Shown here in pieces: positions 1 through 64,000 of a DNA stretch of 64,000 nt. A program made the position numbers and the translations under genes. Under the pieces are notes generated by a model that ran no database searches, was not told where the DNA came from, and saw only the letters and a list, made by a program, of their open reading frames with translations. Numbering within the stretch: position 1 is the stretch's first letter; every line of letters starts with the position of its first letter. Source of the stretch: Longimicrobiales bacterium (GTDB lineage Bacteria; Gemmatimonadota; Gemmatimonadetes; Longimicrobiales; Gaopeijiaceae); contig CBDDCX010000007.1 in assembly GCA_965226375.1 (NCBI GenBank), forward strand, positions 512,001 through 576,000, in the 5' to 3' direction.

Positions 1-1
1 G

Positions 2-529
2 CTACTTTCGGTGCTGGCCCGAATGGGTGGAAGCGTGGAAATCGTCCGCGGCAGAGACCGAACAGGCTCCGCCTCCGATGAGGTCGGAGAGCCTGTCGGG
101 GGACTTCGGGCGACGGCTGCGAGTCTCCGGGCGGTGGAAGTGACGGAACGTGATGTGCCCGCTATGATCGACGAGTTTCCCATACTGGCGGTCGCGGCGG
201 CCCGTGCCTCGGGGGTCACCCGCATTGCCGGCGCTTCTGAGCTGAGGGTGAAGGAGTCCGATCGCATACATGCGCTCGTGGCCAACCTTCGCGCGGTGGG
301 GGTCGAGGTCGAGGAGCTCGAGGACGGGCTCGAGGTTTTGGGGTCGGACCGCCCCTTGAAAGGTTCGGTTTCCAGCCATGACGATCATCGAATTGCCATG
401 GCGTTCGGGGTGCTGGGCGCGCTTCCGGGGAATCGTATCGAGGTGCAGGACACCTCCGTGGTCGACGTCAGCTTTCCCGGATTCTGGGGGATGCTGGATC
501 GCTTGTCCTCCGCGGGAGCAAAGTCGTGA
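2..529 (+). CDS. aroA: 3-phosphoshikimate 1-carboxyvinyltransferase (EPSP synthase), C-terminal part; 5' end lies outside the window
   Basis: Motifs IDEFPILAVAA, ELRVKESDRI, DDHRIAMAF and SFPGF; adjacent to cmk. Confidence 0.95.
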   Translation, partial: LLSVLARMGGSVEIVRGRDRTGSASDEVGEPVGGLRATAASLRAVEVTERDVPAMIDEFPILAVAAARASGVTRIAGASELRVKESDRIHALVANLRAVGVEVEELEDGLEVLGSDRPLKGSVSSHDDHRIAMAFGVLGALPGNRIEVQDTSVVDVSFPGFWGMLDRLSSAGAKS

Positions 530-1227
530 GCAGGCGTGTGAAGGGCGTCCCGGGCCCCGTGATCACTCTCGACGGTCCGGCCGGGTCGGGCAAGACGACT
601 ACGGCCATGGAGCTGGCTCGGCGTCTGGGATTCTGCCACCTGGACTCCGGTGGGCTGTACAGGGCGCTGACGTTCGCGCTGCTCGAGGACGAAATCCCTT
701 CCGCAGAATGGGGTGAATTGACCTCGAAGGACTTGGATGCCCTCGGCGTGCGGGCCGAGCCGGGTGAGGCCCGAGTGGACATCTTCCGGGGGGACAGGGC
801 GCTTACGTCCGAGCTACGTTCTGTGGAGGTGACCGAGCATGTGCCGGTGGTGGCGAGCCTTCCGGCCGTTCGTCAGTGGCTCTTGGGCACCCAGCGTGCA
901 CTCGGCGAGCACGGAAATCTAGTGGCGGACGGTCGGGATATGGGCACCGTCGTTTTCCCTGAAGCCGATCTCAAAGTGTTCCTGGTGGCGGGACTGGAGG
1001 CGCGAGCTCGGCGTCGGCTGTTACAGGACCTCGGAGGAGCTCCGAGCCCCGAAGCGATCACGGCCGAGGCCGGTAGAATCGAGCGTCGGGATCGGACCGA
1101 CAGCGACCGTGAACTCTCTCCTTTGCGTCGCCCAGAAGACGCGTTGGAGGTCGACACGACGACCCTTTCCTTCGAGGAACAAGTATCACTCATCTTGAAG
1201 CGGGTTAAGAACTTGACTGCCCTATAG
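526..1227 (+). CDS. cmk: Cytidylate kinase
   Basis: ITLDGPAGSGKTT P-loop, LDSGGLYR, DGRDMGTVVFPEADLKVFL; aroA-cmk-rpsA order. Confidence 0.95.
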   Translation: MSRRVKGVPGPVITLDGPAGSGKTTTAMELARRLGFCHLDSGGLYRALTFALLEDEIPSAEWGELTSKDLDALGVRAEPGEARVDIFRGDRALTSELRSVEVTEHVPVVASLPAVRQWLLGTQRALGEHGNLVADGRDMGTVVFPEADLKVFLVAGLEARARRRLLQDLGGAPSPEAITAEAGRIERRDRTDSDRELSPLRRPEDALEVDTTTLSFEEQVSLILKRVKNLTAL

Positions 1228-1241
1228 GGCCCCGGTAGCTT
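1213..1241 (+). promoter_or_regulatory. Sigma70-type promoter for rpsA
   Basis: TTGACT-17 nt-TAGCTT, about 125 nt upstream of the rpsA ATG. Confidence 0.6.
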
Positions 1242-1367
1242 CACCTTGCTGGGCCCCAAGCGTCGGGGCCTTCTATCCCTTTTTCAATCACCTCAACCCG
1301 GGCCGTGGCGCTGTAGGCGGGTCCGGCGAGATCAGGCACCGGCTCTTCGAGTCGGTGAAACCGACCA

Positions 1368-3890
1368 ATGACTGACCAAGAAACCCAGAGCTCCGAAAAC
1401 CCCTCCTCCGAAGAACTTCTCGAAGCCGCCACAGACGCTTCAACCGCGGAGGCCCCCGATGAAACGGCCGAGGCTGGCTCCGAAGAATCACCCACATCAG
1501 TTGCCGGCTCCGACGCCGTCGTCGAAGAACCCGAAGCAGCCGACCTTGCCGACGTAGCCGAGCCCGAAGCCGAGGTGGATACGTCCCAAGCGAACGGCGC
1601 CGCCATGGTTGCTATGCCGCTCGGCGCCGACGGGATCTCTCCGGAACTCCACTCGGATCCGTACGGCGAAGAAGAGCTCGACATCTCTTCCGCCGACTTC
1701 GAGGCGCTGCTCTCCGAGCACGCCATTACCATGGGCGACTTCCGTGAAGGGGAGATCGTCAAGGCGAAGGTTCTCCGGGTGACCGATACCATGGTCATCC
1801 TCGAATTCGGCTTCAAGAGTGAGGGGGCCGTAGCACTCGACGAGTTCAAGGACCGTGACAGCATCGAGCCCGGCCAAGAGGTGGAGGTTCTTCTCGAGAG
1901 TCTGGAAGACGATGACGGCATCGTCGTTCTCTCCAAGAAGAAGGCGGACTTCCTGCGGGTATGGGAGAAAATTCGCGAGGCGCACGAGGCGGACGAGCCT
2001 GTCGAGGGTATGCTGACGCGCAAGATCAAGGGTGGAGTTACGGTCGACATCATGGGCGTCGACGCGTTCCTTCCCGGTTCGCAGATCGCTCTTCGCAGGG
2101 TGCCGAACATCGAGGATCTTCTGGGACAGATCTTCGAGTTCAAGATCATCAAGCTCAACAAGCGTCGTCGCAACATCGTGGTGTCGCGCAGGGTGATCCT
2201 CGAGGGAGAGCGCGAGAAGAAGCGCGAGACCTTGGTCAAGGAGTTGCTGGTCGGGCAGGTGCGCGAGGGCGTGGTCAAGAACATCACCGACTTCGGTGCG
2301 TTCATCGATCTGGGCGGACTGGACGGACTCCTGCACATCACCGATATGTCGTGGGGCCGGGTGGGCCACCCGACCGAGGTCGTGGACATCGGGGCCAAGA
2401 TCGACGTGAAGGTGCTGGACATCGATTGGGATCGCGAGCGGATCTCTCTCGGCCTGAAGCAGCTTCTGCCCTATCCCTGGACCGACATCGACAAGAAGTA
2501 CCCGGTCGGTTCGCGGGTCCGTGGAAAAGTCGTTTCGATCACGAACTACGGTGCGTTCATCGAATTGCAAAAAGGTGTCGAGGGACTGGTCCACATCTCC
2601 GAAATGTCGTGGACTCGCAACATCCGACATCCCTCCAAGCTCGTGAACATCGCAGACGAGATCGAAGCGGTGGTGCTGAAAGTGGATCCGAACGACGAGA
2701 AAATCTCGCTCGGCATGAAGCAGATCGAGGAAGATCCGTGGTTGGCGCTCCCCGTGAAGTACCCGACCGGCACGCATCTGGGCGGTACGGTCCGCAACCT
2801 CACTTCGTTCGGCGCCTTCGTCGAGATCGAACCCGGAATCGACGGCCTGGTGCACGTCTCCGACATGAGTTGGACCAAGCGGGTCGAGCACCCCTCCGAG
2901 ATCGTTCAGAAGGGTGACGAGGTACAGGTTCTGGTACTCGACGTCGATGCCGAAGCGAAGCGGATATCCCTGGGTATCAAGCAGCTTCAGGACGACCCGT
3001 GGCCCGTGATCGCCGAGCGATTCTCCGCTGGTGTCGAGCCGGAGGGATCCGTGGCTCGAGTGCAGGAAAAGGGCGTGGTCGTGGACCTGGGTGATGACAT
3101 CGAAGGCTTTTCTCCCACGTCGCACACCGGACTGGATGATGATGCGGTGCTGGGTGAGTACTTCAGACGCGGTGAGCCGCTGAAGCTCAAGGTCATCGAA
3201 TCAGATGCCTCCAATCGGCGTATCGTTCTCGAAATCGGCGAGGTACCGGAGCGGATTGATCTGCCGGAGCCCGAGCCGGAGGAGGCCGAGGCGGAAGCTG
3301 GAGCTCCCGAGGTGGCAGCCGTGACGAGTGATGACTCCAGTGAGGCGGCGTCCGAAGCTGCCGACGAGCCTGAGGCGGAGGTCGAAGACGCCGCCGTCGA
3401 AGCTGCGGAGGCGCCGGCAGAGACCGACGACGAGCCTGAAGAGGCCGCTACCGCTGAAGCTGAGGAGGGGGCCGAGGAGGCTGCCGATGATGCTGAAGAG
3501 GCCGTTGAGGCTGCGGACGAGCCGGCAGAGACCGACGACGAGCCTGAAGAGGCCGCTGCCGCTGAAGCTGAGGAGGGGGCCGAGGAGGCTGCCGATGATG
3601 CTGAAGAGGCCGCTGAAGCTGCGGACGAACCGGCAGAGACCGGCGACGAGCCTGGAGAGGCCGCTGAAGCTGCGGACGAACCGGCAGAGACCAGCGACGA
3701 GCCTGAAGAGGCCGTTGAAGCTGCGGACGAGCCGGTAGAGACCGACGACGAGCCTGAAGAGGCCGCTGCCGCTGAAGCTGAGGAGGGAGCCGAGGAGGCT
3801 GCCGCCGAAGCTGACGAGGAGGGTGACTCCGCCGAAGAGGTAGAGGAGCCTGCCGAAGAGGCCGAGGAAGAGACCAAAGAAGAGGCTTGA
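1368..3890 (+). CDS. rpsA: 30S ribosomal protein S1 with long acidic N- and C-terminal extensions
   Basis: Repeated S1 domains (VKNITDFGAFIDLGGLDGLLHITDMSW, NYGAFIEL..GVEGLVHISEMSW); 840 aa. Confidence 0.96.
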   Translation: MTDQETQSSENPSSEELLEAATDASTAEAPDETAEAGSEESPTSVAGSDAVVEEPEAADLADVAEPEAEVDTSQANGAAMVAMPLGADGISPELHSDPYGEEELDISSADFEALLSEHAITMGDFREGEIVKAKVLRVTDTMVILEFGFKSEGAVALDEFKDRDSIEPGQEVEVLLESLEDDDGIVVLSKKKADFLRVWEKIREAHEADEPVEGMLTRKIKGGVTVDIMGVDAFLPGSQIALRRVPNIEDLLGQIFEFKIIKLNKRRRNIVVSRRVILEGEREKKRETLVKELLVGQVREGVVKNITDFGAFIDLGGLDGLLHITDMSWGRVGHPTEVVDIGAKIDVKVLDIDWDRERISLGLKQLLPYPWTDIDKKYPVGSRVRGKVVSITNYGAFIELQKGVEGLVHISEMSWTRNIRHPSKLVNIADEIEAVVLKVDPNDEKISLGMKQIEEDPWLALPVKYPTGTHLGGTVRNLTSFGAFVEIEPGIDGLVHVSDMSWTKRVEHPSEIVQKGDEVQVLVLDVDAEAKRISLGIKQLQDDPWPVIAERFSAGVEPEGSVARVQEKGVVVDLGDDIEGFSPTSHTGLDDDAVLGEYFRRGEPLKLKVIESDASNRRIVLEIGEVPERIDLPEPEPEEAEAEAGAPEVAAVTSDDSSEAASEAADEPEAEVEDAAVEAAEAPAETDDEPEEAATAEAEEGAEEAADDAEEAVEAADEPAETDDEPEEAAAAEAEEGAEEAADDAEEAAEAADEPAETGDEPGEAAEAADEPAETSDEPEEAVEAADEPVETDDEPEEAAAAEAEEGAEEAAAEADEEGDSAEEVEEPAEEAEEETKEEA
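3414..3810 (+). repeat. In-frame coding tandem repeat in the rpsA tail (108-, 108-, 51-, 51-nt units plus a partial unit)
   Basis: CCGGYAGAGACC recurs at 3414, 3522, 3630, 3681 and 3732, encoding PAETDDEPEEAA-type units. Confidence 0.9.
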
Positions 3891-3920
3891 GGGAGGGCCG
3901 TCCATGGATTGCCTCGACGT

Positions 3921-4060
3921 GAAAGCCCGGATGCCTTTGGTGTCCGGGCTTTCTGGTTTTCTCAGCATGGTGATTAGCCGGACACCCTCGGTGTCCGGGC
4001 TTTCTGTTGTCCTGAGCCGGGTGACTAGCCGGACACCGTTGGTGTCCGGGCTTTTCGTTT
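3921..4060 (+). terminator. Three tandem terminator-like hairpins with 51-nt period downstream of rpsA
   Basis: GCCCGGATGCC-TTT-GGTGTCCGGGC, CCGGACACC-CTC-GGTGTCCGG and CCGGACACC-GTT-GGTGTCCGG, each followed by a T-rich run. Confidence 0.75.
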
Positions 4061-5919
4061 GCCTGAGCGTCGTCGTCCTCGCGTGTTCTACTGTAGGGGC
4101 GGCGGTCGATACCGAGTCGGGCCCGACCGATCCGGCGCTCGAGGCGGGATCGATCAGCTCGGCCGATCAGGCGGAGTCCGACCGTCTCCTTGCCGAGGCC
4201 CAGGCTGCTCTGGATGCGGGGAACTTCGTGCGGGCCGAGGAGTTGGCCCTCGAGGTGGAAGCTTCATATGCGACCGCAAGGGGAAGCTCTCGGGCGCTGG
4301 TGATCCGCGCTCAAGCGTCCGAAGCGACCGGCAAGCCCGATGAAGCCTTGGCGGCGGTCCGCCGGTTCCGCACCTACCTGCCGGAGGATGACGACCGTCG
4401 ACCGGCCATGACGATCCGGGAAGGGGACCTCCTGGAGGCCCTGGGGCGACCTACGCAGGCCATGGAGGCGTGGTTGAGCGCGCCGACCGGAAGCGGCGAT
4501 GACGCTGTATTCGAACGCGTCTCCGGGCGCGTGGCAGAATTCTCCCAGGTCGATCTCGCACGACTGGCGGAGACCGGTGGTGCCCACGTGTCACCGGTTT
4601 TGGCGGAGTTGGCATTGAAGCAGTACGCAGCGGGCGCGGGAGCGGACGCTCAAACCTCCGCCCGCCAGGCTCTCGAGGCGGGGGCCACGGGTCGGGCGCG
4701 GCGGATCGCCGAGGGAGTCCTATCAGGCGACATGACCGAGTTTCTCACGGCTCCGGGCATCGGTGCGATACTCCCCACGAGTGGATCTCCTCGGCTGCGG
4801 GAGTTCTCCGAGCTGATTCAGGAAGGGATGCGAATCGCGCTCGAGCAGTTCGGTCAGGCCGAAGGGAATCGTGCGGCCGCCGAGTTGGTCATCCAGGACA
4901 ACAGGGGGGTCGTCGGGAATGCGACCCGACTTCTGGCGGCCCTCGATTCCGCGAACGCCCTCGGGGTCGTCGGTCCGCTACAAGACGGAGCGCTCGCTGA
5001 TGTGGCCCGTCAACGGCAGGGTCTGCTGGCCATGATCTCGCCCACGGCACCCATCGTTCCGGAAGGCGTCGAGGGGGTCTACTCTCTCGCCGGGGACGAT
5101 CCGGGAGCCTCACAGGCGCTTGCCCGCTACGCCATGGACAGCGATCTGCAGACCGCCGTGGTCATGTACCCAGAGAGCCGCGACGCGACGTTCGAGGCCC
5201 GATCGTTCGTAGAGGCGTTCGAGTCGCTGGGCGGTTCGGTTCTGCGTGAATTCGTGTATCCGGCGGGCGCCACGTTCTTTGGGGAGCAACTCCAAGAGAT
5301 CGACTCTCTTCGTCCCGCGGTTCTGGTGCTGCCTCTGCCGGAAAGAGACGTCGAACTGATGGCCCCCCAGGTGACCTTTTACGGACTCGACTCCCTCGAG
5401 ATCAGGGTTCTGGGCACCGCGGGGTGGACGGACGAAGAAATGCTGGCTAGGGTGGCTACCCGACATACCGACGGGGTCGTGGCGGCGTCCCCTCAGCCGC
5501 CTGATGGCGAATCCGCGGGGTATCGCCGCTTCGTGGACGCCTATGAGGCGTATCACCAGCGCACGCTGCCCAGCACGGTCCCGGCGTTGGGCTACGATGC
5601 GGCGGCCCTTCTACTCGAGGGTATCCGACTGGGGGCGAATACACCCGCGCAGCTTCTGGCCAATCTCGAGAACATATCGCAATGGCCTGGGGCCACGGGG
5701 GTCTTTTCCATCGAAGACGGGCGTGTGGTGCGGGAGCACTTCGTCATATGTCTCCAGGACCGGCGAGTTCGAGTCATGCCGGACAGGGCGCGAGCCGAGC
5801 CGATTCTGTTGCCACCGCTCCCTGACCCGGAGACGGACTCGATTCCTGAGGACGCACCGGATCGAATCGTGGGGTTTCGCTGTCCCACCGTCTCGCCTAC
5901 AGTCCCGCCCGGGCGCTAA
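4021..5919 (+). CDS. LpoA/LppC-like lipoprotein (TPR-like helices plus periplasmic-binding-protein fold); start uncertain, ORF open from 3904
   Basis: Lipobox-like VLAC after a hydrophobic stretch; IGAILPTSG, VVGPL and ALGYDAA motifs. Confidence 0.7.
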   Translation: MTSRTPLVSGLFVCLSVVVLACSTVGAAVDTESGPTDPALEAGSISSADQAESDRLLAEAQAALDAGNFVRAEELALEVEASYATARGSSRALVIRAQASEATGKPDEALAAVRRFRTYLPEDDDRRPAMTIREGDLLEALGRPTQAMEAWLSAPTGSGDDAVFERVSGRVAEFSQVDLARLAETGGAHVSPVLAELALKQYAAGAGADAQTSARQALEAGATGRARRIAEGVLSGDMTEFLTAPGIGAILPTSGSPRLREFSELIQEGMRIALEQFGQAEGNRAAAELVIQDNRGVVGNATRLLAALDSANALGVVGPLQDGALADVARQRQGLLAMISPTAPIVPEGVEGVYSLAGDDPGASQALARYAMDSDLQTAVVMYPESRDATFEARSFVEAFESLGGSVLREFVYPAGATFFGEQLQEIDSLRPAVLVLPLPERDVELMAPQVTFYGLDSLEIRVLGTAGWTDEEMLARVATRHTDGVVAASPQPPDGESAGYRRFVDAYEAYHQRTLPSTVPALGYDAAALLLEGIRLGANTPAQLLANLENISQWPGATGVFSIEDGRVVREHFVICLQDRRVRVMPDRARAEPILLPPLPDPETDSIPEDAPDRIVGFRCPTVSPTVPPGR

Positions 5920-5970
5920 CCTTACCAGCGGTAGTACTTCGACGGCCTTCGAGAGGAGAAAGAACAACGG

Positions 5971-7521
5971 ATGTCGATGGAGGAGAAGCTTGCGCGTCTG
6001 CAGGAGCTCGGTAGAGAGGCGACGCTCGGTGGCGGCGAGGCCCGCCAGGCCGCGCAGAAAGAACGCGGCAAACTATCGGCTCGGCAGCGGATCGATCTGC
6101 TCCTGGACGAAGACTCGTTCGTGGAGCTCGACCGCTTCGTAACACACCGTTCTACCGACTTCGGTCTTGCCGACAAGCGAATTCTCGGCGATGGCGTGGT
6201 GACGGGGTACGGGACGATTCACGGGCGCCTCGTGTACGCCTTCTCCCAGGACTTTACCGTTTTCGGGGGCTCGCTGTCGGAGGCTCACGCCGAAAAAATC
6301 GTGAAACTTCAGGAGATGTCCCTGAAGAACGGAGCGCCGCTCATCGGGCTGAACGACTCGGGGGGCGCCCGTATTCAGGAGGGAGTGGTCTCGCTGGGTG
6401 GGTACGCCGACATCTTCTTGAGAAACACTTTAGCGTCCGGTGTCATCCCCCAAATCAGCGTCGTCCTGGGTCCCTGCGCCGGCGGTGCCGTCTATTCTCC
6501 GGCCATCACGGACTTCGTATACATGGTCCGCGGCGTCAGCTACATGTTCGTCACCGGCCCCAACGTAGTGAAGACGGTGACCCACGAAGACGTGGATATG
6601 GAAGGCCTGGGGGGAGCCGACGTCCATGGGTCGACCTCGGGGGTCGCCCATTTTGTGCACGATTCAGAGCCCGAATGCCTCGGGGCCGTGCGGGACCTCA
6701 TGGCCTTCCTTCCGCAGAACAACACCGAGCTGTCACCCTCTCGAGAGACGTCCGATCCACACGATCGTAGAGACGAGAAATTACTTGAGATCGTACCAGA
6801 TAACCCCAATAAGCCATACGATATACATGATGTCATAAGTCGGGTTGTGGACGACGGCGAGTTCTACGAGGTCCACGAGCTGTTCGCCCGGAATCTCACG
6901 GTCGGGTTCGCACACATCGGGGGCCATGCTGTGGGTGTGATCGCGAATCAGCCTGCGGTACTGGCAGGGGTCCTCGACATCGATTCATCTGTGAAAGGCG
7001 CACGGTTCGTTCGGTTTTGCGACGCCTTCAACATTCCGCTCATCGTCTTCGAGGACGTGCCCGGGTTCCTGCCCGGTGTAGGGCAGGAGCACGGCGGGAT
7101 CATCCGGCACGGGGCCAAGCTGCTCTACGCCTTCTCCGAGGCTACCGTGCCCAAGATCACGGTAATTACGCGTAAGGCCTACGGCGGCGCCTATGACGTC
7201 ATGAACTCGAAGCACGTTCGGGGAGACATCAACCTCGCCTGGCCTACGGCCGAGATCGCCGTCATGGGCCCAAAGGGTGCCGTGGAGGTGATGTTCCGGA
7301 AGGAGATCGCCGAATCTGATGACCCGGAGGGCGCCACGGACGCCCGTATCGAGGAGTATCGCGAGCAGTTTGCCCATCCCTACATCGCAGCGGCTCGCGG
7401 ATACATCGACGACGTCATAGACCCCCGCGACACGCGGCTCCGGCTCATCAGCTCTCTTGACATGCTCCGCAACAAGCGCGATGAGAACCCGCGCAAGAAA
7501 CACGGCAACCTCCCGCTCTAG
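5971..7521 (+). CDS. pccB: Propionyl-CoA/acyl-CoA carboxylase carboxyltransferase (beta) subunit
   Basis: [53 protein letters not shown]. Confidence 0.92.
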
Positions 7522-7606
7522 GCAACGCTCGCCACCATCATCCGCATCACAGGGTGGACTGCGAGCGACCGGCTCGGACGTGAGGACCAAACGGGAGGTA
7601 AGGACG

Positions 7607-8596
7607 GTGAAGCTGGATAACACGATGAGGTGGCTGACCGCGGTCGCGCTGGCTCTCACGGCAATGCCCGCGGGCACCGAGGCACAAGACAGAGAGTGGG
7701 AGATGAGACGCGGTTCGACATTTACGATGCCGCACATGTTCGTACAGAGCGCCTCCAGGGCCCGCTTGGGCCTCTACCTCGATGCTCGGCAATCCAGGCG
7801 TTACGACGACCAGGGAGCCTTGATCACCGACGTCATGCACGGATCACCGGCAGAGGATGCCGGGCTGCGAGACGGGGATATCATCACGGCTTTCGATCGG
7901 CAGTTCTTGATTGAACCCCTGCCTGACGCCGCAATGGAGGACGAGCTGGATCGTGACGAGTCGCTTCCGGCACAGCGGGTGCTGGCGTTGGCTCGTGAAG
8001 TCGAGCCCGGGCAGACCGTCGAGATTCAATACATTCGGGACGGTGAGTCCCATTCCGTCGAGATCGTCGCCGAGGAGTTCGATTTCCCCCGCGTGATGAC
8101 CTTCGGAAACGGGAGCGGGAACTGGGATGGTGGGAACTGGACGTTCGACATGGATGAGGGTCACATCGAGGTGAGGGCCGAGGAGATGGCCGAGGAGATG
8201 GCCGAGCGCATGAAGCACCTGGAGGGTCGTCTGGGTGACGGGCGTGGCTTCTCGGGATTGTACTCATTCTTCGGTAATGACTGCCCGGGATCCAGGAGTT
8301 CATGGGGCAGCGATACGAGAGGCTGTGCCGCGGGAGTGGAGTTCCGCGAGCTCAATCCGCGTCTCGGCGAATACTTCGATGCGGACAGTGGCGTCCTGGT
8401 CATCGATGTGGACGAGGATTCGGCTCTGGGCCTCATGCCGGGTGACGTCGTCATGGCGGTGGGGGCTCGCGAGGTCGACACCGTCGATCGGGTCCGTCGC
8501 CTCATCAACTCGTACGAGGAAGACGAGCCCATCCGCATGACCATCATGCGCAAGGGTACCGAACAGGTCATTGAGGGCTCATTGGTACCGTACTAG
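7607..8596 (+). CDS. Secreted protein with two PDZ domains
   Basis: GGAGG RBS before GTG; signal peptide; GALITDVMHGSPAEDAGLRDGDII and GVLVIDV..GLMPGDVVMAVG. Confidence 0.8.
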   Translation: MKLDNTMRWLTAVALALTAMPAGTEAQDREWEMRRGSTFTMPHMFVQSASRARLGLYLDARQSRRYDDQGALITDVMHGSPAEDAGLRDGDIITAFDRQFLIEPLPDAAMEDELDRDESLPAQRVLALAREVEPGQTVEIQYIRDGESHSVEIVAEEFDFPRVMTFGNGSGNWDGGNWTFDMDEGHIEVRAEEMAEEMAERMKHLEGRLGDGRGFSGLYSFFGNDCPGSRSSWGSDTRGCAAGVEFRELNPRLGEYFDADSGVLVIDVDEDSALGLMPGDVVMAVGAREVDTVDRVRRLINSYEEDEPIRMTIMRKGTEQVIEGSLVPY

Positions 8597-8623
8597 AAGG
8601 CTCTTCGAGCCAAGCGGAACATC

Positions 8624-8665
8624 AAGCCGGGGCAGGCGCGTCGACGCCTGCCCCGGCTTTGTATT
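8624..8665 (+). terminator. Intrinsic terminator
   Basis: 15-bp stem AAGCCGGGGCAGGCG/CGCCTGCCCCGGCTT followed by a T-rich tail. Confidence 0.75.
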
Positions 8666-8797
8666 CTTCCAGCGTGTCTTCAATCAGCCTTCTAGGGTTT
8701 ACACTCCCCACGCCCACCGCCAAACTTCTCGTGCTGTCCCTTGTCAGGGATGCCTTCCACGGCCTCTCGACCTCCTCGACAACCGAAGCCCCACTTC

Positions 8798-10291
8798 ATG
8801 TTCGACACCGTCCTCGTGGCCAATCGTGGCGAGATCGCCGTCCGGATCATTCGGGCGTGCCGCGAGATGGGTCTACGCTCCGTGGCCGTCTACTCGGAGG
8901 CGGACCGGCTCGCCCCCCATGTGCTTTATGCAGACGAGGCCTACCCGGTGGGGCCGGCGCCGTCAGCGGAGAGTTATCTGCGTGGGGATCGTCTGGTTGA
9001 AGTCGCCCGCGAGACAGGAGCCGGGGCGGTCCACCCCGGCTACGGATTCCTGGCGGAGCGAGCGTCCTTCGCGTCTCAGGTGGAAGAGGCGGGTCTGGTC
9101 TTCATCGGTCCACGGCCGGAGACCATCGATGCCATGGGCGACAAGACTGAAGCCCGTCGTAGGATGCAAGCCGCCGGCGTCTCGATCGTTCCGGGCGGCA
9201 TCGACCCCGTGTCTGACGCCGTCGAGGCGGCGGCCGTGGCTCTGGAGATCGGATTTCCGCTGCTGCTCAAGGCCGCCGCTGGGGGCGGGGGAAAAGGGAT
9301 GCGGATCGTCGACAGCGCCGATGCGGTCCACGGTGCTTTCGAGGCGGCTACGAGAGAGGCCGTAGCCGCCTTCGGGGACGGCTCCATCTACCTCGAGAAG
9401 TACCTCGCTCATCCGCGCCACATCGAGATTCAGATCCTGGGGGACAGCTCGGGGCGGGTGGTCCATCTCGGCGAGCGCGAGTGCTCCATCCAACGACGTC
9501 ATCAGAAGCTCATCGAAGAGGCGCCTTCGGCGCTACTCACCACCCAGGAGCGGGCGTCCATGGGTGAGGCGGCCGTGCAGGCCGCCAGAGCCGTCGACTA
9601 CCGGGGCGCGGGCACGGTGGAGTTTCTGTACAGCGACGGCCAGTTCTACTTCCTGGAGATGAACACACGGATCCAGGTGGAGCATCCCGTTACAGAGTGG
9701 GTGACGGGCATCGATCTGGTGCAGTGGCAGATCCGGATCGCTCGGGGTGAGGAGCTCGATTTCGAGCAAGACGACGTGTCGCTCACCGGGCACTCCATCG
9801 AGTGCCGAATCACGAGTGAGGATCCCCGGAACGGATTTCTCCCGTCCATCGGACGGGTGGACCGCCTAGACGTACCGGATGGGCCGGGCATTCGCTGGGA
9901 CGGGGGAATTCGGGAAGGCTTCGAGGTGGGTCTCCACTACGATCCGTTGCTGGCCAAACTCATCGTGCATGCGCGCACCCGAGAAGAGGCGATCGATCGC
10001 ATGGGCAGGGCTCTCGATGAGCTGGTGATCGTCGGAATCGAGACGAGTGCCTCGTTCCATCGAGGTGTGATGGATGAAGAGGACTTCCGGGCTGGCCGGC
10101 TCAGCACCGCGTATCTGGAGGAGCACCCCGAGTTGCTGGACGCCGGTGACGAAGGTCTTCGGATCTCCGCGGTGGCCGCTGCCGTGCTCGAGCACCAGGC
10201 GCGCCAGAGCGCCGGGTTGTCCCGGATAGGCGGCGGCGATGGCGTGGGGTTGTCACCGTGGCGCGCTTCGGGTTGGCCGTGGACGAGTTGA
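8798..10291 (+). CDS. accC: Biotin carboxylase subunit of acyl-CoA carboxylase
   Basis: VLVANRGEIAVRIIRAC, HPGYGFLAE, GGGGKGMR, ERECSIQRRHQK, EMNTRIQVEHPVTE. Confidence 0.93.
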   Translation: MFDTVLVANRGEIAVRIIRACREMGLRSVAVYSEADRLAPHVLYADEAYPVGPAPSAESYLRGDRLVEVARETGAGAVHPGYGFLAERASFASQVEEAGLVFIGPRPETIDAMGDKTEARRRMQAAGVSIVPGGIDPVSDAVEAAAVALEIGFPLLLKAAAGGGGKGMRIVDSADAVHGAFEAATREAVAAFGDGSIYLEKYLAHPRHIEIQILGDSSGRVVHLGERECSIQRRHQKLIEEAPSALLTTQERASMGEAAVQAARAVDYRGAGTVEFLYSDGQFYFLEMNTRIQVEHPVTEWVTGIDLVQWQIRIARGEELDFEQDDVSLTGHSIECRITSEDPRNGFLPSIGRVDRLDVPDGPGIRWDGGIREGFEVGLHYDPLLAKLIVHARTREEAIDRMGRALDELVIVGIETSASFHRGVMDEEDFRAGRLSTAYLEEHPELLDAGDEGLRISAVAAAVLEHQARQSAGLSRIGGGDGVGLSPWRASGWPWTS

Positions 10292-11622
10292 CGACCGGCG
10301 GCGGGCCGGGCGCCGAAGGCAGGCACTCCGAAGCGGGAGATCCCTATGTGCCTTCCGTGCACATTCGAGCACTCGGCTCCGACGGTGCCGGGGTAGGGGA
10401 TCTTCCCGACGGACGCGTCGTCTTCGTCCACCGCACAGCTCCCGGCGACGAGATCAGCCTGCGACTCACCCACCAGAAGCGGCGGTGGGCTCGAGGAAAA
10501 TTGTTCGAGATCCTACATGCGGCTCCGAACAGGACGGAGGCTGCCTGCCCGTACTACGCCAAGTGTGGTGGTTGTACGCTGCAACACATCTCGTATGAGG
10601 ATCAGCTCTCTTGGAAGGCCCGCTTCGTGCAGGACGCCTTGGAGCGAATCGGGGGGCTGGAGGTCACGGTCCCGCCCGTTGAGCCGAGCCCCGCCTCCCG
10701 GAGTTACCGTTCGCGTGTCACCTTCACCCTGCTCCGGCTCGCCGGAGGGCGCGTGGTGGCAGGCTTCCATCACCTGACCAACCCCAAACGCATCGTCGAC
10801 GTGGAGGACGGGTGCATCCTGCCCGATCCAGCCATCGCTACCACATGGACTCAACTACGTTCGGCCTGGGGGGACGCGGCACGGAGGCTTCCAGCGGGAC
10901 GACGCTTGCGTCTGACGCTGCGTGCCGTGGATGAGGGCGTGATCCTCGTGGTCGATGGTGGCAACGGCCCCGGTCGCGCGGACGTGCTTCTCAAAGAAGT
11001 CGATGGACTGGTGGCCGTCTGGAGTACGGACTCGAAGGGGATTCCACGCCTCTTGGATGGACAGGCCGTGGTTCATGAGACGCGGCTGGGCGAAGCGATC
11101 CGCACGAGTCCCACGACCTTCCTGCAGGTGAACGTGGAGGCCGCCGACGAGCTACAGCGTTGGGTTCATGAGGTCGCTCACGTCGAGTCGGGGACTCGTG
11201 TCGTGGATGCCTACTGTGGGGTGGGGCTCTACGGTCGGCACTTCGCGCGGGCCGGCGCTAGGGCTGTGGGTATCGAGCAGGATCCGCGGGCGGCCAAGAC
11301 CGCCGGAAGGGATGCACCGGACGGATACACGGTCCTCTCCGGCACCGTAGAAGAGTGTCTCTCTGAGGTTCTCCCGGCCGACGTGGCGATCTTCAACCCG
11401 CCGAGAGCCGGGGTGGACGCCAGGGTGACCGATATGCTCCACCATGGTGGCCCCGAGCGCATGATCTACGTGAGTTGTGATCCGGCGACGCTCGCCCGGG
11501 ACCTGGCACGGCTGCGTCTTGCCTACCAAGTCTCTGAGATCCGTGCCTTCGATCTCTTCCCGCAGACCTCTCATGTCGAGACGGTCGTGGTGCTCGAGCG
11601 GCGTGCGGAGGTAGAGGAATAG
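10288..11622 (+). CDS. rlmD: RlmD/TrmA-family RNA (uracil-5)-methyltransferase with TRAM domain
   Basis: CPYYAKCGGCTLQH Fe-S motif, FLQVN, DAYCGVG, NPPRAG, YVSCDPATLARD, DLFPQTSHVE; ORF open from 10258. Confidence 0.88.
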   Translation: MTTGGGPGAEGRHSEAGDPYVPSVHIRALGSDGAGVGDLPDGRVVFVHRTAPGDEISLRLTHQKRRWARGKLFEILHAAPNRTEAACPYYAKCGGCTLQHISYEDQLSWKARFVQDALERIGGLEVTVPPVEPSPASRSYRSRVTFTLLRLAGGRVVAGFHHLTNPKRIVDVEDGCILPDPAIATTWTQLRSAWGDAARRLPAGRRLRLTLRAVDEGVILVVDGGNGPGRADVLLKEVDGLVAVWSTDSKGIPRLLDGQAVVHETRLGEAIRTSPTTFLQVNVEAADELQRWVHEVAHVESGTRVVDAYCGVGLYGRHFARAGARAVGIEQDPRAAKTAGRDAPDGYTVLSGTVEECLSEVLPADVAIFNPPRAGVDARVTDMLHHGGPERMIYVSCDPATLARDLARLRLAYQVSEIRAFDLFPQTSHVETVVVLERRAEVEE

Positions 11623-11627
11623 GATCC

Positions 11628-12173
11628 ATGCGCTATTACGTCACCATCCGCGACACCACGTTCGAAGTCGATGTCGACGAGAGTGGAATCCGCGTCGACG
11701 GGGAGCCGGTGGAGGTCTCCGCGTTGCAGGTGGCGGGCACAGACGTACACTCCTTTCTGGTGGACGGTACGTCCCACCGCATCGTGGCCCGCCGTTCCGG
11801 CAAGGGAGACTGGGATCTCCACCTACGGGGCCGTCACGAGCGGGCCGAGGTGTTGGACGAGCACACCAAGACCATCCGGGAGATATCGGCCGCCCGTGCC
11901 GGTCCCCTCGGCCCACGGCCGGTGAAGGCTCCCATGCCCGGTCTGGTGGTCAAAGTGGAGGTCGAGGAAGGTGACCTGGTCGAGGTGGGAGAGGGCCTAC
12001 TCATCGTCGAGGCCATGAAGATGGAGAACGAACTCACAGCGGAGGTGCCGGCCCGGATCGGAGTCATACACGTGACCGCCGGTCAGGCGGTGGAGAAGGG
12101 TCAGATTCTCATGGACATGCTTCCGCCAGAGGCAGCGCCCGAGAGGGCAGAAGACAACGAGGACCACCGGTGA
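11628..12173 (+). CDS. Biotin carboxyl carrier protein
   Basis: APMPGLVV and EAMKMENE biotinylation motif. Confidence 0.92.
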
Positions 12174-13729
12174 GCGAGGATTCACGAGACACCCGAATGC
12201 ACACCCAAAGCGGAATCGAAGTAGATCCTCTGTATGGAGGCGGCGCTCGTGATCTTGGACTCCCGGGGGAGTTTCCATTCACCAGGGGCGTCTATCCCGA
12301 CATGTACCGCGGCCGACTTTGGACCATGCGCCAATACGCAGGGTTCGGCACCGCCCACGAAACCAACCTCCGATACCACTACCTTCTCGAGCAGGGGACC
12401 ACCGGGCTTTCGGTCGCCTTCGATCTGCCCACGCAGATGGGTTACGACTCGGATCATGCGATGGCAGAGGGCGAGGTCGGTCGCGTGGGGGTCGCCGTAG
12501 ATTCCATCGAAGACATGAGGGTACTCTTCGAAGGCATCTCCCTGGATCAAGTGTCCACGTCCATGACCATCAACTCCACTGCCGCGGTGCTGTTGGCTCT
12601 GTACGTGGCCGTTGGAGACGAACGGGGCATTGCCCGGGGCGACTTGAGCGGAACCGTCCAGAACGACGTGCTCAAGGAGTATGTGGCACGAGGGACCTAC
12701 ATCTATCCAGTGGATCCGAGCCTTCGCCTCGTGTCGGACGTAATTGCCTTTTGCACCAAGGAAGTGCCGCGCTGGAATTCCACGTCGATCTCCGGTTACC
12801 ACATCCGAGAGGCCGGCTCGACCGCTCCCCAGGAGGTGGCCTTTACTCTGGCGAACGGTCTCGAGTACGTGGAGCGGGCACTTGCTGCGGGCATTCCGCT
12901 CGAAGAATTCGCTCCGCGGCTATCGTTCTTCTTTGCGGCACACAATGACCTGTTCGAAGAGGTCGCCAAGTTCAGGGCCGCCCGCCGCCTCTGGGCTCGG
13001 CTGATGAAGGAGCGTTTCAACGCCTCCGACAATTCTTGTAGGCTTCGTTTCCATACGCAGACCGGCGGCTCGACCCTGACGGCGCAGCAACCGATGAACA
13101 ACGTGGTCCGGGTGGCGATCCAGGCCCTGGCGGCCGTCTTGGGCGGGACTCAGTCGCTCCACACCAACGGGTTCGATGAGGCCCTGACCCTTCCCACGGA
13201 GGAGGCGGCGAAAATAGCGCTTCGCACGCAGCAGATCGTGGCACATGAGTCGGGGGTCACCCGCACGGTGGATCCCCTGGGCGGGAGCCATTACGTGGAA
13301 GCCCTTACGGATCAAGTCGAGGCCATGGCGACCGACTATCTCGACCAGATCGCCGAGCTGGGTGGGGCGGCCAAGGCGGTGGGGTTCATGCAGGATGAGA
13401 TCCACCGCTCGGCTTATGCCCACCAGATGGCGGTGGAAGCGCAGGAGCGGTTGGTGGTGGGTGTGAACGCTTTCACGGAAGACGACCCCCCGCAGGAGAT
13501 CAACAACCCGGACTTCTCGGCTCTCGAGGCCGCTCAGAAGGCGCGACTCGCAGAGTTGAAGAGTAACCGCGACTCCGAGAAGGCCTCTCATGCCCGGGAG
13601 GCGATCCGTTCCGCGGCTGGAGGGAGCGACAATCTGCTGCCGCCGATCATCGAGGCGGTGAAGGCCTCCGTCACGTTGGGAGAGGTCGGCGACGTCCTTC
13701 GTGAGGAGTGGGGCACCTACGACGCCTAG
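12170..13729 (+). CDS. Methylmalonyl-CoA mutase, catalytic (large) subunit without a B12-binding domain
   Basis: [52 protein letters not shown]. Confidence 0.92.
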
Positions 13730-13855
13730 GGGTCTCGTCGGCGAATCGCACGGTGCGGCCACCCGGGCACTGGTCACACCCCGCTAAGCCGTTATTTTTG
13801 GCGGCTGTTGCGGGATTGTGTGGCCTGTTCATCCACGACCTGATACGACCTACTC

Positions 13856-14206
13856 ATGCCGACCTACGAATACCGGTGCCCAAAGGGACACGACTTCGAA
13901 CGGTTCCAGAGGATGTCCGACGACCCTGCCTCCGAGTGCCCGGAGTGTGGCGAGATGTCCGAGCGCCTGCTCTCTGGTGGGGCGGGCTTCATCTTCAAGG
14001 GTGAGGGCTTCTACATCACCGACTACCGGAGTGACGACTACAAGAAGGCCGCATCCTCCGACAAGGAGGGCGGTGCCTCGAGTGACAAGGGGTCCGTCGC
14101 TGCCAAGGACGGGTCGTCCAAGTCTTCGGAGTCGTCTTCTTCCTCCAGCTCCTCCAAGGACTCGTCCAAGTCCCAGGGGTCGTCGAAGTCCCCCGCCTCC
14201 GACTGA
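13856..14206 (+). CDS. FmdB-family zinc-ribbon protein with Ser-rich tail
   Basis: MPTYEYRC...CPECG...FKGEGFYITDY. Confidence 0.9.
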   Translation: MPTYEYRCPKGHDFERFQRMSDDPASECPECGEMSERLLSGGAGFIFKGEGFYITDYRSDDYKKAASSDKEGGASSDKGSVAAKDGSSKSSESSSSSSSSKDSSKSQGSSKSPASD

Positions 14207-14233
14207 CCAAATCCAGACCCTAGCTCGAGCGCA

Positions 14234-15940
14234 ATGTCTCAGGAAGCCATACTAGCAGCCCTCGCTGACGTCCTAGAGCAGATGGGGGTCGCCGATGCGG
14301 TGGTACGTCTCGATCAGCCCAAGGACCCGGGTCATGGCGACCTCGCCACCAACGTGGCGCTCACCCTGGCCGCGACTTTGGGCAGACCGCCCCGTGAGAT
14401 CGCCCAGGAGATCGCGTCCCGCATCGAGACCGTTAACGCGGGCATCCAGGCCGTGGAGGTCGCGGGGCCGGGCTTCCTGAATTTCAGACTGAGCTCCGGG
14501 CAGGTGGCGGCGGGGCTGACCGAGCTGCTCGCCCAGGACGAGTCCTATGGACGCTCCAACGACGGAGAGGGTCGTCCGTTCATGGTGGAGTTCGTCTCGG
14601 CCAATCCCACGGGCCCTCTGCATGTGGGCCACGGGCGCCAGGGCGCGTTGGGAGACGCCATCGCCGGGCTTCTGGAGTGGACCGGCTGGGCCGTAGGGCG
14701 CGAGTACTATTACAATGACGCCGGCGCGCAGATCGACCGCCTCGGAGAGAGCGTATGGGCTCGGTACCAGCAGCACTTCGGTGACGACGTCGAGGTCCCC
14801 GAGGGCGGATATCAGGGTGACTACGTCACCGAGATCGCCGAGGAACTCGCCCGTGAGCACGGCGACCGCTTTCGGGGGAATGACAGCGACGAGACGTTGG
14901 ACCTCATGCGGGCCACCGCCGTCCGGATCCTTCATGAAGGGCAAGACAGGGACCTGGCAGACTTCCGGATTCACTTCGACGTGTATTTCCTCGAGTCGTC
15001 CCTCTATACAGACGGCAGGGTGGAGTCCACGGTCGAGGCCCTCCGTGAGACCGGTCATGTCTACGACCTGGACGACGCCGTCTGGCTCAGGACCACGGAA
15101 TTCGGGGACCAGAAGGACCGTGTGATGATCAAGAGCGATGGGTCGCCCACGTACTTTCTGCCCGACGTGGCGTACCACCTGGACAAGTGGGAGCGCGGCT
15201 TTGAGCACGTCATAAACGTCCAGGGAGCGGACCATCACGGGACCGTGGCGCGGATGCACGCAGGGGTGCAGGCTCTCGGTTTGCCGGAGGCCTACCCCGA
15301 GTACGTCCTCCATCAGATGGTGCGGGTGGAGCGAGACGGCCAGGAGGTGAAGTTCTCCAAGCGCTCCGGGTCATACACGACACTGCGGGAGCTCATGACG
15401 GAGGTGGGTGTCGACGTGACCCGGTATTTTTTCCAGATGCGGAAGCCCGAAGGACATCTGGTGTTCGACCTGAACCTGGCGCTGGACCAGTCCGATAAGA
15501 ATCCGGTCTACAAGGTGCAGTACGCCCATGCCCGCATGTGCAGCATCTTCAAAAAGGGCGGAGTGGATCGTGGAACGGTGACGGCCGAGGGCGTAGATCT
15601 CTCGGTGCTCCAAACGGAAGCCGAACGAGAACTGATCAAGCAGCTCGGGCAGTTCCCCGAACTGGTGCGGCGTTGCGCACAGCTGCGGGCTCCGCATCTG
15701 ATCTGTGACTACCTGGAGCAGACGGCGGGAGCGGTCAACTCCTGGTATCATGCGGGGAATCCGAGCCGTAACCCGAAGTTGGCCGTGCTGGTCGACGATC
15801 CGAATGTGCGGAATGCCCGGCTGGCCCTGGCTCGTGCCATCCAGATCGTGCTCCGGAATGGGCTGACCATTCTGGGCATCCTGGCCCCCGAGCGCATGGT
15901 TCGGGAGGCCGAGGAGTCCACCTCGAGCTCCGAGGACTGA
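14234..15940 (+). CDS. argS: Arginine--tRNA ligase
   Basis: VEFVSANPTGPLHVGHGR, GADHHG, FSKRSG, QYAHARMCSI. Confidence 0.96.
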   Translation: MSQEAILAALADVLEQMGVADAVVRLDQPKDPGHGDLATNVALTLAATLGRPPREIAQEIASRIETVNAGIQAVEVAGPGFLNFRLSSGQVAAGLTELLAQDESYGRSNDGEGRPFMVEFVSANPTGPLHVGHGRQGALGDAIAGLLEWTGWAVGREYYYNDAGAQIDRLGESVWARYQQHFGDDVEVPEGGYQGDYVTEIAEELAREHGDRFRGNDSDETLDLMRATAVRILHEGQDRDLADFRIHFDVYFLESSLYTDGRVESTVEALRETGHVYDLDDAVWLRTTEFGDQKDRVMIKSDGSPTYFLPDVAYHLDKWERGFEHVINVQGADHHGTVARMHAGVQALGLPEAYPEYVLHQMVRVERDGQEVKFSKRSGSYTTLRELMTEVGVDVTRYFFQMRKPEGHLVFDLNLALDQSDKNPVYKVQYAHARMCSIFKKGGVDRGTVTAEGVDLSVLQTEAERELIKQLGQFPELVRRCAQLRAPHLICDYLEQTAGAVNSWYHAGNPSRNPKLAVLVDDPNVRNARLALARAIQIVLRNGLTILGILAPERMVREAEESTSSSED

Positions 15941-16866
15941 TGTCGATTCTCGTGGTAGGGAGTGTGGCGCTCGATTCTGTCGAGACGCCGTTCGGTACCG
16001 CCGAGCGGGTACTCGGAGGTTCAGCGGTTTTTTTCAGCGCGGCTGCAAGTCTATTTTGTCCGGTGCGGATTGTCGGTGTGGTGGGTGAGGACTATCCCCT
16101 GGAGCAACTGGATTTTCTCGCCGAGCGCGGGGTAGATCTGACGGGCATCGAGCGGGCTGCGGGAGAGAGCTTCTTCTGGGCAGGGCGCTATTCCTACGAC
16201 CTCAACTCCAGGGACACACTCGAGACCCGCCTTGGCGTGTTCGCCGACTTCAAGCCGCACATTCCGGATGAGTTCAAGGACTCCCGCTTCGTCTTCCTGG
16301 GGAACATCGACCCGGTGCTTCAGATCGATGTGCTGGACCAGATGCGTGCGCCCGAGGTGGTCGTCTGCGACACGATGAACTATTGGATCGAGGGGAGCCG
16401 TGAGGCGCTGCTCGAGCTGCTCGGGCGGGTCGACATTCTCATGGTGAACGACGCCGAAGCCCGGGAGCTTGCGGACGACCACAACCTTCTCCGTGCCGCC
16501 CGATGGATTCAGGAACGAGGACCGGAGCTCGTGGTGGTGAAGAAGGGAGAGCACGGGGCCATCCTCTTCGGTCCCGATTGGGTGTTCTTTGTACCGGGAT
16601 TTCCCCTCGAGGTCATCTTTGATCCCACCGGAGCCGGCGACTCCTTTGCCGGGGGTTTCCTGGGATATCTCGCGTCCATTCAGTCCCTCACGGCAGGAGA
16701 CTATCGACGGGCGATGGTGTACGGCTCGGCGATGGGATCCTTTGCCGTCGAGAGCTTCAGCGTCGAGCGCTTCCAAACGCTCGAGAACGGAGAGATCCTA
16801 CAGCGCATCATGGAATTCAAGGAAATGACCACCTTCGAGCATCAGCTACAGGAACGGCATGTCTGA
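15940..16866 (+). CDS. PfkB-family carbohydrate/nucleoside kinase
   Basis: VVGSVALD and DPTGAGDSFAGG PfkB signature. Confidence 0.9.
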   Translation: MSILVVGSVALDSVETPFGTAERVLGGSAVFFSAAASLFCPVRIVGVVGEDYPLEQLDFLAERGVDLTGIERAAGESFFWAGRYSYDLNSRDTLETRLGVFADFKPHIPDEFKDSRFVFLGNIDPVLQIDVLDQMRAPEVVVCDTMNYWIEGSREALLELLGRVDILMVNDAEARELADDHNLLRAARWIQERGPELVVVKKGEHGAILFGPDWVFFVPGFPLEVIFDPTGAGDSFAGGFLGYLASIQSLTAGDYRRAMVYGSAMGSFAVESFSVERFQTLENGEILQRIMEFKEMTTFEHQLQERHV

Positions 16867-17890
16867 GACCACGGGATTGGATTACCGCGCAGCGGGGGTG
16901 GATCTAGACGCCGCCGAGCGGGCCAAGGAGCGACTCAAATCTCTCGTGGCCGGGACTCGTGATGACAACACGTTGTCCGAGCTGGGACTCTTCGGGGGAC
17001 TCTACTCCGTGCCCGAAGGCGTGGACAGGCCGGTTCTGGTTTCCAGTGCCGACGGGGTGGGAACCAAGTTGAAGGTGGCGTTCCTGGCCGGCCGTCACGA
17101 CACCGTCGGCCAATGCCTGGTCAATCACTGCGTGAACGACATTCTGGTCCAAGGCGCCCGGCCACTCTTCTTCTTGGACTACCTGGCCTCGGGAGGCATG
17201 GACGAAGGGGTGGTCACGGATGTGGTCGGCGGGGTAGCCAAGGCGTGCAAAGAAAACGCGTGTGCGCTGCTCGGTGGCGAGACCGCCCAGATGCCCGACT
17301 TCTACGCGGCAGACGAGTACGATCTGGCGGGCTTCATCGTCGGGATCGTGGAGCGCGACAAGGTGCTCGACGGATCGCGCGTGCGGGTGGGCGATGTCCT
17401 CATCGGCCTGCCGTCTTCCGGGCTCCACACCAACGGGTACACGCTCGCCCGTAAAATCGTGTTCGACACCATGGGCCTGACCGTGGCCGACGAATTTCCC
17501 GGGTCGGAGCGGACGGTGGGCGACGTCCTCCTGGACGTGCACCGGAGCTATCTCGGGGTCCTGAAGCCTCTCCTCGAGACGGACACGATACGGGGTCTGG
17601 CCCACATTACCGGTGGCGGAATTCCCGGCAACGTCCCGCGCATCCTCGGAACGGAGCTCGGTGCACGGGTGGATCTCGCGTCCTGGGAGGTGCCCAACTC
17701 TTTCCGGGTGCTCGCAGAGGCCGGAAGGGTCGAGCGAGACGAGATGCTCAGGGTGTTCAACATGGGGGTCGGAATGATCGTCTTGGTCTCTCCCGGCGAT
17801 GCCGACGGCGTCCTGTCCGCCCTGCAGGAAGCGGGCACGGAGCCGTGGGTGATGGGAGAGGTGGAGGCTGGCGAAGGGGTACGGTGGTAG
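16859..17890 (+). CDS. purM: Phosphoribosylformylglycinamidine cyclo-ligase
   Basis: YRAAGVD, DGVGTKLK, GGETAQMP, SSGLHTNGY, AHITGGG, FNMGVG. Confidence 0.96.
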   Translation: MSETTGLDYRAAGVDLDAAERAKERLKSLVAGTRDDNTLSELGLFGGLYSVPEGVDRPVLVSSADGVGTKLKVAFLAGRHDTVGQCLVNHCVNDILVQGARPLFFLDYLASGGMDEGVVTDVVGGVAKACKENACALLGGETAQMPDFYAADEYDLAGFIVGIVERDKVLDGSRVRVGDVLIGLPSSGLHTNGYTLARKIVFDTMGLTVADEFPGSERTVGDVLLDVHRSYLGVLKPLLETDTIRGLAHITGGGIPGNVPRILGTELGARVDLASWEVPNSFRVLAEAGRVERDEMLRVFNMGVGMIVLVSPGDADGVLSALQEAGTEPWVMGEVEAGEGVRW

Positions 17891-18870
17891 TGAACCCGGC
17901 CTCGAGACTGTTCATCCTGGCGTGCGCCTTGGGATGGATGGGTTCTCAGGCAGCCGGCACTTCGGCTCAGGATCTGAGCGGGCTGGTGGACTCGTGTGCC
18001 GCAGGGGGCTCAGCCGCCCTGGTCGCCCCGTGTCAGAGCTCTGTTCTCGCTGCACAGGCCATCCGGGGTGGCGTCTCCGCGGCACATGCCATGGGGAGCG
18101 AGCTTGCGGGTATGTCCAGCACTCTGGGTCGGCGCTTGGGACGGACCCCCAGGGTCAGTCTCGATGCTCGATTCGGAGTCGCCGTCTTCGACATGCCCGA
18201 CATCTCAGGGGATGGGGCGGGGCTTCCGGGGCAGACAACCGTGACGGCGTACAGCATGAAGGCTACGGTCACGGCGGGAGTCCTGGACGGATTGTCGGTT
18301 CTGCCGGCCGTGGGAGGATTCCTGTCACTGGATCTTCTGGCATCGTTGAATCTCGTGCTTCTCCCGCAGGACGACGGATTCGCCGAGAACGTTGGGTTGC
18401 TCTCCGTGGGCGGCCGGCTGGGTCTGCTTCGTGAGTCGTTTACCATGCCCGGTGTCACGGCGTCCCTCGTCCAGCACTTTGGTGAGGATCTGAGTTGGGG
18501 AGGAGTAGGCGAGACGGGCGCTCAGGTGGACACCGACGTCACCACGACTTCATTCCGGGCTACGGTCGGAAAGGACCTGTTCGCCCTCGCCCTGCTGGTG
18601 GGGGCCGGCTGGGACTGGCAGAAGGGGGATTTTACCGCTCGGGTTACCGATCCGGGCGTGCCCGGAGCCCAGGGGCTGGTCGTTGCCCAGGACGTGACCA
18701 CACGTCGTCCCGTGTACTACGTGGGTGCATCGGTCATCCGACTCATCTTTCAACTCTCTCTAGAGGCGGGTTGGGCCGGAGGGTTCGATGACCTGGCAGG
18801 GTACCAGGGGGAGTACGACCCTGGAGGCATATCACCCTTCGCCAACCTGGCGTTCAGGCTCACCATCTGA
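17890..18870 (+). CDS. Hypothetical exported protein, possibly an outer-membrane beta-barrel
   Basis: Signal-peptide-like N-terminus and alternating hydrophobic strands; fills the purM-ribD gap. Confidence 0.6.
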   Translation: MNPASRLFILACALGWMGSQAAGTSAQDLSGLVDSCAAGGSAALVAPCQSSVLAAQAIRGGVSAAHAMGSELAGMSSTLGRRLGRTPRVSLDARFGVAVFDMPDISGDGAGLPGQTTVTAYSMKATVTAGVLDGLSVLPAVGGFLSLDLLASLNLVLLPQDDGFAENVGLLSVGGRLGLLRESFTMPGVTASLVQHFGEDLSWGGVGETGAQVDTDVTTTSFRATVGKDLFALALLVGAGWDWQKGDFTARVTDPGVPGAQGLVVAQDVTTRRPVYYVGASVIRLIFQLSLEAGWAGGFDDLAGYQGEYDPGGISPFANLAFRLTI

Positions 18871-18903
18871 TGGACCCGACACTCCGATGAAGCCGACTTT
18901 CTG

Positions 18904-20016
18904 ATGGACGCCGCATCCCGGCTCGGCTCGGGGCGGGAGTGGCTGGTACGCGCTGCCGAGTTGGCGCGGCGCGGTTGGGGCCGAGTTCGACCCAATCCCA
19001 TGGTCGGATGCGTTCTGGTCAAGGACGGGGTGGTGGTCGGTGAGGGGTGGCATGAAGAGTTCGGGGGCCCCCACGCCGAGGTGAACGCTCTGACGGCAGC
19101 CGGAGAGGATGCGCGGGGCGCCACTGCCTACGTGACCCTGGAACCGTGTAACCACTTCGGGAAGACGCCGCCGTGTACGGACGCCCTCCTGGACGCCGGA
19201 GTGAGTCGAGTGGTCTACGGGGCCGCCGATCCGGGCGCCGAAGCGGCCGGGGGGCGTCATCGCCTCTCCATCGCCGGTGTGGAGATCTCGGGACCCTCTT
19301 CCGATCCTTCCGTGGGCCGCCACGTGGATCCGGCCTTCTTCCACACTACCGAGCACGGTCGCCCCTATCTCGCAGTGAAACTGGCCGTGAGCCGAGATCG
19401 ACGGATTTCGGCGGGGGTGGGAGAGAGAACCTCACTGACCGGAGAAGAGGCGAACCGGGAGGTACACCACCTGCGGAGCGGCTTCGACGCCATCATGATC
19501 GGTGCGGAAACGGCCCGGGTGGACGATCCACTCCTCACGGTTCGTCATCGGATCGAGGCACGAGTGGCGCCCACCCGCGTGGTCGTGGACTCCGCATGTC
19601 GGCTTTCGCCCGAAGCCCAGCTTCTTCAGACTGTCGATGAGGCGCCGCTCCTGGTTCTGGTCACGCCGGCGGCACCGCCGCAACGGGTTCAGGCCCTGGA
19701 AGGAGCAGGGGCTCGCGTCGTGGTGATCCCCGAAGACCACGGACGGGTGCACCTCGGGCAGGCGCTGCTTTCGTGCTGGGAGCGGGGGCTCACCTCCGTG
19801 CTTTGTGAGGGTGGAGGTGTCCTCGTTGGCGCGTTGATACGTGAAGGACTCGTGCAGCGGCTTTACCTTCTCGAGGCGCCTGTGTCGCTCGGGGACCAGG
19901 GGGTACCGGCATTCCCGGATACACCCGACATCCCCGCCGGGCCCGGCTGGCAGATGGTGGGCGAGCCGCGCCCTCTGGGGGCGGATGTCCTACTCACGTA
20001 CGATCGGGAGGTCTGA
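18904..20016 (+). CDS. ribD: Riboflavin biosynthesis deaminase/reductase
   Basis: PNPMVGCV, HAEV, VTLEPCNHFGKTPPC, DDPLLT, CEGGG. Confidence 0.95.
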   Translation: MDAASRLGSGREWLVRAAELARRGWGRVRPNPMVGCVLVKDGVVVGEGWHEEFGGPHAEVNALTAAGEDARGATAYVTLEPCNHFGKTPPCTDALLDAGVSRVVYGAADPGAEAAGGRHRLSIAGVEISGPSSDPSVGRHVDPAFFHTTEHGRPYLAVKLAVSRDRRISAGVGERTSLTGEEANREVHHLRSGFDAIMIGAETARVDDPLLTVRHRIEARVAPTRVVVDSACRLSPEAQLLQTVDEAPLLVLVTPAAPPQRVQALEGAGARVVVIPEDHGRVHLGQALLSCWERGLTSVLCEGGGVLVGALIREGLVQRLYLLEAPVSLGDQGVPAFPDTPDIPAGPGWQMVGEPRPLGADVLLTYDREV

Positions 20017-20612
20017 TGTTCAGCGGGATCGTCGAAGAAGTCGGGGTAGTCCGAGCGATCACGGAGCTCGATGGTGCCCGGGAGATCCGTCTCGAGGCCC
20101 GCACGATCCTCGAGGATCTCACACCCGGCGCGTCCGTCTCCCTGGACGGTGCCTGCCATACGGCCGTCTCTGTGTTGGACGACGGGTTTACGGTCCACAG
20201 CATCGGTACGACCCTGTCGCGGACCCTATCGTCGACCTACGCCGAGGGCAGTGTGGTCAATCTCGAGCGCTCACTGGCCGTGGGTACGCGTCTGGACGGA
20301 CACCTCGTGCAGGGACATGTGGACGGCGTGGGTGAGTTGGTCGCCATTTCGGATGAGGGCGAGTACCGGTTGCTCGATTTCCGTGTTCCGTCCGACATAG
20401 CTGCGCAGACGATCCTCCACGGATCCATCGCGATCAACGGGGTGAGCATGACGGTGAACGCGCTGCTCGAGGACGACATCTGTCAGGTCGGCATCATTCC
20501 GTTCACATGGGAGCACACGAACCTGGGACAGCTCGGCGTCGGCGACCCGGTCAACGTCGAGGGGGACATCATCGGAAAATACGTTCGGAGGATGCTCCCG
20601 GAAGGGGAGTAG
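20016..20612 (+). CDS. ribE: Riboflavin synthase
   Basis: [36 protein letters not shown]. Confidence 0.95.
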
Positions 20613-20704
20613 CGCTATACTTGCTGTGCGCCGGCACGGCCCATTCGCTTGATGCAAAGCGGATCGACCGCACCGGGCTCAACGTCAACGAGGACTGCCT
20701 GGAA

Positions 20705-21904
20705 ATGCCGTTCGACTCCGTCGAAGCCGCCCTGGAGGACATCCGACAGGGTAAGATCATCATCGTCGCAGACGACGAAGACCGTGAGAACGAGGGAGAC
20801 CTGGTTTGCGCCGCGTCCCTGATTTCACCTCAGTCGGTGAATTTCATGACACGATTCGGACGTGGACTGATCTGTGTAGCGCTCACTCCGCCGCGGGCGG
20901 AGGAGCTGGGTCTGCCCATGATGACGGATGACAACACGGACCCCCAAGGGACCGCGTTCACCATCTCCGTAGATGCCCACCAACGCTTCGGTGTCACCAC
21001 CGGAATCAGCGCTCACGATCGGGCGAAGACGATCCAGGTACTGGTCGATCCAGACTCGCGTCCGGGAGATCTGCGACGTCCGGGCCACATCTTCCCCCTC
21101 AGGGCCCGCCCCGGAGGAGTGCTGCGCCGGGTCGGCCAGACCGAAGCCTCAGTCGATTTGGCCAGGTTGGCCGGTCTGCCGCCGGTCGGTGTCATCTGCG
21201 AGATCCTCAATCCCGATGGGACTATGGCCCGCCGACCCGAACTTGAGGCGTTCGCGGAGGAACACGGCCTCAAGTTCGTCACCGTGGCGCAGCTCGTGGC
21301 CTATCGATTGGCCAAGGAGCGCCTCGTCACCAGGCTCGCCGAGGCGGAGTTACCCACCGCATACGGTGACTTTCGCATCATCGCCTACGAGAACCCCCTC
21401 GACGATCGAGAGCACGTCGCGCTGGTAATGGGCGATATCGAAGGACAAGAGAACGTCCTGGTGCGTATGCACTCCGAGTGCCTCACGGGCGACGTGTTCG
21501 CATCGGCCCGCTGCGACTGTGGCCAACAGTTGGCGGCCGCCATGCGACAGATCGCCGAGGCCGGCCGGGGTGCCATCGTCTACCTGAAGCAGGAGGGGCG
21601 GGGGATCGGGCTCCACAACAAGATCCGCGCGTACGAGCTCCAGGATCAGGGTCACGACACCGTGGAGGCGAACCGAGCCCTGGGCTTCAAGCCGGACCTG
21701 AGGGACTACGGGATCGGCGCACAGATTCTCCTGGACCTGGGCCTGAACAAGATCCGGCTACTGACGAACAATCCGCGCAAGATCGTTGGTCTCGAGGGGT
21801 ACAGCTTGGAGATCACGGGCCGGGAGCCGCTCAACGTGGATCCAGGCGAACACAACGAGAAGTATCTGGATACGAAGCGGGCAAAGATGGGACATTTGCT
21901 CTAG
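20705..21904 (+). CDS. ribBA: Bifunctional DHBP synthase / GTP cyclohydrolase II
   Basis: [49 protein letters not shown]. Confidence 0.96.
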
Positions 21905-21906
21905 GA

Positions 21907-22392
21907 ATGCGGAGCCCCGAGTCCGGGAGTCACCTTCCCGATCCTATGGGTGCGGCAGGTCGGCGCATCGCCATTATCGCCGCCCGTTTCAACGGTGACG
22001 TGACCGCGGAGTTGGTCGAGGGGTGCCGGGCCGGCCTGGTGGAGTTCGGTGTCGGCGACGACGACTTGGACGTGTATTGGGTACCCGGTGCGTGGGAGCT
22101 CCCCCAGACTGCCCGAAGGGTAGCGTCACAGGGCCGGCATGATGCCATCATCGCGCTCGGATGTGTCATCCGGGGCGAAACGGCCCATTTCGACTATGTG
22201 GCCGGTGAGGCCAACGATGGGCTAGGTGCCTTGGCGCGCACCCTCGACGTTCCGCTCCTCTTCGGCGTGCTCACCACGGAAACACATGAACAGGCTTGGA
22301 CTCGTGCGTCGAGAGAGCAGGACAACAAAGGCCGTGAGGTCGCCCTGAGTGCTCTCCACATGGTGGCTCTCTACTCGGAATTGGGGCAGTAG
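21907..22392 (+). CDS. ribH: 6,7-dimethyl-8-ribityllumazine synthase
   Basis: ARFN, VPGAWELP, LGCVIRGETAHFDYV, FGVLTT, NKGRE. Confidence 0.95.
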   Translation: MRSPESGSHLPDPMGAAGRRIAIIAARFNGDVTAELVEGCRAGLVEFGVGDDDLDVYWVPGAWELPQTARRVASQGRHDAIIALGCVIRGETAHFDYVAGEANDGLGALARTLDVPLLFGVLTTETHEQAWTRASREQDNKGREVALSALHMVALYSELGQ

Positions 22393-22838
22393 TGGCCGGG
22401 GCCATCAGCCACGACGCCCCCAGGCGGATCGACAGAACCCGTGCCCGCGCCTGGGCGCTTCAGATCCACTACCGCTGGGACGTGGCCGACCAGAGCGGTA
22501 CCCTGGCCGAAGCCCTGGAAGAAGCCCTCACCAGCCGCCGGATCGCTCCGGCGCGTATAGCGTACATTCGGCGGTTGCTGACGACCCTGGACGATAAAGG
22601 CGCCGAAATCGATGCCATACTCGAAGAGGCATTGGACAACTGGCGTATGGACCGGCTCTCGATTCTCGATCGAGCCGTTCTCCGGATCGCCGCCGTAGAG
22701 ATCACCCACTTCGACGACGTGCCACCCAAAGTGTCGATACAGGAGGCGGTGCGCCTGGCGGAGAGGTACAGCGGTGTCGACTCGCCGAGATTCGTCAACG
22801 GCGTGCTCGACGCACTCTACAGGCGAACAGCCGACTGA
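22392..22838 (+). CDS. nusB: Transcription antitermination factor NusB
   Basis: NWRMDRLSILDRAVLR, EAVRLAERY, FVNGVLD; follows ribH. Confidence 0.93.
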   Translation: MAGAISHDAPRRIDRTRARAWALQIHYRWDVADQSGTLAEALEEALTSRRIAPARIAYIRRLLTTLDDKGAEIDAILEEALDNWRMDRLSILDRAVLRIAAVEITHFDDVPPKVSIQEAVRLAERYSGVDSPRFVNGVLDALYRRTAD

Positions 22839-22854
22839 TTCGGAGCTCGGGTTC

Positions 22855-23967
22855 GTGAACATCCTCGTTCTCAACTGGCTCGATCCGGACAATCCGCAGG
22901 CGGGTGGGGCCGAGGTCCACCTGTTCGAGATCTTCCGACGACTGGTAGAGTGGGGCCACTCGGTCACGCTGCTCTGCTCGGGTTGGCCGGGAGCTTCTCC
23001 TACGACCGACATCGCGGGCATCGAGATCCATCGAACCGGGGGTCGTCACACACTTTCCTTCGCCGCACCGAGATACTACCGCCGCCACCTATGTGATCGT
23101 GTTTTCGACGTAGTGGTGGAGGATCTCAACAAGGTGCCCTTTTTCTCTCCCAGGTGGGTCGATGCCCCCGTCGTTCTGTTGGTGCACCACCTCTTCGGAG
23201 CCACGGCCTTTCGTGAGGCCTCGTTCCCGGTCGCCGCGGCGACCTGCCTGCTCGAAATGCCTATCGCCCGGATCTTCCGCGACGTGCCGACCGCGGCGGT
23301 CTCGCCGAGCACCGCCGAGGATCTGACGAGTCGTGGGTTGCAACGCAATCTCATCGAGATCATCCCGAACGGTGTGGACCTCGGGGCTCTGACGCCGGGC
23401 CGGCAGGAGGAGCGTTTCGAGGAGCCGACGCTCCTGTACCTAGGACGCCTGAAGCGGTATAAGCGTGTCGATCTGATCATGCAGGCTGTGGCGACGCTGG
23501 CCGAGCGATCCGTGCCGTGCCGGCTGCTCGTGGCCGGTCAAGGAGACCATCGCGCTCGCCTCGAAGCGTTGCGCGCCACCCTTGGCCTGGAGGATCGGGT
23601 CGAGTTCCTCGGATTCGTTTCTTCCGAAAAAAAGCTCGAGCTGCTGAGGAGGAGCTGGACTCACGTGCTGACCTCGCCCAAAGAGGGGTGGGGCATAGCT
23701 AACCTGGAGGCCGCGGCTTGCGGAACGCCCACCGTGGCCAGCGACTCGCCGGGACTGCGCGACTCGGTCGTCGACGCTCGCACCGGGTATCTGGTTCCTC
23801 ACGGTGATGTGAGCCGGCTGGCGGATCGTATCGCGGAGCTGCTGAGCAGTCAGGACCTCAGGTCTCGGATGGGCAGGGGAGGCAGGGAGTTTGCGGAGCG
23901 ATTCAGCTGGGATGCGTCTGCCCGCACCATGGAGCAATTCCTCAGGGAGCGGGTAGCTGAGGGATGA
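22855..23967 (+). CDS. Glycosyltransferase family 4
   Basis: AGGAEVH, YLGRLKRYKRVD, EGWGIANLEAAACGTP. Confidence 0.9.
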   Translation: MNILVLNWLDPDNPQAGGAEVHLFEIFRRLVEWGHSVTLLCSGWPGASPTTDIAGIEIHRTGGRHTLSFAAPRYYRRHLCDRVFDVVVEDLNKVPFFSPRWVDAPVVLLVHHLFGATAFREASFPVAAATCLLEMPIARIFRDVPTAAVSPSTAEDLTSRGLQRNLIEIIPNGVDLGALTPGRQEERFEEPTLLYLGRLKRYKRVDLIMQAVATLAERSVPCRLLVAGQGDHRARLEALRATLGLEDRVEFLGFVSSEKKLELLRRSWTHVLTSPKEGWGIANLEAAACGTPTVASDSPGLRDSVVDARTGYLVPHGDVSRLADRIAELLSSQDLRSRMGRGGREFAERFSWDASARTMEQFLRERVAEG

Positions 23968-24043
23968 GGCCCCGGGTACCTTATTCGGGCTTGAATGCCT
24001 GCGGTCGACTCGACCTCAGGGTGGTGCACTTTGCGGAGGTGGC

Positions 24044-24370
24044 ATGGAAATTCGAATCACGTCACGTCACACGGATTTGTCCGACGCGCTGCGCGAGCGC
24101 ACGGAAGAAGTATTGAACAAGCTCACCAAATATGAACCTCGTGTATCCGCGGCCGAGGTTGTTTTCGATGAAGCAAAGCACTCGAAGACCGTCGAGGGCA
24201 TCATACACGTCGATCGAGGTGACCCCGTGGTCGCGTCGGGAGAGGCAGACGAGTTTCGTCCGGCTCTCCACCAGATGATCGAGCGACTGACCAAGCAGCT
24301 TCGGCGGAGGCACCAGCGGCACGTCGATCATCAGGCTCCGAAGCTCTCAGAGGCTCACGTCGAGGAGTAG
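24044..24370 (+). CDS. hpf: Ribosome hibernation factor (HPF/RaiA)
   Basis: MEIRITSRHTDLSDALR; directly upstream of hprK. Confidence 0.85.
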   Translation: MEIRITSRHTDLSDALRERTEEVLNKLTKYEPRVSAAEVVFDEAKHSKTVEGIIHVDRGDPVVASGEADEFRPALHQMIERLTKQLRRRHQRHVDHQAPKLSEAHVEE

Positions 24371-24377
24371 GCTGGAT

Positions 24378-25370
24378 TTGACCAAGGATTCAATCGACCT
24401 CACGGAGACGACAGCCAGCCTCACCGTTGAGAGGCTCTTCGAGGATAGACAGGAATCCCTGCATCTCGAGGTATTGAACTCCGGGATCTCCCTTGATCGT
24501 GCGGTGACGGATTCGGACGTGTCGAGTCCCGGAATCGCCCTCTCCGGGTACACTCAGCGCTTCGCCGAAGGTCGCATGCAGGTCTTCGGCGAGACCGAAA
24601 TTTCCTACCTCGAGTCCCTCAATGACGACGAGTTGCGGGAGCGGGTCGGAGGCGTCTTTCGATTCGACATTCCGGCCGCCTTCGTGACCAAGGGCCTATC
24701 CTTCTCCCAGGTGTTCCTCGACCTGGCGACGGAACACGGAATTCCGATTTTCCGCTCGAAGCTGAGCACGAAGGAATTCTATTGGCGAATCAAGCCGTAC
24801 CTCGATTCCGTGCTTGCTCCCAGAACGCATCTCCACGGTTCGCTGGCCGACGTGTATGGCGTGGGACTTCTCTTCATCGGCAGCAGCGGCGTGGGCAAGA
24901 GCGAATGCGTGCTCGATCTGGTGGAGCGCGGACACCGACTGGTGGCGGACGACCTCATTATCGTGCAGCGGCGTGGGCCCGACGTACTCCTGGGTGAAGG
25001 CCACGAAATGCAGGGCCATCACATGGAGATCCGCGGACTGGGCATCATCGACATCAAGGCCCTCTTCGGAATCCGGGCGACCCGTCAGCAGAAACGGATC
25101 GAGGTCGTGGTCCAACTCGAGATGTGGGACGAACAGTCCGTGTATACCCGCACGGGGCTCGAGGAGGAGGAGATGGAAATTCTGGGAGTCAATCTGCCCA
25201 AGGTCACCATTCCGCTGAACCCGGGGAAGAACATCACTGTCATCTCCGAGGTGGTGGCCATGAACCATCTCCTCAAGTATCTGGGAGTGGATTCGGCTGC
25301 CGCTTTCAATGTCCGGCTGCAGGACGCGATGCGTCCGGTCCGGGAGTACCTCGAGCAGGACTATGAGTGA
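24378..25370 (+). CDS. hprK: HPr kinase/phosphorylase
   Basis: HGSLADVYGVG, GSSGVGKSE, LVADD, HMEIRGLGII, PGKN. Confidence 0.96.
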   Translation: MTKDSIDLTETTASLTVERLFEDRQESLHLEVLNSGISLDRAVTDSDVSSPGIALSGYTQRFAEGRMQVFGETEISYLESLNDDELRERVGGVFRFDIPAAFVTKGLSFSQVFLDLATEHGIPIFRSKLSTKEFYWRIKPYLDSVLAPRTHLHGSLADVYGVGLLFIGSSGVGKSECVLDLVERGHRLVADDLIIVQRRGPDVLLGEGHEMQGHHMEIRGLGIIDIKALFGIRATRQQKRIEVVVQLEMWDEQSVYTRTGLEEEEMEILGVNLPKVTIPLNPGKNITVISEVVAMNHLLKYLGVDSAAAFNVRLQDAMRPVREYLEQDYE

Positions 25371-25758
25371 AGCCCCCCAGGTCCGCGGTGTGCTGCTGAG
25401 CCACGGAACGATGGCCGAAGGTATGGTCGACGCGGTCAACAAGATCGCTGGCCTGGATGAAGGCGCTTTGCTGGCCTTGAGTAACGAAGGGTGCAACCCG
25501 CAGGGTCTTGCCGAGCAGGTCGACGACCTGGTGGGCGATGCGCCGACCGTCGTATTCACCGACCTCTGTACCGGCAGCTGTGCGCTGACTGCCCAACTGA
25601 CCTGCCGAGACAACGGACGGCGTGCTGTGGTTTTCGGCATGAACTTGCCGATGCTCCTCGACTTCGTATTCCATCGGGATCTACCCCTCGACGAGTTGGT
25701 CCCCCGCCTCCTCGAAAAGGGCAAGGAAAGCGTCAAGAGCGTGCCGGCGCATTCGTAA
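25363..25758 (+). CDS. PTS mannose-family EIIA
   Basis: LLSHG phospho-His motif, FTDL, GMNLPMLL. Confidence 0.88.
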   Translation: MSEAPQVRGVLLSHGTMAEGMVDAVNKIAGLDEGALLALSNEGCNPQGLAEQVDDLVGDAPTVVFTDLCTGSCALTAQLTCRDNGRRAVVFGMNLPMLLDFVFHRDLPLDELVPRLLEKGKESVKSVPAHS

Positions 25759-25759
25759 A

Positions 25760-26239
25760 ATGTCCGTCGTTCTCTTTCGCATCGACGAGCGTCTCATCCA
25801 CGGCCAAGTGGTCATGGGGTGGGGCCCCGAGTTGCGGCCGGAGCACTACGTGGTGGCGGACGATGAGCTCTCCGCAAGTGAGTGGGAGCAGGACTTGTAT
25901 CGCCTGGGTCTCCCCGAGACGGCAACTGCAGAGTTTCTTACCGTGGTCGACGCCCGGGCGCGTCTCGAAGCCCTCGAATCCGATCCCAGGATAACGATTG
26001 TCCTGACCCGTTCGGTCTCGGCGATGGAGGGTCTGGCGGCCGGCGGGGCGCTGCGGGGCAAGGAAGTGAACGTAGGCGGGGTCCACCACGCACCGGGGCG
26101 TACCGAGCGGTTGCCTTACGTCTTTCTCGATGCCGAGGATGAGGCGAGTCTCAAGTCTCTGGAGGATCTGGGGGTGGCGGTGTCTGCGCGCGACCTGCCG
26201 AGCAGTCGAGCCGTCGGCTTGGCATCCTTGCTGAGGTGA
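25760..26239 (+). CDS. PTS mannose/sorbose-family EIIB
   Basis: RIDERLIHGQVV, VNVGG. Confidence 0.92.
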   Translation: MSVVLFRIDERLIHGQVVMGWGPELRPEHYVVADDELSASEWEQDLYRLGLPETATAEFLTVVDARARLEALESDPRITIVLTRSVSAMEGLAAGGALRGKEVNVGGVHHAPGRTERLPYVFLDAEDEASLKSLEDLGVAVSARDLPSSRAVGLASLLR

Positions 26240-26243
26240 CATC

Positions 26244-26900
26244 TTGACGCTCATGCTTTCGGCTCTCGGGGGCCTGCTTGCCCTCGACGCGACCTCGCTG
26301 GGTCAGTTCATGATATCCCGTTCCCTCGTGGCGGGAGTGCTCACCGGCTGGCTGCTCGGAGACCCACTCGTGGGTCTGGAGATCGGAGCGATCCTCGAGC
26401 TCTTTCATGTCGCCGGCTTGCCCGCGGGAGGGTCGCGGGTGCCTGAGTCCGGCCCGGCGTCCGTTGCGGCCGTTGTGGCTGCTGTGGCGACGGGGGGGGC
26501 TCCCGGCCTGGCTGTTGGAACCGTGGTGGGCCTGGTCACGTCGGACCTGGGTGGACTGACGGTCGGCGTGCAACGGCACGTGAGCGCGGTCTTGATCGGC
26601 CGAGTCGAAGCCGGTTCCGCGACGCCGGCCTACCTCGATGCTACTCACCTGGCTTTGATGGCCCTGGACTTCGTTCGGGGAGTCGCGGTCACCGGCGCCG
26701 CCATCTGGGCAGGGAGTTGGCTCGTCGGTGCTTTCGGTTCCGGGTGGACCCTCGGGTACGGACCCACCATGGGGATCGTCTTGCTGGGAGCGTCCTTCCA
26801 TCTCGGGGCGCTCCTGAGGGGCTTCGGTGGATGGCGATCCCGACGGATCCTGTTCATGGTCGGGGCGGTGGCGGGCATGATCGGGACTTACCTGACGTGA
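26244..26900 (+). CDS. PTS mannose-family EIIC
   Basis: Hydrophobic; GQFMISRSLVAG, GLEIGAILEL, PAGG. Confidence 0.85.
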   Translation: MTLMLSALGGLLALDATSLGQFMISRSLVAGVLTGWLLGDPLVGLEIGAILELFHVAGLPAGGSRVPESGPASVAAVVAAVATGGAPGLAVGTVVGLVTSDLGGLTVGVQRHVSAVLIGRVEAGSATPAYLDATHLALMALDFVRGVAVTGAAIWAGSWLVGAFGSGWTLGYGPTMGIVLLGASFHLGALLRGFGGWRSRRILFMVGAVAGMIGTYLT

Positions 26901-27646
26901 GCTCGAAGGTGGAGTGGCCGGCCGGCTGGATAGGTAGCCTCATGAGGTCCTTCGCGATCCAGGGCTCGTGGAACTATCGGTCGATGATCGGTTCAGGTTT
27001 TGCCTTCGCGCTCGTGCCGTTCCTGCGCCGCAGTGGACTCACGGGAGAGGACTTGGCGGTGGTGACCCGCCGACATCTGAAGTCGTTCAACGCCCACCCG
27101 TATCTATCGGGGATCGCTCTGGGGGCGGTAGCTCGCATGGAGTCCGAACAGGTGGATCCTCTGACCATCCATCGGTTCAAGGAGGCCATCCAGGGGTCAC
27201 TCGGAGGATTGGGTGATACCTTGATCTGGGGCGCGTGGCGCCCGGCGACGCTCTTGATGGCTTTGGCGGTCGCATGGACGGGCGCCCCGCCGTGGGTTCC
27301 GGTGCTTCTTTTTCTGGGACTCTACAATGCGGGCCATCTCGCGATCCGCTGGTGGGGGTTCAGGATAGGACTCGAGGGGGGGCGGGAGGTTGCGGCCCGG
27401 CTGAAGGTAGCTGGCCTGTCCTCGATTGCGGAGCGGATCTTCGCGGCAGCTGCATTGCTCTTGGGGATTCTTGTGGGTGTTCTTTTGGCGGGCCGCCTGT
27501 CGATGGCGGGAACGACATGGCTCTGGCCGCTCGGAGGGATGACGGGCTTCGTCGTCGGGCTCCGGTTCGGTCCCAGAGTACTTCGTTTCGCGACGCTCGC
27601 CTTGGTGTTGGTAATCGCGGTGGTCACGGCCATGGGAGCTATATGA
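26897..27646 (+). CDS. PTS mannose-family EIID
   Basis: IQGSWNY..M...GF, FNAHPY, LGGLGDTLIWG. Confidence 0.88.
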   Translation: MSSKVEWPAGWIGSLMRSFAIQGSWNYRSMIGSGFAFALVPFLRRSGLTGEDLAVVTRRHLKSFNAHPYLSGIALGAVARMESEQVDPLTIHRFKEAIQGSLGGLGDTLIWGAWRPATLLMALAVAWTGAPPWVPVLLFLGLYNAGHLAIRWWGFRIGLEGGREVAARLKVAGLSSIAERIFAAAALLLGILVGVLLAGRLSMAGTTWLWPLGGMTGFVVGLRFGPRVLRFATLALVLVIAVVTAMGAI

Positions 27647-27939
27647 CCGAGGAGCGTATCGAACGCGTAGTCGAGGTCGTGAACCTCTTGGGGTTCCATG
27701 CACGACCGGCGGCTGAATTCGTACGCCTGGCCGGGTCGTTCGGTTGCGAGATCTGGTTGGAGAAGGAAGGCCTCGAGGTGAACGCCAAGAGCATCATGGG
27801 CGTGCTCATGTTGGCCGCCGAGAGAGGTTCTAAGCTCGTGGTTCGAGCACAGGGTGACGACGCGGAAGAGGCGGTTCGCGTCCTGGTGGACTTGGTCGCC
27901 GGAGGCTTTGAGGAGATGCACGGTGTCGAAGGTCTTTGA
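27643..27939 (+). CDS. ptsH: Phosphocarrier protein HPr
   Basis: GFHARPAA (His15) and NAKSIMGVLML (Ser46). Confidence 0.95.
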   Translation: MTEERIERVVEVVNLLGFHARPAAEFVRLAGSFGCEIWLEKEGLEVNAKSIMGVLMLAAERGSKLVVRAQGDDAEEAVRVLVDLVAGGFEEMHGVEGL

Positions 27940-29701
27940 CGGCGTAGGTGCCTCGGAAGGCATCGGGGCAGGTCGCGTCCACATGCTGACGTGGGGGGTG
28001 CCGGACGTCCCCCACCGGTCGGTGGAGCCCGATGCCGTCGAGGGTGAGGTCGAGAAGCTCCATGCGGTGGTCGATTGGGCCAAGGATAGGCTCCGTGAGC
28101 TCGAGCAGTCCACCGAAAGTCGTTTGGGAAGTGTGGAGGCGAGGATCTTCGAGCCGCAGCTCCTCATGCTCGAAGACGCCACTCTCATCGAGGGGGCCGC
28201 TCTCTACATTCGTGAGAACCGGCTCTCGGCGGCGCGAGCGCTCGAGTGGCGAATGCTCGAGTTCCAGGCGCTTTGGAGCCGGACGGCTCATCCCATGGTC
28301 CTGGACCGCATCAACGACCTCCAGGACCTGCAGGTGCGGCTGTTGCATCAGCTTTTGGGCCTGCCGGATCCTACCGACGTGTCGGGCCTCCCGGACGGCG
28401 CCATCATCGTCACCCCGAATCTGTCCCCGAGCCTGACGGTGCAGATGGACCCCGGGGTCGTACGGGGGATCGCTGCCGATCAGGGCACGAGGACGGCGCA
28501 CTGGGTCATGCTCGCCCGATCGTTGGGAATTCCGACCGTGTGCAGACTGGGCGTCGTGTCCGGGCAGGCGAGAGCCGGACAGGAGGCCATCGTAGACGGA
28601 CGCATCGGGCGCGTCGTCTTGGATCCGGACCCCAAGGACCGAGAAATTTTCAAAGTACGCGAGACGCAGATTCGGGCGTGGGAGCGTGAAATCGAGGTCA
28701 TCGCCAAACTCGAGTCGGTGACGGCGGACGGCCAGCCGATCGCGTTACGAGCCAACCTCGACTTGCCCGCCGAAGCCGAGAAAGCTCGAAGCCATGGTGC
28801 CATGGGCGTCGGCCTGTTCCGGACCGAATTTCTGGTGGTGGGCCGGAACCAGATGCCCGACGAGGACGATCAGTACGAGGCCTATCGAAAGGTCGCGGAA
28901 GCGTTTCCCAAGCAGGTGGTGACCGTCCGGACCTTCGATCTGGGCGGAGACAAGTTCCCGATGTTCTTGCACATGCCGGCCGAGGACAACCCGTTCCTGG
29001 GGTGGCGTGCCATTCGTGTGTGTCTCGATGAACCGGAGCTCTTCCGGACTCAACTCAGGGCCATCTTGCGTGCCTCGGCCCACGGCGACATCCGGATCAT
29101 GATTCCCCTCGTGAATGACGTAGAGGAGATTCGACAGGTGCGTGAGATGGTCGAAGAGGAGGAGAATCTTCTACGTTCGCAGGGCATTCCCTTCAACTCG
29201 GGTTACAAGCTGGGAATTCTGGTGGAGACGCCGGCCGCGGCGCTGGAAGCCGTCGAGTTGGCCAGGCACTGCGATTTTTTCTCCATCGGGACCAACGATC
29301 TTACCCAGTACACGCTCGCGGTGGACCGCACCAGTGCACGGTTGGCCAAGCTCTTCAACCCCTTCCACCCGGCCGTTGTCCGGCAGTTGGCCCAGGTCTC
29401 CCGCGTGGGGAAGGGTGCGGGCATCGAGGTGAGTGTGTGTGGTGAGATGGCCGCCAATCCTCTGGGGGCGTTTCTCCTTCTGGGGTTGGATATCACGGCG
29501 CTGTCCGTGGCCTGGCCGTCGCTGCCCGAGGTCAAGAAAATGATTCGTAGCTTTCACATCGACGATGCGCGTAAGGCAGCGAAGGAGGCGGTGAACGCCC
29601 CGACCAGCAAGGAAGTGGTGCAGAGTCTCGTAGACGGGATCGGCGGATCGGTCGATCTGGCGGCGTTTTCAGGCCGGTGGAACTTGTCGCTCCCCGAATG
29701 A
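27923..29701 (+). CDS. ptsI: PTS enzyme I
   Basis: GTRTAH phospho-His, GVGLFRTEF, RTFDLGGDK, NPFLGWRAIR, SIGTNDLTQY, VCGEMA. Confidence 0.95.
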   Translation: MSKVFDGVGASEGIGAGRVHMLTWGVPDVPHRSVEPDAVEGEVEKLHAVVDWAKDRLRELEQSTESRLGSVEARIFEPQLLMLEDATLIEGAALYIRENRLSAARALEWRMLEFQALWSRTAHPMVLDRINDLQDLQVRLLHQLLGLPDPTDVSGLPDGAIIVTPNLSPSLTVQMDPGVVRGIAADQGTRTAHWVMLARSLGIPTVCRLGVVSGQARAGQEAIVDGRIGRVVLDPDPKDREIFKVRETQIRAWEREIEVIAKLESVTADGQPIALRANLDLPAEAEKARSHGAMGVGLFRTEFLVVGRNQMPDEDDQYEAYRKVAEAFPKQVVTVRTFDLGGDKFPMFLHMPAEDNPFLGWRAIRVCLDEPELFRTQLRAILRASAHGDIRIMIPLVNDVEEIRQVREMVEEEENLLRSQGIPFNSGYKLGILVETPAAALEAVELARHCDFFSIGTNDLTQYTLAVDRTSARLAKLFNPFHPAVVRQLAQVSRVGKGAGIEVSVCGEMAANPLGAFLLLGLDITALSVAWPSLPEVKKMIRSFHIDDARKAAKEAVNAPTSKEVVQSLVDGIGGSVDLAAFSGRWNLSLPE

Positions 29702-29768
29702 CGAAATAGGTTCGGCGGGCCGTGGGCCAGGTCGTTCCAGCGTTTGAAACAAGAACCCAGAGGCACCT

Positions 29769-30947
29769 GTGAGTCGTCATCTCTTCACGTCCGAGTCCGT
29801 AACCGAGGGGCATCCGGATAAACTTGCGGACCAAATATCCGACGCGGTACTCGACGCCATGCTTCGCGACGATCCCCAATCGCGGGTGGCGTGCGAGACG
29901 CTCGTCACGACCGGGATGGCCATTGTCGCGGGTGAGATCACGACCGAGTCCAAGGCCAGCCTTCCCGAGGTAGTGCGGAAGACGATCCTGGATGTCGGAT
30001 ATGATGACGCCAGCTATGGCATCGATGGACAGTACTGCGCGGTTCTCACCACCATCGACAAGCAGTCTGCGCACATTGCGATGGGTGTGGACACCGGTGG
30101 GGCCGGGGATCAGGGAATGATGTTCGGGTATGCCACGGACGAGACCCCTGAACTCATGCCGGCACCGATCCACTATGCCCACGCCCTGACGCAACGACTG
30201 GCTGAGGTGCGGCATAACGGCACCCTACCTTGGGTTCGCCCTGACGGGAAATCACAGGTGAGCGTGGCCTACGAAGAGGGGCGCCCGGTGTCGATCGCCA
30301 CCATCGTAGTGAGTACGCAGCACGCGCCTGATGTGGATAACGAGACGATCCGTGAGGGCATCATCCGCGAAGTGATTTTGCCCGTAATGCCGTCCGATCT
30401 TCTGGACCCTGAGGCGTGCACCTTCCACATCAACCCCACAGGCAAGTTCGTCATCGGTGGTCCGCACGGTGATGCCGGCCTCACCGGACGTAAGATCATC
30501 GTCGATACGTATGGTGGAATGGGGGCGCACGGTGGTGGTGCCTTCAGCGGGAAGGACTCCACCAAGGTCGACCGCTCTGCGGCCTATGCGGCTCGTTGGG
30601 CGGCCCGGAATCTGGTGGACGCGAAGGTCGCGTCGCGCTGTGAGATCCAGCTGGCCTACGCCATTGGCGTGGCCCAGCCCGTTTCCATCCGGGTCGATAC
30701 GTTCGGGACCGGCGTGTGTCCCGACGAGCAGGTGGCGTCGGCCCTCGAAAGTGTCTTCGACTTTCGGCCACAGGCCATCATCGAGCAGCTGGAACTACGT
30801 GCTCCCATCTTTCTTCCGACGGCGGCATACGGACACTTCGGTCGTACGCCGGAGAGCAGGACGCTCGAGGATGGGCGCTCCGTAGATCTCTTCACTTGGG
30901 AACGATCGGACCGCGTCGACGATCTCCGGACGGCCCTCGGCCTCTGA
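29769..30947 (+). CDS. metK: S-adenosylmethionine synthase
   Basis: [42 protein letters not shown]. Confidence 0.97.
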
Positions 30948-31089
30948 GGGGTCCGCGGCGACGCGACCGCACGGTCTTGGATCGTCGTGCCGGATCCGTC
31001 TGAAGACCCCCCGGAGGAGAACCCCCGCGGACCTTCGGAGTATTCCTACAATCGAGTGGAGGGATTTTTCGAATCCTCGGCCAAGGCGA

Positions 31090-31626
31090 TTGCCGGTGCT
31101 GGTTCGGGTCCGCGTACAAAGTCTCCGGTTGGATCAGGCGAACAACCACCCGGTCGTGATCCTTCAGGAGAGCGACGGTGAACGGGTGCTCCCCATCTGG
31201 ATCGGGCCGGGTGAGGCGAGTGCCATCGCCATGGAGCTCGCCCAAATGAAGTTTCCCCGGCCGCTGACGCACGACCTTCTGGCGTCCGTTCTCGGTGGTC
31301 TTGGCGGCGCCCTCCAGAAGGTCATCATCAGCCGGGTCGAGGAGAACACCTATTTCGCAGAGATGATCATCCGCCGCAACGGCGAGGTTATTTCGATTGA
31401 CGCTCGACCATCCGACTCCATTGCGGTGGCCCTTCGCACCCAGGCCGAGATCTTTGCGCACGAGGAGCTGTTGGAGATGATGTCCGTCGAAGGTTCCGCG
31501 GATTCATCCGACATAGAAGTCGATGGGGAACCGTGGTTGGAGACCGACCCGAAATTGGCGGCGGAGGAGCTCAAGGAATATCTGCGGAAGCTTGCTCCAG
31601 AGGATTTCGGACGTTTCACCCCCTGA
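31090..31626 (+). CDS. Bifunctional nuclease family protein (DUF151)
   Basis: LPIWIGPGEA, RPLTHDL, IDARPSDSIAVALR. Confidence 0.92.
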   Translation: MPVLVRVRVQSLRLDQANNHPVVILQESDGERVLPIWIGPGEASAIAMELAQMKFPRPLTHDLLASVLGGLGGALQKVIISRVEENTYFAEMIIRRNGEVISIDARPSDSIAVALRTQAEIFAHEELLEMMSVEGSADSSDIEVDGEPWLETDPKLAAEELKEYLRKLAPEDFGRFTP

Positions 31627-31663
31627 CAATCCGTCATCCCCGAGGCACCATCCGGAGCCGTAG

Positions 31664-32818
31664 ATCATTCGCACTCTTCATCTTGTCCTGACCATCATCT
31701 GCCTCGGGTTGGCCTTGGGGGCATCTTCAGCGATCGGGCAGCAGGACGAGTTGCGCCTCCGAGGGCGGGTCATGCACGGGGCCGTCGGCGTGGATGCGGG
31801 CTTCGCTGTGCTGCATCGTGTGTCCATGGAAACGGCGGGAGAAGTCGATTCGGTGAGCGTCGCGCCGGACGGTGTGTTCGAGTTCGTGATCCCGCAATCG
31901 CTCAGTGTCGGAGTAGAGGCCGAAATACTGTTTGCGTCGGTTCGCTACGACGGCGTCCTCTATTTCGGCTCGGCCGTGACGGAAGCGGAGCAACTCGACA
32001 GCCTGTACGTCGTCAATGTATTTCCCGCCCAAGAAGCACCTCCGGAGGGCGGCGCTCTACCCGTAAACGTCCGCAATATCTTCCTCGAGCAGTCGGGTGA
32101 GGGATGGCGGGTCACGGACCTCTTCCAGATTCTGAACGAAGGTGACCGCACCCTGGTAGCGGCCGATGACGGAGTGGTGTGGACTTATCCCCTCCCCCCC
32201 GAAGCAACCTCGGCGGAGCTGGGCCAGGGTGACCTTCCGCCGGACGCCGTGACGTTCGAGGATGGCCGGGTTTCCGTACGGGCTCCGCTCCCCCCGGGCG
32301 AGCGCATGCTTCTGATTCGCTACGAGCTCCCTGCCATCGATGTCGAGTTTCCCGTTCCGGGGGTCACGGAGACGCTGGAGCTTCTGGTAAGGGAGCCCGC
32401 CCCCGCCCTAGACGTTCTGGGCCTGCAGCCCATCGATGTGGTCGCTTTGGATGCCGGGAGCGCCTACCGTCGATACGCCGGAACGGGCCTCCGTGATGTG
32501 GTGGTTCTTGTGGAAGAGCAGCCCGAGGGCCGACTACTGTCCATGGGCCTGTTCGCCGCTCTGGTTGCGGCCCTGCTCGGTGGCGTCGGGCTGTTCGCGT
32601 ACATCAGGCCGAGAGAGTCGGTCACCGCATCGGCAGCAGCCACCGTTTCCGGGGCCGCACCGACTATGGCCTCGCCACCCAACGAGGGGCGTGACCGGTT
32701 GATCCTCCGGGCGGCGCGCATCGACGAGTCGTTGGACACCGCCACGGACCCCGCGACGCGCCGGATGATGATGGAAGAGCGGGCGGCGCTTCTGGCCCAG
32801 CTCAGGGCCCGGAGCTGA
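31664..32818 (+). CDS. Hypothetical exported protein with a C-terminal membrane anchor; start uncertain (first canonical start is TTG 31709)
   Basis: Long ORF; the signal-peptide-like stretch begins 15 codons before 31709; hydrophobic segment near the C-terminus. Confidence 0.6.
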   Translation: MIRTLHLVLTIICLGLALGASSAIGQQDELRLRGRVMHGAVGVDAGFAVLHRVSMETAGEVDSVSVAPDGVFEFVIPQSLSVGVEAEILFASVRYDGVLYFGSAVTEAEQLDSLYVVNVFPAQEAPPEGGALPVNVRNIFLEQSGEGWRVTDLFQILNEGDRTLVAADDGVVWTYPLPPEATSAELGQGDLPPDAVTFEDGRVSVRAPLPPGERMLLIRYELPAIDVEFPVPGVTETLELLVREPAPALDVLGLQPIDVVALDAGSAYRRYAGTGLRDVVVLVEEQPEGRLLSMGLFAALVAALLGGVGLFAYIRPRESVTASAAATVSGAAPTMASPPNEGRDRLILRAARIDESLDTATDPATRRMMMEERAALLAQLRARS

Positions 32819-32889
32819 CGGCCCCGTGGTCCGTGGCCCAGGTGTGTCGCGCCCAGAAGGACACCTTACAAAAGCGACGGAACGATAGC

Positions 32890-33726
32890 GTGTCCGCTGT
32901 GACTACCCCCGCGGTGCTGCTCCGCTCGTACAACTATAGCGAGACAAGCCGTATCCTCCGATTCTACACCCTCGATCTGGGTCTCGTAGGGGTCATGGCG
33001 AAAGGAATCCGCAAGGGAGGTGGCCAGGGCCGGAGCGGCCTCGAGACGTTTTCGCGGGGCGACCTTACCCTGTACGTCCGGCCGACGCGTGACCTCCAGA
33101 CCTTCAAGGAGTTCGATCTTCGCGAGAGCGGGGGAGGCCTGGGGCGTGACGTTGTCCGCTTCGCCGCGGCTTCCGTGTTGGCGGAGCTCGTACTGGTACA
33201 CGCAGAGTCGCAACCCAGCCCAGAGGTCTTCGGACGCCTGACGGCTGGCTTGAAGCGGGTTGATGAAATACGGCGCGATGACGTCGTGGCTGCTCTCTTG
33301 AACGAAGGATGGATGTTGGTGTCGGCCTTCGGCTATCAACCTCAGCTCGATCCGTGCGTGCACTGCGGGAATCCGCTGACGGAGGCCGACCTGGGTCGAT
33401 TCGACTTCGGAGCCGGAGGGGTGCGGTGCCCGGGTTGCGCGCTGGACATCGCAGGGCCCTTGATCGGTCCGGGTGCTCGGGAACAGCTTGACGCGCTGTT
33501 ACAGGGGCCCACCGACATGCCGATTACGAAACCGAAGGCGCATCTCCAGCTTCTCCACGATTTCACGCTGTATCACATCTCCGGATCGAAAGCTCTCCAG
33601 TCCTTCCGTTTCCTGGCGTCGGTGGCCCAACTAGAGGTGGACACCTTCCCCGGTGTGGGTGCGGATGCCCCCACAGACGAGGAAAAGATACCGTCGACCG
33701 ATCTAGGACGCGGACAAGGGTCATGA
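32890..33726 (+). CDS. recO: DNA repair protein RecO
   Basis: AVLLRSYNYSETSRI, MAKGIRK, CVHCG...GGVRCPGC zinc finger. Confidence 0.92.
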   Translation: MSAVTTPAVLLRSYNYSETSRILRFYTLDLGLVGVMAKGIRKGGGQGRSGLETFSRGDLTLYVRPTRDLQTFKEFDLRESGGGLGRDVVRFAAASVLAELVLVHAESQPSPEVFGRLTAGLKRVDEIRRDDVVAALLNEGWMLVSAFGYQPQLDPCVHCGNPLTEADLGRFDFGAGGVRCPGCALDIAGPLIGPGAREQLDALLQGPTDMPITKPKAHLQLLHDFTLYHISGSKALQSFRFLASVAQLEVDTFPGVGADAPTDEEKIPSTDLGRGQGS

Positions 33727-35654
33727 CGGGAAAACGACTGATTCTGGGGACCGCGGGCCACATCGATCATGGCAAGACGGCGCTCGTGAAGGCCCTCACA
33801 GGCGTCGACACGGACCGGCTGCAGGAAGAGAAGGCGAGAGGCATCACGATCGACCTCGGATTCGCCGAGCTCATTCCTCAGAAGGGTCTCCACCTCGGTA
33901 TTGTCGACGTGCCGGGCCATGAGGGTTTCATCCGGAACATGCTCGCCGGCGCTACCGGGATGGATCTGGTCCTGATGGTGGTGGCGGCCGACGAGGGCAT
34001 GATGCCGCAGACGCGAGAGCATTTGGACATCGTGCGGTTGCTTGGCGTCGATCAGATGGTGGTGGCGCTCACCAAGGCGGACCTAGTGGAGGAGGAGTGG
34101 CTGGCCCTGGTCGAAGAAGAAGTCTTCGAGGCGTTGGCAGAGACTCCCTTTGCAGGCGCCCCCGTGGTGTCGACTTCGACGGTGACCGGGCAGGGCAAGG
34201 ACGAGCTAGTGGAGGCGTTGGGGGGAGTGGCCCAGAGGGTGGGGGAGCGGTCCAGCAAGGACGTGGCGCGGCTCCCGATCGACCGGGCTTTCACGGTCAA
34301 GGGCACCGGCACGGTCGTGACGGGAACGCTGTGGAGCGGAACCTTGTCCATGGGCGACAGCGTCGTTCTCCAGCCGTCGGGCATCAGCGGTCGCATTCGG
34401 GGGCTGCAGGTGCACGGAGTTCAGGTGGAGCGGGCGGAGGCGGGTGAGCGCACCGCCGTTGCCCTTACCGGTTCGGACATCGATCTCGAGACCGTGGAGC
34501 GGGGACAAGTACTCGTTCTCGAGGCGGGCTGGTCGCCGACGTCGATGCTCACCGTGGCCCTGACGGTGCTTCCGAAGACCGGTTGGACGGTAAAGCACGG
34601 ACAACGGGTGCGAGTCCACCTGGGGACGAGTGAGGTCATGGCCCGAGTGGTCACGCTGGAGGGTGCGGAGGTTGCCCCCGGAGGCTCAGGATGGGTTCAG
34701 CTCCGGTTGGAGAAGCCACTACTGGCACGTACTCGCGATCGCCTCGTGATCCGGTCCTATTCCCCGGTAACGACGATCGGGGGCGGGATCGTCGCTGAGG
34801 CCGTGGCACCGAAGAGGAAGAAGCTTCGGCCGGGAGAGGCCGACGCCCTGTCGGTGGTTATTCACGGTGAGGTGCCCGAGTCGTTGAAGGCTCTCCTCAC
34901 ACTGGTCGCCTGGAGGGGAGTCGTAGTAACGGAGACTCCCGTACACACGGGTCTTTCACAAGATGTGATACGATTGGCCAAGCCGGTCGTGCTGGCATCT
35001 GGGGCTCGCGAAGCCTCGGGGGAGTTGTATGGGTCCGAGGTGGTGGACGCTGCACGGACGGTGCTGGAGGATGCCGTGGACGCCTTTCATCGAGACCAGC
35101 CACTCCGGCCCGGTATCGCCGTTGAGCTGCTCCGACAGAAGCTCCCCACCCGAGACGAGGCCCGCCTGGCCGACCTTCTCCTGGAAGAGGCTGGTGCCTC
35201 AGACCGGATCGTCGTGCAGGGGGGCCTGGTGTCACGGCCAGGGTATGAGCCGTCGTTCACGCCGGAGCAGACCGCCCTGCGAGAGGGACTCCTGGAGCTC
35301 TATCGGCAGGCGGGACTGGCACCGCCGACCGTTGGCGAGCTCCCGGGCGCACAGAGAGACAGTCCGGACCTTTGGCCTGTGCTCAAGCTGCTCGAGAGAG
35401 AGGGGAAACTGGTGAACCTGGACGAAGATTTCTTTGCCGACGCCGAAATCATTCTCGAAGCTAGACATGAAGTAAAAAAGCAGCTAATGGGTGCTAAAGG
35501 GTTGGGGCCAGCGGATTTCCGTGAAGTGTTATCCGTGACGAGAAAGCATTTGATTCCCATTCTGAGCTACTTCGACCGCACGGGGCTCACGGTCCGGCAG
35601 GGGGACGGCCGGGAGGTCGTTGCGCAGGGTGGAAGGGGGTCCGCGGAGGGATAG
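33723..35654 (+). CDS. selB: Selenocysteine-specific elongation factor
   Basis: [36 protein letters not shown]-terminal winged helix [13 protein letters not shown]. Confidence 0.95.
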
Positions 35655-35759
35655 ACCCCTCACAAGTACCCCACCGAAGGTCGAAACTGAAGGGCACGGC
35701 CCGGATCTGCGGAACCAATGCGTGGCTTCACAGCTATATGAACGGGTGGAAACAGATGC

Positions 35760-35788
35760 TTGCGGCTGTTTTCGCCGATCCGTATAGT
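35760..35788 (+). promoter_or_regulatory. Sigma70-type promoter
   Basis: TTGCGG-17 nt-TATAGT upstream of the ORF at 35861. Confidence 0.5.
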
Positions 35789-35860
35789 TGAGGTCAAGAA
35801 GCGAAGGCTTGCAGGCACTGGCGCTCTGGAGGGCTATTAGGTCCAACGGCTACGGCATGG

Positions 35861-36310
35861 GTGGTGCACATGAGACGCGGATATTGCGTCTTCCTGTTTC
35901 TCGCGGTTTTCGGCACTGCGGCTGATCTATCAGCGCAGGTCTCGGGGCAGAGCCCCACCGAACGACCGGAGAGCGGGTTCACATTAGGTCAGAACTACCC
36001 CAATCCGTTCAATCCTGAAACGAGAATCCCCTTCCAGCTTTCCGAAGGGTTGTTCGTGGATGGGAGAACGGCCGTTGTATCCGTGCGCATCTACAACGTG
36101 CTGCAGCAGTTCGTGGCCACACCCACTGCGCTCAATCACCCCAATGGTCAGACGCCCCTCGTCGATCTGGAGTACATCACACCGGGTCGTTACGAGGCCT
36201 ACTGGGATGGCCTTGATCAAGCGGGCCGTAAGGTGGCTTCGGGTATCTACTTCGTGCAGTTGATCGTGAACGGAGAGCGCGCGGTCATCAGGATGTACGT
36301 CACCAAGTAG
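35861..36310 (+). CDS. Small secreted protein consisting of a FlgD-Ig / T9SS-CTD-like domain
   Basis: Signal peptide, then LGQNYPNPFNPETRIPF...IYNVL...WDG.DQAGRKVASGIYF. Confidence 0.8.
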   Translation: MVHMRRGYCVFLFLAVFGTAADLSAQVSGQSPTERPESGFTLGQNYPNPFNPETRIPFQLSEGLFVDGRTAVVSVRIYNVLQQFVATPTALNHPNGQTPLVDLEYITPGRYEAYWDGLDQAGRKVASGIYFVQLIVNGERAVIRMYVTK

Positions 36311-36329
36311 GTTTGGCCTGATCGGCTCC

Positions 36330-36782
36330 TCAGGGAGCCCGCTCTTCCAGCAATCTGAGGAACTCCTCCGGTTCGTCGAGCCCCTTCAGAAGCCCGGGAA
36401 TGTCGTCGTCTTTGGCGAACTGGGCGATCTTGCCGAGCACGGGTAGGTACTGGTTGGAGACCTCGAGAGGCGGAGCCACGATCAGGAAGAAGTTGTACAC
36501 GGGTTGATCGTCGATGGCCCTGAATTCCAGACCCTCCAACTTGCGCCCATATGCCAGACGCAACCGGCTCACGACCAGAGACCGACAGTGGGGAATGGCA
36601 ATGCCCCGTCCGATGCCGGTCGAACCGAGGTTCTCCCGCCGTTTCAGCGTCTTGTAGAGAATGCTCTCGGACTTCTCGTCGAGACGCAGGAGCGCGACCA
36701 ACTGCTTGAGCGTCTCGTCCTTCGATTCCGCGGTGAGGTTGAGGTTCACGACCTCGGGGCTGAATAGCTCCCTGAGCTTCAT
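36330..36782 (-). CDS. PTS fructose/nitrogen-family EIIA (PtsN-like)
   Basis: RENLGSTGIGRGIAIPHCR; GGAGG RBS before the ATG at 36782. Confidence 0.9.
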   Translation of the reverse strand: MKLRELFSPEVVNLNLTAESKDETLKQLVALLRLDEKSESILYKTLKRRENLGSTGIGRGIAIPHCRSLVVSRLRLAYGRKLEGLEFRAIDDQPVYNFFLIVAPPLEVSNQYLPVLGKIAQFAKDDDIPGLLKGLDEPEEFLRLLEERAP

Positions 36783-36921
36783 ATCTGTTTCCTCCGAAGG
36801 ACCGGGCCTTCGTGAGCATGTCGGTTTCGATTCATTGTCAGCCTCAAATATTCCCACGAGGGCGGAGGCTGTCAAAGCATGACCCTTCACCCATTTCCGT
36901 ACCGATCATACCTTTCCCTTC

Positions 36922-37923
36922 ATGGCTGACGATCTCTTCGAGCTCCTGGCGAGCGACCGGACCCCACTTTTCCTGGCGCCCCAGGCGGGTGTGAGCGAAT
37001 CGCCGTTCAGGCGTCTCTGTCGCCGCTTCGGCGCGGACGTGGTGTCCACGGAGTTCGTGAGCGCCGACGGCATCATGCAGGGCAACCGCCAGACTCGGGA
37101 TCACCTTCGATTCGACGAGGATGAGCGGCCTATCGGAATCCAGATCTTCGGCTCGGATCCCAAGACTATGGGAGAGGCCGCCGCCTTGGTGACCGATCTG
37201 TTCGGACCTGACTTCATCGACATCAACTTCGGATGTCCGGTAAAGAAGATCGTAAAGCGAAACGGGGGCTCGGGTTGCCTTCGGGATATGGACCTGGTCG
37301 AGCGCATCATCAAGTCGGTGGCGGCCAACACTGAATTGCCCGTGACCACCAAGATCCGGAGTGGGTACGACGAGCCGTCCCGGGATCCCGTGGCCATCGG
37401 CCTCCGATGTCAGGACGCAGGGTCACGAGTGGTCACACTCCACCCCCGCACCCGCACGGACATGTATTCCGGTCAGGCCCGCTGGGATGAGATCGCCTCT
37501 CTCGTGGACGCTCTGGACGTCCCCGTGGTGGGAAACGGAGACGTGAATGAGGGTGCCGACGCAAAGCGGATGAAGGAGCAAACGAACTGCGCGGGAGTCA
37601 TGATCGCGCGCGGATCGCACGGTTATCCGTGGATCTTCGAGCAGGCACGGGCCGCGTTGGGCGGCGCCCCCATGCCGGCGGAGCCGAACGTAGAGGAGCG
37701 CTTCCAGGTGTGCCTGGAGCATATACGGAACGGAATCCAGTTCGGTCGTGATGCCGACCGAACCCTGATCGACTTCCGGAAGCACCTCGGATGGTACACC
37801 AAAGGCCTTCCGGGCGGGAAAATGTTGCGCACGGAGCTGTTCCAGGTGACGGCTCTCGAACAGGTCGAGACCCTGCTGCAGGGTTATCTGGATCGACATC
37901 TCGAAGGTGCCGAGGCGGCCTGA
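36922..37923 (+). CDS. dusB: tRNA-dihydrouridine synthase
   Basis: LAPQAGVS, IQIFGSDP, DINFGCPVKK, TLHPRTR, GNGDV, VMIARG, RKHLGWY. Confidence 0.92.
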   Translation: MADDLFELLASDRTPLFLAPQAGVSESPFRRLCRRFGADVVSTEFVSADGIMQGNRQTRDHLRFDEDERPIGIQIFGSDPKTMGEAAALVTDLFGPDFIDINFGCPVKKIVKRNGGSGCLRDMDLVERIIKSVAANTELPVTTKIRSGYDEPSRDPVAIGLRCQDAGSRVVTLHPRTRTDMYSGQARWDEIASLVDALDVPVVGNGDVNEGADAKRMKEQTNCAGVMIARGSHGYPWIFEQARAALGGAPMPAEPNVEERFQVCLEHIRNGIQFGRDADRTLIDFRKHLGWYTKGLPGGKMLRTELFQVTALEQVETLLQGYLDRHLEGAEAA

Positions 37924-38054
37924 GACTCGGTCGCCGACGAACAAGTTTTGGCTCGTGGTACACCCTCAGGGGGATCCTGGCCTTCCGGCCAGGGGTAGGG
38001 CAGTCGTCGGGTGACCGATAGATTCAAGGACCGGCCGAAAGGCCGCAGGAAACC

Positions 38055-38409
38055 GGGGGCGTCACGGCTTCGACGCGTTTGGTGAACATAGAGTAGCGTG
38101 CCGAGGTGCCTGGGACCCTCGTAAAACACCTAGGGAAATCATAATTGCCAACAATGATCTGGCATTGGCTGCGTAACTACGGTTCGCAGCTCGTCTCCTG
38201 ATCTGCCTGCCCGAGGCGGGTCTCCGAGACGTCGATGAGTCGGGCTGGTCTCGCGCCAGCGCTGTCCTGGTGAGAGATGAGATTTCAGATAGCTAGTCTG
38301 GGGGTCGGTTGCTCGCTCGCCGCCCCGGGCGAATTTTCGAGTGACGCTACGCACGTAGAGGCTCTATAGGATCGATTCGCGGACGCGGGTTCGACTCCCG
38401 CCGCCTCCA
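38055..38409 (+). ncRNA. ssrA: Transfer-messenger RNA; tag peptide ANNDLALAA* at 38147-38176
   Basis: 5' GGGGGCGTCACGGCTTCGAC; 3' GCGGGTTCGACTCCCGCCGCCTCCA (Ala-like acceptor with G.U pair and T-arm); tag ORF ends in LAA-TAA. Confidence 0.96.
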
Positions 38410-38416
38410 TCAAGAC

Positions 38417-38451
38417 AGCTCTGGTCACCGGTCCGGTGGCCAGAGCTTTTT
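38417..38451 (+). terminator. ssrA intrinsic terminator
   Basis: AGCTCTGGTCACCG-GTC-CGGTGGCCAGAGCT followed by TTTT. Confidence 0.85.
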
Positions 38452-38474
38452 GGCTCCCAATGACGAAGTGTGTC

Positions 38475-38630
38475 GCGGCGGGAGGCGAACCCGCGCGGAT
38501 TCGGCGTAGCCGAAGACGCTACGCGAGGTTCGAGCCGAGCGGCTTGGGTGTCCTCGAAGACTCGCGCGTGTACCCGCGAGACGACTGAGGATCGGCGCGC
38601 CAGCGCCGACCGCAGATCACCCCCGCCGCC
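38475..38630. repeat. Multi-hairpin element containing inverted and split direct copies of the tmRNA 3' end
   Basis: 38475-38495 is the reverse complement of 38384-38404 at 20/21 positions; several internal hairpins. Confidence 0.7.
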
Positions 38631-38699
38631 GGCTGCTGCGTTATATGGAGCGGTCGTGCAGATTGTGATGTCGTACCGGGGGTAGTCTCGCGTGATCGT

Positions 38700-39445
38700 T
38701 TGGGAGGCAAGCAAATAGACATCGCAGTCCGCGAAGCGGAATACGCCGAGATCGAGCCCCTTCGAGCGCTTTACCGGAAGGAAGCCGACTGTCAGATCGT
38801 CCGTGACTCGATTCTGCGAAGAGGACTCGCCGATCCGTATCTGATTCTCGTGGGCGGACGCGTCGCAGGGTACGCAGGTGTGTGGAACCAGTACCACGAG
38901 CACCGTCTCATGGAGTTCCACACGCTGGCCGAGAGACGAGACGAGACGAGGCGTTGGCGATGTTTCGGGAGGTGTTGCGTGTCAGCCGAGTTACCCACGT
39001 CGAGGCCCAGACCAACATGCCCTCGATGGCTGCGATGCTCTACGAGTGCGCTACCGACATTCTCGAAGAGCACATCCTGTTTGACGATGGCCCTACGACC
39101 CACTTGAACTGCCCGGGAGCGGTGTTCAGACGGCGAAAGGACGCAGACGAGGAACCTGAGGGTGAGTGGGTCATCGAACGGAACGACACGGTCTTGGCCG
39201 CGGGAGGAGTACTCTACCACTACAACCCGCCGTACGGTGACGTCTACATGGAGGTGGTGGCCGACGCTCGGCGACAAGGAGTCGGAAGTTATCTGGTACA
39301 GGAACTGCGGCGTATCTGCCACGAGGGAGGCAAGAGGCCTGCGGCACGCTGTAACCCGGATAATGAAGCCTCTCGACGTACCCTGGAGCGGGGCGGGTTG
39401 TCGATATGCGGACGGCTCATGGTGGGCGAAGTGAGGATGGAATAG
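38700..39445 (+). pseudogene. GNAT-family acetyltransferase frameshifted at an (ACGAG)3 repeat
   Basis: Two overlapping ORFs fuse if one ACGAG unit at 38936-38950 is removed; the C-terminal part has RRQGVGSYLV and NEASRRTLERGG. Confidence 0.8.
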
Positions 39446-39577
39446 GGGAGGGTAATTCTTGCGGTGTGACGATCTGGCTGGTGCGCCCCTTTGGGTGACG
39501 CGGGCGGTGTACGTAGGTTTCATATCGAAGTGTACGTACGCCGTGTGGCCCTCATGCCGGTCGGTGTTTGGCGTGAG

Positions 39578-40145
<568 letters not shown>

Positions 40146-40159
<14 letters not shown>

Positions 40160-40340
40160 CGGCTACCAGTGTCCTGGCCTTCATGGCTATCTCGGCCTCG
40201 TCGAGGTCGGGCTCGGTGGTGCGAAGCCAAGCCTCTTACAACTCCACGGCCTGCCGTATCATGCCGTTCATGCTGTCCAGCTTTTGTTGCGGCGACATTC
40301 GGCGGAGGATTTCCAACTCAGGAAGGCAGTCACTATCCAT
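40146..40340 (-). pseudogene. Small helical partner gene upstream of the nucleotidyltransferase, with an in-frame TAA at codon 35
   Basis: Reads MDSDCLPELEILRRMSPQQKLDSMNGMIRQAVEL*EAWLRTTEPDLDEAEIAMKARTLVAGGST; its end overlaps the downstream start. Confidence 0.65.
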
Positions 40341-40449
40341 GTCTGAATGTTATGGTGAGCCGCCAGGCGAGCAACGGTCATCATGCACACACGTGCTCTT
40401 CCTGGCCGAAAAAGCTAGCTTCGGGGAAACCGAGGGCACATCGGACCAA

Positions 40450-40943
40450 ATGACGAAGCTACTTGAAGACTGCGAGGACTCCTCGGTGTCGGCATCACGT
40501 GGGGCACTTTATGGGGAGGGATCGGAGCGGGTATCGGACTCCTGATCGGAGTCGTTTCGCCCGGCGTCTGGCTGTGGACCAACCCGATCTTGGACTATGC
40601 GATCGGCATCGGCCTGTATGGATTCTTTTCCGGGGTCGGATTCGGAACACTCTTGTCTGTCGGTGAGGGTCGCAGGACGATTCTCGATCTCTCTCTGAAG
40701 AAGGTCGCCGTGTTCGGAGTTCTCGGGGCCGTGACGGTCCCGCTCCTGTTCGGCATGGCGGGGATGTTCGCCGCCGGTACGTCTGTCGTAGACATCCTCG
40801 AGGCCGTCCTGTTGACGGGGGTCCTCGGTGGTACCTTCGCTCCAGGGTCCGTGGCCATCGCCGGGAGGGCCGAGTTGCGAGAAGCGGAAGAGCGAGACCT
40901 TCTGACTTCGAGGAGCGACTCGGATAGGATGCTGCCTGGGTGA
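40450..40943 (+). pseudogene. Small multi-pass membrane protein with a frameshift near codon 6
   Basis: ATG 40450 (MTKLL) is one base out of frame with RLRGLLGVGITWGTLWGG..., which runs into ORF 40590-40943. Confidence 0.6.
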
Positions 40944-41089
40944 GACGCAGGAACCGGACAACGTAGGACGCTCACCGGAAGAGTTGCCGTACTAGTGGGG
41001 GCGGGAGTCGGTTCGACGTCCCCTCGTGCCCATGAAATCAGGAGTAAAGGGGGTATTCCCTTAAGTCCACCGACCCCAAGATATAGTGG

Positions 41090-42070
41090 TTACCGGGGCT
41101 CTGCGGGCCGTTTCCCACGTCCGGTGCCGAGGTAAAGGGCCGAAGCTGGCGTGGGAGCACACTGAACAGCCTGCTCAAGCAAGCGGTAGAACAACAGGCC
41201 GCGAGCCCGGGATGTGCGTCGGTTGAAGCGAAAGGTGAACTCGTCCAGATAGTAGGGGAGGTGTTCGCGGGCGATCCCTCCTTGGAGGGTTCCGAGGACC
41301 CAGCGCTTGAGGAGAGACGCCACCCGATGTACGGCCGACATGAGCACGTGAGCGGGATCGCCGGAGGTCGAGAGGTTCGTGACCGTGTGGCGAAAGCCCA
41401 GTTTGGCGAGTCCCTGATAGCTTGGCCATCCGTCGGTATGCACCGTGCTTGCCGGTGCGATGCTATCCTTGACGAAGCCTCGCAGAACCGGAGCGGAGAG
41501 GTCGGGCACCCAACGCAGCCGTATTCTCCCGATCTTGCGTCCGTCGACCTCGGCGGCGATCGCGACGATGGCCTTCTTGATCGTCTCGCGGCCCCGCACT
41601 CCAGCCTCCACGCCCCCGACATAGCTCTCGTCCACTTGCACAACGCCGCTCAGCTGGTCGCGATCCGGTCGGACCATGGCCCGGCGGAGCTTGTGGAGCC
41701 AGACCCACGCTGTCTTGTAGCTTCCCAGTCCGAGCACGCGCTGGAGCCCGAGAGCATTGGCTCCGTATTTCTGGCTCGTGAGCTCCCAGGCAGCGAGAAA
41801 CCACAGACGCAGGGGCGAGCGCGTGCGGTGGAACACGGTTCCCGCCAGCACCGAGGTCTGCCTTCGACAGTGTGGGCAGACGAGACGCCCCCGCGATGCT
41901 CGCCAGACCTCTCCCAACCCGCCACAGCCCACGCACACAAACCCTTCCGGCCAGCGCAGACCCTCCACGTACTCCAGGCATGCCGCATCGTCGGGGAAGA
42001 ACTCGTCCAGCTCCAGCCGCGTACGGGGATAGTCCACGCCGCCACGGAGCTGAGAAGCCGGAACCGCCAT
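41090..42070 (-). CDS. IS1595-family DDE transposase
   Basis: Zn ribbon CVGC...CPHC, VDESYVGG, HTDGW, YLDEFTFRFNRR. Confidence 0.93.
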   Translation of the reverse strand: MAVPASQLRGGVDYPRTRLELDEFFPDDAACLEYVEGLRWPEGFVCVGCGGLGEVWRASRGRLVCPHCRRQTSVLAGTVFHRTRSPLRLWFLAAWELTSQKYGANALGLQRVLGLGSYKTAWVWLHKLRRAMVRPDRDQLSGVVQVDESYVGGVEAGVRGRETIKKAIVAIAAEVDGRKIGRIRLRWVPDLSAPVLRGFVKDSIAPASTVHTDGWPSYQGLAKLGFRHTVTNLSTSGDPAHVLMSAVHRVASLLKRWVLGTLQGGIAREHLPYYLDEFTFRFNRRTSRARGLLFYRLLEQAVQCAPTPASALYLGTGRGKRPAEPR

Positions 42071-42072
42071 GA

Positions 42073-42088
42073 CCACAACATGTAGTGG
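42073..42088. promoter_or_regulatory. NrdR-box-like palindrome just upstream of the transposase ATG
   Basis: CCACAACATGTAGTGG; a related copy CCCCAAGATATAGTGG lies at 41074-41089. Confidence 0.5.
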
Positions 42089-42128
42089 GCGGTGGACTTA
42101 AGGCAATACCCCATTCAGGAGTATTCAA

Positions 42129-42614
42129 TTGAAGCCAGCTACGCTCGTTTGCCTTATTGCCCTCCTCACGCCCACGAGCCTCTCCGGCATCCAGCAGTCT
42201 GCCGACGAACTCGAACTTCTCCGCATCCACGAGGCGGTCATGGAATCCCACCGCCAGGGAGACGTGGAGACGTGGATGGCGGTCGAGTCGGAGCGGTATA
42301 CTTCGGTCAATCGAGGCCGGATAACCTTTCCCAGCAGCGATGATCGGCGGCAGATGCGGGAGCCGTATCTGGCCTCCACGACCTTCACGATGTACCGGGA
42401 TCTGCGCACGCCCCTCGTTCGCGTGTCCGGCGACGGGTCCCTCGGTTGGCTGATGGCCGAGGTGGAGGTGCGAGGTGTGCAACGAGGGCAGGGGGGAGAA
42501 GAGACACCTATCCACACCATCTGGGCCTGGATAGAACTCTATGAGAAGGGCCCTGACGGATGGCGGGTGGTGGGGAACGCGTCCAACCCTCGAGAGGATG
42601 ACGACGGGCGATAG
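42129..42614 (+). CDS. Secreted NTF2-like (DUF4440/SnoaL-type) protein
   Basis: Signal peptide; VRVSGDGSLGWL and WIELYEKGPDGWRVV; AGGAG RBS. Confidence 0.75.
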   Translation: MKPATLVCLIALLTPTSLSGIQQSADELELLRIHEAVMESHRQGDVETWMAVESERYTSVNRGRITFPSSDDRRQMREPYLASTTFTMYRDLRTPLVRVSGDGSLGWLMAEVEVRGVQRGQGGEETPIHTIWAWIELYEKGPDGWRVVGNASNPREDDDGR

Positions 42615-42775
42615 GCCCCCATATCCGGTCGATGAACCGTAGGTCGATGAGCCTTCCCGAGCTGTTTTTCTGTCACTCCAGGTAACGAAGCTGCCGGGAC
42701 CGAGTCTCTCGGTATCCGACTTTGATCAATCGCATGGTTCGGCTTCATGAGCCTGTCGTGATAAGGAGAACTGTC

Positions 42776-44419
42776 ATGGTCATCCACCTGGGATTACGTA
42801 CCCCGTTTTTCATCCGTAGCGCAGGGCTCCTATTGGCTCTGGCCGTCCTCGTGAGCCCCGCGGCAGCCCAGAACGGACACGGGCACGACGGCCCGGTCCT
42901 CGGGGCTGTGCACTTCGACGTCTCGTGCCGTGCGGTGTCGGACGACTTCGACCGCGCCGTCGCGTTCCTCCACCATATGCAGTACGAGGAGTCGCGGGCG
43001 GCCTTCGAGGCTATCGCCCAGGCCGATGAACGATGTGCCATGGCTCACTGGGGAATCGCCATGACCCTTTTCCAGCCGCTTTGGCCGGCGCGTCCCAGCC
43101 TCGAGAATCTCAGGCGCGGGTGGAGCGAAGTGCAGAAGGCACGAGCGCTCGGACCGGGGGGTGATCGGGAAACCGGACTGCTGGAGGCTACCGCTGCGTT
43201 CTTCAGGGATCCTGATTCAACGGACTATTGGACTCGTATCAGCCGCTGGGCCGAGGCCATGTCCGCTACGCGTGAGGCCTTTCCCGCCGACCGTGAGACG
43301 GCAGCTCTCTACGCTCTCTCCCAGCTCGCTGCAGGCCAGGTCGCCGAGGACCGCATGGTCCATCAGAGTCGCGCGGCGAAGGTCTTGCTCGAAATCTACG
43401 ACGCCGAGCCCACACATCCGGGTGCGATCCACTACACGATCCATGCGAATGACGTAACCACCCGGGCCGACAAGTCTCTGGAGGTCGTGCGGAGCTACGA
43501 CGACATCGCACCTCGGGTACCCCACGCTCTCCACATGCCCACCCACATCTTCGTGCGCCTAGGCGAGTGGCCCGAGGTCATCGAGTGGAATCGCAAGTCG
43601 GCCGAGGCTGCGCTCCTGTTTCCGGCTGGCGATCGACTGTCGCATCACTCTCCGCATGCCTTGGACTATCTGGTGTACGCCCACCTGCAGCGGGGTGACA
43701 ATGAGGCGGCTTCGGAGATCATGAGTGAGCTCTCCGGGCACACGGAGCCGTATCAGGGCACGTTTATGTCAGCGTTTCACCTGGCGGCCGTGGAGGCCCG
43801 TTATGCCGTCGAGCGTCGCTCGTGGACCGAGGCGAAGAAGGTCGCGGTCCGGTCTCAGGCGTCTCTGGAGTGGGATCGGTTCTGGTGGGCAGAGTCCTTG
43901 AGTTGGTTCGCTCGGGGTCTCGGAGCAGCCAAGACCAATGACGACGATGCAGCGGTTCGGGCGGAGGACCGCATGGTCCGTCTACGCGATGCCGCGAAGG
44001 CAGCGGGCGAAGAGGCGTTCGTTACGCATATAGAGATCGACAGGCTGGTCCTGTCGGCCTGGCGCAGCCATGCCACCGGACAAGGCGAACGAGCCGTATC
44101 CACCATGAGGAGGGCGGTAGCGCTCGAGGCCACCACCGAGAAGCATCCGGTCACGCCGGGAGCGATATATCCGTCCCAGGAAGCCCTGGGTGATCTCTTG
44201 CTGGAGCTTGAGCGGCCCGGCGAGGCACTGCAGGCCTATCAGGCTTCGCTGGCCACATGGCCCGGTCGGTTCAACAGTCTCGCAGGCGCGGCCCGGGCGG
44301 CCAGAGCTGCGAACCTGGACGATACCGCCCGTAAGTACTACGAGACTTTGCTTGCCATCGCCTCGACGGGGAGCCAAAGACCCGCGGTGGCCGAGGCCCG
44401 GAGCTTTCTGGACGGCTAG
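42776..44419 (+). CDS. Secreted TPR-repeat protein
   Basis: AAGGAG RBS; signal peptide; CAMAHWGIAM, HPGAIHYTIH, PHALHMPTHIF; helical repeats. Confidence 0.8.
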   Translation: MVIHLGLRTPFFIRSAGLLLALAVLVSPAAAQNGHGHDGPVLGAVHFDVSCRAVSDDFDRAVAFLHHMQYEESRAAFEAIAQADERCAMAHWGIAMTLFQPLWPARPSLENLRRGWSEVQKARALGPGGDRETGLLEATAAFFRDPDSTDYWTRISRWAEAMSATREAFPADRETAALYALSQLAAGQVAEDRMVHQSRAAKVLLEIYDAEPTHPGAIHYTIHANDVTTRADKSLEVVRSYDDIAPRVPHALHMPTHIFVRLGEWPEVIEWNRKSAEAALLFPAGDRLSHHSPHALDYLVYAHLQRGDNEAASEIMSELSGHTEPYQGTFMSAFHLAAVEARYAVERRSWTEAKKVAVRSQASLEWDRFWWAESLSWFARGLGAAKTNDDDAAVRAEDRMVRLRDAAKAAGEEAFVTHIEIDRLVLSAWRSHATGQGERAVSTMRRAVALEATTEKHPVTPGAIYPSQEALGDLLLELERPGEALQAYQASLATWPGRFNSLAGAARAARAANLDDTARKYYETLLAIASTGSQRPAVAEARSFLDG

Positions 44420-44432
44420 GGGACCCTTGGTG

Positions 44433-44457
44433 GGCCCCCGGAACCCCTCCGGGGGCC
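44433..44457. terminator. Hairpin between convergent genes
   Basis: GGCCCCCGGA/TCCGGGGGCC 10-bp stem. Confidence 0.55.
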
Positions 44458-44458
44458 T

Positions 44459-45247
44459 TCATTCTCGTCGTCGGTCTCTCCGTGCGGCCGCCATCTCTAC
44501 CAGACGGCGGAGTTCCTGAATCGGCTCGACGTGATCGTCCACCTGGAGCCTCAACACGACGTCGTTGTTCAACCACACCCCGCCATCCTCCTTGACGATG
44601 AGAAGGGCGGCGGACTGCATGCCCCTCTTGTCCCCGCCCGCGGCCTGGCCGTGTTCCAGTGCGGCCACCAGCCTGAGTGACAGGTGGCCGTCCGTTTCTT
44701 CGAACCCCCGGATCATTTCGTCCACGACCTCCGGACCCGCCAGGATGTTGCCTTGGGCCGATGCGTATCGACCGACCCTATGGCCGGCCCAGTCACTCGC
44801 CCCCGGTCCAGTGTGGGTGGCGACCTCGCCTTGCGCGTTCATTACGGAGAACTGCCGCCCCTTGATGGTCCAGCGATCGGGTCGAGGATTCGGGTCGTTC
44901 GCGAGGACGTTTTCCACGACCTGGGCGGGAGCCTGACCCTGTCTCAGTAGCTCCAGAGCCTGGGGTCCGTAGCTCACGTCCACGATAGCCTGCGTCGCCA
45001 CTACTCCCACCCCTGCTTCTCCCCAGATCACCCCGTTGCCAACCGAGAACACGCGCGACTGCACCGCCACGCCGACTTCTCCGGTGGCCGGGTCGTAGCC
45101 GAGGATCGAGAAGGTCGCGACGGGCGGCCAGGGACCCTCCATCGTCTGCGACCCCGAGTCCTGGCCATGAACGGGGACGGAACCTACGGCCAGGGCGCAC
45201 AGAGCCAGGACCGCGACGAGGAAGACACTCGAGAGGCGCGATGACAT
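44459..45247 (-). CDS. DUF1028-family (Ntn-hydrolase-like) secreted protein
   Basis: ATFSILG.DPATGEVGVAVQS, VATQA, QGNILAG, GGDKRGMQSAA, LQVDDHVEPIQEL. Confidence 0.88.
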   Translation of the reverse strand: MSSRLSSVFLVAVLALCALAVGSVPVHGQDSGSQTMEGPWPPVATFSILGYDPATGEVGVAVQSRVFSVGNGVIWGEAGVGVVATQAIVDVSYGPQALELLRQGQAPAQVVENVLANDPNPRPDRWTIKGRQFSVMNAQGEVATHTGPGASDWAGHRVGRYASAQGNILAGPEVVDEMIRGFEETDGHLSLRLVAALEHGQAAGGDKRGMQSAALLIVKEDGGVWLNNDVVLRLQVDDHVEPIQELRRLVEMAAARRDRRRE

Positions 45248-45481
45248 GGGGACTCTCCTGCTGGCCGGATGGAACGGCGAACGACTCGCTTAAGCTGTGG
45301 CCGCGCCGGTGTGACCGCCAGCTACCGCAGTACTCCCCGGTAGCGAGCCGAATCACCGCCATACTGTGGGAAGATGCGATCGAGGTGTTCGGCACCCAAG
45401 TGACCCGCGACCACTTCCCCGAATACGTCTCGGAAGTCGGTGGTGACGGCCAGGTCGCGGCCCTCGTAGAGCTGCTGATTC

Positions 45482-46857
45482 GGTAGTGTCCCTAGATTTG
45501 TGTAAAAGCGGATAAGCTGGACAGGAGGGAAAGAAAAACGGAAGCTCCTCTGTTGTTGTTCACTGTCACATGAACCCGGGAGGCCGGGTCTGCAGAGCAG
45601 GCTCGGAACCGGAGAGGAGCTTCCGATGCAAGAGATTGTGGAGATCGGTCGGGCCACGCAAGACGAGCTACGCGATGATTTGCGCGAGCTGTTTCAAGGC
45701 GCGATCCGGCTGACGCTCGAGATGGTGCTGGAAGAGGAGCTGAAGGCTATGGTAGGTGCACGCCGCTTCGAGCGGGTGGGAAGCCGGAAGGACCATAGGA
45801 ACGGCACATACCTGAGGCGGCTGCTGACGAGCCTGGGACAGATCGAGGTCGCCATGCCCCGGAGCCGGGACAACGGTTCGCCGGCCGACGTGATCGGCCG
45901 CTACCAGCGCAGGAGCCCCGAGCTCGACGAGATGATGGTCGAGGCGTATGTGAGCGGCGTGTCACAGCGCAAGATGGGCGACGTCACCGAGGCGCTGATG
46001 GGCGAGCGTGTCGGGCGCTCGACGGTGAGTCGTGTGGCAAAACGGCTCGACGAGGCCGTGGAAGGGCTGCGCCGTGCGCCGATCGAGGGGCCTCACCCCT
46101 ATCTGTACCTGGACGCCACGTTCTTGGACGCCCGCTGGGCCCGCAAAGTCGAGAACGTGAGTGCGCTCGTGGCGTATGCAGTGGGCCCTGAGGGTCACCG
46201 ACGGCTCCTGGCCGTCACGCTGGGCGCTGAGGAGTCGCAGCAGAGCTGGTCGGAGCTCCTCGAGCAACTCCAGGACCGCGGCCTCGGCGGTGTCGAGCTC
46301 GTGATCGCCGATGAGCACGCAGGCCTGGCAGCTGCGGTCCGCCGCTTCCTGCCCGAGGCACGCCGTCAGAGGTGTACGGTCCATCTGCAGCGTAATGTGG
46401 GGGCGAGGGTCCCCCACCGCCTACGCAAGCGCGTGGCGCGTGAGGTCTCGGTGATCTTCCAGACATCCGGACTCGCCGAGGCGAAGAAGCTCCTGGGCGA
46501 GTTCGGCGCACGCTGGAAGAAGGAGCTGCCCGAGGCCGTGGAGGTCCTGGAGCGGGGCTTCGGGGCAGCGACGCAGTTCTACGCGTTCCCCGAGGCGCAC
46601 TGGCCCCGGCTGCGTACCACCAACAGCCTCGAGCGGCTGCACGGCGAGATCAAACGCAGGATCAAGGCCGCCGGCGCCTTCCCGGACCGGGCCAGCGCCC
46701 TCAGGCTCATCACGGTCGTCGCACTCAGGACCACACACGTCTGGGGCGACCGGCGTTACCTCGACCTCTCACTCCTCCAGAAACAGGAGGTCGCCCAAGC
46801 AGCCTAGCCGAAGGCGAGGAGCTTCCTCCGCTTTTACACACAAATCGGGACTTGACC
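45482..46857 (+). mobile_element. IS256-family insertion sequence, 1376 bp, 8-bp TSD GCTGATTC
   Basis: Ends GGTAGTGTCCCTAGATTTGTGTAAAAGCGGA and reverse complement GGTCAAGTCCCGATTTGTGTGTAAAAGCGGA; TSD at 45474-45481 and 46858-46865. Confidence 0.95.
45626..46807 (+). CDS. IS256-family (Mutator-type) transposase
   Basis: RNGTYLR, YLYLDAT, VIADEHAGL, QRCTVH, RTTNSLERLHGEIKRR. Confidence 0.95.
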   Translation: MQEIVEIGRATQDELRDDLRELFQGAIRLTLEMVLEEELKAMVGARRFERVGSRKDHRNGTYLRRLLTSLGQIEVAMPRSRDNGSPADVIGRYQRRSPELDEMMVEAYVSGVSQRKMGDVTEALMGERVGRSTVSRVAKRLDEAVEGLRRAPIEGPHPYLYLDATFLDARWARKVENVSALVAYAVGPEGHRRLLAVTLGAEESQQSWSELLEQLQDRGLGGVELVIADEHAGLAAAVRRFLPEARRQRCTVHLQRNVGARVPHRLRKRVAREVSVIFQTSGLAEAKKLLGEFGARWKKELPEAVEVLERGFGAATQFYAFPEAHWPRLRTTNSLERLHGEIKRRIKAAGAFPDRASALRLITVVALRTTHVWGDRRYLDLSLLQKQEVAQAA

Positions 46858-49815
46858 GCTGATTCTCGAGCCCCGGCCAATCACCGAGGATCCGGCCCCC
46901 GTTCACGGCCCCACCGAGCGCCAGCATACAGTTGGCGTGTCCGTGATCCGTGCCCCCTGATCCGTTCTCGGCAACCGTGCGTCCGAACTCGGACATGGTC
47001 AGGATCACGACATCCTCCATGGGATCGCCCAGGTCGTCATACAGAGCGCGAATCCCCTGACCGAGTTGGGTCAATCGGCCGGCGAGCTGCCCCTGTGCGC
47101 CGCCCTGCCTCACGTGCGTATCCCAGCCACCGAGGTCGGCGAACGCGATCTCTACTCCTACGTCGGCCTTTACTAGCTGAGCGATCTGGCGGAGAGATCG
47201 CCCGAAGTCGCCGTTCGGGTACTCGGCACCGTCCGCCGGCTCGTAGCGAGTTGGATCGACTGTCTCCAGAATGCGCACCGCCTCGAAGGCCTCGTCCGCG
47301 GCCGCCGAGACCGCATCTCCATCACCCGTACGATAGAGACGTCGAAACGCCGATCCCACCTCGTCTCCCCCACGTATTCCGAAGTCGTCCAGGTCGGGAA
47401 TGGCCAGCGCGGGATGATCCCCCTGAAGCGCCCGCGGCAGGGCACTGGTCAGCGAGACACCACGAAGAGAGGGTACGGTAGCCATGGCCACCTGGCCCGC
47501 CATGTGATCCGCGGCGTGCGCGGTCGGATTATCCAGCGTACGGCCTCCGCAGGCTGCGCATCCGGTGTCCTGCAGAACCCGATTCAGCCAACCATCCCCT
47601 GTGGATTTCACGCCGGGTGTACCGGTTTCCATGAAGTCCTGGGCGTCGAAATGCGAACGCGTCGGATGCGGAGAGCCCACGGCGTGGACCACGGCCATCT
47701 CACCCCGACCGTACAGGTCCTGGAGGGACGCCAGGGCGGGGTGAAGTCCGAAGAAACCGTCGAGATCGAGCGTGCTGCCCTCCTGCGAGCCCGGCGCCTG
47801 AATAGCGATGCTACGTCGGGAGTCGTGGTACCCGCGCTCTCCGAAGGGAACGACCATGGAGAGCCCATCCACGGCGCCTCGCTGGAAGATGCAGATGAGT
47901 GTCTTCTTGCGATCCAATCCCTGCGTGCCGGCCATCAACGGCTGCAGCAGGAAGTCTGGTGGGAGTCCGAGTGCCAGCAGGGCAAGCGCACCCTGTCCGA
48001 CGAAGATGCGTCTTTCGATGTTGTCCATCAGTGCCTCTGGAATTCGGGTGAACCCAAGATCAGGCCGAGAGCCCGGACCCCGCCTTCGCTCTCTTTTTCA
48101 GGCGGGTTCGCCTGGAGGTCATCGTGGATCACGGTCATGAGCTCGGAGGAATCGACCCCGGGCAGAAGCGCGCCTGCCAAACCCGGAAGACCCTCCCCGC
48201 CCGCCCGCCTGATCTCGGCCAACAGGCGGTCTCCGTCGGGACCCACGCCTCGCAGCGCACCCGCCACGTAGGACGTAGCGAAGTTCATCCGCGCCAGCAT
48301 GGCCCCGCTGGAGGCCCACTGCGCGCTGGTCTCGGGGTAACCTGTCGGGGGCTCCGCCAGGTAGGGTGCCTCACCGAGAGAGCGAAGTGGCTCTACCAGG
48401 ACCCGAGCGTTCGGCATGTGCCCGTGGGTCATACGAAGTGTGCTGGCAACGAGCAGGAAGGGCGACTTCACGCGGTCGCCCACAACACCGGCATCGTAGA
48501 ACTCGTCTGCCGTGAACAGCACCTTCGTCAGCTCCCGTAGATCCCCGTCGGTTGCCAGGAAGACCTCGGCGAGGTGGTCCACCAACGCCATCGGCGGTTG
48601 GTCCACCACGAAGCGGGTAGCCAGCTGGGTCGCGATGTGCCGTGCTGTGGAGGGGTGTCGCGCCAGAGTACGAATCAGTTCGACCCCTTCATCCTGGCCA
48701 CCACCGGACGGGAAGTCATGACCCATCACGGTCTTTTCACCGGCGTCGTGAAGCTCAGTACGAAACCGGAAGCGATACGCCTCCGCGTAGTCCACGTCGG
48801 GCAACACGATGCGTCCGTCCTCATAGGACGCCCTGGCCTGACGCATGTCCATGCGGTTCCCCGGCTGTTGGAACGTCCAACCGGTGAGGATGCGAGCGAC
48901 GTCGATCACGTCGGCCTGCGTATATCCTCCGTCCACGCCAAGGGTGTGGAGTTCCATGAGCTCGCGAGCATAGTTCTCGTTGAGACCGGCCGTTCGACGG
49001 CGCTGCTCCCGCTCCCGGTCCCGCAGCTGCGCCATGCGCTCTCTGGCTCGGTCGCGGGCCTGAGGTGGCATCCGCTGCATGCGTCGGGCGACCTCGTCCC
49101 GCCGATCCTTGGCCCTGAGTGAGCTGTCAGGCGCGACGCTCTGGAAGTTGTCGAGGTAGAAGAGCATGGCCGGGTGCCGGGCCGTGGCGAGTACCATGTC
49201 CTCGAACTTCCCGAACACATTGCCTCGAATGGCGGTCCTCTCGTCATCGGACACCAACCAGCGGGTCGCGCCCTTGCCCCAGAACACGTTGAAATGATCG
49301 AACCAGAAGGCCGTCATCATTTCCTCGAGCTGTCGTTCCGAGTGGACAGCCCTTGTGAGGCGGGCACTCGACATGTCCGCGAGGATCCTCCGAGGGCCCC
49401 GTTCTCCGAGTTCTCGCCTCAGGGTGCGCCGTTCGTTCCGGGAGAGCGACTCGTCTTGTGCAAGCTCTCGAAGGGGCTGGAGCACCTGTCCGGGAGGGTA
49501 CTGCTCCAGGAGCTCCGTGAGACTCATGGTGGCGACGGAGGTACCGGCGAGGAGTGGATCGAGAGCCGAGTCGTCGATCCGCTCGGGATGCAGCTGCACA
49601 TCGAGCCAGTCCGCGATCCCGATCGAGAGCACAGCGTCGATATCCTGGGGTCGTGGCCCGTAGGTCGCCCGTTGCAAGAGGTGGATGGCCTTGGCCCGGA
49701 CCGTATCTTCGCCGTTCTGGGCTTTGGCGGCCGGAGCCTTTGCCAGGCCATTTAGCGCCCCCGATTTCTCTGGACAGTAGATTGGCAAAGACAGCGGGTC
49801 CAGAGAGAAAGGGAC

Positions 49816-50178
49816 GTGATGGCCCAGAAGCCGAGGGAGAACAAGGCGACCGCAGGTCGTGAGAAGGTACCCGAGCGGTGGAGTGCCCAGCAGAAAACGG
49901 AGGTGGTGCTGCGCCTGCTACGGGGTGAGGACCTGGTGGAGGTCAGCCGCGAGGTACAGGTCTCACCGCCGGAGCTGGAGGAATGGCGGCGGGTGTTCCT
50001 GGAGACCGGTCAGCAGGGACTGAGACGCCGGGGCCGAGACCCTGGAGAACGGGAGCTGACCCGGACCCGGGCGAAGCTGGGAGAGTTGACGATGCGACTG
50101 GAGCTTGCGAGAGAACTCCTGGAAAAAAGGGGGTACGGGGACGAGCTGGAGAAGCTCTTGAAGCGCGGACGCGGGTGA
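49816..50178 (+). CDS. IS3-like transposase OrfA (helix-turn-helix)
   Basis: RWSAQQKTEVVLRLLRGE...VSRE...LEEWRRVF followed by a coiled coil. Confidence 0.85.
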   Translation: MMAQKPRENKATAGREKVPERWSAQQKTEVVLRLLRGEDLVEVSREVQVSPPELEEWRRVFLETGQQGLRRRGRDPGERELTRTRAKLGELTMRLELARELLEKRGYGDELEKLLKRGRG

Positions 50179-51061
50179 GTCCGGGGACAGGGCGGCTCTA
50201 CCCTCTGACGATGATCTGCGAGGTCTGGCGGGTGGGGCGCTCGACGGTCTACGCGGCCCGAGATCGAGAAGAGAGCGACGGGCCGGCAGGGCTGAAGAAG
50301 CGCGGACCGAAGACGAAGCTGAGCGACGAGGAGTTGGTGGAGGAGATCCGACAGGTGCTGAAGGAGAGCGACTTCCTGGGCGAAGGCCACCGGAAGGTCC
50401 GGGCCCGTCTGAGAGCCAAGGGGATCGGTGTGGGCAAGAACCGCGTGCTGCGGCTGATGCGGGAGAATGGGCTGCTGGCCCCCGTACGGCGCGGAAAGCA
50501 CCCGCGTGGGGACCGGAGCCACAGCGGCCGGATCACGCGACGGATGTGCCGAACGAGCTGTGGGGTACGGACGCGACGCGGTTCTACACGAAGGAGGATG
50601 GGTGGTGCTGGTTCTTCGTGGCGGTGGATCACTGCATCACAGACGTGGTGGGCTGGCACGTGGCGAAGAAGGGCGATCGGTGGGCAGCGCTCGAGCCGAT
50701 CCGCCAGGGTGTACGAACCCACATGGACGGCTACGCGCCCAAGATCGCTCTGGGGCTCGGCCTACGGCACGACTGGGGCCCTCAGTACACCGCCCATCAG
50801 TTCCAAGGAGAGCTGGCCTGGCTCGGGATCCGCTCGACGGCCTCGTACGTAGGAGAGCCGGAGTGCAACGGCGTCGCGGAACGCTTCATGCGGACGCTGA
50901 AGGAAGAGTGCCTGTACCTCCACGACTTCGAGAGCCTCGAGGAGGCCAGGCAGGAGATCGATGCGTTCATCGAACGCTACAACCGCGGGTGGCTCCTGGA
51001 GCGGCACGGGTATCGGACCCCGGCCCAGGTCCGTCAGGAGCTCACCCTGAAGGCGGCATGA
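50175..51061 (+). pseudogene. IS3-like transposase OrfB (integrase core) with an internal frameshift at about 50535-50540
   Basis: GHRKV..RVLRLMRE in one frame; WGTDAT, RHDWGPQY and NGVAERFMRTLKEE in another. Confidence 0.85.
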
Positions 51062-51335
51062 TTAGGCCGCCGACTTGTCCAGGAAACCGGAACCGGTACA
51101 GCCAGGGAGTAGAAAAAGTCCGATGTAGAGCGAAGCTCGACCGAGTGCGCTCATGTTTGAACTCCTGAAAAGGGTCGCTGCTGAAGAACCTAGACGTGTA
51201 CAGCGCCTCTCGCGTTAAACCAACGGCCTACTCCGTTCGTGGGCCTCGTGGCGTCGTAGACCTCTGGCGTGTGTTAGGACGCATGGCGAGATTCGGGGGC
51301 CTCAAAGCGGAAATTCCCACTGAAAACGAAGGCTT

Positions 51336-51920
51336 GTGAAACACAAATTAGTCGTTCTTCTCAGCATCTTCCCCGTCGTGATCGTTCTGGATCTGATCAC
51401 TAAGAGCTGGGCTCTTGCCGCCCTGGAGGGTGGTCGGCGGATGGAGCTCTTTTTCGGGTATGTGCCACTGACGCTTGCCTTCAATCGGGGAGCGGCCTTC
51501 GGGCTTTCCCTAGGCAACGATCCCCGGTGGTTCTTCATCCCCATCACCATGTTGGCCATGGGGTTGTTACTGGTGCTGTTGAAACAGGCCGATGCACGTG
51601 ATTGGCTGCGCATCATCTCCGTTTCGCTGGTCGTCTCGGGAGCGTTCGGAAATCTCTACGACCGAGTGCGCTGGGATCGGGGTGTGGTCGACTTTATCGG
51701 GCCGATCGATCTCGGCGTGATGCTGTGGCCGATCTTCAACGTCGCGGACATGGCGATTTCTTGTGGCGCCGTCTTGCTGGCGATTTCGTTCTGGCGCGAA
51801 GAGAGGGAGACGGAATCGGTGGCCGCGGTGGCCGCAGTGGCCTCGGCGCCGGAGTCTCTCCCTGGAGACGCCGCCGCACCGTCCAGCGATTCTGGTGCGG
51901 TGACGGAACCGGGCGGCTGA
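51336..51920 (+). CDS. lspA: Lipoprotein signal peptidase
   Basis: DLITK, NRGAAFG, GAFGNLYDR, VVDFI, FNVADMAI. Confidence 0.95.
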   Translation: MKHKLVVLLSIFPVVIVLDLITKSWALAALEGGRRMELFFGYVPLTLAFNRGAAFGLSLGNDPRWFFIPITMLAMGLLLVLLKQADARDWLRIISVSLVVSGAFGNLYDRVRWDRGVVDFIGPIDLGVMLWPIFNVADMAISCGAVLLAISFWREERETESVAAVAAVASAPESLPGDAAAPSSDSGAVTEPGG

Positions 51921-51941
51921 GAGGATGTAGCCTCCACAGCT

Positions 51942-51981
51942 AAAAATGAGCGGGCGCCGGGATCACTCCCCGCGCCCGCTT
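51942..51981 (-). terminator. Intrinsic terminator for glnA, possibly bidirectional
   Basis: GAGCGGGCGC/GCGCCCGCTT stem with an A5 run on its left. Confidence 0.65.
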
Positions 51982-52056
51982 CCTCGTCACCCTCTTGCCC
52001 GCGGTTACCGTGAAACCGTCGACAGGGCAGTCGCTAGAGGAACTGGAGGAGTCCGA

Positions 52057-53475
52057 CTAGAGCTTCAGATGTTCTCTCAGGTCCATCTCCGACACGTGCA
52101 GCCTGAACTTATCGGCCTCGACCAACTTGGTCTCCACCAGCTTCCGATGAACGTCGGCGCCGAGCGCGGCCCTGAGGAATTCGCTGTGATCTGCCACGTG
52201 AACCGCCTCGAACAGATCGTGCGGTAGAGCGGTGATGTCGAGCTCCTCCCGCTCGATGGTCGTGAGCTTGTACAGGTCCATCGACATGGGCTCGGGGATT
52301 GGCATTTTCTTGTCCAGCCCGTCCAGGCCCGCGGACAGCATGACGCTGAACGCCAGGTACGGGTTACAGGTCGGATCCGGGAAGCGCAGCTCCATCCGGG
52401 TCGCGACTTCCTTGCCCGGCTTGCAGAGCGGAATCCGTACGGCCGCGGACCGATTGCGCTCGGCCCACGCGATGTAGACGGGAGCCTCGTATCCCGGCAC
52501 CAGACGTTTGTACGAGTTGTGCGTCTGGTTCGTGATTACCGCGATCTCCCTGGAGTGGTCCAGGACGCCGGCAATGAAGTGCTTGGCCGTGGCGCTCAGG
52601 TGGTACTGGTCGCTCTTGTCGTAGAACGCGTTCGTATTCTCGTCCTTGAAGATCGACAAGTGCACGTGCATGCCGCTGCCGTTCTGGTTGGCGATCGGCT
52701 TGGGCATGAACGTGGCGAAAACCCCGCAGCGCCGTGCCACCTCTTTGACGACGTACTTGTACGTCTGGAGGTTGTCGGCCATCCGCAACGCCTCCTGGTA
52801 ACGGATGGCGATCTCGTGCTGAGACGGTCCGACCTCGGAGTGGTGATACTCGACCGGCACGCCCATGGCTTCCAGGGCGAAAACCGTCACCTCGCGAATG
52901 TCGTCTCCCACGTCCACCGGGTTGATGTCGAAGTATCCGGCGTTGTCGAGAAGGGTTGGGCCGGTCTCGTCCTTAAAGTAGAAGAACTCTGCCTCGGGCC
53001 CGATGTTCATGTGGGAGAAGCCGTGTTCGGCCAACCGCTCGAGGTTTTGGGAGAGAATAACCCGCGGGTCCGACTCATACGCGGTCCCGTCGGGATTACG
53101 AGTCTCCGCGAACATCCGAATCGACCGAGAGCCACCGGGCCGGAAGGGGAGTGCCTGCACCGTGGAGGCGATGGGCACGGCGATCATGTCGCTCTCTTGG
53201 ATCCGCCTATACCCCTCGATAGACGATCCATCGAAGCCCATCCCCTCATCGAAAGCTCCCTTGAGCTCCTTGGGCGTGATCGAGCACGACTTGAGGAATC
53301 CGATCATGTCCGTGAACCAGATACGGATCGACGCGATTCCGTACTCTTCGACGTACTTGAGAACCTCGTCGGGCGTACTCAGCGACAGCCCATTTCGAGA
53401 ATCCAGCTCGTCGACGTAGTCCTCCATCTCTTCACGAAACGCTTCGACGTCGTATAAAAGGGCATCGAGGCTCAT
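52057..53475 (-). CDS. glnA: Glutamine synthetase family protein (type I)
   Basis: FDGSSIEG, GPEAEFF, HSEVGPSQHEI, ATFMPKP, NGSGMHVH, NSYKRLVPGYEAP, NRSAAVRIP, ELRFPDPTCNPY. Confidence 0.92.
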   Translation of the reverse strand: MSLDALLYDVEAFREEMEDYVDELDSRNGLSLSTPDEVLKYVEEYGIASIRIWFTDMIGFLKSCSITPKELKGAFDEGMGFDGSSIEGYRRIQESDMIAVPIASTVQALPFRPGGSRSIRMFAETRNPDGTAYESDPRVILSQNLERLAEHGFSHMNIGPEAEFFYFKDETGPTLLDNAGYFDINPVDVGDDIREVTVFALEAMGVPVEYHHSEVGPSQHEIAIRYQEALRMADNLQTYKYVVKEVARRCGVFATFMPKPIANQNGSGMHVHLSIFKDENTNAFYDKSDQYHLSATAKHFIAGVLDHSREIAVITNQTHNSYKRLVPGYEAPVYIAWAERNRSAAVRIPLCKPGKEVATRMELRFPDPTCNPYLAFSVMLSAGLDGLDKKMPIPEPMSMDLYKLTTIEREELDITALPHDLFEAVHVADHSEFLRAALGADVHRKLVETKLVEADKFRLHVSEMDLREHLKL

Positions 53476-53658
53476 GGGTACAACTCCTCCGGGTGCTGGG
53501 TGGGGAAGGGAATCAAACGAAGGGGACTGTACGTCCCTAAAAGCGAAAACCAGGCCGGAGGAGACACTTCCTCCAGGGCCTGGTCGGGAAAATCCAACCG
53601 AGGGTCGACGGCCCTCATAGGGCCCCTCTCGACGGCAAAATCATGTGCGGCACGTGCG

Positions 53659-53687
53659 ATGATAGATAAGGCTCTGATGCGTGTCAA
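53659..53687 (-). promoter_or_regulatory. Near-consensus sigma70 promoter for glnA
   Basis: TTGACA-17 nt-TATCAT on the minus strand. Confidence 0.7.
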
Positions 53688-53823
53688 CCTTTGCGTACGC
53701 CACCGGCGCCAAAGTGCGGGAACGACGTACTCGAGATGGTTGCTCCCGTGCTTTGGCACTGCCACTTTTCGTAGGCGTTCACCTCATAATCGTGTTCTGT
53801 GTCATGTATGAGTCGGAGACTTC

Positions 53824-54885
53824 ATGGAAAATTTTCTGAGCCAATCGTTCTTGGGAAACACCGCTCTGGAGTGGATCATAGGGTTTGGCGTCGCGGTAGG
53901 TGTGTGGGTTGCGGTTCGAATCGCGGTCCGGATTTTGTTGAACCGGATGAAAGCGCTGGCTGCCAAGACCGAGACCGACATAGACGATCTCGTAACCGAG
54001 CTTCTCGAGAAGACGAAGGGGCTCTTCGTTGCCCTGGTCGCGCTCTACGCCGGTGCCCGCAGCCTTCAACTTTCGGTCGGGATGGACGCACTGATGACGC
54101 GACTCTTCATCCTCGGCTTCATTATTCAGGGAGCGTATTGGGCGAACGGCATCGTCAACTACATTCTCGGGAGCTGGGCCAAGAAAAAATTCGAGTCGGA
54201 TCCCACCATCACCACGGCACTCGGCTCGGTGGGATTCCTCATCCGACTCGCGGTGTGGGCGACCTTTGGCATGCTGGCCCTGGACAACCTGGGTATCGAC
54301 ATCGGTCCCATGGTGGCTGGACTGGGGATCGGAGGCCTGGCTCTGGGTCTGGCTCTGCAGGGCACGTTGTCCGATCTGTTCGCTTCGTTTTCCATCGTCT
54401 TCGATCGGCCCTTTACGGTGGGCGACTATATCCAGGTCGGCTCGCTGGCGGGCACCGTGGAGCACGTCGGGCTCAAGACCACTCGGGTCAAGTCACTCAC
54501 GGGGGAGCAGCTCGTATTCTCCAATTCGGACCTGCTCGGAAGCCGGATTCAGAATTTCCAACGTCGAGCCGAGCGGCGCTGCGCCTTTACGCTGGGGGTA
54601 ACCTACGATACGAGGCCGGATCAGCTGGAGCGGATTCCTAGTCTGATCCAGGAGATTATCGAAAGTCATGATCACACCCGATTCGATCGGTCTTTTTTCA
54701 TGACGTTCGGCGACTCGGCTCTGAACATCGATACGGTGTACTACATGAACGTCCCGGACTTCGCGACGTACGGAGCCACACACCACTCCATCAACATCGA
54801 GATATTCAAGCGCTTCGCTCAGGAAGGAATCGAGTTCGCGTACCCCACCCAGACGATTCATGTGGAGGGAGTGGGGAGGACCTAG
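53824..54885 (+). CDS. Small-conductance mechanosensitive channel (MscS family)
   Basis: AGLGIGGLALGLALQ, DRPFTVGDYI, GTVEHVGLKTTR, GIEFAYPTQT. Confidence 0.93.
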   Translation: MENFLSQSFLGNTALEWIIGFGVAVGVWVAVRIAVRILLNRMKALAAKTETDIDDLVTELLEKTKGLFVALVALYAGARSLQLSVGMDALMTRLFILGFIIQGAYWANGIVNYILGSWAKKKFESDPTITTALGSVGFLIRLAVWATFGMLALDNLGIDIGPMVAGLGIGGLALGLALQGTLSDLFASFSIVFDRPFTVGDYIQVGSLAGTVEHVGLKTTRVKSLTGEQLVFSNSDLLGSRIQNFQRRAERRCAFTLGVTYDTRPDQLERIPSLIQEIIESHDHTRFDRSFFMTFGDSALNIDTVYYMNVPDFATYGATHHSINIEIFKRFAQEGIEFAYPTQTIHVEGVGRT

Positions 54886-55001
54886 GGGGTCCTTGGGGAG
54901 GACCTGGGCGTCCTCGGAGAGGACCTAGGGGGTCCTTGGGGAGGACCTGGGGCGTCCTCGGGGAGGACCTGGGCGTCCTCGGGGAGGACCTGGGCGTCCT
55001 C
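54873..55001. repeat. Six contiguous 21-22-nt palindromic units (GAGGAC-N7/8-GTCCTY)
   Basis: Units start at 54873, 54895, 54916, 54938, 54960 and 54981. Confidence 0.92.
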
Positions 55002-56219
55002 GTTGCCGCCGGGCACCAACATGACGTACTCGACACGGCGGCCTCGCATCTTCGTGATACGGAGCCGTCCGCCTTCGACTTCCACGACGTCTCCGACCTG
55101 CCCCACACGGTTCAGGGCCCCGAACACGAAACCGCCCAGGGTGTCGTGGGGATCTTCGGGCAGGTTGAGGCTCAAGTGGTCGTTCACCTCTCGGACGGGG
55201 ACGCCTCCCCAGATCCGAACGTAGCCGTCCGCTAGCTCCTGAAAGTGGAGGGGCTCGTCCTCTTCATGCTCGTCCTGAATCTCTCCGATGATTTCTTCGA
55301 TGAGATCCTCCAGGGTCACCAACCCCGCCGTACCCCCGAACTCGTCCACGACGATGGCCATCTTGGTCCTATTGGTGCGCATCTGGGGAATGAGGTCCTC
55401 TACCAGCTTGGTGGTCGGTACGAACTGGATCGGACGCACGAGGGCTGAGAAGTCCTCCAGGCCGTCCCGATCACCACGCCAGAGGTCCCGGGCCACGAGC
55501 AGCCCTTCGATCTTGTCGAGCGAATCCTGATAGACGGGCACACGGAGATGTCCCTCATCGAGCATGACGGCCATGGCCTCCCGGACCGAGGCGCGGCCCG
55601 GCACCGCGATCATGTCGGTCCTGGGTGTCATGACCTCCCCGACCGTGACCTCGTCGAGACGGATGACGTTGGTTACCACCTTCCACTCGTCCTCGTCGAT
55701 GGTGCCCTCGCTGTAACCGATTTGCGCCAGTACCTCGAGCTCAGCGCGGCTGGTCGTCGAGCCCTTGGAGCCTCGGAGCATCTGGCTGAAGAGGTTGAGG
55801 GGCACCAAGATCGGCTTCATCAGGAAGACCATCCAATGCAGGACGTAGGCAGATGGTCTTGCGAGCTTCTGCCAGAACACGGCCCCGATCGTCTTGGGCA
55901 CGATTTCGGAAAAGAGCAGGATGATCAGGGTCAGTACCCCGGTGAACACCCCGATCCAGGCCTCGCCGAAGACACGGGCAGCGATGGAGCCGCCGAGCGC
56001 CGCGCCTGCTGTATGTGCAATGGTGTTGAGTGTCAGGATCGCCGCGATAGGCTCGTCGATCCTGTCTCGCATTACGCTCAGATAGTCCCCGGCTTTGGAC
56101 CCCTGCTCGCGGAGAAGCTCCACAGAGGAGTGTGTCACAGAGAGGAGTACGGCTTCCAGGATGGAACAAAGGAAGGAGACGGAGAGGGATACCCCGAGGA
56201 CCCACAGCAGTGTTGTCAT
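54882..56219 (-). CDS. CNNM/TlyC-family membrane protein (DUF21, CBS pair, CorC domain)
   Basis: SFLCSILEAVLLS, ILTLNTIAHT, SEIVPKT, VMTPRTD, VVDEFGGTAGLVTLEDLIEEIIGEIQDEH. Confidence 0.92.
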   Translation of the reverse strand: MTTLLWVLGVSLSVSFLCSILEAVLLSVTHSSVELLREQGSKAGDYLSVMRDRIDEPIAAILTLNTIAHTAGAALGGSIAARVFGEAWIGVFTGVLTLIILLFSEIVPKTIGAVFWQKLARPSAYVLHWMVFLMKPILVPLNLFSQMLRGSKGSTTSRAELEVLAQIGYSEGTIDEDEWKVVTNVIRLDEVTVGEVMTPRTDMIAVPGRASVREAMAVMLDEGHLRVPVYQDSLDKIEGLLVARDLWRGDRDGLEDFSALVRPIQFVPTTKLVEDLIPQMRTNRTKMAIVVDEFGGTAGLVTLEDLIEEIIGEIQDEHEEDEPLHFQELADGYVRIWGGVPVREVNDHLSLNLPEDPHDTLGGFVFGALNRVGQVGDVVEVEGGRLRITKMRGRRVEYVMLVPGGNEDAQVLPEDAQVLPEDAPGPPQGPPRSSPRTPRSSPRTP

Positions 56220-56379
56220 ACACGCACAGTATTGGAGGAAGACAGGGCCAAAGACAAGGGCGAGCGGGCCTGGCGCCTACTGCCGGGTCGCCCTACTCTT
56301 CGCCGAGATCCGGCAGATCACCCGGGTTCGCTCGCAAAAACCGTGATTTGTTTCCGCTCCAGGGGATGTCGGCCCGTCG

Positions 56380-57832
56380 ATGATTGTGCATGCCAGGAAA
56401 GACACTTCCTTCGAGGCCCACCCCATCGAAGAGGTGGAGCGTGCGCTCAATCTGGAGGAGGCTGACCGCGAGGACCTGCAGGGGCTATACCGCTTCAACA
56501 CCGTCCGGGTCCCGGCTCTTCGCTTAATCGGGTCCAACGTCCTTCTGTTTGTCGTGGCGGTTCACAACCTCCTCGTTTTCGGGGAGCTGGATTTTGCCAC
56601 CTACTTGCCCCTGGTCATCGGCCTGGAGCTCTACTGTCTCGTCTCCTGGGGATTGCTGCGGGTGTACTTCACCCGTGTCTCGGCTGTCCACCTGGGGGAC
56701 ATTTTTCTTGTCTTCGATCTCGTTATGTGGAGCTGGGCCATCTCCGCCAGCGGGGGGGCGCAGAGCTTGCTTTGGCCAGTGTTTCTGCTGCATACCGCGG
56801 ATCAGCTCTGGCTGAACCGGGCGCGAGCCCGGGTGATGGCGGGACTGGGGCCGCTGGCCTATGCGGGGCTGCTGGCCTATTGGGCGTTGGTGGCGGGCCA
56901 GGATGTGGTGTGGGGCGCCGAGGCGGCCAAGCTGATCGTGCTCGTCACCATGAACATCTTCATGGTGCTCGTGGCCGAAGGCCCATGGCACCAACGAGAG
57001 AGAACGCATGCGGCCAGAGACCTCATTCTTCGGCTCGAAGAACAGTCGGGGGAACTCGATGCCGCCCGGCGTCGCGCAGAGGCAGCCAATGAAGCCAAGA
57101 GTGAGTTCCTGGGCAGGATGAGCCATGAGCTGCGCACCCCTCTCCACTCGGTGTTGGGGTTCACGAACGTCCTGCTCAGAAACAAACACCTGAGCCTCGA
57201 GTCCCGCGACCTGGATTACCTGCAGCGCATACGCGTCAACGCGATGCACCTGCTGAATCTGATCAACGACCTGCTGGATCTGGCGCGCATCGAAGAAGGG
57301 GGCCTCAAGTTGGAGCTAAGCGAGGTGGATGCGGCGTCTCTTATCCGCGAGACGGTCGAGCAACTCGACGATTGGGGGCTGATGGACGACGTGGCCGTCC
57401 AGGTCGAGACGCCGGACCACGGCCATCCTATTCGGGCGGATGAATCGCGGCTGCGTCAGGTATTGATCAAGCTCATCGGGAACGCCATCAAGTTCACGGA
57501 TGAGGGATCCATCACCGTGATTATGGACACGGTCGACCGAGTTCCGAAGGCGATCCGTGTGGAAGACACCGGTGTGGGCATTCCCTCGGATCGCTTGGCC
57601 ACGATTTTCGACGCATTCGAGCAGGGCGACGGTAGCACCACACGGGTCCACTACGGCGCCGGCCTGGGGTTGGCTGATCTCCCGGTCACTGTGCGAGCTC
57701 ATGGGAATGCAGCTCTCGGCCCAGAGCACGCTTGGTGAGGGATCGACGTTCACGATTACGATCCCCGAGCGCCTGGTCGTGAAGGAGAACCTGTCGCCGG
57801 CCGAGGACGTGTCGCCTACCGCCGGTGGCTGA
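56380..57832 (+). pseudogene. Membrane sensor histidine kinase with a +1 frameshift just after the G2 box
   Basis: MSHELRTPL, GNAIKFT, DTGVGI, GAGLGLA; the expected ISRSLCELMG...GEGSTFTITIP continues in another frame to 57832. Confidence 0.85.
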
Positions 57833-60800
57833 GCGCCGCGGTCCCCGGTTTGCGCTGCTTGAGTCCCTTGGCCGATCAGCCAAGGCCCACCCCCTCTCCC
57901 GGAAAATCCTGATATCGACCACGTTCGGAGAGGGCAGTGAGCTTCTCCGTGCGCTCGCGCTACACGAGGAGAGTTGGGCGGGTTTCGAGGTCACCACGCC
58001 GGGCCGGCTGGCGGCCCAGATCGCCGGCCCGGACCTGGCCTCCCGAGGGCTGGCGACCCTCGACCCGTTCGGTCAAAGGGCGCTGGTGGATCGCGCTATG
58101 GATGGAGTGTTTGCGACGGACGAGTGGCCCGAGCTCGGGGTTCTCGAGCATGGTGTGGGCTTTCGCGAAGCGGTCCTGGGGGTGGTGTCGGCCCTCCGGC
58201 TGGCCGGAGTGGCCCCGGCCTCCGTTGCTGGGGCGTCGGCGCGCCGAGGTTTCCTGGCCGAGGTACTTGATTCGTACGAGACCACCTTGGCCGAGCGAGA
58301 GTTGGCGGATCCCGCCGAGGTGCTGCGCCGGGCCACGGAGGTCGTCACCCGCGGCGGTTCGAGCGACGCGGACGGAGCCGTCCTTCTGCTCTTGCCCGGA
58401 CTGAGTTCAAGGGGTGTCACCGGGCGCTTCGTCGAGGTCCTGCAGGAGCGAGGCGCAACGGTTCTCGCTACCGATCCGGTCGTGGGGATACATGCTCCCG
58501 CGACGATCGTTTGGAAGGCGGTTCCGGCGAGGGGCCGCTTCTCATTCCTTCACGCCCCGGATCAGGCGCCGGAGACGGATGCACTACCCGATGTTGAGAT
58601 GTTCTCGGCGGCCAGCGTCCGCGACGAGCTCCGCGAGGTGCTGCGGCGCACGATGTCGAGTGGGCGCCGCTGGGACGACATCGAGATCGTCACTCCCGAT
58701 CCGAATACGTACGGTGCGGTCCTGGACGCCCTCTCCCATCAGTTGAGGATCCCCTGCAGCTTCGGTGTGGGACTGGCCATCGGACGCACCCGGCCGGGCC
58801 GGGCCATGGACGGCTACCTACGCTGGATCGAGAACGGGTTTCCGGCGGAGGTGCTGCGAGGCCTCCTCGAGGCCGGTGACCTCGAGGCTCCGGCCGAATA
58901 CGAAGGTGTGTCCTCCGCGGCGTTGTCCCGCAGGCTGCGGCGACTGCGTGTCGGATGGGGCCGCTCCCGCTATCTGCCCGCTATCCGGGCCGCGCTGGCA
59001 CTCGCGCAAGAGGAGGTGGAAGGCCACAACGTGAAGCCCTTCCGCGATGAGGCGCCTGAAGAGGCTCAAGCGCGCGGAGAGCAGCGTGTGCGGGAGTTGA
59101 AGGCTCTCGAGTCGCTCGTCGCTGTTCTCGACCAGGCCACCCCATGGACTCCCCGACCTCTCGTGCTGGATGGCGGAAGCGTATCGGCGGCGGAGCTGGC
59201 CCGAGGGGTCCAGGTTTTCTTGCGACTCGTGCCGGAAGGCGAGGGGGCAGACGTGGTGGGACGTGAAGACCTGCTCGGTCGCCTGGCCCGCATCTCCGAG
59301 ACGCTCACTCGGAAGACGTCGTTCGATGCGGCAATGGCCGCGCTTCGCAGTCACCTCGATATTCGGGTCCGAGCCGCGTGGGACGAAGGATCCCCCCCAT
59401 GGAAGTCCACGGGCGGGCACGTCCATCTCACCGACCTGGCCCACGGAGGATATACCGGGAGAGGGACCACGTTCATCGTGGGACTGGATGCCGGTCGCTT
59501 TCCGGGAGCCGGCGCCCAGGACCCGGTGCTTCTCGATGTCGATCGCAGGGAACTGGCCTCGGACCTGCCGACTTCAGCGGACAGGCTCTCCGAGCGGCGG
59601 TTTCAGCTAGCTGCGCTCCTGGCCAGGACCCGGGGACGTGTGACCGCGAGTTATACCGCCTGGGACTCAGCTGAGGCCCGTGTCGTTCAGCCATCGACCG
59701 TGCTTCTCGACATGTTCAGGCTCTGGAAAGGTCGGCCCGAAGCCACGTTCGAAGATTTCCACGAAACGGTGGGAGAGCCCGTCTGTGCGATTCCGCGCTC
59801 GGGGCCCTTGGATGGTATCGACGTGTGGCTCGACGCGTTGGCTGGTGACAGCGGCTTCCTCCGTGGCGAAGAGGCGTTGGCGGAGGCTTTTCCCGGATTA
59901 CGTTCCGGATTGGAGGCCAGAGCACAGCGGGCAATGGACGAGGCGTCGGCTCATCACGGGTTGGTGACACCCCGTGCCGAAGTCATGGACCCGCGTGCGA
60001 ACCCGCTCATCGTGGTCTCAGCGACGCGACTCGAGGCTCTGGGTGCCTGCCCACTCAGGTACCTACTTCGGTACGGCATCGGTCTGCGTCCTCCCGACGA
60101 TCCGTCGCTCGACCCGGAGCGATGGTTGGATCACATGCAACGAGGCGCCTTCCTCCATCGGGTCTTCGAGAGAGTACTGACCACGGCTCGGGAGACGGAT
60201 ATCGAGCCGGAGGACCCTGCCTTCCTCGACGTGGGGATTGCCGTTTTGGAGCGGGAAGCCGAACGGCTGAGAACTACGGTGCCGGTTCCCAATGAGGCCG
60301 TGTACGCGCATGGGTTGGCGCTCCTCAGAGAGGATATCCGATCCTTCACGGACTTCGTGCGAGAACGCGGAGCGCCGTGGGTACGGCTCGAGATGAAGTT
60401 CGGCCGGGACGATTCGCCTCCGGTGGAAGTGGGGGTAGGTGAGGACTCGATCTCGGTTCAAGGTGCCATAGACCGGGTCGATCGAGACGAAGAGGGTCTT
60501 CACATTCTGGACTACAAGACCGGTGGTCTCTACGGGTTCACGCCCGCATCGGCCGTGTTCAACGGCGGTCGAAGAATGCAGCACGTGATCTACGCGGAGG
60601 TCGCGGAGAGAGTGCTGGATGAGGGAGTGGCGGACATCTCGTACGCCTTCCCGACCGCCCGCGGGCAAAACGACGCACGAACGTTCACCCGTGAGGAGGT
60701 GCGTTCTGGGGTGGAGTTGCTCGGGGTGATGCTGGACCAGGTGGCTGCGGGGCGACTTCTGCCGACCAACGACCCGTCGGACTGCGGCATCTGTGACTTC

Positions 60801-60935
60801 CGGCCCGTGTGCAAAGTCACCGATAGTGACTGGAACTATACGTCACCGTTGGCCGAGTGGGGGGAGCGCAACATGCTTCTCCTCCGGGAATACGCCGGGC
60901 TCCGCCGCATCCGGACCTGGGAGGATACGCGGTGA
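57825..60935 (+). CDS. addB: AddB-like subunit (helicase-like scaffold plus PD-(D/E)XK nuclease with Fe-S cysteines)
   Basis: SATRLEALGACP, GAIDRVD, ILDYKTG, CGICDFRPVC; coupled to a UvrD-like gene. Confidence 0.8.
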   Translation: MAERRGPRFALLESLGRSAKAHPLSRKILISTTFGEGSELLRALALHEESWAGFEVTTPGRLAAQIAGPDLASRGLATLDPFGQRALVDRAMDGVFATDEWPELGVLEHGVGFREAVLGVVSALRLAGVAPASVAGASARRGFLAEVLDSYETTLAERELADPAEVLRRATEVVTRGGSSDADGAVLLLLPGLSSRGVTGRFVEVLQERGATVLATDPVVGIHAPATIVWKAVPARGRFSFLHAPDQAPETDALPDVEMFSAASVRDELREVLRRTMSSGRRWDDIEIVTPDPNTYGAVLDALSHQLRIPCSFGVGLAIGRTRPGRAMDGYLRWIENGFPAEVLRGLLEAGDLEAPAEYEGVSSAALSRRLRRLRVGWGRSRYLPAIRAALALAQEEVEGHNVKPFRDEAPEEAQARGEQRVRELKALESLVAVLDQATPWTPRPLVLDGGSVSAAELARGVQVFLRLVPEGEGADVVGREDLLGRLARISETLTRKTSFDAAMAALRSHLDIRVRAAWDEGSPPWKSTGGHVHLTDLAHGGYTGRGTTFIVGLDAGRFPGAGAQDPVLLDVDRRELASDLPTSADRLSERRFQLAALLARTRGRVTASYTAWDSAEARVVQPSTVLLDMFRLWKGRPEATFEDFHETVGEPVCAIPRSGPLDGIDVWLDALAGDSGFLRGEEALAEAFPGLRSGLEARAQRAMDEASAHHGLVTPRAEVMDPRANPLIVVSATRLEALGACPLRYLLRYGIGLRPPDDPSLDPERWLDHMQRGAFLHRVFERVLTTARETDIEPEDPAFLDVGIAVLEREAERLRTTVPVPNEAVYAHGLALLREDIRSFTDFVRERGAPWVRLEMKFGRDDSPPVEVGVGEDSISVQGAIDRVDRDEEGLHILDYKTGGLYGFTPASAVFNGGRRMQHVIYAEVAERVLDEGVADISYAFPTARGQNDARTFTREEVRSGVELLGVMLDQVAAGRLLPTNDPSDCGICDFRPVCKVTDSDWNYTSPLAEWGERNMLLLREYAGLRRIRTWEDTR

Positions 60936-63900
60936 CCGAATTGCGCCTTCCGGACCAGTCCGCCAGGGACGACATCGACACCGATCTGGATACGAACATC
61001 CTGGTCGAGGCGGGAGCCGGTTCCGGGAAAACGACGTCGCTGCTGCGCCGCATGGTGGGGCTGATCCGGTCGGGCACCGCTTTGGCACCGGAGATCGCCG
61101 CGGTGACGTTCACCCGCAAGGCTGCAGGCGAGCTGCGCGAGCGCTTTCAGGAAGAGCTCGAGAAGGAGCTCGTGGCCGGTGCACCTGGTTCGGACGAATC
61201 AGTCAGGTTGCGGCAGGCGCTGTCGTCTTTGGACCAGTTATTCATAGGGACCATCCACGCGTTCTGCGCGAGACTCCTCCGGGAACGACCGCTTGAGGCG
61301 GGGCTCGACCCCGGGTTTCAGGAGCTGACGGAAGAAGCTTCGGTCAAGTTCACCACAGGCTTCTGGGCTGCACACCTGGAGCGCCTCGCCGCTGATGGCG
61401 ATCCGATCCTGGAGCACCTCTCCGACGTAGGGCTTCACCCTGGACAACTCGAGCGTCTGTTCAAGGAAGTCGGTGAGCAGCCCGACGTGGAGTTTCCGTC
61501 CGAGGACGTGGCACGGCCGGACGCGGGGGAGGTCTCGGCCGTGCGAGAGGAGCTGATCCGCCTCATGGGTCAGGCGGAGGAGCTCATGCCTGACGCCGAG
61601 CCCCTGAAGGGGTGGGACGAGGTGCAGAGGAAGGTGAACACGCTCCGGTATTCGCTCGCCGTCATCGGCTGGGACACCGATGTAGCGTTCTTCAAGGCTC
61701 TCTCGGAAATGGCGCGTCGTAAGGCGTACAAGGCGACTCAGAACCAGTGGTCGGAAGATCCGGCCGTCAAAGCCAGGGCCAAGGCTTTGGGCGAGGCGTT
61801 CTCGGACTTCGTCGCGGAGGATTCAGCGTCGCAGCGTCTGCTGTTGCAATGGCGGATGCACCGGTACGCCGTAGCGATTCGCATGGTCGTTGGAGCGGCC
61901 CGGGCGTGGGAAGCGGAGAGACTGCGCACCGGGCGGCTCAACTTTCAGGATCTCCTGATGTTCACTGTGGGTCTCCTGCGCTCCAGCGCGGATGCCCGCC
62001 GCCAGCTTGGCCTCCGATACCGCAGGGTCCTGGTGGACGAGTTTCAGGACACGGATCCCGTGCAGGCGGAGATTCTCATGCTGCTGGCGGCGGAGCCGCG
62101 CACTGGTGCGGCCGATACGCCGTCTGGCGATGCCTCGGTGGAACCGAACGACGGGCCGGCCGCCGAGCAATGGCTGGAAGTGGCACCGCGTCCCGGTGCC
62201 CTTTTCGTGGTCGGGGACCCGAAACAGAGTATCTACCGATTCCGCAGGGCCGATATCACGGTGTACAACGCGGTCAAAGATCGCTTCGAGTCCTTCGGCC
62301 GTGTGCTGGGTTTGGAGGCCAATTTTCGCTCGGTGTCGGGAATTGCTGCGCTCGTAAACGATGTCTTCGAGCACGGGGAGGCCTTCCCGCCCCAGGCGAC
62401 GGCGTATCAGGCGGCCTTCGCCCCGCTCCTGCCACAGCGGGCAAATCGTGACGACAGGCCCGACGGAGTCTTCCACTATTTGATCGAGGAGACGACCAGG
62501 GACGATCTGGTGTCGGAGGACGCCGGCCGGCTCGCCACGTGGGTGAGCCGGCGTTGCCGGCAAGGAGGCGATCGTAAGCCGGGAGACTTCCTGATCCTGA
62601 CCAAGTATCGGAAGGACCTCGAGCCCTACGCTCGAGAGCTCGAGGCTCGGGGTTTGCCTGTGGCTCTCTCGGGTGTCTCGGTAGGGCAGGAAGAGGAGAT
62701 CTCGGAGTTGGTCTGCCTTCTGGAATGTCTGGCTGATCCGACGGACTCGGTGAAGCTGGCGTCCGTGCTGGTCGGGCTTTTCTTCGGTCTCGACTTCGAG
62801 CAGCTACTGGACCACCGGGTAAAGGGCGGCCGTTTTACGCTCACGTCCCTGCACAACCAGCCGGAGACGGACGTGACCATGGCCCTCCGACGTCTCCACC
62901 GATGGTGGGACGCCACTCGTCGGGCCCCCGCGGACGGCGTGCTGGCCCGTATCGCGGATGAAATCGGGCTTCTCCCCCACGCCGCGTCGGGTCCGCTCGG
63001 ACAGATCCGCGCGGGAGCCCTCTTGTACGTTCTCGACGCGGTGGCGTCATCGACCCTGGAAGGCAGCACGTCCATCGCAGGGGCACTTGGTGCGGTTCGT
63101 CTGGCGCTCGACGCCAAGGAGCCCGAGGCGCCGCTCCAGCCGGGACGCACGGACGCCGTACGTGTCATGAACATCCACAAGGCCAAGGGGCTCCAAGCCC
63201 CCGTCGTCGTGCTGGCCGCGCCTGTGGCGGACAGGAGGAGAGATCCGGAGCACCACGTCTCCAGGCTGGACGACGGGAGGGCCGCCGGATATCTGGTCGT
63301 GCAAACGCGCGAGGGGTGGACCAGAACGATTCACGCGATGCCTCCAGACTGGTTCGAGCGAGAAGCCGAGGAGCGACGTTTTGGCGAGGCGGAGGGTGTG
63401 CGTCTCATGTATGTCGCCGCCACACGCGCGCAAGACGAGCTGGTGGTGGCCAGGAGGGCAGACGGGAAGGGCACATCCCCGTGGGCCCTCCTGGACCCCT
63501 GGCTGGAAGAGCATGGCGCACGGCTGGACTCGATGGTCGCCGAGCCGGCTACCCCCCGTGCCGCTCTCGAAGAGGAGGGCAGGGTGGTACGGGATCGGGG
63601 GGTCGGCGTCGACGTGAGACGGGACAAGAAGGGTCGGCCCGGATATCTGTTTCGGTCCGTCACGTCGGTGGCCAAGGCGACTGAAGAAGGTGAGACGCAG
63701 TTCGTGCTGGAGCTGGGGGCCGGGGGCCCGGAGCAAGCTCCCTCGAGCACTTCGCATGCCGAGTCCGAAGAAGAAGCCGGCGCGTCGGCCCAGGAAGTGA
63801 TGGATGCAGGCGACCCTGCGGTAGCGCAGCGGTCTCGGGGATTCAGTTGGGGAACTGTGGTGCACGGTGCTCTCGCGGCCGCCGCGGGGGGGCTGACGGA

Positions 63901-64000
63901 CGCGGAGCTACGATCGGTCGGCCGCGCCCTTCTCGTGGAGAACGAGCGACCCCTGAACGCGGATGGTGAGCCCGCCGAGGTCGATGAGTTGGTCACGCTC
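60932..64000 (+). CDS. addA: AddA-like UvrD/SF1 helicase(-nuclease); runs off the window and is absent from the ORF track
   Basis: In one frame from GTG 60932: VEAGAGSGKT, VTFTRKAA, GTIHAFC, LVDEFQDT, VVGDPKQSIYRFR, NIHKAKGLQ, YVAATRA. Confidence 0.88.
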   Translation, partial: MTELRLPDQSARDDIDTDLDTNILVEAGAGSGKTTSLLRRMVGLIRSGTALAPEIAAVTFTRKAAGELRERFQEELEKELVAGAPGSDESVRLRQALSSLDQLFIGTIHAFCARLLRERPLEAGLDPGFQELTEEASVKFTTGFWAAHLERLAADGDPILEHLSDVGLHPGQLERLFKEVGEQPDVEFPSEDVARPDAGEVSAVREELIRLMGQAEELMPDAEPLKGWDEVQRKVNTLRYSLAVIGWDTDVAFFKALSEMARRKAYKATQNQWSEDPAVKARAKALGEAFSDFVAEDSASQRLLLQWRMHRYAVAIRMVVGAARAWEAERLRTGRLNFQDLLMFTVGLLRSSADARRQLGLRYRRVLVDEFQDTDPVQAEILMLLAAEPRTGAADTPSGDASVEPNDGPAAEQWLEVAPRPGALFVVGDPKQSIYRFRRADITVYNAVKDRFESFGRVLGLEANFRSVSGIAALVNDVFEHGEAFPPQATAYQAAFAPLLPQRANRDDRPDGVFHYLIEETTRDDLVSEDAGRLATWVSRRCRQGGDRKPGDFLILTKYRKDLEPYARELEARGLPVALSGVSVGQEEEISELVCLLECLADPTDSVKLASVLVGLFFGLDFEQLLDHRVKGGRFTLTSLHNQPETDVTMALRRLHRWWDATRRAPADGVLARIADEIGLLPHAASGPLGQIRAGALLYVLDAVASSTLEGSTSIAGALGAVRLALDAKEPEAPLQPGRTDAVRVMNIHKAKGLQAPVVVLAAPVADRRRDPEHHVSRLDDGRAAGYLVVQTREGWTRTIHAMPPDWFEREAEERRFGEAEGVRLMYVAATRAQDELVVARRADGKGTSPWALLDPWLEEHGARLDSMVAEPATPRAALEEEGRVVRDRGVGVDVRRDKKGRPGYLFRSVTSVAKATEEGETQFVLELGAGGPEQAPSSTSHAESEEEAGASAQEVMDAGDPAVAQRSRGFSWGTVVHGALAAAAGGLTDAELRSVGRALLVENERPLNADGEPAEVDELVTL

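Follow-up and report, generated by a model that had tools for sequence, protein, structure and literature searches.

NrdR-type boxes at both ends of an IS1595-family insertion sequence: a candidate host operator divided across a mobile element

The papers covered here present NrdR as a repressor of ribonucleotide reductase (RNR) genes and topA of Pseudomonas aeruginosa as a target outside them; in the parts of PMC4409342 available to us, a lone box at topA works in vivo and NrdR activates there. Portions of PMC13584703 report that E. coli NrdR fails to bind lone boxes in vitro and that NrdRs cross-bind foreign boxes. Good binding is documented only for spacers of about 14-17 or 24-27 bp (the same portions, with parts of PMC12051234), and box centres three or four turns apart are preferred (PMC12051234, in part). 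The structural accounts, likewise available in part, describe a flexible tetramer with two Zn-ribbon pairs, one for each box (PMC9110341, PMC12176259), which kinks the DNA by ~90 degrees at each box (PMC9110341). Long-range bridging is not reported in the passages covered of these NrdR papers. Sites for host factors at the ends of insertion sequences (IS) are an already known kind of arrangement, an IHF site beside the outside end of IS10/Tn10 being the example we use here (PMC3159471, in part). NrdR boxes at IS, transposase or IS1595 ends are not reported in the literature that we could search, which consisted mostly of open papers.

Here we analyse an insertion sequence that carries such a box at each end. 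It lies in a window of 64,000 nucleotides, by which we mean the whole stretch of DNA that was analysed, and its features are as follows.

41047..42115, minus strand: IS1595-family insertion sequence, 1,069 bp, from sequence and transposase profiles
41039..41046, plus strand: left copy of the 8-bp target-site duplication, from sequence
42116..42123, plus strand: right copy of the 8-bp target-site duplication, from sequence
41047..41072, plus strand: 26-bp terminal inverted repeat at the transposase 3' end, 24/26 match with the other end
42090..42115, minus strand: 26-bp terminal inverted repeat at the transposase 5' end, containing candidate -35 elements
41090..42070, minus strand: transposase gene, 326 aa, Zn ribbon and DDE (PF12760, PF12762, NF033547)
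41074..41089, no strand assigned: NrdR-type box at the element 3' end, positions 28-43 from the tip, 17.0 bits
42073..42088, no strand assigned: NrdR-type box at the element 5' end, positions 28-43 from the tip, over the likely -10, 20.4 bits
42101..42106, minus strand: candidate -35 (TTGCCT) of the earlier note, specific to the 5' repeat, inferred
42077..42082, minus strand: putative weak -10 lying within the box and 6 nt upstream of the ATG, judged from spacing

Judged against the same portions of those papers, the element shares with RNR-promoter operators (PMC13584703, PMC12051234, PMC9110341) the 16-bp partial palindrome, the six key bases and a host NrdR; its overlap with promoter elements is clear in the family consensus and weak in this copy. 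It differs in that its box centres lie 999 bp apart, one box per end, rather than 31-32 or about 41-43 bp apart, and in that the gene under the box encodes a transposase. Like topA (PMC4409342) it has a lone box at a non-RNR gene, the in vivo effect being known from topA; unlike topA, where NrdR activates, it has a second box at its far end. As with IHF at IS10/Tn10 (PMC3159471), the candidate site for a host DNA-bending protein flanks a transposase-bound end, but IHF plays an architectural part at a single end and does not sense nucleotides, whereas here the site is found at both ends and over a promoter. The element resembles an NrdR operator in its workings, but its spacing is not that of the known pairs, and so we do not file it as a canonical member.

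The transposase, an IS1595-type DDE enzyme with an N-terminal Zn ribbon, matches PF12762 (2e-29) and PF12760 (9e-12), and scores 189 bits on NF033547, for which the cut-off is 75. The inverted repeats, matching at 24 of 26 positions, and the short duplication of 8 bp, which is the length typical of the IS1595 family, agree with this assignment. The Zn ribbon and DDE, the length of ~1 kb, the 8-bp duplication and the related ends are shared with IS1595 elements of the ISCsp2, ISRama1 and ISAcr1 type, although ISRama1 and ISCsp2 (52% identical) lack the boxes and have a LexA-type motif instead. As to subgroup, the transposase is 52% identical to ISCsp2-family transposases. The IS1595 elements of S. 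herbicidovorans MH are placed in the ISSod11 subgroup by PMC5737581, and a plasmid record of that strain names ISCsp2; by linking that naming with that assignment, our element probably belongs to ISSod11 as well.

The host genome (G000) contains 37 full-length copies at 99% identity or more, 29 of them with an exact 8-bp duplication, and many copies with an identical transposase occur in a Longimicrobiales genome. The public sequencing runs richest in the element include sponge metagenomes, and its sequence is found in public RNA runs, which is no proof of transcription. Several other arrangements were observed in passing. Exact pieces of the IS interior, 23-53 nt long, are stitched into other genes at G000:C2:51075-51353, which we take to be a partly duplicated retron-like reverse transcriptase gene, and at G000:C6:98183-98286, presumably a type I restriction specificity gene; these are either repair scars or assembly errors. 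At G000:C8:11512-15009 several IS copies of 65-97% identity adjoin in alternating orientation with many gaps, likely a long-read fold-back artefact, and G000:C5:241212-243356 is a head-to-tail tandem dimer with a 7-bp spacer between the tips. Within the window, a second IS with a Mutator/IS256-type transposase (45626-46807) seems to split a gene that lies between 45322 and 48028.

The earlier note had claimed two 16-bp imperfect palindromes at positions 28-43 from the tips, better matched as direct copies (13/16) than as inverted ones (11/16), the right one ending 2 nt before the transposase ATG. Coordinates and both match figures are reproduced, and the ATG is at 42070; at the other end, the stop codon (41090-41092) abuts the left box. 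The left box is self-palindromic at 10/16 and the right at 14/16, and all six key bases (C4, A6, A8, T9, T11, G13) are present in both, around an AT-rich centre. We scored the boxes with a matrix of 28 boxes from 14 of 24 RNR loci examined, leaving out those of G000 when scoring the window. The 17.0 and 20.4 bits obtained are like those of genuine nrd boxes, the host's own nrdJ pair scoring 19.5 and 15.0; the nrd side of the matrix is partly circular, since its boxes were picked with the earlier note's consensus as seed, while the six key positions are given independently of it by PMC13584703 in the part available. On contig C6, with the IS copies counted, ~3.5e-5 of the positions sampled reach at least 17 bits.

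The proposal requires a host with nrdR, and G000 has the gene above cut-off, encoding both Zn ribbon and ATP cone. Its single RNR large-subunit gene, apparently class II nrdJ from our reading of the protein, is preceded by a box pair 32 bp apart. Sites of at least 16.9 bits lie inside copies of the element in 93 of 97 cases. The highest-scoring site outside the IS is the nrdJ promoter, which is also the only canonical pair among 30 non-IS sites of at least 13 bits; outside the IS there are also a few strong lone boxes that lie near no nrd gene. We also noticed a lone NrdR-like box of 13.1 bits upstream of a gene at G000:C7:223418, presumably dnaA. The left (3') box is identical to nrdJ box 1 at 15 of 16 positions. 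Host-specific covariation was not seen in box sequence, the own host's nrd boxes ranking 1, 6, 9, 11, 3, 4, 13 and 1 of 13. Since the boxes are not generally nearer to their own host's nrd boxes, the 15/16 match has little extra weight.

In the earlier note the right box was held to overlap the -10 of a promoter whose -35 was TTGCCT. The box does coincide with the family consensus -10, but for this copy the promoter assignment is weak, and a consensus scan found 0 promoter-like sites in 41000-42250. The family promoter combines a -35 on repeat positions 15-20 with a -10 on box positions 11-16 (38-43 from the tip), the two separated by a 17-bp spacer, so that in most relatives the -35 sits five bases further inward than the one proposed. 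TTGCCT as the family -35 is thus rejected: it fits only the small sub-clade of the window element. Members of this sub-clade have a flipped box and their ATG at 46, and TTGCCT with the weak -10 at 34-39 has the same geometry as the family promoter; L081 and L092 carry a similar 5'-specific -35 hexamer. In 34 of 40 elements the start codon falls between positions 50 and 52, counted from the tip, 6-8 nt after the -10, and the transposase mRNA is therefore likely to be leaderless. Elements without the box retain the -10 and have lost the rest of it. Read inward, the 3' box has no -10, which accounts for the direct-copy pattern; across 40 elements the direct match is the better in 23 and the inverted in 8.

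In order to ask how the boxes are distributed, we collected relatives of at least 45% identity with a recognisable end, giving 121 loci, or 111 after clustering at 90%. The best 80 of 507 stretches in genome contigs yielded 77 loci, from which redundant copies in two genomes were dropped, and the others came from the best 80 of 592 metagenome matches, one viral contig and three phylum samples; because it was drawn from best matches and phylum samples, the set is biased to the closest relatives. A second Spirochaetota sample of 401 genomes added no close relative. At one fixed offset (20), a box of at least 8 bits is present at 53 of 92 5' ends and 49 of 101 3' ends, and all other offsets from -12 to +74 together give 3 (5') and 7 (3') matches, of which 2 and 4 are one base off. 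The positional conservation that the earlier note asked about is therefore seen at both ends of about half of the collected relatives. Among 82 non-redundant two-ended relatives, which include kin and are not independent, 41 have both boxes, 7 only the 5' box, 2 only the 3' box and 32 neither.

The boxless state is reached by 10 changes on a quick IQ-TREE tree of 81 elements and 4 outgroups, at least 7 of them forced by starred branches. The nearest relatives of the window element include both states, and 12 of the 81 elements, labelled 'mid', have intermediate, decayed boxes. On independent pairs taken from a separate FastTree tree, the two ends change in the same direction in 4.3 of 6 pairs and in opposite directions in none (p = 0.125). 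In ISAcr1, at 43% identity, boxes of 18.4 and 16.4 bits occupy that offset at the two ends, and L308 carries both as well, so the trait is either old or was gained more than once; these two come from cultured hosts, Acidiphilium and Rhizorhabdus respectively. Many hosts with nrdR carry boxless elements, from which it follows that any such control is optional.

A second box near the first was sought at 31, 32, 42 and 43 bp, start to start, and is found at neither end. The best partner at these four spacings scores 1.9 bits in 40 box-bearing elements and 1.0 at 86 ends in G000, and the wider offset profile (-12 to +74) has no second box peak. Simple repression at one end is consequently doubtful, and of the versions considered the bridging one alone fits. 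Given that related IS keep or lose both boxes jointly, host NrdR likely bridges the ends. In the mechanism we propose, each end of the element would supply one of the two boxes that a single dATP/ATP-loaded NrdR tetramer requires. When dATP is plentiful the tetramer would loop the ~1-kb element, cover the transposase promoter at its -10 and hold the ends; as dATP falls, it would let go of them. The two-box rule and the joint loss of boxes would then fit one model, in which the pair is completed across the element. That NrdR binds the boxes we rate as somewhat better than an even chance, while the fuller reading, that they are one host NrdR operator split in two which represses the transposase at high dATP, is in our estimation evenly balanced. 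The effect would presumably be repression, and transposition would then follow dNTP status. A tip-to-tip junction was considered as a way of forming a box pair and rejected, as the box centres would be 70 bp plus the spacer apart (77 bp in the G000 dimer), which is not whole turns. No circle junction or end-to-end joint was found among contigs of 4 public runs, a search that cannot show absence.

The earlier note also looked to a correlation with host nrdR, and here the outcome is divided: intact ends are commoner where nrdR is present, but boxes persist in f4, a family of the host's class. Counting an end as intact if it has C4, A6, T11 and G13 plus AT, 30 of 32 box-derived ends (mean 18.3 bits) qualify where the host has nrdR, against 5 of 11 (mean 11.1) where it was not found; counting two further ends whose repeats are poor makes the latter 7 of 13. 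Fisher's test gives p 0.002-0.004, a significance inflated by kinship and by the general decay of those copies. No nrdR was detected in the 61 f4 genomes at least 90% complete, nor in 5 searched with the host protein as query, and none of 12 f4 RNR loci has a box pair before the gene. As a separate observation, f4 RNR promoters (for example in G294, G379, G435 and G992) share another short conserved element. Of 401 genomes, 22 have any match to the IS. In six of the seven closer relatives from f4 one end or both reach 8 bits, with two-end scores of 15.5/17.1 (L260), 11.6/17.3 (L264), 8.8/10.6 (L263) and 4.7/14.7 bits (L259) and single-end scores of 17.7 (L261) and 13.3 bits (L262); L205 alone is boxless. 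All seven are on contigs of 1.2-9.3 kb, and some of the boxes show partial decay. The contig of L262 (G979:C56) has MucR- and Fur-like genes on one side, which look alphaproteobacterial to us, and at the cut 5' IS end a pepA region syntenic with G000, so that it is possibly chimeric, and the L260 contig is not common to two genomes of its genus. The f4 copies may be newcomers, relics or mis-binned. In the Spirochaetota samples, where nrdR was likewise not found, L020, L199 and L192 are boxless and L193 and L194 lack C4.

Persistence of the boxes in genomes without nrdR is one reason to consider that the transposase itself may use the box as an optional sub-terminal site, and that the likeness to NrdR boxes arose because two zinc-ribbon proteins converged on a palindrome that bends easily. 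The transposase does have a Zn ribbon, the boxes are equally distant from both tips, and one box per end is insufficient for NrdR in vitro (PMC13584703, in the part available). We are nevertheless sceptical. The box does not diverge with the repeat: repeats resemble their partner within the element at 16.75 of 18 positions and those of other elements at 12.5, whereas boxes resemble their partner at 9.7 of 16 and others at 9.5. As the repeat is homogenised within the element and the box is not, the box follows a lineage-independent consensus. This bears out the earlier note's view that it is distinct from the repeat, and disposes of the box as an extension of the inverted repeat. Furthermore, no transposase column tracks the box in 39 box-bearing and 34 boxless proteins; at the best column (30/39 against 7/34) the window's own protein has the boxless state, and no residue of the near-invariant predicted helix-turn-helix stretch follows the box. 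Duplications matching at 7 or more of 8 positions flank 17 of 34 boxless elements and 12 of 41 box-bearing ones, and 12 boxless elements combine matching repeats, a duplication and no stop. Given these clean duplications and the lack of a distinguishing residue, the transposase does not need the box, which is absent from both ends of 32 of the 82 relatives.

The pattern of base conservation also speaks against the transposase as the binding protein. Scoring ends selected by the score of the other end, C4, A6, T11 and G13 are kept in 42, 42, 43 and 41 of 43 5' ends and in 46, 46, 47 and 47 of 48 3' ends, A8 and T9 being relaxed at the latter to 38/48 and 35/48, while the positions flanking the box are random. 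This matches the tolerances measured for NrdR in the available part of PMC13584703. We consider a transposase site unlikely, if far from negligible.

A different role for NrdR is that of a helper, its kink folding or pairing the ends as IHF does at IS10, so that transposition would take place when there are ample dNTPs for gap repair. The kink at each box (PMC9110341) and the IHF precedent (PMC3159471), both from partly available sources, are consistent with this analogy, as is activation from a lone box at topA (PMC4409342, in part); 37 full copies of the element have built up in an nrdR-bearing host, and at the 3' box there is no transposase promoter to repress. The position of the 5' box over the -10, however, points to repression, and boxless relatives have moved cleanly, which makes a helper role quite unlikely.

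We give a similarly low probability to the suggestion that NrdR is uninvolved and that the motif is maintained by some other widespread protein of the host or by the intrinsic bendability of the DNA. Retention of boxes in nrdR-less f4 and the few strong lone non-IS boxes of G000 with no nrd gene near would be explained, but the top non-IS site of G000 is the nrdJ promoter, with the sole canonical pair among the 30. Across five f4 genomes (G379, G992, G435, G897 and G1150) the sole occurrences of the pattern are those at the IS of G992 and a single one in G379, and the specific conservation of C4 and G13 exceeds what bendability needs. That the box is a relic, acquired a single time along with a promoter, duplicated onto the opposite end and now kept only as a -10 and by descent, is very unlikely and for the 3' box largely refuted, since, although half of the 5' box is a -10 element and the decayed 'mid' intermediates exist, the 3' box has no -10 role and keeps C4, A6, T11 and G13 in 46-47 of 48 ends among transposases 50-65% identical, while boxless elements retain the -10 yet lose the remainder.

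Some boxless relatives carry another motif in the region of the box. In L251, of the ISRama1 family (NZ_CP146094.1), an identical LexA-type motif is present at both ends ~39-54 nt from the tip, ~30 nt beyond the anchor. It occurs at the 5' end only in L305 and in L252/L307, and L306 has none. This one two-ended case hints that the element has a slot in which the host operator may be swapped. Separately, the flanks of boxless L255, on a Burkholderia plasmid, look like halves of a LexA-type site, as if the element had inserted at one. The searchable, mostly open literature on LexA and IS1595 contains no description of the motif.

Our conclusion is that the NrdR-type box pair across the IS ends is real, conserved and undescribed in the literature searched. 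The widest form of the split-operator reading is that an IS clade spanning phyla carries a divided NrdR operator that would gate transposition on dATP/ATP through synapsis of its ends, in a slot that LexA sites may fill instead, and that its copies could titrate NrdR from nrdJ; this we put forward tentatively, as possible but doubtful. If NrdR does bind, a mobile element would read the dNTP state of its cell directly, and bridging of lone boxes over a long range would be a new binding mode. Box-bearing, boxless and LexA-type variants of one clade would then make a natural comparison for studying how jumping is timed to replication stress. If titration is true, an IS burst such as that in G000, with 93 strong boxes against one native pair, could shift the dNTP supply of the host.
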